Positions 1 to 64,000 of a stretch of DNA of 64,000 nt are shown in pieces. Origin of the DNA: Verrucomicrobiia bacterium. GTDB lineage: Bacteria; Verrucomicrobiota; Verrucomicrobiia; Palsa-1439. How positions within the stretch are numbered: position 1 is the first letter of the stretch; every line of letters begins with the position of its first letter. Location of the stretch: positions 56,089 through 120,088 of the forward strand of contig JBEKLM010000002.1 of assembly GCA_050010195.1 (NCBI GenBank), read 5' to 3'. The notes under the pieces were generated by a model. It saw nothing but the letters and a program-made list of their open reading frames with translations. It had not been told where the DNA came from and did not search any database. The translations under genes were made by a program, and so were the position numbers.

Positions 1-651
1 CCGGTCGGCCAGAATCTGGAACTCAATGTGGCGGGGGCTCTCGATGTATTTTTCGAGGTAGACGACCGAGTTGGAAAACGCGCGTTCGGCTTCCGACCGC
101 GCCGTGTGGTAGCCCTTGACGAGGCTGGGGTCGTTGTGCGCCACCCGCATCCCGCGCCCGCCGCCGCCGCCGGCGGCCTTGACGATCACGGGGTAGCCGA
201 TTTTTCGGGCGATCTTGAGGGCGTCCTGCTCGTTATCGACGGGACCGTCGCTGCCGGGGACCACGGGCACGCCCGCTTTGCGCATCGTTTCGCGGGCCGC
301 GACCTTGTCGCCCATCGCGCGGATGGCCGAGCTGGGCGGGCCGATGAATTTGATGTTGCAGTTCTCACAAACCTCGGCGAAATGGGCGTTTTCAGCGAGG
401 AACCCGTAACCGGGGTGGATCGCCTCCACGTCGCCCACTTCGGCGGCGCTGATGATCCGGTCGATCTTGAGGTAGCTCTCCTGGCTGGGGGCGTCGCCGA
501 TGCAGATGGCCTCGTCCGCCAACTGGACGTGGAGCGAGTCGGCGTCCGCCTTCGAATAGACCGCCAGTGTCCGAATACTCAACTCCCGGCACGCGCGAAT
601 GATGCGCACGGCGATCTCACCGCGATTGGCTATGAGGATTTTGTCGAACAT
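1..651 (-). CDS. accC: Acetyl-CoA carboxylase biotin carboxylase subunit (runs off window edge)
   Basis: Reverse strand from ATG at 651 reads [18 protein letters not shown]...[11 protein letters not shown]...[12 protein letters not shown]; directly downstream of accB. Confidence 0.96.
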
Positions 652-695
652 GGCAATCTGTGTTTCCAGAGCGGAAGCTGCGCAGCCGCGTCCGC

Positions 696-1166
696 CTATT
701 TGACGCGCACCGCAAAGAGCTTCTGGCCAAATTCCACGGGCTTGGCGTTTTCCGCAAGAACTTCCGTGACGACCCCTTTGACCTCGGCCTTGATCTCGTT
801 CATCACCTTCATCGCCTCGATAATGCAGACGACGGTTTCAGGATCGACCTCCTGACCGACCTCGACATAGGTAGGCGCGTCAGGCGACGGAGCGCGGTAA
901 AAAGTGCCGACCATGGGCGACACAATATGCCTGGCATCTGTCGCGACGGGGGCCGACGCGGGCGCCACGGGCGCCGGGGCGGGTGCCGGCGCGGCAACCG
1001 CACCCGCGGCGGACGGTGATGGTGCCGGCGGGAGGGTCACAGACTGCTGAAAGCCCTCGGGACCGCGTTTGATGCGGATTTTCAGCCCATCCTGTTCCAT
1101 TGAGAACTCGGACAGGTCGTTGTCCTTCATCATTCCAATAATCGCCTTGATTTGCTCCAGTTCCAT
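696..1166 (-). CDS. accB: Biotin carboxyl carrier protein
   Basis: [11 protein letters not shown] and EAMKVMNEI biotinylation motif; Pro/Ala linker; start taken at MELEQIK. Confidence 0.96.
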
Positions 1167-1282
1167 GGTTCTGGCTCTGTCCTTTTGAAGTTGAGAGGGG
1201 CGTTCTTCCATCCGCTCGCCATCTGTCTGCCAAGCCCGCGTCTCGGCACGTTGCGGGTCTCGCTACCACCAAGGTGCACCTA

Positions 1283-3082
1283 TCACTTGGAGGATCGCGT
1301 TCCCTTGGCGGGGTCGGACTCTAGCAAAGTGCCTGTGGATTGTCTAACGCTTTCCTTGGCAGCGGCCAACGCCTGACTGTAGCGGGGATTTGTCGGGTTC
1401 AACTCGATGGCTCTACTGAGAAGTTGAAGGGCTTCCGCATCAACACCATGCGCGGCCATTTTCGCTCTCGCCAGTTGCCACCAGCCGGAGGCCCGGTACG
1501 GATCGCTCTCAATCGCTTCGAGGTACGCCGCGAATGCTTCCTCGCTCCTGCCAGCTCGGAGAGCCACCTCGCCCAGACCCGATTGAAGGCGCGAATTCCA
1601 AGGCGCCAAACCCACCGCCCGTTCGCTTTCGTCGAGAGCAGCCACGGGATTGATGCCTTCCATTCGACGGGCTTCCTCGCCCAGGAAGGCCGCCGCCAGC
1701 GCCCGACATTCGATCCAGAGTACGGCTGTCACCAAAACCACACAGACTCCCGCCACCAGCCAGTTTTTCCGTCGACGCGGCGCCACGGTGTCGGTCTTGG
1801 GCAATTCCTTCAAACCTTGCAACGTGCCGAGCAGAACAAACGCAGGCAGCGCGACGCCCGGTACATACAGCTCGAAATCAACCAGTCCGTGCACCGTCCA
1901 CCCCACCAACGCCCCGCAGATGGCGGCAGCAGCGACATCGCCTGCCCGCTCTCGCGCCAGCCGAAACGAGTCCCGCACCGCGACGATCCACAACGCGGCA
2001 AACGCGATAAACGCCAGCACACCCGAATCCGACCACATCTGCAGGAAATTGTTGTGGACGGCCGCGGCTTCCTCGGTCAGCGCCATCTTGTACATTGGAT
2101 AGATCGAACCGAACGTTCCCGGCCCCGTGCCAATCCAAGGATGATCCTTGATAATGCGAATCGCTCCGCGCCAATAATCCGTCCGGGCTTCGAGGCTCGT
2201 CGTCCCAAAATGCAACAATCCACCCTGTCGGGCGAGCGCAACCACAACGCCCAGGACCAGAACGAGCAGTGTAATCGCTTTCGCCGCTCCCCATCGGCCC
2301 TTCGGAACCAGACACCACAAAACCGCCAAGGTCATGAAACCGAAGGCGACGAACCCGCCCCGAGAACCCGTCAACAGAAGACAAAACAGCATTTCGCCTG
2401 CGGCAAACACCAACGCGATCCATTTCACCCGCATGTCCCAACCGCGCGCGCGGACCCAAATCCACGCCAGGACCGGGGCGAAGGCCACGACCAGAAACCC
2501 CGCCAGCGCGTTGGGATAAACGAACGGGCCGAACACGCGGTTGCTGGTCATACGCGCCAGAAAGTCCCGTGGCGCGGTGGACGCATCCACGTGAGTTGAC
2601 GCATACGCGCGGGTCTCTTCCAAGCCTCCGAAATGTTGTTGCATCGCCATCAGGCAGACGAACAGCGTCGCCAAGGCCAGCCCTCCGAATATCCGTCCCG
2701 TGGCCGCGCCATCGCGCGCAGACCAGGCGCCAACATAAAATAGCAGGACCGCCGCCGCGAAGAGCATGACCGTATCGATCGTCTCCTGGGGACAAATCGT
2801 CCACGGGGCGGCCAGTATCTGGGTCAACAGGAAGAACAGCGGCAGCACGAACAGCAAATCCACCCGTGCCAACATCCGATCCCGGTCGAGCACGAGCCAG
2901 ATGAAGCCGGCGAAGACGAGGATCACCGCGAGTTCATTGGGCCATGTGAAACAGAGCCACTCGATGGCGCCGGTCGGCGGCACGACGGCCCATTGCACCA
3001 TGGCGGGCGCGCCGAATTTCAGCGGCGCCAGAAACGCCACGGCTGCCAGGCCCAACACGAACCGGTTCGCAAGTCCCTTCAT
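1283..3082 (-). CDS. O-antigen ligase (Wzy_C) family membrane protein with C-terminal TPRs
   Basis: Many TM helices; GPFVYPNALAG, TGSRGG, GTGPGTF and HNNFLQ motifs; TPR-like tail. Confidence 0.85.
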   Translation of the reverse strand: MKGLANRFVLGLAAVAFLAPLKFGAPAMVQWAVVPPTGAIEWLCFTWPNELAVILVFAGFIWLVLDRDRMLARVDLLFVLPLFFLLTQILAAPWTICPQETIDTVMLFAAAVLLFYVGAWSARDGAATGRIFGGLALATLFVCLMAMQQHFGGLEETRAYASTHVDASTAPRDFLARMTSNRVFGPFVYPNALAGFLVVAFAPVLAWIWVRARGWDMRVKWIALVFAAGEMLFCLLLTGSRGGFVAFGFMTLAVLWCLVPKGRWGAAKAITLLVLVLGVVVALARQGGLLHFGTTSLEARTDYWRGAIRIIKDHPWIGTGPGTFGSIYPMYKMALTEEAAAVHNNFLQMWSDSGVLAFIAFAALWIVAVRDSFRLARERAGDVAAAAICGALVGWTVHGLVDFELYVPGVALPAFVLLGTLQGLKELPKTDTVAPRRRKNWLVAGVCVVLVTAVLWIECRALAAAFLGEEARRMEGINPVAALDESERAVGLAPWNSRLQSGLGEVALRAGRSEEAFAAYLEAIESDPYRASGWWQLARAKMAAHGVDAEALQLLSRAIELNPTNPRYSQALAAAKESVRQSTGTLLESDPAKGTRSSK

Positions 3083-3105
3083 TCAATCGGCCGCCGGCCG
3101 TCGGA

Positions 3106-4137
3106 TTACCGCGCCACCATCGTCGCTTTCGGTGTCAGCTTGAGCAGTCCCACCTCGAACGCCAGTGTCTCCGAAATATTGCGCGCAAGCGCGTTACGGA
3201 TTTGCTCGATGGCCTCGAGGTTACGGCAGGCGAGCGAACTCGTCAACCCGTTCGCGATTTGCCGCGTGGTCGTCGCCTGGTCGGGATGGGCCAACAGTTG
3301 GTCGTCGGCTCCCTCGGCGCACAGCAGCAGGTCGCCAAACCAACTGTACATTTCTTCCAACACCTGCTCCCGGGCGGCCCGGTATTCGCCCTCGATCCGC
3401 GCTTCCATCTGTTCTTCGAGCCGCTCGCGCACCCGGGGTTCCAATTCCTCGTACCGGTCGAGGTCGAGTTCCGCTTCCACGCGGGCGCGCGTTTCGTTGC
3501 GGATTTCCTGAAGGAGCGCCGTCAATTCCGACAACAAACGGTAACTGTGGGAAATTCGTTCCTCGGGGGTGGCGGAGAATTTCGCCAGCAGCGGCAGTAA
3601 TTCTGCGCCATAGGAAGAGGTAACGCCGGCTGTGATCGGACCGAATGATATTCTCAGGCACCGCGACAGAATTGTCGGCAGCAGACGCTGCGGGTCGGCG
3701 GTCAGCAGCAGGATCACCGTCTGGGCGGGAGGCTCTTCCAGCGTCTTGAGAAACGCATTGGCCGCTTCCTCGCCCAGGCAATCGGCGTCCACCACGATCC
3801 CGACTTTCACCCCCCCCAGTGACGACCGCAGGTTGACCGATTTCATAAACTCGCGCATCTGGTCGATCTGAATGCGCCGGCTCTTCGACTCCGGCCGCAC
3901 CCAGTACACGTCGGGATGCACCCCCTCGTCGACGCGCCGGCAGGAATCGCACCGGTCGCAGCTGTCGTGGTCCTTTTCCGAACAGTTCAACGCCTTCGCC
4001 AGCGTCCGCGCCATGGCTTCCTTGCCGCTTCGGCGTGGCCCGGCAAACAGATAGGCGTGCGCCAACCGTCCGCGCTCCAGGCTGTGACGCAGTTGCGCGG
4101 CGATCTCCTTCTGTTCCTGGAAATCGCTAAAGGACAT
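3106..4137 (-). CDS. holB: DNA polymerase III subunit delta'
   Basis: HAYLFAGP, Cys4 Zn module, HPDV, ANAFLKTLEEPP, TILSRC; overlaps tmk. Confidence 0.93.
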   Translation of the reverse strand: MSFSDFQEQKEIAAQLRHSLERGRLAHAYLFAGPRRSGKEAMARTLAKALNCSEKDHDSCDRCDSCRRVDEGVHPDVYWVRPESKSRRIQIDQMREFMKSVNLRSSLGGVKVGIVVDADCLGEEAANAFLKTLEEPPAQTVILLLTADPQRLLPTILSRCLRISFGPITAGVTSSYGAELLPLLAKFSATPEERISHSYRLLSELTALLQEIRNETRARVEAELDLDRYEELEPRVRERLEEQMEARIEGEYRAAREQVLEEMYSWFGDLLLCAEGADDQLLAHPDQATTTRQIANGLTSSLACRNLEAIEQIRNALARNISETLAFEVGLLKLTPKATMVAR

Positions 4138-4753
4138 CCTTTACCAAACTCCAGATTTGCTTCGCGATCCCCTCGATGGTTTGCCCGCCATCGATCACTT
4201 TCACGCGATCGCTTTCGCGTTTGGCCAGGTCCAGATATCCCTGCCGCACGCGGTCGTAAAACTCCAGCGCCTGGTTTTCCATCCGGTCGAACAACTCGCG
4301 GCCACGGACCCGTTCCAGACCGATTCGCGGGTCGAGATCGATCACCAGCGTCAGGTCGGGCAGAGACGCCCCCACGGCAAAGCGGTTGATGGTGGCTACG
4401 GCCTGTGGATCGATCTTTCGCCCCACGCCCTGATACACGGTGGTCGAATCGAGAAACCGGTCGCAGATGACGATGGCTCCGTCGTTCAACGCCGGCTGGA
4501 TCACCTCCCGAACGAGCTGGGCGCGGCTGGCGCAAAAAAGCAGCAACTCGGTTTCAGGAACCATGGCCGCCGACTGTTTGCTGTATTGGAGGATGTGACG
4601 GATTTGTTCGCCCACTTCTGTACCGCCGGGTTCACGGGCGATGAGCACTGGATAACCTCCTTGCCGCAAGTGGGTTACCAAACGGTCGATGTGGGTGGAC
4701 TTTCCGCTGCCTTCGCCGCCCTCAAAAGTGATGAATTTGCCTCTTTTAGCCAT
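4127..4753 (-). CDS. tmk: Thymidylate kinase
   Basis: FITFEGGEGSGKST, REPGGT, DRFLDS..YQG. Confidence 0.96.
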   Translation of the reverse strand: MAKRGKFITFEGGEGSGKSTHIDRLVTHLRQGGYPVLIAREPGGTEVGEQIRHILQYSKQSAAMVPETELLLFCASRAQLVREVIQPALNDGAIVICDRFLDSTTVYQGVGRKIDPQAVATINRFAVGASLPDLTLVIDLDPRIGLERVRGRELFDRMENQALEFYDRVRQGYLDLAKRESDRVKVIDGGQTIEGIAKQIWSLVKDVL

Positions 4754-4887
4754 TTTCCCGAGAAATTTTCACGGATGATAGTGCCGCGTTCCGCAGTGGT
4801 CAAGATTTGGCACCGAGCCTGCTCTTTTTGATGTCGATATTCATATCATCATTTGGGTGGGAAACAAGAGATTGGGAGGATTTTCAG

Positions 4888-5364
4888 ATGCCACTGACAG
4901 CCGAAAATATCGGGCAAACGGATACGCTCAATGCGCCTGGCCAGGATGCCGTTCCGGCCACCGCTGACGGGTCCCTCATCCGCGTGCTGGCGATTGACGA
5001 CAACGAGGAGTTCCGCGTTCTCATCACCGAACTGCTGCGGCCCTTTGGATTTGACGTTCAGGCCCTCGCCAGTCCCGTAAAGGCGCTGGAAAAGTTCACC
5101 CAGGAAAAAGACAAAATTCAGCTCGTGCTGCTTGACTACTACATGCCCCAGCTTGACGGCGCCAAGACGTTCGAGTGGTTGAAGAAACTCAATCCGAACG
5201 TGAAAGTCATCATTGTGTCTGGCGCCGAAGAACTGCGGCTCCGCCAGATCCTCGCTCAACACCCGATCGACGGCTATATCCGCAAGCCATTCCGCGTCCA
5301 GGAAGCCCTTCACATCATCCGCCACGTGATGAGCAGATCCGTCAATCGCCCCACCGCTGGCTAA
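4888..5364 (+). CDS. Single-domain response regulator (REC)
   Basis: AIDDN, LLDYYMP, KPF; GGAGGA RBS before ATG 4888. Confidence 0.88.
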   Translation: MPLTAENIGQTDTLNAPGQDAVPATADGSLIRVLAIDDNEEFRVLITELLRPFGFDVQALASPVKALEKFTQEKDKIQLVLLDYYMPQLDGAKTFEWLKKLNPNVKVIIVSGAEELRLRQILAQHPIDGYIRKPFRVQEALHIIRHVMSRSVNRPTAG

Positions 5365-5421
5365 CTGGCTTATCCGAAACGTCTCGCGGGGCAGGCCACC
5401 ATGTCTGCCCTTCTGGCCTTC

Positions 5422-6528
5422 CTAACCGTGAAACCACTTCCACGCTCGCATGTACCAGGGAGGGGTTTGATCCTGAGGAGGCGCGGCGGGTTGTGCGGTC
5501 TTCGCGGGCGCATTGGTTTCACTCGAGCGGCCAGCGGAAGCCGATGGAACGTGGACGACGCTCGCCTGGTTCTGGGTGTTTGTGCCTGACAACCGCGCAA
5601 GGGCGGTCTTGTATTCTTGTTCGCGCGGCGGGATTTGAGACTGCAAGTCCGTGATCTTCGCGTCCAGCGACGTCAGCGGCCCCTGTTCCTGGGTAACCCG
5701 TTGCTGGTCCGAATTGATTTCGGCTTGTAGCTGCGAACGCTCGGGATTGGAAACCGGTTCCCCCATGTTCTCCCCCTGCGAAACACCCACCGCCCCGGCC
5801 GTCAACCGACCCGCGAGGTCACGTCGACCGCCTTGATTAGCCGCCGACGCAGATCCCCCTGTGTCCGATATGTTTGCGAGCCGGGACCGTGCATCGGCGA
5901 GTTGCTTTTGGGCGCCAGCGAGCTTCTCGGCTTGTGCGGCACGTTGCGTCTGCGCATCGGCCAATTGCTTCTTGAGAGATTGAAGAGCGGTTTGTGCGAC
6001 TTGCGCTTTCTTCTCATCTGGCGTCAGCCACGTTCCGGCGAACTTGACCTTGCCGCTCGCGACATTGGACGCCTCGGTCTGCCAGTCGGCCAGACGATGA
6101 TTAATGTCCGCCGCGAAGCTGGAGTTGGTGTAGGTTGTCAGGAATTCCTCAAAGGCCGCGATTCCCGCGTCGTACTGGCCCTTCGTGAGTTCCTGGTTCG
6201 CATTCAGGGCATAGGCTCCCAAGACTGCGTAGTCCGCCTTCTCGTGTTTCTGTTCGAGGCTCTCGCGGACGATGGACTGAATGTCTGACCTGGCCACCTC
6301 TCGCGTTGAGAGAATCGTGCCATGATAAAAGGAGGCCTCGATCACGAGCTGCGTATCCGTCTCGGAAAGGATTCGCCCGTCCAGAACCTCGCCAGAACGT
6401 AACGTCACGGTGTCGGCGTTAGCGGTCGACACACCACCGGCCAAGAGCACCCCGGCAAGAATCCAAAGCAACCGACTGAGTGAAACTTCCGTCCCTCTTG
6501 TCGGAACGCCACTTTTCGGAATCGTCAT
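5422..6528 (-). CDS. Exported coiled-coil protein, paralog of 57812-59050 and 59149-60390
   Basis: Signal peptide, DTVTLRSGEVLDGRI...W.TE...VASGKVKF.G.WL shared with the paralogs; Gln/Ala coiled coil; Trp-rich C-terminus. Confidence 0.8.
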   Translation of the reverse strand: MTIPKSGVPTRGTEVSLSRLLWILAGVLLAGGVSTANADTVTLRSGEVLDGRILSETDTQLVIEASFYHGTILSTREVARSDIQSIVRESLEQKHEKADYAVLGAYALNANQELTKGQYDAGIAAFEEFLTTYTNSSFAADINHRLADWQTEASNVASGKVKFAGTWLTPDEKKAQVAQTALQSLKKQLADAQTQRAAQAEKLAGAQKQLADARSRLANISDTGGSASAANQGGRRDLAGRLTAGAVGVSQGENMGEPVSNPERSQLQAEINSDQQRVTQEQGPLTSLDAKITDLQSQIPPREQEYKTALARLSGTNTQNQASVVHVPSASAGRSSETNAPAKTAQPAAPPQDQTPPWYMRAWKWFHG

Positions 6529-6954
6529 TTTATCGCTCCATCGGATTGCAACGCCCTCGTTATCGAAGTCTACGAATCACACTCGTACCAAGCGCGGCTC
6601 GGCCATGGCAAGGGCTTTTGGTGGGAACCTCGCTCAAACGGGAGCAATTGACAAGCGATTCGGAGACGCGACCGCGCGGGTTGCCTGAATGTGCGCCGTG
6701 GACGGTTGCATCAAGACCGAAAGCGTTTCTTTCGTAATTGCGGAGTGAAATTCTGCCTCCAAGAATCGGCAGCGGCAACACGGTCTTGACCACGCCCTCG
6801 GTGAGGTATAGCGGCCAGTAGGGGATACTGGCGCTACGGGCCTGGTCAGCTTTCCGCGCTGCCGCTGCAAGTATTATCCGCCAACTGGAAACCGTTCTTG
6901 GGAATCCGCGTGTCCAGAACCCCACGTGCAGGCCGCGACGCAAACGTATCGTGG

Positions 6955-7311
6955 CTAGTCCTCGACGGTCCGCGGGGTTTGCGCTGCGATTCGCGACTTC
7001 ATTCGATTCACGTCTGCCCGCTTGACCCGCTGGAGTAACGCCTCGCTCGTTCCCGCTGACCGGCCGGCTGCCAAATCATACCCACAGCAATAACAACGTT
7101 CCTTCGTCCTATAATTTTCCGCCCCGCACGACGGACATTGCAGCAGGCTCACATGGCCGGCATCTTTGCGCCGGCTTCCCGGTTGGATAAAGACCGCCGG
7201 GACGACAACAAACACCGCAAGAAACAAGAGTAGTATAACGATCTCAGTCAGGTTCACAATCGTCTTTGCACCTTTCTCAACAGCACAATCACGCGGGAGC
7301 CTTACTGCCAA
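6955..7311 (-). CDS. Membrane-anchored zinc-ribbon protein (start uncertain)
   Basis: One TM helix followed by CPSCG...CYCCG. Confidence 0.65.
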   Translation of the reverse strand: MAVRLPRDCAVEKGAKTIVNLTEIVILLLFLAVFVVVPAVFIQPGSRRKDAGHVSLLQCPSCGAENYRTKERCYCCGYDLAAGRSAGTSEALLQRVKRADVNRMKSRIAAQTPRTVED

Positions 7312-7765
7312 TAAGCATTACGTTCCGTTTCGAGCCTCGAACCGGCGGGAGTCGAGCTACAATCCTGGCACCGGCTGGGAGAATGCGCCAACCCGTGAAC
7401 TGCGTCAAGGTGAAACCGCTGAAACATGTAGCTTGGCGGATCACGTGTGCGTTGCGCGGTGATATGTTACCGCCAACAGTTGGCCTCAGATAGATCCTAA
7501 CCAAGTCTAGGAACACTAGAAGCTGTTGCCAGAAGACTTCTCCTCCAGCGCATATCAGAGGTAATATCGATATCTCGCGACTGATGAGTCCATAGTGTCA
7601 GGTTCCGACAATCACACCAGAGCTTGTACGGATTGCCTGAAACGTTTTACTTACAACTGCTGTCTATCTACATTTTCAGCCATTGGTATCCTCTGTTTCG
7701 GCCTGGTAGGCCATCTCGGCACTCCCCGCTCCATGCACAATGAGCACGTTTGCCTCTCGCTGCCG

Positions 7766-8248
7766 TCAAGGCGTGATGGCAAACCGGTAAAACCCTTGCG
7801 GCCCGACGGCTCCGCCGGAGTTGGTCAACGTCAGGAGAGCCCCGATGCTGTTGGTGACTGATACGCCCGGGACGTTCGACCAGGTTCCACAGGCCAGATC
7901 AGTGGTAAACTGCAACTGATACGTCTCGTAGGCTACGGACGGGATGCTGACGGCGACATCGTTGCCCATGATCTGGAACGCTGAAATATGATTGGCCGGA
8001 GGGTTGAGGGGAACACTGAGTTTGAACACGGTGCCTTGGCCGTGCGTCCCGCCTGCCCAGGTCGTCCCGTAGAAATCACCATCGCTGCCCTGCACCAGCC
8101 CCGCATGTGGATCGTTTCCATCGTTGGGGGAGCTACCAAATGAGTAAAGAACCGTCTCCGTCTGTGCGTCGGCATTAGGAATTGTGAAGCTGAGAGCGGC
8201 CACTCCCAGTAGTAGACCAACCAGCAACAGTGCAATTTGCAGTTTCGT
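7766..8248 (-). pseudogene. Secreted protein with a single GloVer-type (choice-of-anchor) repeat; ACG in the start position
   Basis: ETVLYSFG...PHAGLVQGSDGDFYGTT..GG..G.GTVFKL repeat unit; C-terminal YQLQ..TDL...W...FYR domain; GGAGG RBS precedes ACG-AAA-CTG (would be MKLQIALLL signal peptide). Confidence 0.6.
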
Positions 8249-8324
8249 GATCTCCTCCCGTGTGCGCTTGTGCGCACGAGACGAGTGTACGGCAGTCCGG
8301 AAATCCTGGTATGTAAACTCGGAT

Positions 8325-8402
8325 GTTCCGGAACCTTCCACATGGATGTTGGTGGGGTCGGGCCTCGCGCTGATGATTGGCTTGGCTCGCCGTCGTCGGT
8401 AG
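8325..8402 (+). pseudogene. Orphan PEP-CTERM C-terminal fragment
   Basis: VPEPSTWMLVGSGLALMIGLARRRR-stop with no credible upstream body. Confidence 0.75.
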
Positions 8403-8426
8403 CACGAATTTGAAATAAGACCCTCG

Positions 8427-8458
8427 GAGGGCGTCCCGGCGTTAGGGACGCCCTCTTT
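8427..8458 (+). terminator. Intrinsic terminator-like hairpin
   Basis: GAGGGCGTCCC-N7-GGGACGCCCTC-TTT after the PEP-CTERM remnant. Confidence 0.6.
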
Positions 8459-8601
8459 GCTGTTTGGTGACGGCACGGTGACACAAACCTAACCGTGTCC
8501 CTCGCTACGTGGGAGTGAGCCAATTTCTTCGTATGAGTGCGAATGTTCCGGGTTCAGTTGCCGAGACGACGCACCACGCGGCTCCGAAGACACTTGAAAA
8601 C

Positions 8602-9537
8602 TCAACCCTTGCCGCGTCGGCGCATCAACGGAACCAGTGCGATCAGGCCGACGGCCAGCAACCCCGAAGACGAGGGTTCGGGCACCTCCTCGACGATTAG
8701 CACCAAGCCGTTGCCGGTGTTTTCGCCCCCGACGAGAACCTGATTCGCCCCGCCATCGAACGAACCACCGCCGCCGCCGCCGCCACCAGGATAGCCCCCG
8801 CCGCCGCCGTAGCCGCCGCCGCCACCACTATAGCCCCCGCCGCCGCCGCCGCCATTATAGCCGCCGCCGCCACCGCCGCCGAAGCCGCCGTTGCCGAAGC
8901 CGGGGGCGTAGCCGGCCCCGCCCGCCAGACCTGGGAACCCCTCCCCCCCATACCCGGCAGTTTGGCCATCACCGTTGCTGTCGAGGCCACCACCGCTGCC
9001 GCTGCCGGTGAAGCCACCACCACCACCGCCGCCATCGCCGGGCATGATACCACCACTACCGCCGCTGCCGCCGCTGCCGTTGGTGCCGCCGCCGCCGCCA
9101 CTATAGCCCCCGCCGCCGGCACCGCTCGTGCCGACGAGGCCGGGGCCGCCGAAGGCGCCGTTCAACCAGCTGTTGCCACCGCCGCCGCCAGCGATGACCA
9201 GCGGAGTGCTGCCATTGACAACAAAGCTACCGCCGCCGCCGCTGCTGCCGTTATTGAAATAGGTGGTGCCGGCACCCCCCACTGCGATAGTTAGCTGCTG
9301 GCCGTTGGTCAGGCTAAAAACGCCGCCAATTTCGGCTCCCAGCCCACCACCAGCGGGTACGACCATGGTGCTGTTGAACCCGCCTTGCGCACCGTCGGCA
9401 GTGATGTCGTAGGTGCCGGTCGCCGGCACCGTCCACGTGACACTGCTTCCGGTATAGCTGAAAGTGTTGGTCGTCTGGGCTTGGGCAACACCGCCCAAGG
9501 CGGCCAGCAACAGGGTGAGGATGAGTTTGCAGTTCAC
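8602..9537 (-). CDS. Glycine-rich PEP-CTERM surface protein
   Basis: Signal peptide, F.YTG....TVP.TG.Y.I.A.GAQGG start, poly-Gly tracts, C-terminal VPEPSS-TM-RRR; GTG start after GGAGA. Confidence 0.88.
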   Translation of the reverse strand: MNCKLILTLLLAALGGVAQAQTTNTFSYTGSSVTWTVPATGTYDITADGAQGGFNSTMVVPAGGGLGAEIGGVFSLTNGQQLTIAVGGAGTTYFNNGSSGGGGSFVVNGSTPLVIAGGGGGNSWLNGAFGGPGLVGTSGAGGGGYSGGGGGTNGSGGSGGSGGIMPGDGGGGGGGFTGSGSGGGLDSNGDGQTAGYGGEGFPGLAGGAGYAPGFGNGGFGGGGGGGYNGGGGGGGYSGGGGGYGGGGGYPGGGGGGGGSFDGGANQVLVGGENTGNGLVLIVEEVPEPSSSGLLAVGLIALVPLMRRRGKG

Positions 9538-9556
9538 ACCGTCAGTTCTCCATTAG

Positions 9557-11222
9557 CCGACATTTCCCATATGACCTGCGGCCCGCGACCATTGCGGGCC
9601 ATTCAGTTTCATTGATCGCATTTTATCCCTCCTGACACTGCAAGCAAGCCCTTTCTAGGCCCCGGAGACGATGCCTTCGGCTCTGGATTGCGTTCTGCAC
9701 TGGTTTTCGACCGATCGGAGGCAAAGCATCGCCGTCAGCCATTTTGCTTTCCCGCATTTGCCGCCCGGCGAGCATCAGCCGGGCAGTGGCATGGGCAATC
9801 TCAGCCACCCAATCCTTTCCAGAATCGTTCGGAACAATTCCCGCGAGACCGCCACCTCCGCCATCTGGAAGATCACCTGCCGCGAATGGCGCACCACCTT
9901 CGCGCCGATCTTGATCAGTTTCTCCCGCAACGTGGTCAGCGTCCAGTGCCGCACCGCTTGGGGCAACACAGCCTGACGCAGGAAGTTGCCCAAGTTGTAC
10001 GCCAGCACAAATAGCTGCAACCGCACTTGGTTGTCCACAAAGTCGTGACAGGACAGGCGCGTCCATTTGACGGCGTTCTTGCCTTCCTTGATCCACTGCT
10101 CCGCCGTGCCCCGCTGGTTGTAGAATCGCACGACTCGTTTGGCGGGGCTGTCCAAGTTGGTGACAACAAAGCCGACACGCGGGAACAATTCCCCCTTGTG
10201 CCACTCGACCTTGGCCACCACGCGGCGGGCGCGTTCCCAACTCTGCGCCTGATACAAAAAGTCATCATACCAGACCACCGGTGCGTTCGAGGGACGGCCC
10301 ACTGGCCGAGTCAGCAGCGGCGTGATCTCCTGTTGCAACACCTCATTGGCCGGGAGACGGATGGCGTACCCGTAGCCTTCGGCTTCCAAGAAGCCATATA
10401 CCTCCGGGTTCGCAAAGGCCGCATCCGCTCGGAAGTAGCGCGGCAACTTCTGGCTGCGGTAGCGGGCCACCACCGGCTCCAACACGGCCCGCCAATCGTT
10501 GGCGCTATGGACGTTGCCTTCCCGCAACAGGGCTTGTTCCACATCGCCGAATTGATTGAAACAAAACAGCGGGTGGTAGCAGGTACAATTGAAATGCCCG
10601 TTGTAGGCCGTGCCTTCCTGCTCCCCATAGGTTTCGCTGACCGAACTATCCATGTCGAGGATCAGTTCCCGCATCGGTTGGCGTTCCCGCAACTGCTCAA
10701 TCCATAACCCCGACAACCTCGTCAACTCCGTCAGATTCCGCGGCTGCGTCAACACTTCCGTCTCGAAGCGACCCATTTGGCTGGTGGAGGCTGCCGTGCG
10801 CTCCGTGGCTCGCCCGCCAACGACCTGTCGCACGGTCGGATCGACAGAGAGTCGTTCGGCGTCATTGGTGTCTTCATATCCCGCCAGCCGACTGAAGATC
10901 GACTGCCGCAGCAGGGCCACCAGCGAGTGTTGCGTGTTCTTGCCCGTGCGCCAGTCATCCAACAGGCCACCACTCCTTGCGGTCAGCTCCAACGCCTCAT
11001 CGAGTTCCCGGTACACGAGCAGACCTGCATCGGAGGTGACCTTGGAACCGTGAAACTCCAGCTTCAAACGACTATCGAAAGTTACCCGCAGAGCCGATTT
11101 GTTAGTTGCACCCATTGGATTCCCCACCTTTTGTCGCTTCAACATCGACCAAAGCCTTTGTTTATGCGGCCAAATTCTATGTCACTAACACTGACTTGTG
11201 AAGCGAATCCGGGAAATGTGGG
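9557..11222 (-). mobile_element. IS1380-family insertion sequence (1666 bp)
   Basis: Terminal inverted repeats CCGACATTTCCC (9557-9568) and GGGAAATGTGGG (11211-11222), 11/12 match, enclosing the transposase. Confidence 0.85.
9775..11145 (-). CDS. IS1380-family DDE transposase
   Basis: [48 protein letters not shown]; start may be ~30 bp further in. Confidence 0.95.
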
Positions 11223-11250
11223 GTAAAAGATATGTAAAACTTCGCGGGGG

Positions 11251-13032
11251 CTATCGCGGGAGGAGGACCGTGAAGAGCGCGCCGCCGCCGGGCGCGTCGG
11301 CGTAGGTGACGCGGCCACCATGCGCTTCGGCCAATCCTTTCACCAATACCAAGCCGAGCCCCAAACCCGCGGGCGCATCGTCGCGGTTGCCGCGCGCGAA
11401 CGGACGGAAGAGTTTTTCCCGCGCGTCCGCCGGGATCCCCGGTCCGTGGTCACGCACGGACAACGCCACCGACCGATCGGCCGGGGAAAGCGCGACATGA
11501 ATCTCCCGGTCACGGGCCGTGCGCGAGTATTTCTCGGCGTTATCCACCAGGTTCTGGATGATTTCGGCGATCGCATCCCGGTCGAAGCGCGCTTCTGGAA
11601 ACTGGTCCGGGATGGAAAGCTCGATGCGAGCCCCGGCGGCTTCGAGGGCGGGGCGCTGACGTTCGAGGCATTCCCGCACGACAGCCGCCAGGTCACCGGG
11701 CACGGGACGGACATTGAGCGCACCGCGCTCGAGGCGCGAGAACCCGAGCACATTGGAGACAACGCGGCCCAGGCGCGCGGCTTCTTCCGCGACGCGATTC
11801 GCGTAGTCCCGGGTGCGTGTCGGGTCGCCCAACCCATCGGCGAGCATCTCGCTGTACATGCGCAGACCGGCGAGCGGGGTGCGCAGTTCGTGCGCGGCCG
11901 AGGCGGCGAATTGCGAGCGCTGGCGCGCGAGCCGTTCGGTGTTCCAAACCAACGCCACGACGCAGAGGCCGGCCACGCTGGCGGCCCCGGCGCCGGCCCA
12001 AAAGAGCTGCAGAAAACTGACCCAATTGTGACGGGCCAGCGCATCCGCCGCGGCGAATTCTTTGGCGGCGCTGACGACGATGTACCAGCCCGTGCTTTCG
12101 AGCCGCGCGACGGCCACATACGAGCCCGTGGTGCCGTTGGGCGTGAAGCGGGCGGGCAACGCGGCACTCTTGAGAGTGTCCGCCACGGCTTCATTGGAGA
12201 TGACAAAACCCTGCACGAGGACACCCACGGGCGTGGTGACATTGCGCAACGCGACGAGGCACGGCCCGTTGGAGGTCTGCAGGGAACACCATTGGAACTC
12301 GCCGACGCCGATGGAGACGTTCCGCTGCCCGTTCTTCAGGTGAAATCCGCCTTCGGCTAGCGTCGTTCCTGAATTGGTGCCGAATTTGATGTCCGAATAG
12401 ATCCTGGCCGCCAGCGCATTTTGGATCCAAGCGTCGGCCTCCATGACTTCGACATGCTGCTGCGGCAGCGATGCCGGAGACGGCGACGCGGAGGCGTAGA
12501 GGCGCGGCGAGGAGGAGGTTGGCAACGGTTGCGGCAGCCCCTTTTGGAGGTACGCGACGCACGCCGAAGCCTGCGCGGCCACCTGCAAATCGCTCTGGAT
12601 CGCACGTTGCGCCTCGACTTTGGCAAGGATTACGCCATCCACGTCCGCGTCGGGCAGCGTGGGCAGGGTGACCCGTCCCGCCGGGTCGATTTGGAAGTAC
12701 GCGCGGATGAGCGGGTCGGTCGGTCCCTGGGCCAGCGGCGAGGGGGTGACGGACGGGCCTTCGGACGCGCCTCTCGGGTCGTGATAGAGCGATTGATATT
12801 GATAGAAGGGACGGTTGGACTCGGATTCCAGAAGCGTCTGGAGTCGATCCTGAAGGCGTTCCACCAGTTGACGGGCGGTGTCGCTGGCGAAACGCCGCGG
12901 CGGCGATTCGATTTGGTCGACCGTGCGTTGCACTTCGCGCGAGCCAACGATGTACCACGCGCAACAGGGAACCACCAGCGCCGCGATCGTCAGGACGAGC
13001 GCCAGGGTCGTGCGACTGCGCCAGAACCTCAT
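11251..13032 (-). CDS. Membrane sensor histidine kinase
   Basis: Two TMs flanking a periplasmic domain; AHELRTPL H-box, NLVDNAEKY, DHGPGI, GLGLGL; ATGA overlap with the regulator. Confidence 0.93.
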   Translation of the reverse strand: MRFWRSRTTLALVLTIAALVVPCCAWYIVGSREVQRTVDQIESPPRRFASDTARQLVERLQDRLQTLLESESNRPFYQYQSLYHDPRGASEGPSVTPSPLAQGPTDPLIRAYFQIDPAGRVTLPTLPDADVDGVILAKVEAQRAIQSDLQVAAQASACVAYLQKGLPQPLPTSSSPRLYASASPSPASLPQQHVEVMEADAWIQNALAARIYSDIKFGTNSGTTLAEGGFHLKNGQRNVSIGVGEFQWCSLQTSNGPCLVALRNVTTPVGVLVQGFVISNEAVADTLKSAALPARFTPNGTTGSYVAVARLESTGWYIVVSAAKEFAAADALARHNWVSFLQLFWAGAGAASVAGLCVVALVWNTERLARQRSQFAASAAHELRTPLAGLRMYSEMLADGLGDPTRTRDYANRVAEEAARLGRVVSNVLGFSRLERGALNVRPVPGDLAAVVRECLERQRPALEAAGARIELSIPDQFPEARFDRDAIAEIIQNLVDNAEKYSRTARDREIHVALSPADRSVALSVRDHGPGIPADAREKLFRPFARGNRDDAPAGLGLGLVLVKGLAEAHGGRVTYADAPGGGALFTVLLPR

Positions 13033-13709
13033 CGCTGGCCCCAGGCGTAGCCGACGCCCTGCACGGAAACGATGATCACCGGCGCGGCGTGATCGCGCTC
13101 GATCTTCTGGCGGAGGTGGGCGATGGTCACGTCGACGGTGCGGGTTTCCATGTCCGCGTTCGACCCCCAGACCTGTTCGAGCAATTCGCTGCGGGAGACG
13201 GCCCGTGCCCGGTGTCGATGGAGCCAGCGCACGATGCCGACTTCGCGGGGCGACAGCGGGATGATTTTGTGATGGCGGCACGCCTCGCAGTGCCCAAGGT
13301 CGAAGCGGCAGCCGTCGATCTCGATGATCTCCGGCTCCGCGGGCGCGGACTGGGCGCGGCGGGCGAGAGCGGCAATCCGGGCGAGGAGTTCGCGCGCCCC
13401 GAACGGCTTGGTGACGTAATCGTCCGCGCCGACCTTCAGGCCGCGCACCTTGTCTTCCTCGGAGCCCTTGGCGGTCAACATGAGGATGGGCAGGTCCGGC
13501 CGGGCTTTGCGAAGCCGGTGACAGACTTCGACGCCGTCGAGTTTCGGGAGCATCACGTCGAGCACGACGAGGTCGAGTTCGGGATCCAGGCCGCGCTTCG
13601 TGGCGGTGAGGCCGTCGGCCACCATGTCGACGGTATGGCCCGCGCCCTTGAGCAAGTCCGCCAACCCGTCCCGCAGCAGGGGATCATCTTCGACAACGAG
13701 GATTTTCAT
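13029..13709 (-). CDS. OmpR-family response regulator
   Basis: MKILVVEDD, LDVMLP, GADDYVTKPF, RTVDVTIAHLRQKIE...GVGY. Confidence 0.95.
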   Translation of the reverse strand: MKILVVEDDPLLRDGLADLLKGAGHTVDMVADGLTATKRGLDPELDLVVLDVMLPKLDGVEVCHRLRKARPDLPILMLTAKGSEEDKVRGLKVGADDYVTKPFGARELLARIAALARRAQSAPAEPEIIEIDGCRFDLGHCEACRHHKIIPLSPREVGIVRWLHRHRARAVSRSELLEQVWGSNADMETRTVDVTIAHLRQKIERDHAAPVIIVSVQGVGYAWGQR

Positions 13710-13807
13710 GGTGTTCCCAATCTCAGTGTAATCCGCCGCATCGATGGGGGAAAGTAAAAGGTGTGTAAAAACCGGGGGGTGATTACAAAGTGGTGATTGC
13801 TGTATCA

Positions 13808-13924
13808 ACCGTCCCTCTCACCCGTCCCCGCAAACGACGGCGGGGCCGGACTCTCCCCCGGTGGGGCGAGGCGTGCATTGCTGCCATTTCCTCTCCCCGT
13901 GGGGGAGAGGATCAAGGTGAGGGG
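13808..13924. repeat. Inverted pair of CCCCTCACC...CTCTCCCC...GGGGAGAGG REP-like palindromes
   Basis: Intact reverse copy at 13889-13924; interrupted copy at 13808-13871; relatives at 24766, 30053 and 31958. Confidence 0.75.
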
Positions 13925-14008
13925 TGCTGTTTGCGTCTGACCACCGCCTTTAATTAGGCTCCAAAAGCCGTTGGCCTCTGCGCGGATTGTGGTACAAGGT
14001 TTCCCGTG

Positions 14009-14551
14009 ATGAAAAAGATGATTCGCGGCGCGACGTTGGAAATCGTACAGGGCGACATCACCGCGTTGGCGGTGGATGCGATTGTCAACGCGGCGAACGG
14101 TTACTTGAAACATGGCGGGGGCGTGGCCGCGGCCATCTCGCGCAAGGGCGGGCCGACGATCCAACAGGAATCCGACGCGCTGATTTCGACGCGCGGGCCA
14201 CTCAAGACCGGCGAAGCGGTCATCACGGGTGGCGGCAAACTGGCGGCGAAGTTTGTGATTCATGCTGTCGGCCCGGTCTGGAGCCGGCACGACCCGTCGG
14301 AGGCGGACCGACTGTTGTGCGAGGCGGTGAGGAGCAGCCTCACACTGGCCGAGGAGAAAGCCTTGAAGTCCATCGCGTTTCCAGCCATCAGCACGGGCAT
14401 CTATGGGTTCCCCATCGAGCGCGCCGCGCCGTTGATGCTCCAAGAAGCGAGACGCCACCTCGAAGGGGAAGCAGGTTTGGAGCGCGTGTTGTTTTGTCTG
14501 TACGACGCGGCAAGCGATCAGGTCTTCGAGTCGGCATTCGCAGATCTTTGA
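14009..14551 (+). CDS. Macro domain protein (O-acetyl-ADP-ribose deacetylase-like)
   Basis: GDIT, DAIVNAAN, HGGGVAAAI, HAVGP, FPAISTGIYGFP. Confidence 0.93.
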   Translation: MKKMIRGATLEIVQGDITALAVDAIVNAANGYLKHGGGVAAAISRKGGPTIQQESDALISTRGPLKTGEAVITGGGKLAAKFVIHAVGPVWSRHDPSEADRLLCEAVRSSLTLAEEKALKSIAFPAISTGIYGFPIERAAPLMLQEARRHLEGEAGLERVLFCLYDAASDQVFESAFADL

Positions 14552-14612
14552 GCGTCGTCCGCCGCCATCGATGCCACTTGAGCGTTGTCGCGTCCGATGC
14601 TAGCTTTCCCGC

Positions 14613-15158
14613 ATGAAAACTTTCGCGCTCGTCGCGGTCGCGCTGCTTTTACAAACCATGACCATCCACGCGCAAGCCATCGATAAGATCGCGGTCAAAG
14701 ACATTGACCACAAGGAGACAACCCTGGGGGCGTACCAGGGCAAGGTGCGGCTCATCGTCAATGTGGCCTCCAAATGCGGCTTCACCCCGCAATACGCCGC
14801 GCTCGAGAGCGTCTACGAGAAATACAAGGACAAGGGCCTCGTCGTCCTCGGGTTCCCCTGCAACCAGTTTGGCGGGCAGGAGCCGGGCACCAGCGAGGAG
14901 ATCAAGCTGTTCTGCTCCAGCAAATACAATGTCACGTTCCCGCTGTTTGAGAAGATCGATGTGAACGGTCCGCAGCGGCACCCGCTGTACACGCTGCTGG
15001 CGGGCAGCGATTCGCCGTTCCCCGGCGACATCAAATGGAATTTCACCAAGTTCCTGATTGGCCGCGACGGCACGATCCTCAAGCGGTTTGATTCCAAAAC
15101 CACCCCGAACTCACCCGACGTGATTACCGCCATCGATGCCGCGCTGGCGGCGAAGTAG
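14613..15158 (+). CDS. Glutathione peroxidase family protein with signal peptide
   Basis: VNVASKCGFTPQY, GFPCNQFGGQEPG, KWNFTKFL. Confidence 0.95.
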   Translation: MKTFALVAVALLLQTMTIHAQAIDKIAVKDIDHKETTLGAYQGKVRLIVNVASKCGFTPQYAALESVYEKYKDKGLVVLGFPCNQFGGQEPGTSEEIKLFCSSKYNVTFPLFEKIDVNGPQRHPLYTLLAGSDSPFPGDIKWNFTKFLIGRDGTILKRFDSKTTPNSPDVITAIDAALAAK

Positions 15159-15184
15159 CGCGGAAGGGTCAAGATACACCCGAA

Positions 15185-15997
15185 TCAGGTCTTCGACTCG
15201 GCCTTGGCCAGCCTCTGAGCCGATTGTCGCACGAAGAAGTCAAGCAGGGGCGGACAAAGCCGGCGCAGCCAGATGGCAATCCGCGCGGAGACGGTCAACA
15301 CGACCTGGCGTTTGTGCCGGGCGCACCCGCGAAGAAGAGCCTGGGCGACTTGTGCGGGATGTTGTCCCGCGAACGGGCTCTGGCGGACGGGGCCGCCGTA
15401 CCGATACATGTGATCGAAAAACGGCGTGTCGGTGTAGGCCGGCAGGACGGAGATGACCTCGATTCCCGTCCCCTGCAATTCGATCCGCAGCGTATCGCTC
15501 ACGGCCAACAGCGCGAACTTGCTGGCGCAGTAGGCGCTGTTGCGCGCCGCGACCACCATGCTCAACACGCTGCCGACATTGACAATCTGTCCGGCGCCCT
15601 GCCGGCGCATCTGGGGCAATACGGCCTGAATGCAGCGGATGGGTCCGTAGAGATTCACGTCCATGAGCGACTGCACATCGTCGAGCGGCGTATCGGCGAA
15701 CGTGGCGCGCATCCCGACGCCGGCATTGTTGACGAGGATATCCACGCGGCCGAACTTCTCGACCGTGGTTGCCACGAGTTGCCGCACGTCCTCGTCCTTC
15801 GTGACGTCGGCGGGCACGACCAGCAACCGGTCGTGCCACTCGGGATGCGCGTTGGCGATCTCGCGCAATTTGGTTTCATTTCGCGCGGCAAGGACGACGC
15901 GGGCGCCTTCGCGGGCAAATTCCAATACGGTTTCCAAACCGATGCCGCTGGAGGCGCCGGTGACAATGACGACCTTATCCTGAAAGCGAACGCGCAT
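15185..15997 (-). CDS. Short-chain dehydrogenase/reductase
   Basis: TGASSGIG, NNAG, YCASK. Confidence 0.92.
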   Translation of the reverse strand: MRVRFQDKVVIVTGASSGIGLETVLEFAREGARVVLAARNETKLREIANAHPEWHDRLLVVPADVTKDEDVRQLVATTVEKFGRVDILVNNAGVGMRATFADTPLDDVQSLMDVNLYGPIRCIQAVLPQMRRQGAGQIVNVGSVLSMVVAARNSAYCASKFALLAVSDTLRIELQGTGIEVISVLPAYTDTPFFDHMYRYGGPVRQSPFAGQHPAQVAQALLRGCARHKRQVVLTVSARIAIWLRRLCPPLLDFFVRQSAQRLAKAESKT

Positions 15998-16073
15998 GGT
16001 GAAGTCGATTTCTCTTCTCAGTCGAACAAGACCATGGTACATGGCCAGCGGTTGCCTTGGCAACGCTTGAGCC

Positions 16074-16463
16074 ATGAACGACGATCTTGTCACCTCCCCG
16101 AAGTACGTGCTCGCCATTGACGACGAACCCGAGATTCTGGAGATTATTCGACAATGTCTGGAAGGCGAAGGGATGCCCGTCCTCACCGCCCTGGGATCCA
16201 AGAACGGACTGGAGACGTACGAGAATCGCTGGCGGGAGATCGGAGTGGTCCTGCTGGATTACGTGATGCCGGAGATGACGGGGGACCTGGTGCTTGAGTT
16301 TCTCCAACGAATCAATCCCGACGTGCGCGTGATTTTGTTGACGGGGTGCGACGACCAGGTTGCCCGCGGGATGTTCGAGGCCGGCGTGCGCGGTTACATC
16401 CAGAAGCCGTTCTACATCGACGATCTGGTGCAGCGCGTCCGCGACGAATTATTGCAGGCGTGA
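16074..16463 (+). CDS. Single-domain response regulator (REC)
   Basis: AIDDE, LLDYVMP, GYIQKPF; similar to 4888-5364. Confidence 0.9.
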   Translation: MNDDLVTSPKYVLAIDDEPEILEIIRQCLEGEGMPVLTALGSKNGLETYENRWREIGVVLLDYVMPEMTGDLVLEFLQRINPDVRVILLTGCDDQVARGMFEAGVRGYIQKPFYIDDLVQRVRDELLQA

Positions 16464-16523
16464 TTGGAGGCGTGGTGATACAAAATTCTTGGAAACACGA
16501 CCCGAGCCGGAGTAGATTGCGCC

Positions 16524-17054
16524 ATGAGCAAAAGTGAACGGTCCGAGAATCTGGTGGAGGTGCATCACGCGCACGACGAATGGGAAGGCAGCATCATCGT
16601 CGGATATTTGCGCGACAACGGGGTGGAAGCCACCCTGCAAGAACCACCGTCGATGCCGCCATTCGATGCCGCCGAGTCGCTGAGCGGCACGGAGAGAATG
16701 AACGGCATCTTCGTGCTCGAACACGACGCCGACCGCGCACGCAGCCTGTTGAAAGAGTTCCTGGACACGGTGACGGACGAACAGATCGTGGAGGACGCGG
16801 CCGGTCAGAAGCTGAAGGTCGACAAGGAAACGATTGGACGATTGCGCACCGCGTTGCGGGAAGAACGCAAGACGTTTGCGTTCCTCGGGTGGACCGGGGT
16901 CGTGTTTCTCGGCGCGGCGGCCCTGCTCTGGGCGATCTGGCCGGCCTGGTTGAAGATCGGGCCACCACCGGCGGAGTTTCGGTGGGTGGTCGTGGTCCTG
17001 CTCGCGCTGGCGGCGGTGTTTGCCGGTAATTGGGCCAGCCGACCCACGAAATGA
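16524..17054 (+). CDS. DUF2007-like signal-transducing protein with two C-terminal TMs
   Basis: E..II.G.L...GVEA...IFVLE.D..RA..LL pattern plus two hydrophobic helices. Confidence 0.65.
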   Translation: MSKSERSENLVEVHHAHDEWEGSIIVGYLRDNGVEATLQEPPSMPPFDAAESLSGTERMNGIFVLEHDADRARSLLKEFLDTVTDEQIVEDAAGQKLKVDKETIGRLRTALREERKTFAFLGWTGVVFLGAAALLWAIWPAWLKIGPPPAEFRWVVVVLLALAAVFAGNWASRPTK

Positions 17055-17278
17055 AGCTGGCGTGCAACATCGACCAACGGGGCAAGCGGGCGCGGCTGAT
17101 CGGCGGGGCGATTGTCGTGTTGTGCGGCGGGGCGTTGATTGTCACCGGTGTGATCAGCGGATCGAAGGCGCTGCTGGTGGCCGGCGTTTTTTTGGATGTT
17201 GCGGGCGCGTTCATGATCTTCGAGGGCGCCCGCGGCTGGTGTGTCCTGCGCGCCATCGGCATCAAGACACCGATGTAA
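17051..17278 (+). CDS. Small membrane protein (DUF2892/YgaP-like)
   Basis: CNID..G.R.RL, two TMs, GWCVLRAIGI; ATGA overlap with upstream gene. Confidence 0.7.
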   Translation: MKLACNIDQRGKRARLIGGAIVVLCGGALIVTGVISGSKALLVAGVFLDVAGAFMIFEGARGWCVLRAIGIKTPM

Positions 17279-17375
17279 AGCGGCATGGAGCAACTCAACC
17301 GTTACGGCGTATCCGGCTGACGACTTCTGAGTGGCGGCAACGATTGCTGACGCCCTATCACGAAAGTCAATTGAC

Positions 17376-18818
17376 CTATTTCCCGTCGCTCGCCGGGGGT
17401 TGAGGCTGCGGCTGCGAGAACCACACCCAATCGCCCTGGTTGAAGTCCTGGTGTCGCGAATTGCCCGTGCCGGTGAAAGCGATCTGGCCACCGTCGTCAA
17501 CCCCGTTCCATCCGATGGAGTAGAGCACGTACTGACCGTCCGGCAGACGGCGGTAGCGAAGCGACTCGCCGTCGATCACGTCATGCGGCACGCTGGCCAA
17601 AAACTCGGGCACAAGTGTTGGCAACGTATCGGGCAGTTGCCCGTGGACAAGCCGATACCGTTCCAGGGCGCAAGCGACGGCAGCCTCGTCCACGCTGGTT
17701 TGCGCACGCGCCAGATGGTTGGCGGCGTTTCCCAAGCCGGCCACGAGGAGCTTGCGCATCACGTTGTATGGCGTCTTGCGCATCGATTTCGTTGACCGAT
17801 CGATGTTCCCGAACATCTGTGGATCGATCCGCCGGTGCTCCTCATCGATCGCCGGCAGGTACGCTTCGGTGTAGAATCGATCCGTCGCCAGTTGATTCTG
17901 GTACAGCCAGCCGGACGGCACGGCGCGATCCAGCCAATTCGTGGGCGAAAGATCGTCGTTCGCGTTCATGAGTGCATTGACGAATCCGGATTGCGAAGGG
18001 TGTTCACGCATGGAGCAGATGTAGTAGTAGTTACACAACCGTTCGCCACGCATGGCCTTCACGAAGCTGGCGAACAGGTCGGCCTGTTCGAATCCCACCC
18101 GGAGCGCCGCCAACTGGCTTTCATTCCACCGGTGCGCGACGACCCCTTCCCATACGGGCTGCGCGGCCGTGTCCAAGACAGCCGCGCGTACCAAAAACGA
18201 AATCAGTGTAGGCTCGTCCTTCAATTTGTCCGCCAGCCGCAGACACATCTGCACGTCGTCGAAGGCCGCGTCGGTGTTGCCCACGGCCAGTTCCGCCAAC
18301 GCCCTCAACCGGTAGACTCGCGCCAGACTACGAAGGTAGTTCAAGTGGGGTAACAGCATGGCGCCGCCGTCTTCGTAGCGGATCGGGAAACGGGAATACG
18401 GACGGTGGCTGGCCTCGGAGATCTCGCGCAAGATGGGCTCGTACCTCGATAATGCGGCCAGCAGATCGGCGTTTGTGAAACACGCCTGCCACGCGCTCAG
18501 ATCTTCCATACGCCCCGTACGCCAGTTGCCCAAGGCGTTCGCGCAGGCCGGCAGGCGGATGGCGTACAGGCGCGGGTGCGCCGGTGGTTTCGGGAACAAT
18601 TCCGCGAACAGCGGTATGGTCGCGAAATTCTCACTGTCAGGAACCGCGGGCGGGACGACGGATGACCACTCGAAGCTGTCGCCGTTGGCCTCGCGTTCGC
18701 GCTGGTACGTGTCCCAAGCATGTTTTCCGCGCCAGTCTTCCTCGGCGTAGAACAGCGCCACGAGGGTAACGAGGCAGGCGATGACGAAGAGCGCCCAACG
18801 AAAGGTTTTTTTGAGCAT
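17376..18818 (-). CDS. Membrane-anchored helical protein with pseudopilin-like C-terminal domain
   Basis: N-terminal TM; ALERYRL..G.LP..L..LVP.FL...P.D...LYSIG.NG.DDGG; third gene of the ECF operon. Confidence 0.7.
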   Translation of the reverse strand: MLKKTFRWALFVIACLVTLVALFYAEEDWRGKHAWDTYQREREANGDSFEWSSVVPPAVPDSENFATIPLFAELFPKPPAHPRLYAIRLPACANALGNWRTGRMEDLSAWQACFTNADLLAALSRYEPILREISEASHRPYSRFPIRYEDGGAMLLPHLNYLRSLARVYRLRALAELAVGNTDAAFDDVQMCLRLADKLKDEPTLISFLVRAAVLDTAAQPVWEGVVAHRWNESQLAALRVGFEQADLFASFVKAMRGERLCNYYYICSMREHPSQSGFVNALMNANDDLSPTNWLDRAVPSGWLYQNQLATDRFYTEAYLPAIDEEHRRIDPQMFGNIDRSTKSMRKTPYNVMRKLLVAGLGNAANHLARAQTSVDEAAVACALERYRLVHGQLPDTLPTLVPEFLASVPHDVIDGESLRYRRLPDGQYVLYSIGWNGVDDGGQIAFTGTGNSRHQDFNQGDWVWFSQPQPQPPASDGK

Positions 18819-18819
18819 G

Positions 18820-19215
18820 TCAGGCCTCCCCGGTGATCCGGCAAGATTCACTTTGCGGTCCCGGCGGGTACGGATGTTTTGTTTCCGCCGGAGACTCGGC
18901 AGGGGAACCCAGTAGTTGCGCCAGCTCCCGTTGTTGTTGGGCCAACGCCAAAGCCATGTCGCGGGATGACGCCGGTGATCGTTCGGCCAGTTGTCGTTCC
19001 GCAGCCAGTGGCCGAGTGGCCACGTTCAACGCCAGGATGACCACCCAGACACACGCCAATCCCGCCCATGCGGACGGCGAGGGCCACAACCATTCACGCC
19101 ACCATGGCGGTTGGAAAGCCTCCGGTTGCGCGGCCGTCGGGAGAATCACGGCCCGCCACGCCGGCGGCACGTCGCGCAGCGGGTGCTTCTTCAGAAACTG
19201 TTCAAACTCGTCCAT
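18820..19215 (-). CDS. Putative membrane anti-sigma factor
   Basis: Short single-TM protein overlapping the ECF sigma stop. Confidence 0.6.
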   Translation of the reverse strand: MDEFEQFLKKHPLRDVPPAWRAVILPTAAQPEAFQPPWWREWLWPSPSAWAGLACVWVVILALNVATRPLAAERQLAERSPASSRDMALALAQQQRELAQLLGSPAESPAETKHPYPPGPQSESCRITGEA

Positions 19216-19729
19216 GTTGCTTGATCTCGTCATAGAGTGGACGCAGCCGTTCGCGCAATTTGTCTATGCCGTAGCGGTAGCGGCTGGCGGCGGTGTTGGG
19301 CGGGATGCCCAATGTCTCCGCGATGGCCTCGAATGTCATGTCCTCCCACAGTTTCAGGTGAACGACGGCGCGCTGGTCGGCAGGCAGTTCTGCCAATGCT
19401 GCCGCCAGGCCCAGCCGAAACGCCGTATCATCGGGGTTATCACTCGGGGCGAATACCGCGGCGGATTCCGCAGCGAGCTGGTCGTGGTTCCTTTGTCTCG
19501 TCGCGCGGCGTCGCATCAGATCAATGGCCTGATTGTGGGCGAGACGGATCAGGAATGCGCGTGGCTCGGTGACATTCTGGAGCAACTGCGGATGACGACC
19601 GAGTTTGAGGAACAGTTCCTGCACAACGTCATGGGTATCGGCTTCATGGCGGGTGAAATTCAGGAGAAACGCAAACAGGGCCTGTGCGTGGTCGTCATAC
19701 AGCCGTTGCAGGTCGTGCGGCGCGGCCAT
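19202..19729 (-). CDS. ECF sigma-70 factor
   Basis: DVVQELF region 2; LPADQRAVV.L...TFEAIAE.LGIPPNTAASR region 4. Confidence 0.92.
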   Translation of the reverse strand: MAAPHDLQRLYDDHAQALFAFLLNFTRHEADTHDVVQELFLKLGRHPQLLQNVTEPRAFLIRLAHNQAIDLMRRRATRQRNHDQLAAESAAVFAPSDNPDDTAFRLGLAAALAELPADQRAVVHLKLWEDMTFEAIAETLGIPPNTAASRYRYGIDKLRERLRPLYDEIKQHGRV

Positions 19730-19836
19730 TTTCCTGTGATTGACGCTTCTGTCAACGGGATTTGTCTATACTACCTGCGCTTCCCGTACGTGTCGAGAAG
19801 CCAAGCGGACGGGTAGTGGGTCAGTTTGAAAAAAGC

Positions 19837-20493
19837 TCACCATTCGGTCGGTTTCGTAATGGTTGTGCCGGGAATTGAATCGGGAAATTGAGCGGCAGCC
19901 AAATGCACGGCCCTTATCTGATGTTTGAAGTCTGCTTCTTTGGCCAATTCGGTGGCTAATTTATTGTGTGGATTGATGATTCCCACCTTCTTGTTCAAGT
20001 GTCCCCTAACAATTTGGATTGCAAGCACGAGGTCAGAATCGTTGGAAATAATCGCAGCCACTTCGTAACTCCCAAGCCATGCGTCATTGAGTAGATGAAT
20101 CGCCAGATTTACATCGGAACCTTTTTCCTTTGTGTCAACCACCTGCACGTTAATTCGATCTTTGGAAAAGAGTTGGTGATCTTTTCTGGGATGGTCGCAC
20201 TTTGGAAGGGCAAGCGGTCGCCAGACGTTGTGCGTTGCAAATAGTCCTAAATGAATCTCAAAGTTTGGAAGTGTCCGCAACGCCCTGAGGAACGTTTCCT
20301 GCCGGGCCGGACCGCCGGGATTCATTTTTGGAGAAACGCGAGCCGTGAAGTACTTGATCTTCACAATGTCGTTGGCCGGCATCAGATTTCTACACAGCAA
20401 GTCAAGATTGAGCCACTTGTATTTCGTGCCTCGCACAGCACCGTAGTACAAGTTGAAGCCGTCTACGTAAACAATAGTCTTAGGAGGGGCCAT
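19837..20493 (-). CDS. NYN-domain (LabA/DUF88, PIN-like) ribonuclease
   Basis: VYVDGFNLYY, EKGSDVNLA, SNDSDL acidic motifs. Confidence 0.9.
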   Translation of the reverse strand: MAPPKTIVYVDGFNLYYGAVRGTKYKWLNLDLLCRNLMPANDIVKIKYFTARVSPKMNPGGPARQETFLRALRTLPNFEIHLGLFATHNVWRPLALPKCDHPRKDHQLFSKDRINVQVVDTKEKGSDVNLAIHLLNDAWLGSYEVAAIISNDSDLVLAIQIVRGHLNKKVGIINPHNKLATELAKEADFKHQIRAVHLAAAQFPDSIPGTTITKPTEW

Positions 20494-20597
20494 AAAAAGT
20501 GCAGGGACTGCCTTTGCCGCAGTCCCCGCGTCCTACAGTCGAAGCAGTAGGAGTAGTTATCTGCCGTAAAGATAGCTATTCCCACACCAGATGCAAG
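20494..20597 (-). promoter_or_regulatory. Promoter and two-hairpin leader with terminator-like stem directly before the NYN ATG
   Basis: Minus strand: TTGCAT-N16-TATCTT, UCCUAC/GUAGGA stem, GCGGGGACUGC-N7-GCAGUCCCUGC-ACUUUUU-AUG. Confidence 0.55.
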
Positions 20598-20634
20598 AGA
20601 AAAGAGTCTTGATTTTTGGTGGTTTTTGTGCATT

Positions 20635-20844
20635 CTAGTTCAGAAATTCAACAGTTTCGTTGATTTCCAATACATGATCGGCAATTCCGGCCTCCATTGA
20701 CGGGGTCACACGCAAAGTTTGGTGTATCCGGCAGAAGTTGTAGTACATGAAATAGAGCGCAATCGCGTGCTCGTGGTTCTCCAACTTCTTGCTAAGTGCG
20801 GCAATCACCGCCACCCTCTTTTCTGCATTTAGCACATTCGCCAT
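20635..20844 (-). pseudogene. Internally deleted IS1-family-like transposase
   Basis: MANVLNAEKRVAVIAAL joined directly to SKKLENH..AIALYFMYYNFCRIHQTLRVTP.MEAG..DH; catalytic middle absent. Confidence 0.8.
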
Positions 20845-20864
20845 ATCACACCGATGTTTATCTT

Positions 20865-20902
20865 CTTGACTGTATTTAGTTAATCTACTAAATTTAGTCA
20901 AG
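20865..20902. promoter_or_regulatory. Palindromic divergent promoter/operator
   Basis: CTTGACT-N2-ATTTAGT-N6-ACTAAAT-N2-AGTCAAG gives TTGACT on both strands between transposase and ATPase. Confidence 0.6.
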
Positions 20903-20921
20903 TGAATAAGGAGATATAATT

Positions 20922-22157
20922 ATGGCAACTGTGATGGTGGCAAATCCGTTCAAGCCCGGAGCGGGTCACATGCCTCCCTATTTGGCGGGCCGGGATAAAG
21001 AACTAAAACAGTTTTCAACTTTGTTGGGTCAGAAAACAATCCTCACCAATGTCATCTTGACCGGACTGCGAGGAGTCGGAAAGACGGTGCTCCTTGAAAA
21101 GTTTAAGCCGTTGGCTCTGGAAAAAAAGTGGCTCTGGGTCGGTACAGATTTGTCTGAATCCACCAGCATCAATGAAGAGACTGTGGCAAAGCGGCTACTC
21201 ACTGATTTGTCTGTTGTTACATCGCGTATCAATATTTCTGAAAACACTCATCCGGTAGGCTTTAGCGAAAAGGGTAATACGAAGGAGAAAACACTTACTT
21301 ACAAGGCGCTCTACGAATTGTATGAAACATCACCCGGTCTGGTTGCGGACAAGATAAAAAGTGTACTGTATTTCGTTTGGCTTTGCACAAAAGAGCTGGG
21401 GATTAACGGAATAGCTTTCGCGTATGACGAAGCGCAAACAATGTCAGACCACGCAGACAAAGATCAATATCCGTTGTCCCTGCTTTTGGACGTTTTTCAA
21501 TCCATCCAAAAGAGGGACATACCATTCATGCTCGTGCTTGTCGGCCTGCCCACTCTCTTCCCGCGACTTGTAGAAGCGAGGACATTTGCAGAACGAATGT
21601 TCACAATTATCATGCTTGACCGACTGGAAGAAACGCCAAGCCGAGAGGCCATTCTAAAACCGATTGAGGATGAAAAGTGTCCAGTGCGCTTCAATGAAAA
21701 GTCGATCAATCTGATTGTTACCACATCAGGCGGCTATCCCTATTTCATTCAGTACATTTGCAAGGAGATATTCGATATTTTCCTTCAGAAAACTGCGAAG
21801 GGAGACGACCTATCCGTGCCTTTGACTGAGATCATACGAAAAATGGACAGCGACTTTTTTGCTGGTAGATGGGCTAGGGCAACCGACCGTCAAAGGGACT
21901 TGCTCAAAGTCGTTGCATCTTTGCCAAACTGTGACGAAGAATTCTCGGTTCAAGAAATTGTAGCGGCGTCTAAGAAGGTGCCCCCTCCTTTCAGCCCCAG
22001 CCATACCAATCAAATGCTTGCTTCACTATCTGACGCTGGACTAGTGTACAAAAATCGGCATGGCAGATATGCGTTAGCGGTTCCGCTTTTGGGACAATTC
22101 ATCCGGAGACAAGAAAAGGAACGGCAGCAATTCCCTTGGCAGCCCCGACTTCTCTAG
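20922..22157 (+). CDS. AAA_16/STAND-like ATPase with C-terminal winged-helix-like region
   Basis: NPF.PG.G..PP.LAGR..EL, GLRGVGKT Walker A, YDEAQ Walker B, GGYPYFIQ. Confidence 0.88.
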   Translation: MATVMVANPFKPGAGHMPPYLAGRDKELKQFSTLLGQKTILTNVILTGLRGVGKTVLLEKFKPLALEKKWLWVGTDLSESTSINEETVAKRLLTDLSVVTSRINISENTHPVGFSEKGNTKEKTLTYKALYELYETSPGLVADKIKSVLYFVWLCTKELGINGIAFAYDEAQTMSDHADKDQYPLSLLLDVFQSIQKRDIPFMLVLVGLPTLFPRLVEARTFAERMFTIIMLDRLEETPSREAILKPIEDEKCPVRFNEKSINLIVTTSGGYPYFIQYICKEIFDIFLQKTAKGDDLSVPLTEIIRKMDSDFFAGRWARATDRQRDLLKVVASLPNCDEEFSVQEIVAASKKVPPPFSPSHTNQMLASLSDAGLVYKNRHGRYALAVPLLGQFIRRQEKERQQFPWQPRLL

Positions 22158-22402
22158 CTCTTGGGAGTCTTGCGCCCCGCTATATGAGGCGTATGCCTCA
22201 TAGGCTCCGACCCCGTGACCTGCTCCACGATGCCCAGTGCTCGCTGGCTGAAGTCCTGCCGGGTTGGCCTTTTGGGTCGTGTTGGCCGTTTTGCTCTGGT
22301 TGGTCTGCCAATGACCCCGACTGCGCCATGCTTTCCAATTTTTGGAAAGGTTGAATAATTTCAAACTGACCCACTACCGGCGGACACTGTCAGATGCCAG
22401 GG

Positions 22403-24637
22403 TCACAGCGGCTGGCATTCGAACGAAATGGAAAAGCCGGCTGGTGCCGACCCGGCGGGAACGTCGATGACGAAGTCGTCCGCGTAGAATTTTCCCGGCA
22501 CCCAGCGTTTGACCGGCCAGACGGATTGGCCCAGGGGTTGGAATTGTGAGCCGAATTGTCGGATGTCGCGGTTCCGAGCTTCCGACCGAACGCGACAGCG
22601 GACTGCAAGGTCGACATCCACAGGGACCGCGACCGAGCAGAAGATGGTGATGTGGATTTGATCGTGGGGGCTGGCGCCGGCGGAAGTCAGCGCGGCGGCG
22701 GTGTAGCCTTCAAACGTCACCCCTTTTCCCAATTCCGTTGATTGACGAACGACTTCGGGAGGCAAGGTGTCGCGCTCGACGAGTCGGCGGGCATCGATGG
22801 ACTCGCCGTGCCGCGAGTAGAGGACAATACCGTCTTCCGCATCGACGAGGTGCAACTGCGGTTGAGATTCGGCTTGTCGCTGGATGTCACGGAGGTTCTT
22901 CAGCCAAGTGAGACTGGTGGTTGATCTCCACGAATCACGCATATCCAGGAGCACGCAATCGATTGGCGACGGCAGGGGCGGGGTCACGTACAGATATTTC
23001 TGGGTGATGAAATGGGCCGCGGCGCGCTGGGTGGCGAACAAGGAGGCTTGTCGGTCGATGCGTTGGGCGATCCGCTGCACGATTTCCGGGCGGTCCGGTG
23101 GAGTTGGCAGTGCGACCAGGGCCGGTTTGCTCCAGAAGATGTTGCCAAAAAACACGGACAGCAAGATTCCCGTGACGGTCGCGCCGGAGAGAACGGCCCG
23201 TTGTCGGGCCGGGGTGGCGCGGGACAACGCGGCGGCCAGGGCCCAGAACACCACGGGGAACAGGGCGAGCTGATACCAGTAACGGATGCTCTTGAGCGTG
23301 GGATCCAGGCAATCGAAGAGAAACACCAGCGACCCCACGAAAAGGATCGAGGGTTTCTTCAAGGGCACGAACAACAGGGGAGCCAGCAGGAGCGCGGCAA
23401 AATAGAACGTCGATGGCGCGAACAGATTCCCCCAAAAAGCTTTGGGGTTCGCCCATGGAGAAAAGAAGATTTCCTTGTTGTTCTCGCCGATGGCGGCGAA
23501 GTGGCTTTGCGCCATGTACGGCTGATGAGACATCGCGGGAATGACGACGGAAGCCATGACGAGAAAATACGCGAAGGCGACCACGGCGGTTACGATACCC
23601 AGCTTGCGACGGTTGCCAAACAGGGCGAGGTAGAGTCCGAATGTTCCGATCGGGATCGCCGCTTCCTCCTTGAGGAGGATGGCCCACACGGCGAACAGCA
23701 GCGCCCAGCCGCGGCGTTCCTTGAGCCAGAATGCCAGCGCCAGAAAGAACAGCGGCAGGCAGAGGTTTCCGCAGTGGAATCCGTAGGAACCACTGTAAAT
23801 GAATTGTGACACGGGCGGGAAGACCAGCCAGGCCGCCACCAGCAGCAGCGCCGCTGTTCTGTCCTGAAAAAATTTTCGGCCGATCCAATAGATGGGCAAC
23901 GCGCAGGCCATGACGGCGAGGACCTGGAGCAGGATCGTTACTTTCAGGTCCGGCCACAAGAGCCAGAGCGGGACGAATGGCAGAAAGCCTGGTTGAAAAT
24001 GGTCGTAGAACAGCGGTCGGTCGGGATTGACGCGCAGGAACAGCTCACGCGGATTGTAGAGCGTGTTGTACATGGTGCGGGCGTAGTCCCCGCAATCGGC
24101 GTAGCCGAGTTGGAAATTGTTGAAGCAATGGATTTGTTGGACGAGGTAATAGACCGACAACCCGACGGCTGCGGAGACAACGGCTGTCGCCAGTAAACTT
24201 GCCGGTTCGAACTCGTAGCCGAAACCGGAGAATCGCGAAGACGAACTTCGTTCCGGACTTGGCGACGGGGGGTTGCGCAACCAGAGCGCGATCGTCCAAC
24301 CACAGGCGGTGCAGAAGAGGATCGGGTCGAGGCATTGCGGGCGCAGGCCGAGAAATCGTTTGGCCAGGATGAAGCAGGCAGCGGCTGTCGTCATAAGGCC
24401 GGCGTTGAACCAGCGACGGCATTCGTCAGGACTCTGAGCCGTCGAACGCAGAAGCAGGGCCGTTGCCGCCGTGCCTACCAGCATCAGCACGATTTCCAAC
24501 TTGCCGGGGACGGCGGGCAAGGCCCAATAGAGTTCCGGGGAATAATTGGTTCCGAGCAGGACCCAAAAGGCGCCGAGGCAGAGCGTGGCGATGACCGCCA
24601 ATGCCAGAAACCAGGTGTACCGGAACGCGGAGCGCAT
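22403..24637 (-). CDS. DUF2079-family polytopic membrane protein (GT-C-like)
   Basis: DCG.Y, DHFQP, GFH and LKEE motifs; more than 10 TMs. Confidence 0.75.
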   Translation of the reverse strand: MRSAFRYTWFLALAVIATLCLGAFWVLLGTNYSPELYWALPAVPGKLEIVLMLVGTAATALLLRSTAQSPDECRRWFNAGLMTTAAACFILAKRFLGLRPQCLDPILFCTACGWTIALWLRNPPSPSPERSSSSRFSGFGYEFEPASLLATAVVSAAVGLSVYYLVQQIHCFNNFQLGYADCGDYARTMYNTLYNPRELFLRVNPDRPLFYDHFQPGFLPFVPLWLLWPDLKVTILLQVLAVMACALPIYWIGRKFFQDRTAALLLVAAWLVFPPVSQFIYSGSYGFHCGNLCLPLFFLALAFWLKERRGWALLFAVWAILLKEEAAIPIGTFGLYLALFGNRRKLGIVTAVVAFAYFLVMASVVIPAMSHQPYMAQSHFAAIGENNKEIFFSPWANPKAFWGNLFAPSTFYFAALLLAPLLFVPLKKPSILFVGSLVFLFDCLDPTLKSIRYWYQLALFPVVFWALAAALSRATPARQRAVLSGATVTGILLSVFFGNIFWSKPALVALPTPPDRPEIVQRIAQRIDRQASLFATQRAAAHFITQKYLYVTPPLPSPIDCVLLDMRDSWRSTTSLTWLKNLRDIQRQAESQPQLHLVDAEDGIVLYSRHGESIDARRLVERDTLPPEVVRQSTELGKGVTFEGYTAAALTSAGASPHDQIHITIFCSVAVPVDVDLAVRCRVRSEARNRDIRQFGSQFQPLGQSVWPVKRWVPGKFYADDFVIDVPAGSAPAGFSISFECQPL

Positions 24638-24765
24638 GGTATGTCCTCAGAAAAGCCGACAAACGGGCGTCACGGGAGTTGATGGTAGCGCCGCATTCGG
24701 CCCCGGCTCAAGGCGGAAAGCAGATTACGATCATCAACGGACGAATGGTGCGGACAGCAACAGCA

Positions 24766-25052
24766 CCCCTCACCCTAACCCTTTGCTCCGAACTACGGTC
24801 CGTAGGTTCGGAGCGTCTCGTCAAACTCGGCTCCCCCCAAGGGGAGAGGGGATTGCGGCGCGCGGCCTACAATTCAACTCACGGCTCTATTCGCATTAGC
24901 GACCGGCGCTTCACAGAAGCGCCGCGACAACTCGGGCTCGGCTGGATACCCTCGTCGGACTCGGGCATCCAGCCCTACAATCTGGAGTAGGCATCCAGCC
25001 CTACAATTTGCGGAGCGCGGCCTACTCGCCGCGTAAGGGCACGCGGCCTACA
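24766..25052. repeat. REP cluster: interrupted CCCCTCACC palindrome plus reverse GTAG-type REPs
   Basis: GCGCGGCCTAC x2, CACGCGGCCTAC and GCATCCAGCCCTACAAT x2 between 24858 and 25052. Confidence 0.7.
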
Positions 25053-25063
25053 ACGGCGGCGGG

Positions 25064-26014
<951 letters not shown>

Positions 26015-26054
26015 GTGCCTGAGTGATTCGCAGAATTTGGGGCGAGGGGCAATA

Positions 26055-26330
26055 AAAATCCGCCTTCGCTGAAGCTACTGCGGACAGGGAGCGGGGCGGG
26101 CCACGAATTCACGCAGATAGGCGCGGATGTTCACCACGAAGCACACCCTTCGAGGACTCAGGGTAAACTCCGGGCACGAAGAAGACGGGCTGTTTGCGCC
26201 ACCGGCAAGTCTGTGGCGCGTTTGCCGCAGCCGACAGCGGCGTCTCGTCGGACTTGGCTCCGGCGGCCAGTGCCGCCTTCGGCTCCACGCAGAGAGCGCC
26301 CTTCGACCGAGCTCAGGGCAGGCTCCGGGC
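26055..26330. repeat. Mosaic of short palindromic repeats
   Basis: CCGCCTTCGCTGAAGCTACTGCGG, CCCTTCGA-N-CTCAGGG x2 and TTTG-hairpin units. Confidence 0.6.
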
Positions 26331-26347
26331 GCGGACGGGGTTGTTTT

Positions 26348-27042
26348 CATGATATGTCGGCAGCCGATATATCATGGACTGCCGAGCGTCGGGCGACGCG
26401 AGTTGAATGATGAAGGGTGTGGCAAGGGCTATGGCGGACAGGGGGACGATGCCACACGAGGGTTCTCCGTTCGGAGGCGGACGAGGGCCGCGCGTGGGAA
26501 CGTCTGGCCCGGAAATTGTGAGGCGGTGGGCGGTGATCACATGTTGCAGCGGTGAGACCTGACCCGAATTCCTCAATACCTTCCACTGGAAGGCATCATC
26601 TGTGACGGGGGAAACAATGATACCTAGTAGTACTAGGCATCATGGAGTTGGCGGTCTGTGGTGAGGACCTCAAAGAGAGTGGGGACAATACATGGTGCCA
26701 TGTATCGGGAGAGAGGAAGGGTCAGCGACGGTGGATCGGCGGCGGTTGCGGAGTGGGGAGGGCGTCCATATTCTCAGACCCCTACCGCGCCGGCCCTCGT
26801 CAATTGTTTTATGATGAGACCTGACCCTGCTCCCTTTTTCGTCCGGTGAGGCCATCTACGAAGTCTGATCTGTAAATTGTAAAGCGTTGACCCCCTCTAA
26901 ACTGGAAGTTGTGGAGCGTTGCCTTTGTCTCATCGATGATGCCTAGTAGTACTAGGCATCGGGTGACCGGCGGCGAATTTGTAGGTTGTGAGGCATGGCC
27001 CCCTCGGGCTTTAAAATTGTACCAATGATTAGACCCGACCCC
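26348..27042. repeat. Three tandem modules, each an ATGAT-palindrome plus an AGACCYGACCC motif
   Basis: Palindromes at 26348-26376, 26617-26643 and 26938-26960; AGACCYGACCC at 26553-26565, 26815-26827 and 27029-27042. Confidence 0.7.
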
Positions 27043-27117
27043 AAAAACCTACCCCTGAAAACTCGTCTTTCATTATCGTGGGCTTGGTGAGCGACAGGGT
27101 GCGGCAGAGAACATGCC

Positions 27118-27498
27118 CTACGTCGAGTACTTAATGTTGGCAACGGCGCGAAAACTGTAATGGCAGGAACGTGTGTCCCGCCGGTTCATGCGCTCGTGGC
27201 CAACGCACACCCCGCCCGTCTCACCCTGCGTCCTCCGCGCAGAAATGAGTTCGTGAAGGAAACTGTGAATGTTGAAACCGCCATGAGTGCATTGGGTGTT
27301 AGGGCAAGGACAATATTCACCGGGCGGGTTCTCTAATGTATACGTATGGTTTGTCGTCTTCCCAAAGCCCAAAGGGTGCGCAGTGACTTCCACCCGCAAT
27401 TCAACGACCTCCGGATATGCCTCACGAAATGTGGTCAGGTGTCCGAGCAAGGGCTGGGACTTAGCTAAATCATCCTGTGCACTTGGTTTTTTCTTCAT
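27118..27498 (-). CDS. Small Cys-rich (putative Zn-binding) protein
   Basis: CPCPNTQC.HGG...C.G.E...C; starts 7 bp after the HNH stop. Confidence 0.75.
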   Translation of the reverse strand: MKKKPSAQDDLAKSQPLLGHLTTFREAYPEVVELRVEVTAHPLGFGKTTNHTYTLENPPGEYCPCPNTQCTHGGFNIHSFLHELISARRTQGETGGVCVGHERMNRRDTRSCHYSFRAVANIKYST

Positions 27499-27505
27499 AA
27501 TTCTT

Positions 27506-28426
27506 TCATCCTAACTTCTCGCGCACATCGCGAAGAGCCATATTGTAAACCCGCTCAAGGTCGCGCCTAGTAAGTTCTGTTAGGTGTGCAAACGGCTTCT
27601 TCATTTTCAATCGGGCTGCCAGTTCCGGGTAGTATGAGTCATTGTCAACACCCAGTTGCCTCATCGCCAGCTTGATTGCCCTGTACCGCGCATTCCGCCA
27701 AGCGTCCGGAACTTTCGTCTTGAGCTTGCGAGTGCCAATGGCCTTTTGCCGTCTATACCAAGCTTCCGCATCGCCGAGTTGTGATTCGAGCAACTGCTCG
27801 TATTTGTTGATCCCGAAGAACTTTTTGAACCGACTCCACCACATTTTGTACGCATCCTCGCGCGTCATGCCGACGGTGTTCTCGACGAGATTGTCAATCC
27901 ATTCATGGATCTGCCGTCCCTGTGCTGGTGAAATCTCTCCTCCTGCACGTTCCAGGACATGCTCAATTTTGGGAGGGCGGTGATACACATTCTGGTTGCC
28001 CGCAATAAAGGTATTGTTATCGCCGATTTGAAACTGAGCATTGCCGGCGTTTTCGATGTTCACGTATGATTCAAGCAGTTTGCTGGCGCGACGGGCATCC
28101 TCCTGCGACAGTTCGATGCTGCCGTTGCGCTCGTGCATCTGTTTGATTTCCGTGAGTAATTCAACCGTGTACGTATTTGGTTCAGCATCCACGATCTTGT
28201 GATGGCGACGGCAGAGTAGAATCAGATTTTCGGAAGCGTGCCGTTGCTCATCTGTTTGCTGGGGGTCATAACGCGGACCTGGTCTCTTCGCTTTGATATG
28301 ACAAATCTCGCCGGTTACCGTGTCAGAGATTGGTTCAACCAGTGGCGTCCCACACTCATGAAAGGCGCACCGGTTTCCAGAAACTGCAAACAGCTTTTTG
28401 ACAGTTTGTAAGGTCGGTGCATTCAT
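27506..28426 (-). CDS. HNH endonuclease with helical C-terminal domain
   Basis: SGNRCAF..C...GEICHI...ENLILLC..HH..VD. Confidence 0.85.
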   Translation of the reverse strand: MNAPTLQTVKKLFAVSGNRCAFHECGTPLVEPISDTVTGEICHIKAKRPGPRYDPQQTDEQRHASENLILLCRRHHKIVDAEPNTYTVELLTEIKQMHERNGSIELSQEDARRASKLLESYVNIENAGNAQFQIGDNNTFIAGNQNVYHRPPKIEHVLERAGGEISPAQGRQIHEWIDNLVENTVGMTREDAYKMWWSRFKKFFGINKYEQLLESQLGDAEAWYRRQKAIGTRKLKTKVPDAWRNARYRAIKLAMRQLGVDNDSYYPELAARLKMKKPFAHLTELTRRDLERVYNMALRDVREKLG

Positions 28427-28436
28427 AAGTAGTCTC

Positions 28437-29963
28437 TCACGCCAGTTTCTTCGCGATTTGCTCGTCGAGGATTTCGCGGACGGTGAGGGGGATGATGGCT
28501 TTGCCGGACTTCTTGAAGAAGTGCTCGATCTCGGTGAGGGCGTCGCTGGAGTAGTCGAACGCGATGAAAAAGCCTTTGGTGCGATCTTCGCGCGTCATTA
28601 CGGCTTCGAACTGGTCCACGTCGGGGCGACCGACTTTGTCCTTCTGCTTCACCTGAATGGGATACCATACGTCCATGAATTCGAGGTGGCCGGTTTCCTT
28701 GCCGACGCGGGCGGGGGCGGCGCTGACGGGATAAATGCGACCGTCGATGCCCATGTCGCCGACTTTCGTTTTGTTCGGGATGCCGCCGAGGGCGATGACG
28801 GCCCAGTTCTCGAACTCGAAGGGCGGAATCTCGCGGAGTTTCGCTTCCGTCCACGGCAAATCGCGCACGACAAAGCCTTTGCCCGCACGCCACAATTGCT
28901 CGTCCTCCTTCATGTAGCAGACGTCGCGGAGGCGCTTGGCCATCACGCGGCAAGCGGTCGGCGAAATATCAATGCCGATCCATTGTCGATTTAGCTTCTG
29001 CGCGGCTACCAGTGCCGTACCGCAGCCACAGAATGCGTCCAGCACGATGTCGTTCTCGTTGCTGCTCGCTTGGATGATTCGCTCAAGCAATGGAAGCGGC
29101 TTCTGCGTCGGATAGCCCAATGATTCTTTGGCTTGTGAGTTGATGGGGTTAATGTCGTCCCACACGCTGCCAACCGGAAGCCCCTTTGACTCGTCGAGGT
29201 ATCGTTTGTACCGGGGAGTCTTTCCGCCGGAAGGGATGGCGACACGACCCTCACGGATGAATTGGTCCATTTTCTCTTGGCTGTATCGCCAGTAGCCGTC
29301 GACACCGAGGACTTTGTAATGCGGATTCCCTTTCGACGGTGCGGCGCCGCCGGGCGCGCGCAGGTCTCCCCACTGGAATCGCCTCCCGTTTTCGTCGACT
29401 TGCGAATAGTGCGACTCGACGTAGGACGGGTCAAGCGAAACGAATTGGTGGTTCCATACGTAATCCTCGCTCCCGCCACAGTAAAAAAGAAGAACGTCGT
29501 GCAGCCGTCCATAGTGTTTGCTGCCCTGTGCCGCGTCGTTGTGTGATGTCTGCCGTTTCCAGACGATTTCGTTGATGAAGTTGTTCTCCCCGAAAACCTG
29601 GTCGAGCATGACCTTGACGTAGTGGGAGGCGTGCCAGTCGCAGTGGTAGTAGAAGCTGCCGGTGGGTTTAAGGACGCGGCGGAGTTCGGCGCAGCGCGGG
29701 CGCATGAACTCGATGTAGGCCTGGGTCGAGGCATGGCGGTCGTCGAAGGAGCGTTTTTCCTTGGTCTCGCCCCAGAAGACTTCGTAGTTGCGGTTGGAAT
29801 TGAACGGCGGGTCGATGTAGATCAGGTCCACGCAGGCGTCGGGCAGTTTCTTCAATTGCTCCAGATTGTCGCCGCAATAGATGACGCGCGTGTCGACGAG
29901 CGGGGAAGGCTTTGCGGGGCCAGCAGGCCGCTCGGGCACGGGAGGAGTGGCTTTCTTCGCCAT
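28437..29963 (-). CDS. Beta-class N4/N6 DNA methyltransferase fused to Mrr-like endonuclease
   Basis: DPPF (motif IV), YPTQKP, DAFCGCGT (motif I), then FEFE...GDMGIDG...IQVKQ. Confidence 0.9.
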   Translation of the reverse strand: MAKKATPPVPERPAGPAKPSPLVDTRVIYCGDNLEQLKKLPDACVDLIYIDPPFNSNRNYEVFWGETKEKRSFDDRHASTQAYIEFMRPRCAELRRVLKPTGSFYYHCDWHASHYVKVMLDQVFGENNFINEIVWKRQTSHNDAAQGSKHYGRLHDVLLFYCGGSEDYVWNHQFVSLDPSYVESHYSQVDENGRRFQWGDLRAPGGAAPSKGNPHYKVLGVDGYWRYSQEKMDQFIREGRVAIPSGGKTPRYKRYLDESKGLPVGSVWDDINPINSQAKESLGYPTQKPLPLLERIIQASSNENDIVLDAFCGCGTALVAAQKLNRQWIGIDISPTACRVMAKRLRDVCYMKEDEQLWRAGKGFVVRDLPWTEAKLREIPPFEFENWAVIALGGIPNKTKVGDMGIDGRIYPVSAAPARVGKETGHLEFMDVWYPIQVKQKDKVGRPDVDQFEAVMTREDRTKGFFIAFDYSSDALTEIEHFFKKSGKAIIPLTVREILDEQIAKKLA

Positions 29964-30052
29964 GCCGTGGAGTGTAGTCAGGCGGGGGGCGTTCGACAAG
30001 CCTCGAAGGTTTTTCTGGAGGGCAAGAACGGAAGGGGTTGATTGACGAGTGC

Positions 30053-30600
30053 CCCCTCACCTCGATCCTTTGCGACCGGGGCACGGCGACGTCGCGTCTC
30101 GCGGACTCGGCTCCCCCCGGAGGGGAGAGGATTCGGCGCAAAAAACGGCGGGATACCTACACAACAGGCATCCCGCCCAACAATATGGAGCGTCGCGCCC
30201 TGCCACTTGCTCGTGTTGCGCGACACGCGACCTGTCATCGTTTCGGGCTTGACTGTTGTATCGGTGTGCCGATAGGATGGGTGGGTTGGGAAGTGTTTTG
30301 CATTGCGACCGGGACGCGACGTGTTCGCGTTTGCGAGCTGGGCACGACATGCTCGCGCCTCGTCTGACTCGGCTCAGCGGCTAGTGCCGCTTTCGGCTCC
30401 GCCGCTCCCAGCGGCTTGGCTTTGAAATAGGGGGCTGCGGCTGCCTCGGAGAGGCAGCCCTACCGACGACGACGGCAGCCGGGCCGGGCTGCCCCGCCAG
30501 AGGCGGGCAAACGCGGTGCCCCGAAAGGCCTCGTGAAACGAGGTAAAGATTCGGGGTAAAGCTACAGGACGACGGCAGCCGGGCCGGCTGCCCTACAATT
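30053..30600. repeat. REP mosaic upstream of the methyltransferase
   Basis: Interrupted CCCCTCACC palindrome, TTG-hairpin units, GACGACGGCAGCCGGGCCGG x2 and GCCCTAC ends. Confidence 0.65.
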
Positions 30601-30675
30601 TATGGAGGCGGCGGGGATACCCCGAAACGACGCGGGGCATTCCGCCCAATTTCGGAGAGGGGCGCATGTCATTCC

Positions 30676-30716
30676 GTGGTTGACTTTATACCACAGTGTG
30701 GTGTAATTTCAACCAC
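30676..30716 (+). promoter_or_regulatory. Promoter overlapped by a 41-bp imperfect palindrome (putative Xre operator)
   Basis: GTGGTTGA-CT-TTATACCACA-G-TGTGGTGTAA-TT-TCAACCAC; TTGACT-N16-TGTAAT. Confidence 0.6.
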
Positions 30717-30778
30717 AATCGAACAAAAAAATTAAAAAACCGCGACGCGTTGGCGGGGTACAAATTAACGCAGGAACT

Positions 30779-31171
30779 ATGACCTTTGGCAATCTCGTGA
30801 AGGATTTGCGCATTGCGCAGAAAAAGACGCTCCGGCAGTTCTGTCTGGATCACGGGCACGACCCGAGCAACTGGAGCAAGCTGGAACGGGGGGTGAATCC
30901 GCCGCCGGGGGATGAGAAGACGCTCCAGCGGTGGGCACGGCAGTTGGGGTTGGAGGCCGGTACGGACGAGTGGCAGACGTTTATGGATTTGGCCGACATA
31001 GCGCGGGGGGAGATACCGAAGGACGTGCTGAGCGATGAGGAGCTGCTGAAGAAGTTGCCGGTGTTTTTCCGGTCGGTGCGGGGCGCGGAGTTGACCTCGC
31101 AGCAGTTGGATGAACTGATCCGGATGGTGAAGGAGGCCCATACGCCCGGTGAACGGAAGCGTAAGGTATAG
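30779..31171 (+). CDS. Xre-family HTH regulator
   Basis: FG..VK.LR.....TLRQF......DPSNWSKLERG..PPP. Confidence 0.9.
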   Translation: MTFGNLVKDLRIAQKKTLRQFCLDHGHDPSNWSKLERGVNPPPGDEKTLQRWARQLGLEAGTDEWQTFMDLADIARGEIPKDVLSDEELLKKLPVFFRSVRGAELTSQQLDELIRMVKEAHTPGERKRKV

Positions 31172-31775
31172 GGACAAGGCGGCGCTGTGGCAGGCCGCCG
31201 ATGAGTTTCGCGAGTCGGCTGAGCTTCGGGGGCATCATTTCCCGCCAATCGATGTGATCTACATCGCGGAGGTGATCCTGAAGCTGGATGTGATCCCGCT
31301 GGAGAACCTGTTTGCCGCGCAAAGGATTGACGCGGCGCTGTTGCCGGATTTGAGCGGGTTTTACATTGATGAGGACGCCTACATGTCGTGGGAGCGCGGC
31401 GTCCGCTGGATCGAGCAGCGGTTGCGGTTTTCCTTCGCGCACGAGTTGGGTCATTTTGTGTTGCACGGCAAGGAGATCGAGGAGCGGCAGTTCGAGAGCG
31501 TGGAAGAATTCAAGGGATGGGCCGCGATGCCGTCGGAGTATGGCAGCGCCGAGTACCAGGCGAACGAATTTGCGGGGCGATTTCTTGTGCCCCGTGAGAT
31601 TTTGCTGAGCGAGTACGATCAGGCGTGCAAGAACCTGGCGAGCGCGGAGCCCGGGTGGCGCGAGATTGAGGGGGCGCGTGAGTTTATCGCGAAGAAGATC
31701 GCCCCACGATTCGGCGTGAATCATCAGGTCATCGAAACGCGGTTCGACCACGAAGGCATCTGGCCGGCGGAGTAG
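31149..31775 (+). CDS. ImmA/IrrE-family metallopeptidase
   Basis: RLRFSFAHELGH (HExxH), EYQANEFAGRFLVP; overlaps the Xre gene. Confidence 0.92.
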   Translation: MNGSVRYRDKAALWQAADEFRESAELRGHHFPPIDVIYIAEVILKLDVIPLENLFAAQRIDAALLPDLSGFYIDEDAYMSWERGVRWIEQRLRFSFAHELGHFVLHGKEIEERQFESVEEFKGWAAMPSEYGSAEYQANEFAGRFLVPREILLSEYDQACKNLASAEPGWREIEGAREFIAKKIAPRFGVNHQVIETRFDHEGIWPAE

Positions 31776-31786
31776 GCGTGACGGGG

Positions 31787-32189
31787 GTCGGGAGGGGGAA
31801 TTCCAGCACCCACCCCTAGCCCCTCCTGGGAGGGGAGCGAATGGGGCGAGGGAAAGCGGCAGGGGCTGGTACGGATCAACGTGAAACGTTTAACGCGAAA
31901 CGTTCAACGCGGAACGTTCAACGTTCAAAGGTGGAGTGGGGGGAGACGAATGGCGCACCCCTCACCTCAATCCTCTCCCCCAAGGGGCGAGGAGACGCGT
32001 GGGGCGGGCGTCCGGGGCGAAACGCGGTTGGGGATGGATGGGGCGGACGGCTCGGCGAGCCGTCCCTACCAACAGGCGAATTCACGGCGACAGAGCGCCG
32101 TGGCTACATGGAGGAAACGACGGAGGCGGGAGTCGGGAGGGGGAATTCCAGCACCCACCCCTAGCCCCTCCTGGGAGGGGAGCGAATGG
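31787..32189. repeat. Perfect 58-bp direct repeat enclosing heptamer repeats and REPs
   Basis: GTCGGGAGGGGGAATTCCAGC...GCGAATGG at 31787-31844 and 32132-32189; AACGTTC-like 7-mers at 31877-31928. Confidence 0.85.
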
Positions 32190-32491
32190 AGCGAGAAAGG
32201 GCGGCGGGAGCGGGGACGGGAGGCAAGCAGTCAGTAGCTAGTAGCTGGTAGCTTGGGGGGAAGGTACTACGACGGCAAGCGGGACGCTCGCCCAATTCGG
32301 AGAGGATCGGCGGACGCAGGCGACCCCGACGTCGGATGTCGGGGCAGGCGGCGGTATGGGCGGGTGCGGGAGAGGCGGTGTAGCGGGCGATGGTGAGGTT
32401 GTGTATTTTGTCAAGGTTTATTTTGGTTGTGGGGCGGGTTTGGGAGGTTCCAAGTAGGGGGAAGTGGAGGGAAACAGGGGGTAGTATGAGT

Positions 32492-33910
32492 TCACTTGGC
32501 GCCGAGGCCGGTGAGGACGATGGGGATGGTGCGGGCGAGGATTTTGAGGTCGAGCCAGAGGGACCAGTTGTCGATGTATTGCATGTCGAGTTTCATCCAC
32601 TGGTCGAAGGCGATGCGGTTGCGGCCGCTGATTTGCCAGAGGCAGGTGAGGCCGGGTTTCATGGAGAGGCGGCGGCGATGCCAGGGGTCGTAGTGGACGA
32701 CTTCGGTGGGGATGGGGGGGCGCGGGCCGACGAGGGACATGTCGCCGGCGATGACGTTCCAGAGTTGGGGGAGCTCGTCGATGCTGGTTTTGCGGAGGAA
32801 GCGGCCGAAGGGGGTGATGCGGGGGTCTTCCTCCATTTTGAAGGCCGGGCCGCGCATTTCGTTGAAGACCTCGAGTTCGGCCTGGAGCATTTCGGCGTTG
32901 GTGATCATGGAGCGGAACTTGTACATGGTGAAGAGGCGTCCGTGGCGGCCGCTGCGCTTCTGCTTGAAGAGGACGGGGCCGGGCGAGATGAGCTTGAGGG
33001 TGATGGCGACGGGCAGCATGACGAGCGGGCCGAGGATGAGCAGGCCGAGGGTCGAGCCGATGACGTCGATGAGCCGCTTGGCGACAAGTTGCCAGGAAAT
33101 CTCGGGGGTGGTGCGGAAGATCAGCAGGGGCTTGCCATAGAAATCGTCGACGGTGGCGCGGGCGATGGAGGTCTTCACGAAGTCGGCCACGAGCCAGGCC
33201 TCGACGCCTTCGACTTCGCAGGCGAGGATCGCCTTCTCGATTTCACCGAAGGCGGTCTGGCTGACGTTGAAGACCACGCAGCCGACGGGGTAGCGGTGGA
33301 GCATCGCGGGAAGTTCGGAAACCAGGTTCATATTGGAGTCGAGTTTGGCGGCGACACGGAGGCTCCATTCCGGGTGTTCGTCGAGCAGCGTGGCGAACTC
33401 GGCATTGCGTTCCTCGGAGCCGACGAGGATGATCTCGGTGACTTCCTTTCCGCTCCGAGCGCGATGGCGCAGGAACGCCTGAAAGAGTCGATCCTTCACA
33501 TACAGCACGACGATGCTGAACAACGAGAAGATCACCACGACGCCACGGCTGAGCATGGCCAGACGGAAGAAGAACATGGCCGCCATGACCGCCAGCGTGC
33601 AGATGATGCTGCTCTTTACGAGAATCCATACCGTGTCGCGACGCTGCTGGCTGTGGGAGCGGCTGTAGAAGCCATTCACATCGAGAAGAAACGGATACAG
33701 GGGGAGTATGATCAGGTACAACCACTTGTAATAGCGAAAGGGCGCGATCATTCCGTGCTCAATCGTGTACCCGAGGATGTGGTACGGAAAGGGAAACGAA
33801 AAGGCGAGTTGCTCGCGCAACGCGTGGGCAAACCAAAAAACGACGGCAATCAGCAGCCCGTCAACGATCTGACTGGCTTGAATGATGAATTCTCTTCGTC
33901 TATCTGCCAT
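32492..33910 (-). CDS. Priming polyprenyl-phosphate sugar transferase (WcaJ-like)
   Basis: N-terminal TMs; KRLIDV, YKFRSM, DPRIT, DELPQL, SLVGPRP, KPGLT. Confidence 0.95.
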   Translation of the reverse strand: MADRRREFIIQASQIVDGLLIAVVFWFAHALREQLAFSFPFPYHILGYTIEHGMIAPFRYYKWLYLIILPLYPFLLDVNGFYSRSHSQQRRDTVWILVKSSIICTLAVMAAMFFFRLAMLSRGVVVIFSLFSIVVLYVKDRLFQAFLRHRARSGKEVTEIILVGSEERNAEFATLLDEHPEWSLRVAAKLDSNMNLVSELPAMLHRYPVGCVVFNVSQTAFGEIEKAILACEVEGVEAWLVADFVKTSIARATVDDFYGKPLLIFRTTPEISWQLVAKRLIDVIGSTLGLLILGPLVMLPVAITLKLISPGPVLFKQKRSGRHGRLFTMYKFRSMITNAEMLQAELEVFNEMRGPAFKMEEDPRITPFGRFLRKTSIDELPQLWNVIAGDMSLVGPRPPIPTEVVHYDPWHRRRLSMKPGLTCLWQISGRNRIAFDQWMKLDMQYIDNWSLWLDLKILARTIPIVLTGLGAK

Positions 33911-33976
33911 TGGAACGCTCCGGCGTCCCTGGTGCGCCGTCCACCAACCCGCAGGCAGTCGGTTCCGCCAGCGCGG

Positions 33977-34762
33977 CTATTTTTCGATCAGGGACGGGTA
34001 GATGTCCTGAATGAATTTGGAGACCACTTTCATCGCAGCGTCTTGCGACTTGACGGCGGCGCCCCGTTCCGCATCGCCCTGGATCGGCAGGTGAATCAGG
34101 ATGTAGGCCCAACGGTGGTTTGTATTGTAAAAGACCCGATCCTTGGCGGTCCAGTAGATCCGTTGCCAGTGATAGGGCGTCATCCGATCCTTGCCGACAA
34201 ACCAATAGGCAAACACCGACCGCGCCTCAGTCGTCCGGCCATCGGCCAGCCGGACCGTGCGAGAGGCGTTCATGCGCATCACACTCAACACGCCGCCCGT
34301 CGCTGTTGCCACGGGGATGGATTGCGTGTACTCGCTCTGGATTTTCCAACCTTGACCGGGCAGGCAGAGTTCGGGCCGGTGAATACTCGTTACGTCGCGT
34401 CCCGCCAGAACAATCGAGCAAAACAGCTCGTTGCCATCCTTGTCCCTAAAGAGCCGCCGCGAGCCTTCTGTATCCTTGGGCAGAAGGCGCTGTTCGTCCT
34501 CGGTCAAACCTGTCTTCTCCCCGCCTGACCAATCGCCCGCCCGATCGACCAGATACGGGGTCCCATCGGGATACAATTTCACACCCGGCTCGGAAACTTT
34601 CGCCACGTCAGAAGTCGTTGCCGTGAGCAACACCCCGACCGCCAGGATCACCACCACGATGGAGATTTGTTTCGTGCTCGGACCCCGTCGGTGTGGCGCG
34701 GCGGGTTGTCCGGCCGGTTCTACAGCCGCTGGCGGCGTTGTTGTTGCGGATGATTCACTCAT
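33977..34762 (-). CDS. Exosortase-associated EpsI-family protein
   Basis: N-terminal TM, SIHRPELCLPGQGW, AYWF; immediately follows the exosortase. Confidence 0.85.
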   Translation of the reverse strand: MSESSATTTPPAAVEPAGQPAAPHRRGPSTKQISIVVVILAVGVLLTATTSDVAKVSEPGVKLYPDGTPYLVDRAGDWSGGEKTGLTEDEQRLLPKDTEGSRRLFRDKDGNELFCSIVLAGRDVTSIHRPELCLPGQGWKIQSEYTQSIPVATATGGVLSVMRMNASRTVRLADGRTTEARSVFAYWFVGKDRMTPYHWQRIYWTAKDRVFYNTNHRWAYILIHLPIQGDAERGAAVKSQDAAMKVVSKFIQDIYPSLIEK

Positions 34763-34775
34763 GAAACTTTTCCCA

Positions 34776-35930
34776 TCAGGCTGCAGGCGGAAGCCTATCG
34801 TCATCCAGCCCCTTGTCCGGCGGCGGTGGCGGCGGATTCAGCCAGTTTTGGAACACGCGGCGAAATGGAAAATTCAACAGCAGTCCGATGAGTACCATCA
34901 CCGCGAGAGCTACTGGAAAGAGGATAAACCCCGACCACTCGTGGTAAACCTCCGTGGCCGTTTTCTGACCGTATACTTGGGCCACCAGCGCGATCGAGAT
35001 CACCCGCGCCAGGTTGCCGAGCACTGCCAACGGCATGGCGCAAAAAAACAAAATCCAACGCTTCCACTGCGCCCGTTGCGTGACATAGGCGTAGGCGGCG
35101 GTAACGGTTGTCAGCGCCATCAGCGAGCGGATCCCGCTGCAGGGATCGGCCACATCAAAACTAAACACGGGGGAGATGATGCCGGACCCGCGTTGCACCG
35201 CTTCGATGCCCATCCCGTTCAAGGCCATTGTGGAAATCCTGGCAACGAACATCCGCAACGGAAACCCGACCACGTCGTCCAGAAAATTCAGTGGCACCAT
35301 CAGGAAGAGAAACGTGATCGGGAAAAACACTAGACGAAAAACATCGCGACCACGAAAACTCAACGCCAAGCCGTACAACAACACAATCCCCGAGACGACA
35401 ACCACGCGGGGCTGGACGGCTTTCACTCCCAGATAATACATCGTCATCGCCACCGCCACGACCGCCGGTCCGGCCGTCGTGGACGGCTCCTCTTGTCCCA
35501 CCAAATGTCCCCGCAACGCCCACACCTGCCACGCCATTGTCAACGGCAGCAACATCAGCGACCAGTAGTAGGCCTTCTCCTCCCAATCCTTGTTAATGGA
35601 ACCGCCAACGATCCAGATCATCAAAACGGCACCGGCGCCCCCCATCGCCTGCCAATACGGTCCCCAATCTTCATTTCCGGGGCCATGCTCCGATAGGTTC
35701 CACCACAGCAGAGCCGAAGCAATCAAGGGAATCAGCGGACCGTGCGAGTAATTCGAGATCCGGCTCCAATGCACGATCAACCACTGCCAGCACGTGAGGT
35801 CGTGCTCGACTCGCTGCCCCCAATACGCGTAGACCGCCAATCCCGCCAGAACAACGCACAAGGCACCCTTCCGCCAATCGATTGGCAAAGGGGAAACCCC
35901 GACGGCGGCGCTGGCTGAACCATTACCCAT
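34776..35930 (-). CDS. Exosortase
   Basis: YSHGPLIP, CSGIRS (Cys), NLARV (Arg), YHEWSG (His). Confidence 0.92.
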   Translation of the reverse strand: MGNGSASAAVGVSPLPIDWRKGALCVVLAGLAVYAYWGQRVEHDLTCWQWLIVHWSRISNYSHGPLIPLIASALLWWNLSEHGPGNEDWGPYWQAMGGAGAVLMIWIVGGSINKDWEEKAYYWSLMLLPLTMAWQVWALRGHLVGQEEPSTTAGPAVVAVAMTMYYLGVKAVQPRVVVVSGIVLLYGLALSFRGRDVFRLVFFPITFLFLMVPLNFLDDVVGFPLRMFVARISTMALNGMGIEAVQRGSGIISPVFSFDVADPCSGIRSLMALTTVTAAYAYVTQRAQWKRWILFFCAMPLAVLGNLARVISIALVAQVYGQKTATEVYHEWSGFILFPVALAVMVLIGLLLNFPFRRVFQNWLNPPPPPPDKGLDDDRLPPAA

Positions 35931-36024
35931 GCGGCCTACTAGTGTAGTTTGCGCGCCGCCCAAAGTCAAACGCCAGCGTGGCCCCCGACCTGCCGGTGGC
36001 GCAACCGAGCATCAAACCCCATCC

Positions 36025-36144
36025 AACGAACCCAATTAATAGGGGGGACGAACCCAACGAAAGAATCAAGTTCTAAGCATCCTAACTGCCTGTCCCACAA
36101 TCTCATTCGCGCACACTTTTAGACAGCACATCATTGGGTTCGTT
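36025..36144. repeat. MITE-like element bounded by AACGAACCCAAT inverted repeats
   Basis: AACGAACCCAAT 36025-36036, ACGAACCCAA 36048-36057, ATTGGGTTCGTT 36133-36144; AT-richer interior. Confidence 0.6.
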
Positions 36145-36429
36145 TCGCAAAAACACCCTTTTTGCGTGCCCCCATCCCCCGTAGCGTCGGCCGTCCTGCC
36201 GTCTGCTGTATGCAACGCAACACACTTGCATACAGATGGATGGCGTAAGATGAACGGTATCATGCTCCACACCAATAGGTTGGGCTTTCACGATGGCGAC
36301 ATTACTCGCGCCCACTCAGGCTTCATCCGACAGAGCCACGAACGATCCCCAGGCCCGATCCCTCGGGCATGAGGCTCTCTGGTGTTCGACGAGCCCGTTG
36401 ATTTCCTCCTCCCCTGCGAACCGCCAGCC

Positions 36430-37998
36430 TTACAACCCACCCGCCTCAATCTCCAAGACCACAACCGATTTCGCAGGGAGCGTGACCGACAGGTCATCGC
36501 CTTCGAGATCGAAGGCAGTGAAGGCCATCGGTGTCACGGCTTCCGGATCGTCGAACGTATTGTGCGCGTCCATCGTCGCTGCCGTGAGGATGCGGCCCGT
36601 GATGCTCTTCACCGCCGCGCCGGCCAGCTTCGCCGCGACCGTGCTCGCCCGTTGCGGATCCAGATTGACGAGCGAAACATGAATGCGCCCGGCCCGGTCC
36701 CGCGACGCGGTCGCGTCGACCGACGGCACCGCGCTGTCCCCCAACTTGTACTCGGAGGTGGTAATCTCCACGGGTAGCCACATCGCGTCCTGGTGCACCT
36801 TGTACATCTCGAACACATGGTACGTCGGGGTGACGGTCATCTTCTCTTTGTCGGTCAGGATCATCGCCTGCAACACGTTCACCATCTGCGCGATGTTCGC
36901 CATCACCACCCGGTCGCAATGCCGCTGGAATATGTCCAAGTTCACCGCCGCCACGATGGCGTCGCGCATCGTGTTCTGCTGATACAGGAAACCGGGGTTG
37001 CCGCCGGGCTCGACATCAAACCAGTCGCCCCATTCGTCCACGACCAACCCCACGCGCCTCTGCGGATCATACTTATCCATGATCGCCGCGGTCCGCGCGA
37101 GCATCCCGTCCATCTGCAACGTCTCCCGCAGCGTCGAATGCCATTCCTCCTCCGTAAACCCCGTCGCCGTGCCCTTCTTCGTCCATCGCCCCGACGGAAT
37201 CGTGTAATAGTGCAACGATAACCCGTTCATCTGCCGGCCCACCATCGACATGACCGCCTCCGTCCAGTTGTCGTCTCCGGCGCTTGGGCCGCACGCGATG
37301 CGCTCGACCCGATTGCCCGGGTCGTCCTTCACAAACGTGTTATACCTCCGATAATTGTCCGCATAAAACTCCGGCCGCATGTTGCCGCCGCATCCCCAAC
37401 TCTCGTTCCCCATCCCGAGGTACGGGAGCTTCCACGGCTTCTCGCGCCCGTTCGACCGGCGCAGGTTGGCCAGCGCCGTGTCCGCATCCGAGGTGATGTA
37501 TTCGACCCAGTCCTTCATCTCCTCGGGCGTCCCGCTGCCGAGGTTGCCGCAAATGTATGGTTCGCACCCGAGTTGCTCGCACAAATCCAGGAATTCGTGC
37601 GTCCCGAATGCATTGTCCTCCACCACGCCGCCCCAATGCGTGTTGATCGTCCGCGGCCGGTCCTGCGTCGGGCCGATCCCGTCCCGCCAGTGATACTCAT
37701 CCGCGAAACAACCGCCCGGCCACCGCAACACCGGCACATTCAGCCGCTTCAACGCCGCCACCACGTCTTTGCGGATGCCGCGCGTGTTCGGGATCGGCGA
37801 CCCCTCGCCGACCCACACGCCTTCGTAAATGCCACGCCCCAGATGCTCCGCGAACTGCCCGTAAATGTTCCGGTTGATCGTGCCACCGGGTTTGTCGGCA
37901 TGAATCGTCAGCGTGGCCTTCACGGGCGCGGGCGCAGAATCCTGCGCCACAACGTTCCCGATCATCCCCGCCACAATGAGAAGCGTAATCACTTTCAT
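36430..37998 (-). CDS. Alpha-L-arabinofuranosidase (GH51) with signal peptide
   Basis: [42 protein letters not shown]. Confidence 0.95.
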
Positions 37999-38148
37999 AA
38001 TCCGGTCCGGACGCTTCTTATCCTGTTTCCCCATCACTTCCGCAACCATTTCCTGAGCCGCCCGCATCTACGGCTTGCTGTGCAGGACGCCCGGCGATAC
38101 TGTCGGCATCGACATGCGTGCGGCTTCGGTCATCGAAGGAGGAAAATC

Positions 38149-39921
38149 ATGGGACAGAATATAGTGAGCAGGTTCTTCGTCCGTCTACTGACGACCATCG
38201 GCGCCGTCGTTCTCCTCGCGGCGATCATCGGTGCGACTTCCTTCCTCATTGTTAAGAGGTCCATCCCGTCCAAGGTGATTCTCGAAGTTGATCTCGAAAA
38301 ACGTCTGGTCGAATACGTGCCGGACGATCCCGTCGCGCGGATCGTCTCGGGCCGCACGCCAACGATGCTCGACCTGATCGAAGCCCTGCAACGCGCCTCC
38401 GCCGACAAACGCGTCGTCGGCCTGATCGCCCGCGTCGGGGAAGCCGGTTTACCGCTGGCCGATGTCCAGGAGATTCGCGACGCCGTCATCGCCTTCCGCC
38501 ACACCGGCAAACCCACCATCGCCTACGCCGAGACATTCGGCGAAGGCGGGAAGGCCAACGGCTCGTATTACCTCGCCACCGCCTTCGACAAGATTTACCT
38601 CCAGCCGTCGGGCGACGTCGGCCTGGCCGGCCTGATGGCCGAAACCCCGTTCCTCCGCGGCACACTCGACAAACTCGGTTTCATCCCGCGCATGGATCAC
38701 CGCGCCGAGTACAAGAACGCGATGAACGAGCTGACCGAGACGAAGTACACTCCCGCACACAAGGAGGCGACCGAAAGGATCGTCGACTCGTCTTTCGGCC
38801 AGCTCGTCGCGGGAATCGCCGAGGCCCGCCAGATGTCCACCAACGACGTGCGCACGTTGATCGATCGCGGCCCGTTCCCCGCCGACGAAGCGCTCGACGC
38901 CAAACTCGTCGACAAGCTCGCCTACCGCGATGCCGCCTATGACGACATCAAGAAAAAGCTCGGTCCCCACGTCAAATTCCTCTACGTATCGAAATACCTC
39001 GACCGCGCCGGCTCGCCCTACGACGAAGGCACGACTGTGGCGCTCATCTACGGCGTCGGCAATATTCTCCGCGGTAAAAGCGGCTACAACCCCATCTTCC
39101 AGGATGTCTCGATGGGAGCCGACACGGTTGCCGCTGCCTTCCGCGCAGCTGCGGACGACAAGAGCGTGAAAGCCATCCTGTTTCGGATCGATAGCGGCGG
39201 CGGGTCGTACGTCGCTTCCGACACGATCTGGCGGGAGGTGGCCCGCGCCAAAAAAGCCGGCAAACCAATCATTGTCTCCATGGGCGCCGTGGCCGGCTCC
39301 GGCGGCTATTTCATCGCCCTGCCCGCCGACAAAATCGTTGCCCAACCCGCCACGCTCACGGCGTCCATCGGCGTGTTCGCCGGCAAGTTCCTCACCACCA
39401 ATTTCTGGGACAAACTCGGCATCTCTTGGGACGAAGTCCACACCAGTTCCAACGCCATGGTGTTCACCGGCCTGCAGGATTACACACCCGAGCAGTGGAC
39501 ACGGTTTGAAGGCTGGCTGGATCGCATCTACGACGATTTCACCACCAAGGTTGCCGAAGGCCGCAAACTTCCCAAGGAAAAGGTCCTCGAGATCGCCAAG
39601 GGCCGCGTCTGGACCGGCGAGGACGCCAAGGCGCTCGGATTGGTGGACGAACTCGGCGGATTTCCCGTGGCCCTGCGTCTCGTGCGCGAAGCCGCGAAGT
39701 TGCCCGTGGATGCGAAAATCAAACTGAAACTGTTCCCACATCCACAATCGCCCCTCGAACGATTGCTTGGCGAGGGCCCCGACAGCAGCCAGAAGGCCGG
39801 CGACGAAACCATCGCCCGCGCCCTGGAAATCATTCAACCCCTCGCCCGCGCCGCCCGCGACCTCGGCCTCACCACCGACACCGACGTCCTTCGCATGCCC
39901 GACCCCGGCGTGGAACCGTAA
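38149..39921 (+). CDS. sppA: Signal peptide peptidase SppA (67K type)
   Basis: AGGAGG RBS; TM; YYLATAFD, EYKNA, RIDSGGGS, AGSGGY, KGRVWTG. Confidence 0.93.
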   Translation: MGQNIVSRFFVRLLTTIGAVVLLAAIIGATSFLIVKRSIPSKVILEVDLEKRLVEYVPDDPVARIVSGRTPTMLDLIEALQRASADKRVVGLIARVGEAGLPLADVQEIRDAVIAFRHTGKPTIAYAETFGEGGKANGSYYLATAFDKIYLQPSGDVGLAGLMAETPFLRGTLDKLGFIPRMDHRAEYKNAMNELTETKYTPAHKEATERIVDSSFGQLVAGIAEARQMSTNDVRTLIDRGPFPADEALDAKLVDKLAYRDAAYDDIKKKLGPHVKFLYVSKYLDRAGSPYDEGTTVALIYGVGNILRGKSGYNPIFQDVSMGADTVAAAFRAAADDKSVKAILFRIDSGGGSYVASDTIWREVARAKKAGKPIIVSMGAVAGSGGYFIALPADKIVAQPATLTASIGVFAGKFLTTNFWDKLGISWDEVHTSSNAMVFTGLQDYTPEQWTRFEGWLDRIYDDFTTKVAEGRKLPKEKVLEIAKGRVWTGEDAKALGLVDELGGFPVALRLVREAAKLPVDAKIKLKLFPHPQSPLERLLGEGPDSSQKAGDETIARALEIIQPLARAARDLGLTTDTDVLRMPDPGVEP

Positions 39922-40008
39922 GACGGTCTTTCTCGCTGGCTGACAAATGGGTTGTCGCCGATGCGCTGGCGGTCTAAATTCGGGGTGAATCCAGAAAGGA
40001 TGGTTGCG

Positions 40009-40590
40009 ATGGCTTTCACATTACAAATCGGAGACAAGGCGCCGGATTTCAAATTGCCCGCCACGGACGGCAAGACCTATCGGCTCGCGGATTTCAGCGA
40101 TGCCAAAGTCCTCGTCATCTTCTTTACCTGCAACCATTGTCCCTACGTGACGGGTTCCGACGAGGTCACGCGGAAGACGGCCGAGCAATTCGCCGCGCAG
40201 GGCGTGAAATTCGTCGGCATCAATTCCAACAGCAAAAACACGTACCACGAAGACGACTTCCCGCACATGGTCCAGCGCATGGAAGAAAACAAGTTTCCCT
40301 GGGTGTACCTGTATGACGAATCGCAGGAAGTGGCCCGCGCCTACGGTGCCCTCCGAACACCGCACTTCTACGTGTTCGACCGCGCCCGCAAACTCGTCTA
40401 CACGGGGCGCGGCGTGGATACTCCGCGCGATACGAGCAAAATGACCGTCAACGATCTGGAGAACGCCCTGCGCGAGCATCTCGCGGGCAAATCCGTGTCC
40501 AAACCCCTGACCAATCCCATCGGCTGCAACGTCAAATGGGACGGCAAAGACCAGCATTGGATGCCCGCCGACGCCTGCGACCTGGTCTGA
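40009..40590 (+). CDS. Thioredoxin-like AhpC/TSA family protein
   Basis: [24 protein letters not shown]. Confidence 0.9.
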
Positions 40591-40593
40591 GCG

Positions 40594-41598
40594 ATGCAAG
40601 TTCTCATCATCGGCGGGACGGGCCTCATCAGCCGGGGGATCGTCAAACATCTGCGCGCGCGCGGCGCGGAGGTCACCGTCTTCAACCGCGCCCAGCGTGA
40701 GGACACACTGCCGCACGAGGTGAAACGACTCCGGGGCGACCGCAATCAGTTCAATGAATTCGAGCAAGCCATGCTGGCGGCGCGCTTCGACGTGGTCATT
40801 GATATGGTCTGCTTCGGCCCCGAGCAGGCGGCCGGCGCGGTCGGCGCGTTTGGCGGACGTTGCCAGCAGTTCATCTTTTGTTCGACGGTCTGCACCTACG
40901 GCGTGAAGGTGCCGCCACAAGTCCTGATCGACGAATCATTCCCCCAGGAACCCATTAGCGAATACGGGCGCAACAAACTGGCCTGCGAACAGATCTTTCG
41001 CCGCGCCCACGAGTCCGGCCGCTTTCAATTGACCATCATCCGGCCCAGCAGCACCTACGGCCCGGGCGCTCCGTTGATCGACAACCTCGAACCCAATGCC
41101 GTTGCGTGGGATCGCATCGAACGCGGCCAACCCGTGCTCTGCGCCGGCGACGGTCTCGGTCTCTGGCAGTCGACTCATCGCGACGATTGCGGCAAGATGT
41201 TCGCCTACACCGCTCTCAATCCAAAAACCTACGGCCAGGATTACAACGCCACGCGCGACGAGATCCTCACGTGGCGGGACTATTATCGCCAGGCCGCCGC
41301 CGCGCTCGGCAAATCGGCGCAACTTGTGTTCATGCCCGCCGCGTGGATTGTGCGCCACGACCCGCAACGGTTCGGCCTGCTCCACGAGATCACCCAGTTC
41401 CACGGCGCCTACAACTCCGCCAAAGCTCGTCGCGACGTCCCGGAGTTCCGTTGCGAGATCGACCTCACGCGCGGCGCCGCCGAAACCTTCACCGATATCC
41501 GCCGCCGCAACGCCTGGCGCGACAGCACTACCGATTCGCTCTATCAAACCATGATCGACGAAGCGCTTGCCTCGGGCGTGTCACCGGTCCCGGCGTAG
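40594..41598 (+). CDS. NAD-dependent epimerase/dehydratase (extended SDR)
   Basis: IIGGTGLI, YGRNK, IRPS.TYGP. Confidence 0.88.
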   Translation: MQVLIIGGTGLISRGIVKHLRARGAEVTVFNRAQREDTLPHEVKRLRGDRNQFNEFEQAMLAARFDVVIDMVCFGPEQAAGAVGAFGGRCQQFIFCSTVCTYGVKVPPQVLIDESFPQEPISEYGRNKLACEQIFRRAHESGRFQLTIIRPSSTYGPGAPLIDNLEPNAVAWDRIERGQPVLCAGDGLGLWQSTHRDDCGKMFAYTALNPKTYGQDYNATRDEILTWRDYYRQAAAALGKSAQLVFMPAAWIVRHDPQRFGLLHEITQFHGAYNSAKARRDVPEFRCEIDLTRGAAETFTDIRRRNAWRDSTTDSLYQTMIDEALASGVSPVPA

Positions 41599-41614
41599 AC
41601 GCCACCCCCAACCG

Positions 41615-42403
41615 TCATCGAAACAGGCTGGTGTACATTGGCCTCACGCGCACCGCGCCGCCGGGAAAATAAAACGTACTGCCGTAAGAAAACGTGCGCG
41701 TGACCGTATCATAGAGCAGCGTGCGCGGGCCGTCCGTGTAGTTCGGGTCATACACGTGGAACGCCAATTCGTCCGGCCCCGGCCGTTCGGCCTTCTCGAA
41801 GACGGTGACGGCGTGATTGATGTCCACGTGTGGGAAATTATAGAGCCACACCACCATCGGGTGGCCGTGCTCCATCCAGTACTGCAAGTCATCGGCCACA
41901 CAAGACTCCTCGTCCAGCGACGGCAGGAACGGCATCGGGTATTTTCGCGGATGAAAATACGTCGTCCAGCCCGCGCCCATGTTGGCCCGCAACACGCGCC
42001 CTTCTCGTTCGCTCAAATCGTGCAAGCTGGCGAAGCCGGGAAATGCGATCCGCTGTTCCAGTGGCTCGCTTGGCCACCACGCCGCGAGGTTCCGCACCCG
42101 GCGAATCCGCCGCGCCAGCTCCGCCTCCGACACCGGCGGGGCTTCCGGGTCAAATCGTGCGTGCTTCCAAAATTGCACCACGCCGGCGGCCATGATGAAA
42201 CACCGTCGCGTGTAGGCATGCTCGCGGTCCGGCGCATTCGTCGAGGAGACTGGGACACCGTTATCGTAGTTGAAAACCAGTTCGTTGGCGTAGGCGAACG
42301 TGTCGCGCTGTAAATCGAAGGGTCGTCCCGCGCCTGTCGACGGCCGGACGGACGCGCACCCAATAGACGCAGCCACCAACCCGATTGCAATCAGAATTCG
42401 CAT
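41615..42403 (-). CDS. Lipoprotein, possible papain-like fold
   Basis: Lipobox SIGC; RRCFIM...INHAV...VYDPN; start overlaps the upstream deacetylase. Confidence 0.7.
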   Translation of the reverse strand: MRILIAIGLVAASIGCASVRPSTGAGRPFDLQRDTFAYANELVFNYDNGVPVSSTNAPDREHAYTRRCFIMAAGVVQFWKHARFDPEAPPVSEAELARRIRRVRNLAAWWPSEPLEQRIAFPGFASLHDLSEREGRVLRANMGAGWTTYFHPRKYPMPFLPSLDEESCVADDLQYWMEHGHPMVVWLYNFPHVDINHAVTVFEKAERPGPDELAFHVYDPNYTDGPRTLLYDTVTRTFSYGSTFYFPGGAVRVRPMYTSLFR

Positions 42404-43113
42404 GTTTTCAACTCCAGAAGGCACTGCAAGTCCGCATCGTTGTTCGTCGATCGTGGGTGAAAATAGAACTCGTGGAGTCCGTCGCCGAGTTGTTGTATCG
42501 CGCGCCTCACCTCACCGGCTTGCATGCGAAACGTCCGGCCCAGGCCCCATAAAGTGTCGCTGCACCGATAAGGACAGCGCCGCCGCCGTGGCCTCATCCA
42601 CAACCAATCGGCTGGTCCCATCCAAACCGCATCGAAGTTGGCTGAGAAAAAGCGTGGTTTGCCAAGCCGCAGCCAACCATCAAACGACGGCTTCAACACA
42701 TCGAGTACTATCTGGTACACAAACGGATGCGCATGGAGATGATGGTGCGAATTGACGAATGCACACGTCAACCCCGTCGCGCGAAACTCCTCCCATTGCG
42801 CCCGGACCTCCTCGCGCATCAACCACCTTGCTCGCTGTGACAAACCGATGGCCCACCCCGCCCGCCGATAGGAATCGCCCCATGGCCACGCGGCGCACGT
42901 GACCGGCTGCGAGTTGTCGAGGTGCAGATGCCATCCCACGCGCAGGCCCGGATTGTCCTGCGCCGCGCGAACGGCGTCGGCTGTCCCCGGCTGGCCAACC
43001 ATCAAGCTGGCCCCATGCAGCACGCCCCGGCGATGGGCCTCGACGACGGCCCGGTTCACCTCCGTGGTCATCCCGAAATCATCTGCGATGAAAAATACTT
43101 CTCTGTGGCTCAC
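42391..43113 (-). CDS. ChbG/HpnK (YdjC) family deacetylase
   Basis: ADDFG, ASLM, GWHLHL, NSHHHLH, EFYFHP. Confidence 0.9.
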   Translation of the reverse strand: MSHREVFFIADDFGMTTEVNRAVVEAHRRGVLHGASLMVGQPGTADAVRAAQDNPGLRVGWHLHLDNSQPVTCAAWPWGDSYRRAGWAIGLSQRARWLMREEVRAQWEEFRATGLTCAFVNSHHHLHAHPFVYQIVLDVLKPSFDGWLRLGKPRFFSANFDAVWMGPADWLWMRPRRRRCPYRCSDTLWGLGRTFRMQAGEVRRAIQQLGDGLHEFYFHPRSTNNDADLQCLLELKTCEF

Positions 43114-43135
43114 GTTTGACGTAGATTCTGCACGA

Positions 43136-44155
43136 ATGGGCGAGTCGACGCAATTCCTGATCACGGGTGGCACCGGGTTTATTGGCCGACACGTCACGTA
43201 CCGGCTTCTGGGCCGGGGCGCGGCGGTGCGCGTGTTCTGCCGTGCACCGGAGAAAGCGCAACGCCTCTTCGGCAATCGCGTGGAGATTTTCCGCGGTGAT
43301 TTGCGCGATCGCGCCAGCGTGGCTGCGGCGGTGCGGGGCTGTTGCGTGGTCGTTCATCTCGGCGCCACCTTTCAGTTCGGACGGGAAGCGCGACGCGTCG
43401 CCGAGGAAACCAACGTGCGCGGCACGGAGCATCTGCTCGAAGCCGCCAAGCAGAACGGTAGCGAACGGTTCGTCTATGTCAGCTCCAGCGGCGTGCTGGA
43501 AGGGAGACCCGGATTGTTGACCGAGCACGATTTCCCGAGTGATGTCCCCCGCCATGAGCCCTACCGCCGCTCGAAATGGCTGGGCGAACTCGCCGCTCTG
43601 GCGGCCGCGCAACGCGGCTTTCCGGTAACGATTGCCAGTCCAACGTGCCCGCTCGGTGAGGGCGACGAAGCCCCAACCCCCACGGGGCGCATGGTGCTGG
43701 ACTATCTACGCGGGCGGTTCCCGTTCAGCGCGCGCGTGGGGCTGAATTTCATTCACGTCGGCGACCTGGCGGACGGCATCCTGGCGGTGGCCGATCGCGG
43801 ACGAATTGGTGAACGGTATCTGCTCGGCCATCACAACGTGTGGCTCCAGGAGTTTCTCCGAGCGCTCGCACGGGCCACAAATCGTCGAGCGCCCCGTTTC
43901 CTGTTGCCAAGGCCGGCCATCGTATTGGCGGGCGCCATCGGCGAAGCGATCGGGAGTGAACGCATTTGCCGCGAAACAGCCGCCCACGCGCGCCGGCGGC
44001 AGTGGTTCGATTCTTCGAAAGCGACGCAGGAACTGAAGTGGAACCCGCAGACACCGTTGCAGACCATCGCCGACGAGGCGGTCCGCTGGTTTCAGGTGAC
44101 CGGACGAACAAACGCGGACCTCGTCTTGACTGAGTCGAATGTCGCCGCTTCTTGA
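43136..44155 (+). CDS. HpnA-like NAD-dependent epimerase/reductase
   Basis: TGGTGFIG, TNVRGT, YRRSK, G.GD..PTPTG, GERYLLG. Confidence 0.88.
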   Translation: MGESTQFLITGGTGFIGRHVTYRLLGRGAAVRVFCRAPEKAQRLFGNRVEIFRGDLRDRASVAAAVRGCCVVVHLGATFQFGREARRVAEETNVRGTEHLLEAAKQNGSERFVYVSSSGVLEGRPGLLTEHDFPSDVPRHEPYRRSKWLGELAALAAAQRGFPVTIASPTCPLGEGDEAPTPTGRMVLDYLRGRFPFSARVGLNFIHVGDLADGILAVADRGRIGERYLLGHHNVWLQEFLRALARATNRRAPRFLLPRPAIVLAGAIGEAIGSERICRETAAHARRRQWFDSSKATQELKWNPQTPLQTIADEAVRWFQVTGRTNADLVLTESNVAAS

Positions 44156-45317
44156 ATGGACGCTGGTGGGCTGGTCGCTCCTGGCCGTGTGCTGGTGGAT
44201 CATTGCCATCAGCCTGGTTTCCTGCGAACGCAACCGATCCCGTCGAATTCGCGCGAGCGCGCCCACGACCACGCCACAAATCAAACCCACCGTTTCCATA
44301 TTCAAACCGATGGCTGCGTTGCGCGAAGCCGCGCCACCACTCTCGCTCATCTCCGCCATGGAATCGTTCGTCCGCGAGTTGGACGATCACGCGGAAATCT
44401 TGCTGGGTATCGAGGACAAGGACGCGGTGAAATGGCAGACGGTGATCGAACAGTGGCAACGGGACTTCCCGGCCGCACGCCTGAAGACTGTCGTTGCCCC
44501 GCGGCCCGCACAATTCCTCAGCCCGAAAGTCTCGTGGTTTCAGACGTTGTCCGAACACGCGACCGGTGAATTCTGGATGTGGAGCGATACCGACATTGTC
44601 GCGCCACCGGGTTTCCTGGATGTGATGCGGCAGGAACTCCTGGACGGTCACACGGGTCTGGTAACCTGCCCGTACGTCGTGCGAAACGTCGAAAGTGGGC
44701 CGATGATGTTGGAGGCGTTGTTCGCGAACATCGAGTTCTATCCCGGCGTGCTGTTCTGCGGTCGAACCGGTCTGGTCCAATTTGGGCTTGGCGCCGGAAT
44801 GATGTTTTCGTCGGCGCGGTTCCGCGACCGCGTGAATTGGGAAACACTGGGCGCACGCCTGGCGGATGATAACGCGCTGGGTCGGGCGCTGGCTCCCATG
44901 AAAGTCAGCCGGGTCACCTTGGAAACACAGGCCTCGGAATCGAACTGGAGAGACGCCATCCAGCACTACATGCGTTGGCAAAAGACGGTACGCTGGTGTT
45001 CGCCGGCCGGTTATGCGGGTCTGGCTCTCATTGTGCCGGCGCTGGGGTGGCTGGCCGCAGCCCTCACGCACCCGGGTTGCGCTGCAGCATGGCTGGGACT
45101 GTTGGTGACCACCCAGATAGAAATCCTGACGGCGGCCGTGCTATTCTGGTTGGTCGGCTGCGACCTGCGCCCCTGGTGGGCGTCCTGTTTATGGAGCATG
45201 CTGTTGCGGCCACTGACCTGGCTGGCCTGTTGGGTGCCATGGCCGGTGATGTTTCGTTCGCAGAACCGAAAATGGTGGAGCTTGTATCGATCGGCTCCGC
45301 TGGGAGGAAAAACATGA
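44139..45317 (+). CDS. HpnI/ceramide glucosyltransferase-like GT2/GT21 enzyme
   Basis: VSIFKP, PKV, SDTD (DxD), LADDNALG, RWQKTVR; N- and C-terminal TMs. Confidence 0.85.
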   Translation: MSPLLEWTLVGWSLLAVCWWIIAISLVSCERNRSRRIRASAPTTTPQIKPTVSIFKPMAALREAAPPLSLISAMESFVRELDDHAEILLGIEDKDAVKWQTVIEQWQRDFPAARLKTVVAPRPAQFLSPKVSWFQTLSEHATGEFWMWSDTDIVAPPGFLDVMRQELLDGHTGLVTCPYVVRNVESGPMMLEALFANIEFYPGVLFCGRTGLVQFGLGAGMMFSSARFRDRVNWETLGARLADDNALGRALAPMKVSRVTLETQASESNWRDAIQHYMRWQKTVRWCSPAGYAGLALIVPALGWLAAALTHPGCAAAWLGLLVTTQIEILTAAVLFWLVGCDLRPWWASCLWSMLLRPLTWLACWVPWPVMFRSQNRKWWSLYRSAPLGGKT

Positions 45318-45700
45318 AGCAGGTGCTGCAGTTGCCGCCATGGTTGTTCATGGCCGGATTCATCATGTTCCAGGTATGTGGAAGTTTGCTCCTGCGGGTG
45401 GCCAGTCAACGAACTGGTTGGGCGGCGTTTGGGTGGTTCTCCTTCGGCAATTTCGTCGGGCTCTGCGGTGTGACATGCATGACGCTGACCCTGCGGACGC
45501 AAAATCCGAACCTCACGTTTGCCCTGTGCCAGGGCGGGGCGTTCTGCGTGTTGCAACTCGCGTGCTACTGGGCCTTCCGGATTCCGTTGCGACCGGCGCA
45601 GTGGATCGGCGTGGCGTTCATTGCCGCCGGGGTCGTCTGTGTCCAGTGGAACGGTGCCGCAGCGAAGTTCCACCCGCAAGCGGTGGCACAAAATCAATGA
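45314..45700 (+). CDS. Small 4-TM SMR/EamA-like transporter or flippase subunit
   Basis: GGAGG RBS; four hydrophobic helices ending QWIGVAFIAAGV. Confidence 0.7.
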   Translation: MKQVLQLPPWLFMAGFIMFQVCGSLLLRVASQRTGWAAFGWFSFGNFVGLCGVTCMTLTLRTQNPNLTFALCQGGAFCVLQLACYWAFRIPLRPAQWIGVAFIAAGVVCVQWNGAAAKFHPQAVAQNQ

Positions 45701-45748
45701 ACCCGGAATCCGGATATCGACGAAAGTTTCTTACGGGAAGTTGACGGG

Positions 45749-47986
45749 ATGAGTGAACGCGTTGTCGTGACGGGCATGGGCGCGGTGACGCCGTTGGGCT
45801 TGGATTTCCCGAGCACATGGCGGCAACTCGTGGCGGGAAGGACTGCCGCGGCTCCGGTCACGCTGTTTGATGTGGCGAGTTGCCGTTGCAAACAAGCGGC
45901 AACGTGTGCGCTCCCCGATTTTGCTGACCTTCCCGCCAAAACGTTGGCGCGGCTGTCCCGCGCCAGCCGACTCGCCCTTGCCGCCGCCCGCGAAGCGTTG
46001 GCGGATGCGCGCTTGTTGGATAGCCGGGGAAAGTCGTCCGTCCCTCATCTGCCGCTTTCCGTCAGCACCACGGGAGGCGGGATGGCGTTGGGGGAACAAT
46101 TTCTAAGTTCCATGCTCGCCCAACATCGTGGTCCGGGACAGTTTTACCGCGCTTCTCGATATCAGGCACAGCATCAAACACACGATCTCCAGCGACATCT
46201 CGGTTTTCACGGGCCAGTGACGATCATCGCCAATGCCTGCGCCAGCGGCGCCAACGCCATCGGTCACGGCGCGGACCTGATCCGATCCGGTGCGTGCAAT
46301 TGTGTGCTGGCCGGCGGCTACGAGGCGTTGACCGAATTGATCTACGTCGGCTTCGATTGCCTGCAGGCCATGAGTCCTGACTGCTGCCGTCCATTCGATG
46401 TGGCCCGCAATGGTCTGATGCTTGGCGAAGCGGCCGCGTTCGCGGTGCTGGAATCGGAATCCCACGCGCAGGCACGCGGTGCGCAGATTCTGTGCGAACT
46501 GGCCGGCTACGGTCATGCAACCGACTTGCATCACCTGACCCAGCCGCATCCCCGCGGAGCGACTGCGGTCACCGTGATGCGCCGGGCCATCGCGCAAGCC
46601 GGCGTGAACGTGACGGACATCGGCTACGTCAACGCGCACGGCACCGGCACTCCCCTTAATGACGTCAGCGAGGGCAAGGCGTTCGCCACGATGTTTGGGG
46701 ATGGCTCAACCATTCCGCCACGCCTGCGAATCAGCTCAACCAAGGCCGCCATCGGACACACACTGGGCGCGGCGGGCAGCGTCGAAGCCCTGTTCGCCAT
46801 CGCGGCCCTACAGTCAGGCCAATTACCGCCAAATTTGAATGTCCAACAGCCCGAACCGATGGTCGCCGCAAACCTCGTTGTCGTGGGCGAACGACGGATG
46901 GATATCCCGGCAACGTTAACGGTAAATCTCGGTTTCGGTGGATCGAACGCCGCGCTGGTTTTCAGGAGATACGAGCCACATCCGCGCGCAGCGACGCATG
47001 CCGGTGCTCACAAACCGCAGATGTCTCTCGCCATTTGCGGGATGGGCGCGCTGCTTCCCTCGGAAACGTCTCCGCGCATGAAAGGCCTGAACGAATCAAC
47101 CGGCGAACAAGTCGTTTGTTGCGTGGACAGAACTCGCGAGCCCCTGGCAACGGTACAGAACGAGGCGCGGGTACGCCGGGCCAGTCCGCTCACGCTGTAC
47201 ATGCTCGCGGCGGCGCAGCACGCGCTTGCGGCAGCCCCCGAATTGGCCCGAGATCGACTGGGCGTCGTCGCCAGTTTCAACACGGGCGCGGTTGTGGCCA
47301 CCCGACGGTTTTTTGAAGGTGTCATCAAGACCGGCCAACGCTTTGCCAGCCCGAATCTCTTTCCCGAGACAGTGTTCAACTCACCGACCAGCCACGTCGC
47401 GGCGGTGCTTGGCGCCGCCGGGCCGTGCTATTCGCTCGTGGGCGACGACGCCGCCTGGGTCACTGCGATCCGCGTGGCGGCCGCGTGGCTGGCCAACGGT
47501 TTGGTGGACCACGCACTGGTCATCGGCGCGGTCGAACTCGATCCTATCGTCATCGATGCCTTCGCGCGGACGGGTTGGTTGCCGCCACACGGACAAACCG
47601 GCTATGTGCCGAGCGAAGGCGCCGGGGCCCTGCTGTTACGGCGCGCGGAATTGCAAGACGATCTGCAGATCGTGCAGTTGGCCGACGGGTTCACCTACCG
47701 CAACCGGAACGATGCGCCGGGTTCCGCGCGGGATTGTCTGGCCCAATTCCCCGCGGACGTCGTCCGGTGTCACACCGCCCAGCACAACTGGTTTGGCCGC
47801 ATCGAAGAGCAGTTGCCCGGCGGCAAGCGGGTAACGTTGCCCTATCATGGGGACGCGTTTGTCGCGTCGGCCGCATGGAACACAGTCGCCGCCGCGGAAC
47901 TCGCGCGCCGCGAACACCGCAGGATTTTACTGCCGGTATGGGGGTTAACCGGCGAATGTTCAGCTTTGCTTTTGGCCGCGGAATGA
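45749..47986 (+). CDS. Ketosynthase fused to chain-length-factor-like domain
   Basis: N-half ACASG (Cys), NAHGTGT, GHTLGAAG, GFGGSN; C-half ASPNLFPETVFN, SEGAGALLL with no catalytic triad. Confidence 0.9.
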   Translation: MSERVVVTGMGAVTPLGLDFPSTWRQLVAGRTAAAPVTLFDVASCRCKQAATCALPDFADLPAKTLARLSRASRLALAAAREALADARLLDSRGKSSVPHLPLSVSTTGGGMALGEQFLSSMLAQHRGPGQFYRASRYQAQHQTHDLQRHLGFHGPVTIIANACASGANAIGHGADLIRSGACNCVLAGGYEALTELIYVGFDCLQAMSPDCCRPFDVARNGLMLGEAAAFAVLESESHAQARGAQILCELAGYGHATDLHHLTQPHPRGATAVTVMRRAIAQAGVNVTDIGYVNAHGTGTPLNDVSEGKAFATMFGDGSTIPPRLRISSTKAAIGHTLGAAGSVEALFAIAALQSGQLPPNLNVQQPEPMVAANLVVVGERRMDIPATLTVNLGFGGSNAALVFRRYEPHPRAATHAGAHKPQMSLAICGMGALLPSETSPRMKGLNESTGEQVVCCVDRTREPLATVQNEARVRRASPLTLYMLAAAQHALAAAPELARDRLGVVASFNTGAVVATRRFFEGVIKTGQRFASPNLFPETVFNSPTSHVAAVLGAAGPCYSLVGDDAAWVTAIRVAAAWLANGLVDHALVIGAVELDPIVIDAFARTGWLPPHGQTGYVPSEGAGALLLRRAELQDDLQIVQLADGFTYRNRNDAPGSARDCLAQFPADVVRCHTAQHNWFGRIEEQLPGGKRVTLPYHGDAFVASAAWNTVAAAELARREHRRILLPVWGLTGECSALLLAAE

Positions 47987-48016
47987 CCTAATAAAATCGG
48001 GAACACGTGTGAGGTC

Positions 48017-48289
48017 ATGGCTGAAATCACGCTGGATGAATTAAAAAGGCTGGTCGTGGAAAATTGCGTCCTCAAAATCCAACCCGAGGAAATCGGGGAA
48101 GCGACGCCATTATTCGGGCCGGGGAGCGTCGGTTTGGATTCGCTGGACGCACTGCAATTGACCGTCGCCATCGAACAGCAATATGGGATCGTGATCAACG
48201 ACGCGAAGGTCGCCCGCGAGGCGATGCAATCACTGGGCACGCTTCGCCGTTGGCTGGCACAGCAACACGGTCCCCGCGCGAAATCGTAG
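48017..48289 (+). CDS. Acyl carrier protein
   Basis: LFG...GLDSLDALQL. Confidence 0.93.
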   Translation: MAEITLDELKRLVVENCVLKIQPEEIGEATPLFGPGSVGLDSLDALQLTVAIEQQYGIVINDAKVAREAMQSLGTLRRWLAQQHGPRAKS

Positions 48290-48296
48290 CACCATC

Positions 48297-49553
48297 ATGA
48301 GCACTCCGTTCGTGTACGATACCATCATCATCGGCGGCGGCCCGGGCGGCACCACGGCGGGCGCATTTCTGGGCAGGGCCGGCCAGCGGGTGCTCTTGCT
48401 GGAACGAGAGGTCTTTCCCCGGTTCCACATTGGCGAATCGCTGCTGCCCTTCGGCAATGACGTGCTCAAGGAAAGCGGCGTCTGGCCAAAAATCGATGCG
48501 GCCGGGTTCCAACGGAAGTACGGGGCCGAGTTTTTTGTCAGCAATGGTTCGCGCTGGCAGCGATTTTGGTTTGCGCGCGGGCTGGTGCCCGGGTATGGCG
48601 CGACATTCCAGGTCGAACGCGCAAAGTTCGACCACATGCTGCTGGATCACGCGGCAAGTTGCGGGTGTGAAGTGCGCCAGGGCTGTCCGGCAAACGATGT
48701 CACGCGCGAGGGCGACCAGTGGCGCGTAGAATTGGATAACAGCGATGTGCGCGGGCGTTGGCTGATTGACGCGAGCGGGCGCGACGCCTTTTTGGGACGC
48801 GTTCTGGGATTCACGAGGAAGCCGATGAACCTCACCAAGCGCATTGCCACGTATGCACATTTCAAGGGCGTCTATCGCAACCCGGGCGACGCCGAGGGGA
48901 ACATCACCATCGTGCGGCTGGAGGATGGCTGGTTCTGGTTGATTCCCCTGGCGGAGGGGAAAACGTCGGTGGGCATGGTGCGGACGCTCGACGATCTGAA
49001 GCGATTTGGAAAAACTGCGGAAGAATGGTTCACGAAAACGGTGGAGTCGAGTTGTGAGTTGACGAGACGAATGAAGGGGGCGGAGCGGGTGAGCGAGTTC
49101 TACAAGACCGGCGATTACAGCTACCGCCACGATCAAATGGCCACCGACCGCGCGCTCATGGTGGGAGATGCCGCGGGTTTCATCGACCCGATTTTTTCAT
49201 CCGGAGTACACATCGCGACAAAGTCCGGACAGGTTGCCGCCGAGCTGATTCAACGTGCGGATGCCGAAAAACGCGGGCTCACCACAAGGGAGCAACGGCG
49301 GTATTCCCACAACGTGCACCGGTACATGGAGGTCTATCGCCAGATGATTTCGATGTATTACGACAACCGGTCGTTTGAAGTGTTGATGCACCCCAAAGGA
49401 CGCTTTGGCATCGTACCGGCGGTGACCTCGATCCTGGCGGGCAACTTTCATCCGTCGTTTAACATGTGGTGGCGTGTGAAGCTGTTTCGCATTATTTGTG
49501 CGATTCATCGTCGCGTGCCGATTGTGCCACGGCTGGACTACTCCGAGGCTTGA
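48297..49553 (+). CDS. Flavin-dependent halogenase-like oxidoreductase
   Basis: GGGPGG, FPRFHIGES, GFQRKYG, WFWLIP, GDAAGFIDPIFSSG. Confidence 0.85.
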   Translation: MSTPFVYDTIIIGGGPGGTTAGAFLGRAGQRVLLLEREVFPRFHIGESLLPFGNDVLKESGVWPKIDAAGFQRKYGAEFFVSNGSRWQRFWFARGLVPGYGATFQVERAKFDHMLLDHAASCGCEVRQGCPANDVTREGDQWRVELDNSDVRGRWLIDASGRDAFLGRVLGFTRKPMNLTKRIATYAHFKGVYRNPGDAEGNITIVRLEDGWFWLIPLAEGKTSVGMVRTLDDLKRFGKTAEEWFTKTVESSCELTRRMKGAERVSEFYKTGDYSYRHDQMATDRALMVGDAAGFIDPIFSSGVHIATKSGQVAAELIQRADAEKRGLTTREQRRYSHNVHRYMEVYRQMISMYYDNRSFEVLMHPKGRFGIVPAVTSILAGNFHPSFNMWWRVKLFRIICAIHRRVPIVPRLDYSEA

Positions 49554-50446
49554 AACCACATTATTCGCAGACGCTGTACCGCGCCTTCTGGTTCGACACG
49601 GGCGTCCGACTCGCGCGGCTCCTGGGAGTCAGGGGCGCCCGACGGACCGCTCGTGTGCTCGCCGAAGCCTACCGGTTGGCCCATCCACGGGCGCAATCAG
49701 CCGTGCGCGAAAACCTCGCCCTCTTGTGCGGACCGCAGCTTCGGGAAAGCACCGTGTGCAACACGTTCGGCAATTTTGGGGCGACGCTGGCGGATTATTT
49801 CCAGCTCGGGGCGCGCACCAAGCAGGACGCGCTGGCCCTGATCGAATCGCGATGCGGGTTCGAGCATATCCAAAACGCGTTGGCCGATGGAAAAGGGGTG
49901 CTGCTGGTCACCGTGCACACGGGATTATTCGAACTCGGCGGTTTGCTGATGGAGGAATTCCGTCTGCCGCTGGTGGTACTCTCGCTGCCCGAGCCGAGCC
50001 CGGCCCTCAACCTGTGGCGCGCGTCGTATCGCCAGCACTGGGGCGCGGAAACGCTGGAGGTCGGCGTGGGCCAATTCAATTTCATGGAGATCGCGCGCAA
50101 ACTGGGCGAGGGCAAATGCGTCGCCATGCTCATGGACCGTCCTCAGGGTAACGGCGACGTCGTGCTCGTGGATTTTCCGCATGGAAAAGTGCCATTCTCG
50201 ACCGGGCCGGTCTGGCTCAGCCTCTTGACGGGAGCGCCGCTCGTCGCCGCCATCATTTTGGCGACCGAATCCGGCGGATACGCGTTCGAAGCGCTCCCAC
50301 CATTGCGCACGCAATGGCGCGGACCCGACCGCGCAGCGACCGTCCGCGAATTCACGCTCGAACTGGCCAGCCGTTTTCGCGAGCCGTTATGCAATCATCC
50401 CGATCAATGGTATCAATTTGTGCCGCTGTCGCGGCTGTGCTCATAG
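49550..50446 (+). CDS. LpxL-type lipid acyltransferase
   Basis: HTGLFE (HxxxxE), LMDR, V.F, HPDQWYQF; TTG start overlaps the upstream stop. Confidence 0.88.
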   Translation: MKPHYSQTLYRAFWFDTGVRLARLLGVRGARRTARVLAEAYRLAHPRAQSAVRENLALLCGPQLRESTVCNTFGNFGATLADYFQLGARTKQDALALIESRCGFEHIQNALADGKGVLLVTVHTGLFELGGLLMEEFRLPLVVLSLPEPSPALNLWRASYRQHWGAETLEVGVGQFNFMEIARKLGEGKCVAMLMDRPQGNGDVVLVDFPHGKVPFSTGPVWLSLLTGAPLVAAIILATESGGYAFEALPPLRTQWRGPDRAATVREFTLELASRFREPLCNHPDQWYQFVPLSRLCS

Positions 50447-51036
50447 CCTTCAGCCCGAGCATCGCCCGCGCGGATACGACGAATGCCGACGAGTTTGTCG
50501 CGCACCAGGCTTCCACGCAGACGTTCGAAGCCGACCTGCGACAGGTGTTTCACTGGAGTTTCCCGCGCCGTCACGTCGACAGTCTCGGACACATCAGCTA
50601 CCAGGCCCCGGATTTCCTGTCGATTGTCCTCACCAATCCCGCGCCCGAATTCGTGCTGGTGCGCGGACAAGATCTCTACATCAAGCGCGACAAGAAGGCG
50701 ATCGCGGCGTACAAGTTGGAGGTGCACAATGGCAAACCGACCCAGCAAGTGCAGTTTCTACTAAGCTTCTTCCAGAATGGCTGCACGAATTTCGCGGATT
50801 TGTTCGATATGAAGATCGCGCGCACGCCCGATATATGCACCGTGACACTCACGCCCAAACATTTGCTGCAAATGTTGCCATTGCGGTCCGTCGAGAATGA
50901 GATCGCCTGGCCATCGATGGATGTGCGGTCCATGCGCATCGGTCTCGTAATGGACAGTTACATCACCTACGAGTTCCGCAACCCGCGTCGCAACCAGCCA
51001 CTCGATGCAGCCGTTTTCGCGGTGCCGAAACCATGA
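50407..51036 (+). CDS. LolA-like periplasmic carrier
   Basis: Signal peptide; F.A...Q...S.G......P, LTPK, final FAVP pattern. Confidence 0.75.
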   Translation: MVSICAAVAAVLIAFSPSIARADTTNADEFVAHQASTQTFEADLRQVFHWSFPRRHVDSLGHISYQAPDFLSIVLTNPAPEFVLVRGQDLYIKRDKKAIAAYKLEVHNGKPTQQVQFLLSFFQNGCTNFADLFDMKIARTPDICTVTLTPKHLLQMLPLRSVENEIAWPSMDVRSMRIGLVMDSYITYEFRNPRRNQPLDAAVFAVPKP

Positions 51037-51434
51037 GCCTCACACCCCACGGCCCCGGCTTTTCTTTCCTCGATTCGTTCGAGATTCTCGAACCTAGCAA
51101 GCGCGGTCGCGGTCGTAAATGGCTCAACCCCAAAGCGCCGTTCTTTGCCGACCATTTTCCCGGCAACCCGCTGATGCCCGGTGTGTTGCTCGTCGAATGT
51201 GCAGCGCAGGCCGCCGGCGTGCTCTGGCAACAGCCCGGTGTGGCTTATCTCGCGGCCGTTCGCGATTTTCGTTTCCGTAAACCGGTGCTGCCGGGTCAAA
51301 CGTTGGACATTGACGTGACGCTGGAGAAAGAAATGGGCACGTTCGCCCAGTTCGACACCGTCCTCCGCGTCGGCCCAACTGTCGTGTCTCAGGGCAAGCT
51401 CACACTGAGCCGCGCCCTCAGTTCGACGGTGTGA
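51033..51434 (+). CDS. FabZ-type 3-hydroxyacyl-ACP dehydratase
   Basis: LTPH..., FF..HFPG.P.MPGVLLVE..AQ, FRKPVLPG. Confidence 0.92.
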   Translation: MSLTPHGPGFSFLDSFEILEPSKRGRGRKWLNPKAPFFADHFPGNPLMPGVLLVECAAQAAGVLWQQPGVAYLAAVRDFRFRKPVLPGQTLDIDVTLEKEMGTFAQFDTVLRVGPTVVSQGKLTLSRALSSTV

Positions 51435-52636
51435 AGCTTGCCGCGATCGGTCCGGGGACGCGCGGCGTCAAGCAACCATCTCTTCGGCAATTTCCACGCC
51501 GATAGCACCCGTAACAAGCCCTCTTCGAGATCAATGCGTGCGTGTGTGGTTTCCACAGCGGCAGCCAGACAATCGTTGCCGCGTTTGTCTCTCACCACCG
51601 TGACCCAGGCGTCGCTGACGCCACGGAGTTCGCGCAAGGCCCGCTCGACTTCCGCAGGCGAAACCTTTTTGCCGCCGATATTGGCCACTTCCCCGATGCG
51701 ACCGAGTAGCCGCAGTTCGCCGTACTGATTCCATTCGCCCAAGTCGGGCAACGTGGCCTTTCCAGCGCGGCTGCTGACGGACACGCAGCTACCACGCCGA
51801 ATTCGGACTGCGACGCTATCCATCGGTTTACCAACGCCCCTGCCGCTCAACGTGGCGTTGCCCGTGCGGTCGTAGCAGATGCCACCGGTTTCCGACGAGC
51901 CGTAGAAATTGTGGATCTTCAGGCCGTACCGCCGGTAAAACTGTTGCGCCACTTCCGCCGACAGCGGCGCACCCGCCGAGATCACAAGCCGCAGGCTCGG
52001 TGGTTTGGCGACACCTTCGACCTGCGCCAACGCCCGCAGGACTGCGGGAACCGTCGGAAGAACGCCGATCTTATATCGCTCGATCCATTGTAAAATCTGC
52101 CGCGGGACGAACGTTTGCGCGCACACCACCGCCGTCCCCTGCAAGAGCAGCGGCATCACAAGATTGCCAAGTCCGTATGAGTGGCCCAGTGGGATGATGG
52201 CGAGATTGCGGTCGGAGGGACGGATACCCATCGTGCAGATGATGTGTTCGCCGTCGGCACGCAGATTCGCAGCGGAGCAATAAACGAACTTCAGGTCGCC
52301 GGTCGTTCCCGAAGTGAGCTTGATGCAACACGAACGCGACGGCAATCCCCTCCAGGCACGGCGCACCGTTCTCTCTTGCGCCTCCGTCGAAAGCGATGGA
52401 TCGAGGGGGAGTGCAACAGCGCCGATTCTCTGGACACCAAGGAACGCGGCTAGCCAGAAGGCGCTGTTGGGCTGACAGATGGGGACAATGCGACCATCGA
52501 GTGGCGCGGCGATGCGTTCGGCCAAGGTTGTCAACTCACGGTAGGTCCACTCGCGGCCGGTGTCAGCGTCAATGACGACGGTTTTGGCGGCGCCACGGTC
52601 CGCGGTGGCTTGCCATATTTTCCAAAGTGAGGTCAT
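51389..52636 (-). CDS. Adenylate-forming enzyme (acyl-CoA/ACP ligase)
   Basis: LTSGTTG..K, HSYG, SAGAPL, YGSSETG, DLG, GGKKVSP.EVE, RGK. Confidence 0.9.
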   Translation of the reverse strand: MTSLWKIWQATADRGAAKTVVIDADTGREWTYRELTTLAERIAAPLDGRIVPICQPNSAFWLAAFLGVQRIGAVALPLDPSLSTEAQERTVRRAWRGLPSRSCCIKLTSGTTGDLKFVYCSAANLRADGEHIICTMGIRPSDRNLAIIPLGHSYGLGNLVMPLLLQGTAVVCAQTFVPRQILQWIERYKIGVLPTVPAVLRALAQVEGVAKPPSLRLVISAGAPLSAEVAQQFYRRYGLKIHNFYGSSETGGICYDRTGNATLSGRGVGKPMDSVAVRIRRGSCVSVSSRAGKATLPDLGEWNQYGELRLLGRIGEVANIGGKKVSPAEVERALRELRGVSDAWVTVVRDKRGNDCLAAAVETTHARIDLEEGLLRVLSAWKLPKRWLLDAARPRTDRGKLHTVELRARLSVSLP

Positions 52637-52748
52637 ACGCCGGCGCGTAACTCGTACTTGTACCCGATTCGCCCAAAATCGTATCGCAGGAATGTGACGA
52701 GCCTTTCCGTACCTTGGACAGGGGACGTCGCGACCGCGAGAATCGGGC

Positions 52749-53759
52749 TCATTCAGAAACCGTCGCGGCCGACGTGCCGCTGCGCAGGTGTTCGGCAACA
52801 CCGATGCGGCTGGGTTGGCATCCCGCCTGTTCGATGGCCGACAACACGAGGCCCTCGTCCATGATCACGCGGTCGCGTTTGTAAATGGGATAATCGTCAC
52901 GAACACTGCGCGGCGTGAGGTTGATGGTCGCGAGATTCGCCCCCGCTCGAAAGGCGCGCACGTAGCCGTTCTTGGAGACCAGTTTCATGGCGCTGACAGC
53001 GGGAATGATCCAATGCGGCGATGCCAGTCGCATCCATGCCACGCAATCCAGTGTTAGCTCGATGGATCCGTCCGCCTTGCACTCCAACGGCGTTTGTTCC
53101 CCGGCCACGAAGGGACTGACGCTGCACCCCGCCAACGGCAACTCGGTCAACAACTGCAACGATTCGCGGACATGCTCCTGCGTCTGGCCGGGCAGTCCGA
53201 CGATCAGCCCGGAGGACACCCTCCAGCCCGTGCGGGCCAGATACCGGATCGCCTCAACCCGGCGGGCCAGTGTTCCCGGTGCTTCCAGAAGCCGATAATG
53301 CTTCGGGTTGGCCGTCTCGATCTTCAACACGTAGTACTCGCCACCAGCTTCGCGCAACTCGTCGTACTGGCGCACGGTCAACGTCCCGAGGCACAGTGTG
53401 ATGCCGAGGTCGGTGTGCCGCCTCAACTCGCGCACCAACGGCAGGACGACTTCGCGGACAGCCACGGGGTCTTCACCCGCTTGGATGTCGATGTCCGTGA
53501 TCGACGCCGGGCGGTGATGAATGATCAGGTCGGCCACTTCATCCGCCGCGAGGCGGTACCGTGCCAACTGGTGATTGTCACGCCGCATGGCGCAGTAGTG
53601 GCAATTCTGCCGGCAGTGGTTGGACACCTCCACCACGCCGCGCACGAACACGTACCGCCCAAAGACGGCATCCCGTGCGGCCGCCGCCCGCGCATGAAAT
53701 GCTTCCTGCGGTTCGACCGCGCCATTTACCCGCAAAAAGTCTTGCCTCGTTCGACCCAT
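52749..53759 (-). CDS. Radical SAM enzyme of the HydE/PylB/BioB subgroup
   Basis: RGVVEVSNHCRQNCHYC.MRRDN, IVGLPGQT, TPL, GAN...NLTP...Y.IY. Confidence 0.88.
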   Translation of the reverse strand: MGRTRQDFLRVNGAVEPQEAFHARAAAARDAVFGRYVFVRGVVEVSNHCRQNCHYCAMRRDNHQLARYRLAADEVADLIIHHRPASITDIDIQAGEDPVAVREVVLPLVRELRRHTDLGITLCLGTLTVRQYDELREAGGEYYVLKIETANPKHYRLLEAPGTLARRVEAIRYLARTGWRVSSGLIVGLPGQTQEHVRESLQLLTELPLAGCSVSPFVAGEQTPLECKADGSIELTLDCVAWMRLASPHWIIPAVSAMKLVSKNGYVRAFRAGANLATINLTPRSVRDDYPIYKRDRVIMDEGLVLSAIEQAGCQPSRIGVAEHLRSGTSAATVSE

Positions 53760-53975
53760 TGACTCCGGCATGATAGCGGATTGACGGCGAAACACAACCC
53801 TGACTTCCGTCTCCATGCCAAGCCGAGTCAGGTTTCTGACGGTTCGGGCGACCACCTCGATTCCAAGCCCAACGCCATGGAAACGGCTCCCAAGTTTTCC
53901 TGCAGCAGCCGGTTGCATTTCGGGTCATTCACGGCTACTAATTGCCTGAACATCCCTTGTAGGAGGATTGGCACT

Positions 53976-55418
53976 GTGGACCTGAGCGTCCTGACGCTGT
54001 CGCGCTTTCAATTCGCGCTGACCATCATGTTTCATTACCTGTTTCCGCCGTTGTCAATCGGTCTCGGCGGCATCCTCGTCATCATGGAGGCCATCTACCT
54101 GAAAACCGGCTGCTTGGAGTACGAGGCGATGACGAAGTTTTGGACGAAGATTTTCGCGGTCAACTTCGCCATGGGCGTCGCGACCGGCATCACGATGGAA
54201 TTCCAGTTTGGCACCAATTGGGCCACCTATTCACGATACGTGGGGGACGTGTTCGGTTCGGCGCTGGCGGCCGAAGGCATTTTTGCGTTCTTTCTGGAAT
54301 CCGGGTTCCTGGCGGTATTGGTCTTCGGGTGGGACAAAGTCTCGCCGCGCATGCACTTTTTCTCGACGTGCATGGTGGCGCTCGGCGCATTCTTCTCGTC
54401 CATTTGGATCGTCATCGCCAATTCCTGGCAGCAAACACCGGCGGGCTTCCACATCGTGGGACAAGGACTCGGCGCGCGAGCGGAGATCACGGATTTCTGG
54501 GTGATGGTGTTCAACCCTTCCAGCATGCATCGATTGGCGCACACCGTGATCGGCGCCTACATCCTCGCAGCGTTTTTTGTGATGAGCATCACCGCCTACT
54601 ACATCCTGAAAGGACGGCACCTCGATTTCGCGAAGAAAAGTTTCACCATCGGCCTGATCGTGGCGACCGTGGCGTCGCTCGCCGAGCCGATCTCCGGCGA
54701 CCTGCAGGGCAAGAAGGTCGCGCAAACACAGCCCGCCAAGCTCGCGGCCATGGAAGCGGTGTTTCATACCGGCCCGGGACCGACGCCGCTGTATCTGTTC
54801 GGTCAGCCCAATCTGCAGGAGCAAGAGGTCAAACATGGCATCGCCATCCCGGGGTTGCTGAGCCTCTTGGCATATGGCGATCTTCACAAACCCGTTCCCG
54901 GGCTCGATCAAATTCCGCAACGGGATTGGCCTCCCGTTACCGCGACGTTTCAGGCGTACCACATCATGGTGTGGCTGGGCGGGCTCTTCGTGGTGCTGAC
55001 GCTCCTCGGAATGTACTTTCTCTGGAAGGCCACCCTTTTCGAGAAGCGATGGCTGCTGTGGGTGTTTGTGCTGGTGGTACCGCTGCCGTACGTCGCGAAC
55101 CAGTTCGGCTGGATGACCGCCGAGGTCGGCCGGCAGCCGTGGGTTGTGTACGGATTACTCCGCACGAGTGATGCGCTCTCGAAAGCCGTCGTCGCCAATC
55201 AGGTGCTCGGTTCCATCATCATGTTCGTCGTTATCTACGCTCTGCTGTTCGTGGTCTGGGTGTTTGTGTTGGACAGCAAGATCAAGCATGGACCAGACGA
55301 GATCGTGATCCGTCCGACCGCGACCGCGACCGGCGGACTGCTCGGCATCGCCGGCCTGCGCGCCGGCACGGGCGGCGCCTCGCTGACCGGGGCCGACAAC
55401 GTGAAGGAAAAGGAATAG
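53976..55418 (+). CDS. cydA: Cytochrome bd oxidase subunit I
   Basis: SRFQFA...[29 protein letters not shown]; AGGAGG RBS before GTG. Confidence 0.96.
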
Positions 55419-55422
55419 CGAC

Positions 55423-56439
55423 ATGGATTTGAACATTCTCTGGTTCATTCTGCTCGGCGTGTTGCTCGCGGGCTACGCGATCCTCGACGGCTTCGACCTG
55501 GGCGTCGGCATCGTGCATCTGGCCGTGAAGAGCGACCAAGAGCGCCGGATCCTGATGAACTCCATCGGGCCGCTGTGGGACGGGAACGAAGTGTGGCTGG
55601 TCACATTTGGCGGCGCGTTGTTCGCGGCGTTTCCCATCGCCTACGCGACGGCGTTCTCGGGATTCTATACCGCCTTCATGGCGCTGCTGTTTGCCTTGAT
55701 CTTTCGCGCCGTGTCGATGGAGTTCCGCAGCAAGCACGACTCGCCGTCGTGGCGCTCCTTCTGGGACGTGTCGTTCTCGCTCGCCAGCGGCGTGGCCACC
55801 CTGTTGTTTGGCGTGGCGGTCGGCAACGCCATGCGCGGCATGCCCATCGGCGCGGACATGGAATTTCACGGGGCGTTCCGCGATCTGCTGCATCCGTACG
55901 CGTTGCTCGTCGGCGTGTTTGCGGTGGCCACGTTCGCCATGCACGGTTCGATCTATCTCTATTTGAAGACGGAGGGTGATCTGCAAAAACGCATTCACGG
56001 GTGGATGTGGCGCACCTTTGGCCTTTTTCTCGTCCTGTACATCATCACGACGATCTTCACCCTGGTTGCCGTGCCGCTGGCAACCCGCAATTTCCATCAG
56101 CACCCGTGGGTGTGGATTGTCGTCGTGCTCAACGTGCTGGCCGTCGCCAATATTCCGCGGGCGACCTTCCTGGGCCGGCCCGGTTACGCCTTCCTGTCGT
56201 CTTGCGCGACGATTGCCGCACTGACGTTCCTGTTCGGGGTCGCCCTGTTCCCCGACCTGGTCCACTCGTCGCTCAATCCCGATTGGAGCCTGACGGTCTA
56301 CAACGCGGCTTCGTCGCACAAAACGCTGGCGATCATGGCGACCGTCGCCGCGCTCGGCATGCCGTTCGTGCTGGCCTACACCTCGGTTGTCTATCGGGTG
56401 TTCCGTGGTAAAGTGCAGTTGGGTACGCTCAGCTATTAA
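55423..56439 (+). CDS. cydB: Cytochrome bd oxidase subunit II
   Basis: LDGFDLGVG, PLWDGNEVWL, FRGKV. Confidence 0.96.
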   Translation: MDLNILWFILLGVLLAGYAILDGFDLGVGIVHLAVKSDQERRILMNSIGPLWDGNEVWLVTFGGALFAAFPIAYATAFSGFYTAFMALLFALIFRAVSMEFRSKHDSPSWRSFWDVSFSLASGVATLLFGVAVGNAMRGMPIGADMEFHGAFRDLLHPYALLVGVFAVATFAMHGSIYLYLKTEGDLQKRIHGWMWRTFGLFLVLYIITTIFTLVAVPLATRNFHQHPWVWIVVVLNVLAVANIPRATFLGRPGYAFLSSCATIAALTFLFGVALFPDLVHSSLNPDWSLTVYNAASSHKTLAIMATVAALGMPFVLAYTSVVYRVFRGKVQLGTLSY

Positions 56440-56454
56440 CCAAGGAGACAATTC

Positions 56455-56784
56455 ATGGACATTCTCATCCAGGCCGAGGGGGTCACCCTCACGGAAGCGA
56501 TCAAGGATGCCGTTGATGAGAAAATCGGCCACGTCGGGCAATACGCGCCGCGGGCGTTGCGTGCCCGGGTCTATTTGCGCAAAGTCAGTGCGCATCACTC
56601 TCCTCGCCAGTACACCGTGCGCGTGCTCTTCGAGATTCCTGGCGCCGACCTCAGCGCCGAGGAATCCCACGCCGATGTGATCAGTGCGCTCGACGTGGTG
56701 GCGGGGAAGATCGAGCGCCGCCTGCGCAAACGCAAGACCGAGCGCCTTGCCAATCGCGAGCGCGGCCCCCGCCGCAAGCCGTAG
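56455..56784 (+). CDS. hpf: Ribosome hibernation promoting factor (short HPF/RaiA)
   Basis: LTEAIK..V.EKI...ALD....KIERRLRK.K. Confidence 0.8.
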   Translation: MDILIQAEGVTLTEAIKDAVDEKIGHVGQYAPRALRARVYLRKVSAHHSPRQYTVRVLFEIPGADLSAEESHADVISALDVVAGKIERRLRKRKTERLANRERGPRRKP

Positions 56785-56861
56785 GAGGAAGTCCCCCGAC
56801 GGGTGAGTCGACCGGTCTTTTCTTGTGCCACCGGATTCAGGGTTTGTGTTACGCTGGCGAT

Positions 56862-57503
56862 GTGATCATCCGCAACGTCATCTTGGACTGGTCGGGCACG
56901 CTCGTCGACGATTTGATGCCGGTGGTGAAAACCACGAACCACGTGTTGGAATCGTGCGGGTTGCCGGCCATTACCCGCGAGGAATTCCGCGCGCAATTCT
57001 GCCTGCCAATCCGAAAGTTCTACGAGCAGCGCGTACCCCACGTGCCCCAGGCCCGGCTCGAACAAATCTTCCTCTCCGAATATCCAAAGCATCACGCCGA
57101 GATCACTCTGCTGCCCCACACGCTGGGGTTTCTGCGTTTCTGCCAGCAGCGGCGCATGGGTGTGTATATCGCCAGCACGGTGGATGCTCATACGTACGAG
57201 ACACAGATGACGCGGTTCGGTATCGGACCCTATATCACCAAACCCTATATCGGCATCGAGGACAAGACGGCCAAGATTCATCACATCCTGAACGAGAACC
57301 GGCTCGACCGGGAGGAAACGATGTTCGTCGGCGACATGGAACACGACATTGAAGCGGGCCGCGCCGGCGGCATCCACACCTGCGCGGTGTTGACGGGCTA
57401 CAATCCCCTCGACAAACTGCGCGCGATGAACCCGGACCTGATCTGCCTCCATCTCGGTGAATTGCAAGAATTCCTTGCGGCACGAGAGGTCGTGCGTGGA
57501 TAA
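56862..57503 (+). CDS. HAD-superfamily phosphatase
   Basis: LDWSGTLVD, FVGDMEHDI..G..GG. Confidence 0.88.
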   Translation: MIIRNVILDWSGTLVDDLMPVVKTTNHVLESCGLPAITREEFRAQFCLPIRKFYEQRVPHVPQARLEQIFLSEYPKHHAEITLLPHTLGFLRFCQQRRMGVYIASTVDAHTYETQMTRFGIGPYITKPYIGIEDKTAKIHHILNENRLDREETMFVGDMEHDIEAGRAGGIHTCAVLTGYNPLDKLRAMNPDLICLHLGELQEFLAAREVVRG

Positions 57504-57843
57504 GATCGTGGTCAAGGATCTCGAAGTGGACACGCGTATTGGTGTGACCGAAGTCGAACGTGCCCGACCGCAGCGATTGCTTATTACCGTGGAACTCGAG
57601 TGCAATCTGGCCGAAGCCGGACGAACGGACCGGGAGTATTCCACCACGCCGTACGATGTGGTAGCCGATATGATTCACAAGACGGCCGCGGAGCGGCCAC
57701 GGAAACTGGTCGAAGCTCTGGCCGCCGACATCGCCAAAGTCATTCTCTACCGCAAATTGGCGCAGGCAGTGACCGTCGAAGTCAAAAAATTCAGTATTCC
57801 GCGGAGCCAATATGTTTCCGTCCAAATCCACCGTACTCACTAG
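57496..57843 (+). CDS. folB: Dihydroneopterin aldolase
   Basis: DKI...IGV...ER...Q, Y..V, LVEALA..IA, VEVKK. Confidence 0.88.
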   Translation: MDKIVVKDLEVDTRIGVTEVERARPQRLLITVELECNLAEAGRTDREYSTTPYDVVADMIHKTAAERPRKLVEALAADIAKVILYRKLAQAVTVEVKKFSIPRSQYVSVQIHRTH

Positions 57844-59050
57844 AGTCGGCTCGTGGACGCACTGGTGCTGGTTGCTGGCGGTGTTCGCGCTGGCCACCGT
57901 TTGCGCTCGCGCGGATACCGTCACGCTCAAGGACGGCACGGTGCTGGAGGGCGACATCCGGACGGAGGATGATGCGACGCTGTCGATCTATCTCGAGTTT
58001 GCTGGCGGCACGATCACCGAGACGCGGCAAATCAACAAGACGGACATTGCCAGGGTCGTCCGCTTGACGCCCGAGCAACGGGCGGCCTGGCAGGCGAAGC
58101 GCGATTACGAGGGAATTGAGAAGTATCAGTTGAATCCGAGCGTCAGTTTTCCGCTCAACTACTACGACCGAATTGTCCGCGACGTTTTCCACACGTTTCT
58201 CGCCAACCACCCGGATTCAGCCTACACGTCGAACGTGACCACGCGCATTGCGCAGTGGGAGACAGAGCGCGACCTGGTCGCTGCTGGAAAAATGAAGTTC
58301 CACGGCCAGTGGTTGCCGGCAGCGGAAGGCACCCGACTGGCGGAGCACGAACGCGGCCAACAGTTGCTGACACAAAGCCGCTGGCTGATTTCCCAGGGCC
58401 GGCTCGAATCCGCCATCCAACAACTTCAGGCGGTCCTCTCCCTGTCCTCGCAACCCGACCTTGTCTCCCAAGCCCGGACGCTGCTGGCCTCTGCATTTCA
58501 ACAGACCATCACCTCGCTCGACCATCAGCGTCAGCAATTGGAAGGTGACGTTGCTTCCGCACGACAGTGGGTCGATCGAGCACAACAAGCGGTCAACACA
58601 GCGGAGGGGTCGCGGAAGCAGCCCACCAGCAACGTGCAATCTCTCGGAAAGGCCGCGCCACTCACCTCTTTGCATCAGTCACTGGGGAGCGGCGATTCTC
58701 AGTCCTTTGTCCAGAACCAGGCCGCCGTCAACGCGGCCCGCGACAATCTTGCCCAGGCCCAGAGCTATCTCGATCAGACCAGAAGCCAGTTGGACGACGT
58801 GGTCCAGAAACTCGCCGCCCTTCGATCACGGGCGTCGACCGTCGAAGCCAAATGGGGAATCGTTGCTGGAGGCGGCAACTCCGACACAACCAAAGCCCAG
58901 CCGGCAGGTTCGTCGCCAAGCTCATCGGCCACCACCAATTCTCCCGATGTGCTCGTCGGCACCGTGGCCTGGCTGAAGAATAATTGGGTCTTCATGGCGG
59001 TGGGGCTGGTCGTGCTCCTGTTCTTGCTGTCTCGCCTGATAAAGGGATGA
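57812..59050 (+). CDS. Exported coiled-coil protein with C-terminal TM anchor (paralog family)
   Basis: Signal peptide, DTVTLKDG.VLEG, KYQLNP, W..ERD.VA.G..K.HGQW.PAAE, WLKNNW-TM-SRL. Confidence 0.8.
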   Translation: MFPSKSTVLTRVGSWTHWCWLLAVFALATVCARADTVTLKDGTVLEGDIRTEDDATLSIYLEFAGGTITETRQINKTDIARVVRLTPEQRAAWQAKRDYEGIEKYQLNPSVSFPLNYYDRIVRDVFHTFLANHPDSAYTSNVTTRIAQWETERDLVAAGKMKFHGQWLPAAEGTRLAEHERGQQLLTQSRWLISQGRLESAIQQLQAVLSLSSQPDLVSQARTLLASAFQQTITSLDHQRQQLEGDVASARQWVDRAQQAVNTAEGSRKQPTSNVQSLGKAAPLTSLHQSLGSGDSQSFVQNQAAVNAARDNLAQAQSYLDQTRSQLDDVVQKLAALRSRASTVEAKWGIVAGGGNSDTTKAQPAGSSPSSSATTNSPDVLVGTVAWLKNNWVFMAVGLVVLLFLLSRLIKG

Positions 59051-59148
59051 GACCGGGGCTCCCCTTGTTTGCCAATATCGCATCCGCCGCTTTTGTCGTT
59101 GCAGAAACCGCGGCCTTCGCCGTAGCATGTCGCCGCAAAGAGGAGCGG

Positions 59149-60390
59149 ATGTCCATGATATCGTTTCTGCGCGGCAACGTCGTCCGGATTCTGATTTTGG
59201 CCCTGGCTCTGTTCGGCACATGTATCGCGTCGGTTGCCTTCAGTCAAACAACCGATTCCAACATCAGCGATTATGTCACCATCAAGCTCAAAGACGGTCG
59301 TGTGCTCGAAGGACCGGTTCTCTTCGAGGACGACCAGCAAATCACCATCGAAGCGCAATTCGCCAACGGCACCATCACCCGCAAGGATCAGATCAACAAG
59401 AGCGATATCGCATCCACCTCGCACTTGAGCCCCGTCGACCGCGACCAGCGCCTGGCGACGATTGCCTCCCACGATCTCGGCAAGTACCAGCTTGATCCAC
59501 AGAACTCGTATCCCTTGTCCTACTACGACAGCGCGATTAACGATGGCTTCCGGCGTTTCCTGACGCTGTACCCCCGCGCGCTGGAGGCGACCACGATCAC
59601 CAACCGACTCGCCGAATGGCAGGAGGAACGGGACAAGGTCGCGTCGGGACAGGTCAAATACCACGGGCAATGGATGCCCGCCGCCGAGGCAAACACACTT
59701 GCCGAAACCGAGCGCACCCGGCAAATCATTCAGGATGCCAGGGCGTTGATGGCGCAAGGGCAATTCGAGGCTGCCACCGAAAAGCTCGCGCCCTATTACA
59801 ATGCGGCGCAGCCATCGCCGCTCGTGGTCGAAAGCCGGCATCTGCAGGCCGATGTGTATCGCTTGTGGATCAGCACCCTCGAAACCACGCAGGAACAACT
59901 CACCAAAGACCTCGAAGCAACCAGGGACAGGGTCACCCACCTTTCAGAAACACGATCACAAGCCCAATCCAACTATGACCAGGCTCGCAGCAAGAGTCTG
60001 AGCACGACTTCGAGAGCCCTGGGGGACAGCGCGATATCCAGCCAGGCCAGTGCGGATTATCTCCGCGCGGAGAAACAGTACAGCGAAGAGCAAAACCGCC
60101 AGTTTGCGATTCAGGAACAACTCGACAATACGATTCACCAGTTGAGACAGGTCCACCAAAGCCAGGATCTGTTCGCAGCAGCTTATCCCCCCACCGAGGT
60201 GGTGAAGGAGACGCCGCCGCCACCGAAGACGAACGCCCCCGCGCCGCCGCCGCCACCACCACCGCCACCACCGCCGCCACCGACGGTTCTCGAGCAGATG
60301 GGAGATTGGTTCGGCAGAAACTGGATCATCGTTGCCGGCGTCGGACTGCTCGGGCTCTGGGGTGTGTCGCGCTTGTTCACGCGCTCCTGA
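59149..60390 (+). CDS. Exported coiled-coil protein with poly-Pro linker and C-terminal TM anchor (paralog family)
   Basis: AGGAG RBS; IKLKDGRVLEG, KYQLDP, WQEERDKVASGQVKYHGQW.PAAE, P12 run, WFGRNW-TM-SRL. Confidence 0.82.
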   Translation: MSMISFLRGNVVRILILALALFGTCIASVAFSQTTDSNISDYVTIKLKDGRVLEGPVLFEDDQQITIEAQFANGTITRKDQINKSDIASTSHLSPVDRDQRLATIASHDLGKYQLDPQNSYPLSYYDSAINDGFRRFLTLYPRALEATTITNRLAEWQEERDKVASGQVKYHGQWMPAAEANTLAETERTRQIIQDARALMAQGQFEAATEKLAPYYNAAQPSPLVVESRHLQADVYRLWISTLETTQEQLTKDLEATRDRVTHLSETRSQAQSNYDQARSKSLSTTSRALGDSAISSQASADYLRAEKQYSEEQNRQFAIQEQLDNTIHQLRQVHQSQDLFAAAYPPTEVVKETPPPPKTNAPAPPPPPPPPPPPPPTVLEQMGDWFGRNWIIVAGVGLLGLWGVSRLFTRS

Positions 60391-60401
60391 CGACGAGACG
60401 G

Positions 60402-60974
60402 CTATTCCCAATACTTCTGGAAGTCGTCCGCGTTCGCCTTCTCAAATGTCGGGAAACGCGTATGTCCCGGATCGTTTGTTTTGACTCCGATCGCCTTTTC
60501 GATGTACTGGTAAACCTCAATCGGCTTCTGATCAAAACGGACCGTCAAGGCTTCGGGATTGTAGGGTTCCCAGATTTGGGGAACGATCACCGAGAGGCTT
60601 GTCATGACGCAACACACCAGGATTGTCGAGGAGATCAGGCCGAATACGAAACCCAACACCATGTCAATAATCCGCGGGTAACGGGGTACGGCCTGTTGTG
60701 TGACCTGATTCAGCACCAGAATCAACGGCAGGCACCCCAGCAGAAACACGGCCCAGTACGCGCCGAACGCGCCGTACGCACCCGCCCCCGGCATCACCGA
60801 TTCCACCAATGCCGTCGCCTCATACCAGTACCGCATCGTCACCATCATGGCAAAAAACAACAGGAGTGAGCTGGTCAGTTCGTAAAACACGCCGAACACC
60901 GTCCCGCCCCATGCCAGCGACAGGATCAGGACCAACGCCAAAATGCTGAGAATGACTGGAATGACTTCCGCCAT
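60402..60974 (-). CDS. CvpA-like 4-TM membrane protein
   Basis: Four TMs, ID.VLGFVFGL motif; starts 2 bp after the ATPase stop. Confidence 0.65.
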   Translation of the reverse strand: MAEVIPVILSILALVLILSLAWGGTVFGVFYELTSSLLLFFAMMVTMRYWYEATALVESVMPGAGAYGAFGAYWAVFLLGCLPLILVLNQVTQQAVPRYPRIIDMVLGFVFGLISSTILVCCVMTSLSVIVPQIWEPYNPEALTVRFDQKPIEVYQYIEKAIGVKTNDPGHTRFPTFEKANADDFQKYWE

Positions 60975-60976
60975 GG

Positions 60977-62845
60977 TTAGCTCGCTTGGATCACTTCCTC
61001 CGCCGTCGTAATCCCACTGAGGATTTTCTCCACCCCGTCTTCGCGATACGGACGGAGACCCTTGCGGGTGGCCATTTCCGCCAACACCTGTTCGTTGGCG
61101 CCATCATTCACGGCTTTCCGGAATTCCTCGTCCAGCACGAGCAACTCAAAAATCCCGGTGCGCCCCTGGTACCCGATGTTATCGCAGGCCTCGCATCCCG
61201 TCGCGCGATAGATGCGGCGTCCCGGCTCCAGCGCCATTCCAATCTCACTCAGTTCTGTCCCCGTCGCCTCATAGGCCTCGCGGCATTCCTTGCAGAGCAC
61301 GCGCACCAGGCGCTGGGCCACGACCATCAACAGCGCCGAGGAAACCTGGTAGTGCTCCACCCCGATCTCTTCCAACCGTACGACTGTCCCCACCGCATTC
61401 TTCGCGTGCAGCGAGCTGAACACCAGGTGACCCGTCAAGGCCGCGCGAATCGCGATCTTGGCCGCCTCGGCGTCGCGCATTTCGCCCACAAAAATCACGT
61501 CGGGATCCTGGCGCAGGATCGATCGCAGCCCGGCCTCATAGGTGATACCGGCTTTCACGTTGACGGGAATCTGTGTCGCCCCCTCCAGCTCATATTCCAC
61601 GGGGTCCTCGATGCTCATAATGTTCAGGCGCTTGCGGTCAAGCCGGCTGAGCGCGGCGTAGAGGGTTGATGTTTTGCCCGAACCGGTTGGCCCGGCGGCC
61701 AGGATAATGCCGTTGCGGGAGTGAATCACCCGGTCAAATCGTTGCAACATCTCCTTGCTCATGCCGAGGTCGCCCAGGCCCATCAGCCCGCTCTTGCGGT
61801 CGAGAATACGCAGCACCATTTTCTCCCCGTGAATGGCACTCGCGGTGGCCGCGCGGAAATCCACTTCTCCACCCTCGGTGCGCACGCGAAACCGCCCGTC
61901 TTGCGCCCGGCGTTTTTCGGCGACGTCGATCTGCGCCAGCGTCTTGAGCGCCGCGACTACACGCAGCCCGTCCGCCCGGGTAAATATTAACCGCTCCTGC
62001 AACGCGCCATCGACACGAAACCGCACCCGGCAACCGTCGGCCTGCGGTTCCAGATGAATGTCACTGGCCCGTTCGCTCATGGCATCTTGCAACACTTCCC
62101 GCGCCGCCTCGATGCCGGTCATTTCGGGCATATCTTTGCGGACCTGGATCTCGTTGCCGTCCACGTCCAAAAACTCCATGCCCACCCGGCGCTTTTTGGC
62201 CCGGACGGTGGCGGCAACCTTCGTCCGCCCGCCAAACAGTCCCCGCTTTTTGGGGGCCTCGCCCGGCGCCAGCCCGGCGACACGGCCGGTGAGCGTCCTC
62301 GGCCCTTCCCTGTCGCGCAGCTGACGCCGGCGCTTGACCAGATAAATCACAAATCCGAGGACAGGGAGAAGCAGCACGTCCGCATTCGCACGTTTGATTT
62401 CTTCCGGCATCCCCTTGACATCGTGTTGCACCCAAATCAATGCGCCAATCCACGCCAGCGCCGTCAGTCCCATAACCAACAGAAGAATGTCCATCGACCA
62501 GCGACGCACATACGGAAGTGCCATGGACCCGGGATGGGAATTCGCGGCGGGTGCGGGTTGGGGTTCTTTGCTTCCGGGGGTTCCTGAATCTGGTGCCTTT
62601 GCAGATGGAGGAATCGCGACGCCGTCGATGCTCTCGACCTTGTCCAGAGGCAGTTTGACCTTTCCGTATGGCACGGTAATCAGGATGCCCTGGTCATCAC
62701 GCTCCAGAATCTCGGCGTCAGGATACACCTTGCCGTCCTTCAGCTTCACTTCCGATGCAACGAGCGAACTGACGGCCAGAAAAGCTGCTAGAACGACGAG
62801 CTTGAAGCCTTGCAAGGTCGCATGCCTTTCTTCTTTGATGCCCAC
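60977..62845 (-). CDS. GspE/PilB-family traffic ATPase with exported N-terminal domain and two TMs
   Basis: ASDIHLEP, RFRVDG, GPTGSGKTST, EDPVE, RQDPDVIFVGEMRD, TGHLV..SLH, CKEC/CEAC. Confidence 0.92.
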   Translation of the reverse strand: MGIKEERHATLQGFKLVVLAAFLAVSSLVASEVKLKDGKVYPDAEILERDDQGILITVPYGKVKLPLDKVESIDGVAIPPSAKAPDSGTPGSKEPQPAPAANSHPGSMALPYVRRWSMDILLLVMGLTALAWIGALIWVQHDVKGMPEEIKRANADVLLLPVLGFVIYLVKRRRQLRDREGPRTLTGRVAGLAPGEAPKKRGLFGGRTKVAATVRAKKRRVGMEFLDVDGNEIQVRKDMPEMTGIEAAREVLQDAMSERASDIHLEPQADGCRVRFRVDGALQERLIFTRADGLRVVAALKTLAQIDVAEKRRAQDGRFRVRTEGGEVDFRAATASAIHGEKMVLRILDRKSGLMGLGDLGMSKEMLQRFDRVIHSRNGIILAAGPTGSGKTSTLYAALSRLDRKRLNIMSIEDPVEYELEGATQIPVNVKAGITYEAGLRSILRQDPDVIFVGEMRDAEAAKIAIRAALTGHLVFSSLHAKNAVGTVVRLEEIGVEHYQVSSALLMVVAQRLVRVLCKECREAYEATGTELSEIGMALEPGRRIYRATGCEACDNIGYQGRTGIFELLVLDEEFRKAVNDGANEQVLAEMATRKGLRPYREDGVEKILSGITTAEEVIQAS

Positions 62846-62934
62846 TGTGTCTGAGCTTCCGTTGAAGAGTCAACAGCCTTTTGCTAGCCGCATGTGCACC
62901 GACCGCGGCTTGCACCTACCGCGCGCGGCCAAAA

Positions 62935-63540
62935 CTAATCGTCCGCCGGCTCTTTAGCCGCCAATTCCCCGGTCGTTTTCGAATGATTGCCCTGTGCCTG
63001 GATCATGCCGCTCTGGCGGGCGAAATCGAATAGACCACCCGCGTCGATCACAGGCCGCGCGTCCCCGAGCGATTTCGTTGCGAAAATCTTCGAGGATTTG
63101 AGAACCTTGAGTGTGTTCGCGTCCAGATCGAGTTCGATTTCGTCGCCGGTCCGGATCGTTTCGCAGATTCGCGTTGTCGATTCCACGGGATAAAGCTCGC
63201 CGGTCGCTACGCTGTTGCGAAAGAAAATCCGCGCAAAACTTTCCGCCACCACCGCCTCGCATCCCGCCGCCCCGAGGGCAATCGGAGCATGCTCGCGGGA
63301 ACTGCCACAGCCGAAATTGCGACCACCAATGACAATTGTGTACGGCCCCCTGGTTTGCCCTTCGGCAATATACCGGGTCGGATACTGGTCCTTCGGCAGA
63401 CCGCACAACGCGTAGCTGCCGAGTTTCTCGTATTCTTCTGGAATCGTGGGCACGAGGGTCAGATACTGCGCCGGGATAATCTGGTCGGTATCGATATTGT
63501 CCCGCACAACATATGCCTTTCCGCGAATCACCTTGCTCAT
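62935..63540 (-). CDS. leuD: 3-isopropylmalate dehydratase small subunit
   Basis: NIDTDQIIPA, NFGCGSSREHAP, SFARIFFRN, AGGL. Confidence 0.9.
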   Translation of the reverse strand: MSKVIRGKAYVVRDNIDTDQIIPAQYLTLVPTIPEEYEKLGSYALCGLPKDQYPTRYIAEGQTRGPYTIVIGGRNFGCGSSREHAPIALGAAGCEAVVAESFARIFFRNSVATGELYPVESTTRICETIRTGDEIELDLDANTLKVLKSSKIFATKSLGDARPVIDAGGLFDFARQSGMIQAQGNHSKTTGELAAKEPADD

Positions 63541-63751
63541 GGTGCTGTCAGCCTACGCAAAGCCTCTGCCTGAATCAACTCTCAAAACCCGACGCCAGCC
63601 CTGATCGGAGGAAGCCATCCTCTCAATATCAGCAATTGGCATGTTCAATTCTGTCTGCCCGACCCTTACGGCGTGTCTACCCGGAGGGGGGTGCGGGATT
63701 ACCCACGTGGCAGCCAAACCCTTGGCAAGGCGGCTGCTTTATGGGTAGATC

Positions 63752-64000
63752 ATGCCAGAGTACAGCGATCCCGAGAAGACCTACACGATCAGCTACCCCG
63801 AGGGGTGGTTGCCTCTGACCCATGAAGGTTCCCCCCACGTCAGCCTCGCGAGTTTGACCACCGGCGGGTACCTGAAAGTGGAAGCCTGCCAATTTGAGAA
63901 ACCGGCCCCGGAGTCCATGCAACCCGAGCGCGCCCTGCAATCGCTCATCGAATGCGAGAAGCGTACGTGGCCCGACATCGATTACGAGCTTATTCAACGC
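63752..64000 (+). CDS. Hypothetical protein (partial; PsbP/DcrB-like N-terminus)
   Basis: Open from ATG 63752 to the window end: MPEYSDPEKTYTISYPEGW... Confidence 0.6.
   Translation, partial: MPEYSDPEKTYTISYPEGWLPLTHEGSPHVSLASLTTGGYLKVEACQFEKPAPESMQPERALQSLIECEKRTWPDIDYELIQR

Follow-up and report, generated by a model that had tools for sequence, protein, structure and literature searches.

A PilB/GspE-clade ATPase predicted to be membrane-anchored and its dedicated CvpA neighbour in three bacterial phyla

Introduction

In reviews, extension ATPases figure as cytoplasmic motors, docked on PilM and driving PilC; one such review does not use the word "transmembrane" in its accessible text (PMC11656802). 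As far as the available text of these papers goes, helix alpha2 and the alpha2-beta4 loop lie at the contact surface in an AlphaFold model of PulE6-PulF3 (PMC10790770), a model of PilB seats the N-terminal face on PilC (10.64898/2026.02.24.707734), and pore-loop residues have been linked to PilC binding, although most PilT-like ATPases conserve them (PMC5424180). One ring may also act through a second, even an ATP-dead one: in the available account of Vibrio cholerae, PilU powers retraction via ATP-dead PilT (PMC6821130), and the same precedent appears in PMC13584747.

CvpA is found in 55 phyla and its function is largely unknown; in E. coli, genetics connects cvpA with the sigma-E response and with deoxycholate resistance, and the accessible part of that study names no ATPase partner of CvpA (10.1101/2020.09.25.314492). 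Among open-access papers, searched in their main text, we found none describing the combination of an anchored ATPase with CvpA.

Here we analyze such a gene pair from a Verrucomicrobiia bacterium (assembly GCA_050010195.1, here G000), lying in a 64,000-nucleotide stretch of contig C2 that is called the window below. The encoded ATPase has the N2D and CTD core in common with PilB/PilF (5oiu, 5tsh) and GspE/EpsE (1p9r, 4ksr, 4pht), at 39-45% identity in structure matches, together with both Walker motifs (A and B), an Asp box and a His box, a pair of Arg fingers, the tetracysteine and pore loop 1. Unlike them, it has no N1D/MshEN domain and carries a predicted signal peptide, barrel and anchor instead; its alpha2 Arg is gone, its gene partner is cvpA and not pilC/gspF, and it belongs to a separate branch. 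The core is an ordinary PilB/GspE fold, but the protein as a whole departs from that family in its equivalog scores, its missing N1D, its alpha2 helix and its gene linkage. The new elements are the link between forms from different phyla, the alpha2 Arg as a marker, the co-occurrence with cvpA, a dead member without a barrel in genome G029, and a correction of the topology.

Gene and domain organization

The features of the locus are collected in Table 1. The ATPase frame is open from a GTG at 62845 (60977-62845, minus strand, 622 codons). The true start is likely the TTG at 62815, residue 11 of the frame that opens at the GTG (the numbering used here), because in two relatives codons 1-10 contain an in-frame stop and because AAGG stands 9 nt upstream of the TTG. 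A Pfam profile search placed PF00437 over residues 249-619 with 396 bits. A scan of the locus for promoters and terminators gave no signal exceeding chance, and a foreign origin was rejected on base composition (GC 61% against 59% for the genome). A look-up of RNA runs gave none.

Table 1. Features of the anchored ATPase locus (window positions)
Feature	Residues	Position	Strand	Basis or remark
Two PTPDL-like exported proteins, convergent		57812-59050; 59149-60390 (57812..60390)	(+)	in 17/21 close loci
cvpA, dedicated subfamily, 190 aa		60402..60974	(-)	PF02674, hydropathy
Anchored PilB/GspE-clade ATPase gene		60977..62815	(-)	612 aa from likely TTG
Predicted Sec signal peptide	11-30	62756..62815	(-)	hydropathy; conservation
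Small Sm/Hfq-like (SH3-like) beta-barrel, predicted periplasmic	31-78	62612..62755	(-)	model
Pro-rich linker, variable length	79-110	62516..62611	(-)	alignment; pLDDT < 50
TM1	116-142	62420..62500	(-)	hydropathy, conservation
Second hydrophobic segment, weakly PLDc_N-like	152-172	62330..62392	(-)	P161-x-x-G164 invariant
Basic juxtamembrane stretch		62180..62329	(-)	positive-inside signal
Short conserved beta element	224-235	62141..62176	(-)	precedes N2 domain, N1/MshEN position
ATPase core (N2D + CTD)		60989..62101	(-)	PF00437, motifs, structure matches
N2D helix alpha2	290-303	61937..61978	(-)	model; between strands 3 and 4
Ala299	299	61949-61951	(-)	Arg in soluble PilB/GspE
leuD-like gene, upstream context		62935..63540	(-)	cluster in 16/21 close loci

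Residues 15-245 alone, used as query, recovered 94 proteins, all of which carry PF00437; where a taxon is named, it is Verrucomicrobiia or Verrucomicrobiae. In the resulting alignment of 95 sequences (the query and the 94 matches, one of which is the query's own cluster) 83 scored positive for a signal-peptide-like stretch, 87 for the barrel, 90 for TM1, 91 for the second segment and 90-93 for each catalytic motif, and the misses are mostly records cut at the N- or C-terminus. Since each of its parts was scored in 83-93 of the 95 sequences, the fusion of anchor and ATPase is real and does not represent two genes. The domain order that an earlier note had read from the DNA (signal-like N-terminus, beta domain, Pro linker, hydrophobic segments, basic stretch, ATPase) is present, and the parts counted above are kept across the alignment. 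That note had also considered that the N-terminal region might be a separate gene in relatives; this was rejected, G001 having the gene in two pieces but the others showing full-length frames.

Signal peptide and TM assignments come from hydropathy (peaks at residues 13-31, 120-138 and 153-171), conservation and an AlphaFold2 model. Residue A30 is almost invariant in the family alignment, and the predicted signal peptide is likely cleaved after it. The barrel that follows is modelled with five strands (pLDDT 91), a number common to the Hfq/Sm-like barrels (2qtx, 1kq1), the DUF903 lipoproteins and SHD1, and it superposes on Hfq with an rmsd of 1.3 A for 44 residues. Foldseek gave a TMq of 0.77 to Hfq at E 0.11, VIA gave Z 7.0-7.3 over 43-44 residues with Hfq level with a cytochrome accessory domain and BirA, and NF047433 matched under its cut-off. 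Unlike Hfq/Sm, the barrel is predicted to be periplasmic, the identity is at most 23% and Z stays below 8, and RNA binding or a ring is without support. The likeness of the modelled barrel to Hfq/Sm, to BirA C-terminal domains and to DUF903 lipoproteins may reflect nothing but a common arrangement.

The barrel was found in Verrucomicrobiota members only. Because it is missing from the members in Planctomycetota and Omnitrophota and from the member in G029, which is of the same family as the query's genome, the barrel is dispensable as judged by these comparisons. On the same absences it was rejected as the functional core. The idea that periplasmic sensing or substrate binding is the purpose of the protein is not supported by these comparisons, nor by the similar barrel at the start of the neighbouring PTPDL-like proteins.

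Membrane anchor

TM1 ends in a W-V-x-x-D motif common to members of all three phyla. In the second segment P161 and G164 are present in 91 of the 95 family proteins, the remaining rows being gaps. Only about 14 of its residues are apolar, the full-length model (mean pLDDT 69, pTM 0.49) has a helix break at 160-162, and residues 170-222 contain 18 K/R against 3 D/E. The earlier note had spoken of two TM helices. Two hydrophobic segments are indeed there (90/95 and 91/95), but two full TM helices cannot be squared with an ATPase in the cytoplasm, because after an exported domain two crossings would leave it outside. The short apolar length, the Pro-x-x-Gly, the modelled helix break and the basic tail suggest that the second segment is likely a re-entrant hairpin and not a full TM helix. 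Planctomycete members have a longer segment here, by eye two helices, making three crossings altogether, and a re-entrant hairpin would fit both the Verrucomicrobiota and the planctomycete forms.

The second segment weakly resembles the PLDc_N family (PF13396), which reached E 0.06 in two of 32 members and 16.9 bits, against a cut-off of 23.3, in the Omnitrophota member L149. Representative proteins searched with the anchor region yielded 12 matches, one of them spurious. No match was found in the ESM Atlas with residues 105-250, nor under E 0.1 in a PDB sequence search with the anchor profile and the CvpA profile. The whole protein retrieved planctomycete T2SSE clusters from the ESM Atlas (0.91-0.93), which served as a lead only.

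ATPase core and platform-binding helix

The core contains Walker A at residue 385, the Asp box at 413, Walker B/Glu at 454, the His box at 471 and CxxC at 518/551; also intact are E455, the pore-loop residues D458/E460, Cys4, and R331 and R346, which we take to be the two Arg fingers. The motif list for PilT/VirB11-like ATPases was taken from the accessible text of PMC5424180. Walker A/B, Asp box, His box and tetracysteine were thus all found in the query, for which the name of a complete traffic ATPase was well chosen. All motifs are kept in the 29 of 29 anchored cores scored, dead members being under the score cut used.

Among curated NCBIfam models, TIGR02533 scores E 8e-138 against 6e-45 for TIGR01420 and 4e-13 for VirB11. 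The protein is placed in the PilB/GspE clade because PF00437 is over its cut-off and because GspE/PilB models rank above those of PilT, VirB11 and FlaI. Taken whole, it stays under the equivalog cut-offs (TIGR02538, 418 against 675.65 bits; TIGR02533, 460 against 630.25 bits). N1D/MshEN (PF05157) gave no match for the query up to E 1 and was not among the 25 families listed for 32 members. Conservation of the anchor and the intact core together support a self-anchored ATPase of this clade.

A distinction within the core concerns position 299, which is Arg in 137 of 138 soluble cores, in none of 29 anchored cores and in none of the 95 family proteins. The pore-loop residues and a neighbouring alpha2 Lys are retained in the anchored ATPases. 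Loss of this Arg would point to a changed platform-binding helix, a role that is taken from another group's prediction and holds at the level of the helix; the Arg may be structural instead.

How far is the ATPase removed from platform genes? PF00482, PF00263 and PF11104 had no match on contig C2, and no prepilin motif was seen within the window. Outside C2, the genome has 16 matches to PF00482, five to PF00263 and four to PF11104 (three above cut-off), and there are 12 PF00437 matches above cut-off in G000. PF00482 was present in 38 of 38 relatives tested. The statement that T2SS/T4P platform genes are missing therefore stands for the window and its contig but not for the genome, with its 16 PF00482 matches, five secretins and three PilM-like loci. 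Contig C46 contains a platform cluster without any ATPase match on that contig, and contig C62 carries a second orphan PilB, of the ordinary type. As every carrier tested encodes PilC/GspF, the anchored ATPase may use a platform in trans.

The linked cvpA

The cvpA gene starts 2 bp downstream of the ATPase gene, which confirms the translational adjacency reported before. Its product matches PF02674 above the cut-off (41.9 against 29.3 bits) and is the sole match in G000. It has in common with E. coli CvpA (PF02674) four hydrophobic regions predicted to be TM helices, and the invariant Asp and Gly. Unlike canonical CvpA, the linked proteins form a subfamily of their own, in which the C-terminal tail is conserved; the separation follows from scores on the linked profile, at least 283 bits for ATPase-linked proteins and at most 26 for other CvpAs.

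Among close relatives, cvpA lies directly downstream of the ATPase in 21 of 21 loci (20 fetched loci and the window). Matches to the N-terminal region of the ATPase came from 27 of 61 genomes, in G052 for the barrel only, and matches to the linked cvpA subfamily from 26 of 61, namely 25 relatives with the anchored ATPase and G029. Across G001-G060, 26 genomes have both the anchored ATPase and its CvpA and in 34 neither was found (60/60 both or neither), a count in which several genomes are incomplete, all are kin, the G052 match covers the barrel alone, and the G029 ATPase was recognized only once its cvpA had been located. This count overstates independence, because the genomes are related and the joint loss of neighbours has trivial causes. 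In G029, too, the gene before cvpA encodes an anchored ATPase, but one that is catalytically degenerate and has neither signal peptide nor barrel. An apparent ATPase-CvpA fusion of 761 aa in G010 was rejected as a Rosetta stone, since single-base insertions produce it and cvpA itself is broken by one of them.

Canonical cvpA genes behave differently. Among the best-scoring 30 per phylum, none of 30 in Planctomycetota and none of 30 in Omnitrophota has an anchored ATPase within 1.5 kb; the weaker matches (29 and 31) were fetched in part. In the family that carries the ATPase, a canonical cvpA copy stands before dnaG.

Distribution and phylogeny

The architecture and its neighbourhood recur in Verrucomicrobiota and Planctomycetota, where the earlier note had advised looking among PVC genomes, and also in Omnitrophota, so that anchored ATPases are recorded in three phyla. 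A genome of another Verrucomicrobiota class (G066, the single case among 400 more genomes from the phylum) has the same architecture with cvpA. A contig scan over 1 of 64 parts gave one Omnitrophota member (L149) and one planctomycete member, each followed by CvpA. Phylum searches scored 4-10 candidates per genome.

The planctomycete set, a non-random selection from the top matches, consists of 22 loci in 21 genomes. CvpA is next in 15 of the 22 by Pfam at E <=0.001, mostly beneath the cut-off. Five of the 22 have DUF6793-type genes in the place of cvpA, and all five of these genomes encode a cvpA of 53-61% identity elsewhere; the remainder are one cvpA look-alike without a Pfam match (L394) and one locus without any. 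In Omnitrophota cvpA adjoins in one of three members, and in the other two it lies elsewhere, with only 27% identity. Three of the 22 planctomycete members (L394, L395, L409) are catalytically degenerate; L395 and L409 have cvpA and L394 has the look-alike. Dead versions thus retain the anchor, the fold and cvpA.

Across phyla the other neighbours of the anchored ATPase change and cvpA stays. No pilC, pilin or secretin genes were recognized beside anchored members at the loci inspected, and the clusters of neighbouring genes contain no recurrent gene for a sigma factor, an anti-sigma factor or a kinase. The conserved unit, by these comparisons, is the anchor, the ATPase fold and the dedicated CvpA.

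The ATPase tree was made from 170 cores, after 21 near-duplicate loci had been dropped and rows under 380 bits, hence the dead members, excluded; the trees were midpoint-rooted and the rows chosen with a profile built from anchored members. FastTree placed all 29 anchored cores in one clade of 32 members (support 0.94), in which three FHA-domain, anchor-less planctomycete ATPases also nest. IQ-TREE, run on 68 of the 170 rows, resolved three phylum-level anchored groups (SH-aLRT 99, 100 and 99) and set 42 of the 43 other soluble rows, among them five paralogues from G000, behind a branch with SH-aLRT 90. On these trees the anchored ATPases are a branch of their own.

A pilT-family gene precedes 12 of the 22 planctomycete loci (L355 being outside the inspection). 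In a tree of 32 rows with few PilU outgroups, these linked PilTs group with a G000 gene at C5:51565-52755 (SH-aLRT 100). Genes of this C5 type occur in 43 of 61 genomes, some of which lack the anchored ATPase. The query ATPase may have its partner in the unlinked C5 gene.

Proposed mechanism and alternative explanations

The adjacency in 21/21 loci, the 60/60 co-occurrence, the separate CvpA subfamily, the separate ATPase branch and the loss of the alpha2 Arg point to a membrane-fixed ring of anchored ATPases of the PilB/GspE family, partnered with CvpA rather than PilC/GspF, an explanation to which we give an even chance. The signal peptide would export the barrel, TM1 would return the chain to the inside, and the Pro-kinked second segment would dip into the inner leaflet; the anchor would take over from N1D docking. 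Six subunits might form a ring with the N2 face toward the membrane, and CvpA, in or beside the ring of anchors, would receive the conformational cycle in place of PilC. The query's ring would burn ATP itself, whereas a dead ring might serve as a dock for a PilT/PilU-type partner, as ATP-dead PilT does for PilU. The Vibrio cholerae pair may explain the operons of pilT with a dead anchored ATPase; PilT and PilU are both soluble retraction ATPases on PilC, whereas the putative anchored dock is PilB-clade and membrane-fixed. The output, which is the weakest step, would most likely be mechanical work at the inner membrane, for envelope upkeep or the handling of pilin-like membrane proteins. The platforms encoded by all carriers tested, the retained pore-loop residues and alpha2 Lys, the two of three Omnitrophota members without adjacent cvpA and the FHA-domain ATPases inside the clade speak against CvpA as partner in place of PilC, and the wider spread of C5-type PilT (43/61 genomes) against the part of the PilT-type partner.

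The retained catalytic, zinc and pore-loop-1 residues could instead belong to an accessory extension motor of an ordinary T4P/T2SS, in which the anchor replaces PilM/GspL docking through N1D, CvpA is a stator or assembly factor, and force still passes via PilC/GspF. The nearest solved structures (PilF, GspE and PilB, at 39-45% identity), the platforms in 38/38 relatives, the C46 cluster that has no ATPase, and the two extension motors of the Acinetobacter baylyi pilus, reported in the available text of PMC11656802, all agree with such a motor. We nevertheless consider it unlikely, since the alpha2 Arg is lost in every anchored member, dead versions are kept, the gene was not seen next to pilC at any locus inspected, and the ordinary orphan PilB on C62 could serve C46. 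That catalysis is dispensable in some lineages, that the periplasmic part varies freely among them and that E. coli cvpA has the genetic ties cited above would suit a signalling or regulatory switch, where the anchored ring and CvpA report the state of the envelope (here via the barrel) and hold or release an ATPase of PilT type, or else signal into a response to envelope stress. This is improbable in view of the motifs, which 90-93 of 95 family proteins and all 29 scored cores retain, the lack of a recurrent sigma, anti-sigma or kinase gene nearby, and the dispensable barrel. Least credible, with a very small chance of being right, is that the two genes are adjacent by descent alone and act apart, the ATPase being an orphan paralogue. 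Housekeeping neighbours such as leuD and folB likewise persist in the family, and ATPase and cvpA are separate in five planctomycete and two Omnitrophota genomes; however, other neighbours change across phyla while cvpA stays, and the linked cvpA is a distinct subfamily, kept in Planctomycetota even where unlinked.

To return to the CvpA-partnered ring, self-anchoring and coupling to CvpA lend support to the suggestion that the gene is the core of an undescribed machine, which is plausible. A wider proposal, rather doubtful and offered tentatively, would have an ancient machine of the PVC group and Omnitrophota, in which pilus-type motors were uncoupled from PilC and a membrane PilB ring, active or dead, with a PilT-type partner and CvpA as effector, does non-pilus work. 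If true, this would be the first direct mechanical partner for CvpA and the first PilB-clade motor without a PilC/GspF platform. A membrane-fixed subfamily in three phyla with a changed platform helix tests the generality of the soluble-motor rule, and a fixed ATPase partner makes the function of CvpA directly testable. Planctomycete envelopes have unexplained features, among them dextran-binding fibres and membrane contact sites, in the accessible text of PMC5394234; the anchored ATPase-CvpA module is a candidate for study in that context.

Other genes of the locus

The leuD-like gene was not seen beside distant members. The two PTPDL-like genes near the ATPase probably reflect synteny; a role of their products as subunits is not supported, these being encoded on the opposite strand and missing from four of 21 close loci and from the distant loci. 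A barrel similar to that of the ATPase opens these PTPDL-like proteins too (hhalign probability 61 and 90).

Other ATPase loci and gene neighbourhoods

The three planctomycete ATPases with an FHA-like N-terminus that were placed in the tree lie inside the anchored clade, a 32-member FastTree group, and are missing the alpha2 Arg of the N2D helix. The FHA-type planctomycete proteins (L214, L218, L181 and L397) have no anchor. The anchored ATPase of G029, a relative from the same family, has neither signal peptide nor barrel; upstream of it is a gene for a divergent, FHA-like membrane protein. In the source genome, G000, the PilT-family gene on contig C5 groups with planctomycete PilTs linked to anchored ATPases. 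The secretin/PilM operon on contig C33 looks similar to the Akkermansia Amuc_1098-1102 type.

Features at the ATPase loci, elsewhere in G000 and in the window
Feature	Location	Strand	Remarks
PTPDL-like exported proteins, tandem pair	window 57812-59050 and 59149-60390	+	NF041881, below cut-off
Orphan PilT-family gene	G000 C5:51565-52755 (L012)		high conservation in family
PilB-PilT-PilB-PilC cluster	G000 C33:22442-36199		opposite secretin/PilM operon
PilB-like ATPase	G000 C30:9398-10942		helix-turn-helix-like DNA-binding domain at N-terminus
Divergent GspE/GspF-like cluster	G000 C7:83824-87342		two platform-like genes
Anchored ATPase, catalytically degenerate	L409:897-2904 (G029)		overlaps cvpA
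Omnitrophota anchored ATPases	L149:3087-4652, L360, L361		Cys-rich zinc-ribbon-like insert after anchor
Linked CvpA	L187:2768-3919, L395:6196-7839		long C-terminal extension
Planctomycete PilB/GspE ATPases	L214:2080-3846, L218:7506-9239, L181:6885-9107, L397:4757-6553		FHA-like N-terminus, domain recognised by eye
Acyltransferase, LolA-like, FabZ-like, AMP-ligase, radical-SAM-like genes	window 49466-53918		read by eye
Cytochrome bd genes	window 53781-56439		next after preceding set

Both PTPDL-like proteins beside the anchored ATPase and cvpA have a small N-terminal barrel, then a long helical region and a C-terminal membrane anchor; relatives carry one or two such genes, behind folB. Downstream of the Omnitrophota ATPases, after cvpA where present, lies a cell-wall amidase gene. 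The C-terminal extension of the L187 CvpA contains a cadherin/Ig domain. The acyltransferase-containing gene set of the window looks by eye like a small cluster of lipid-modification genes.
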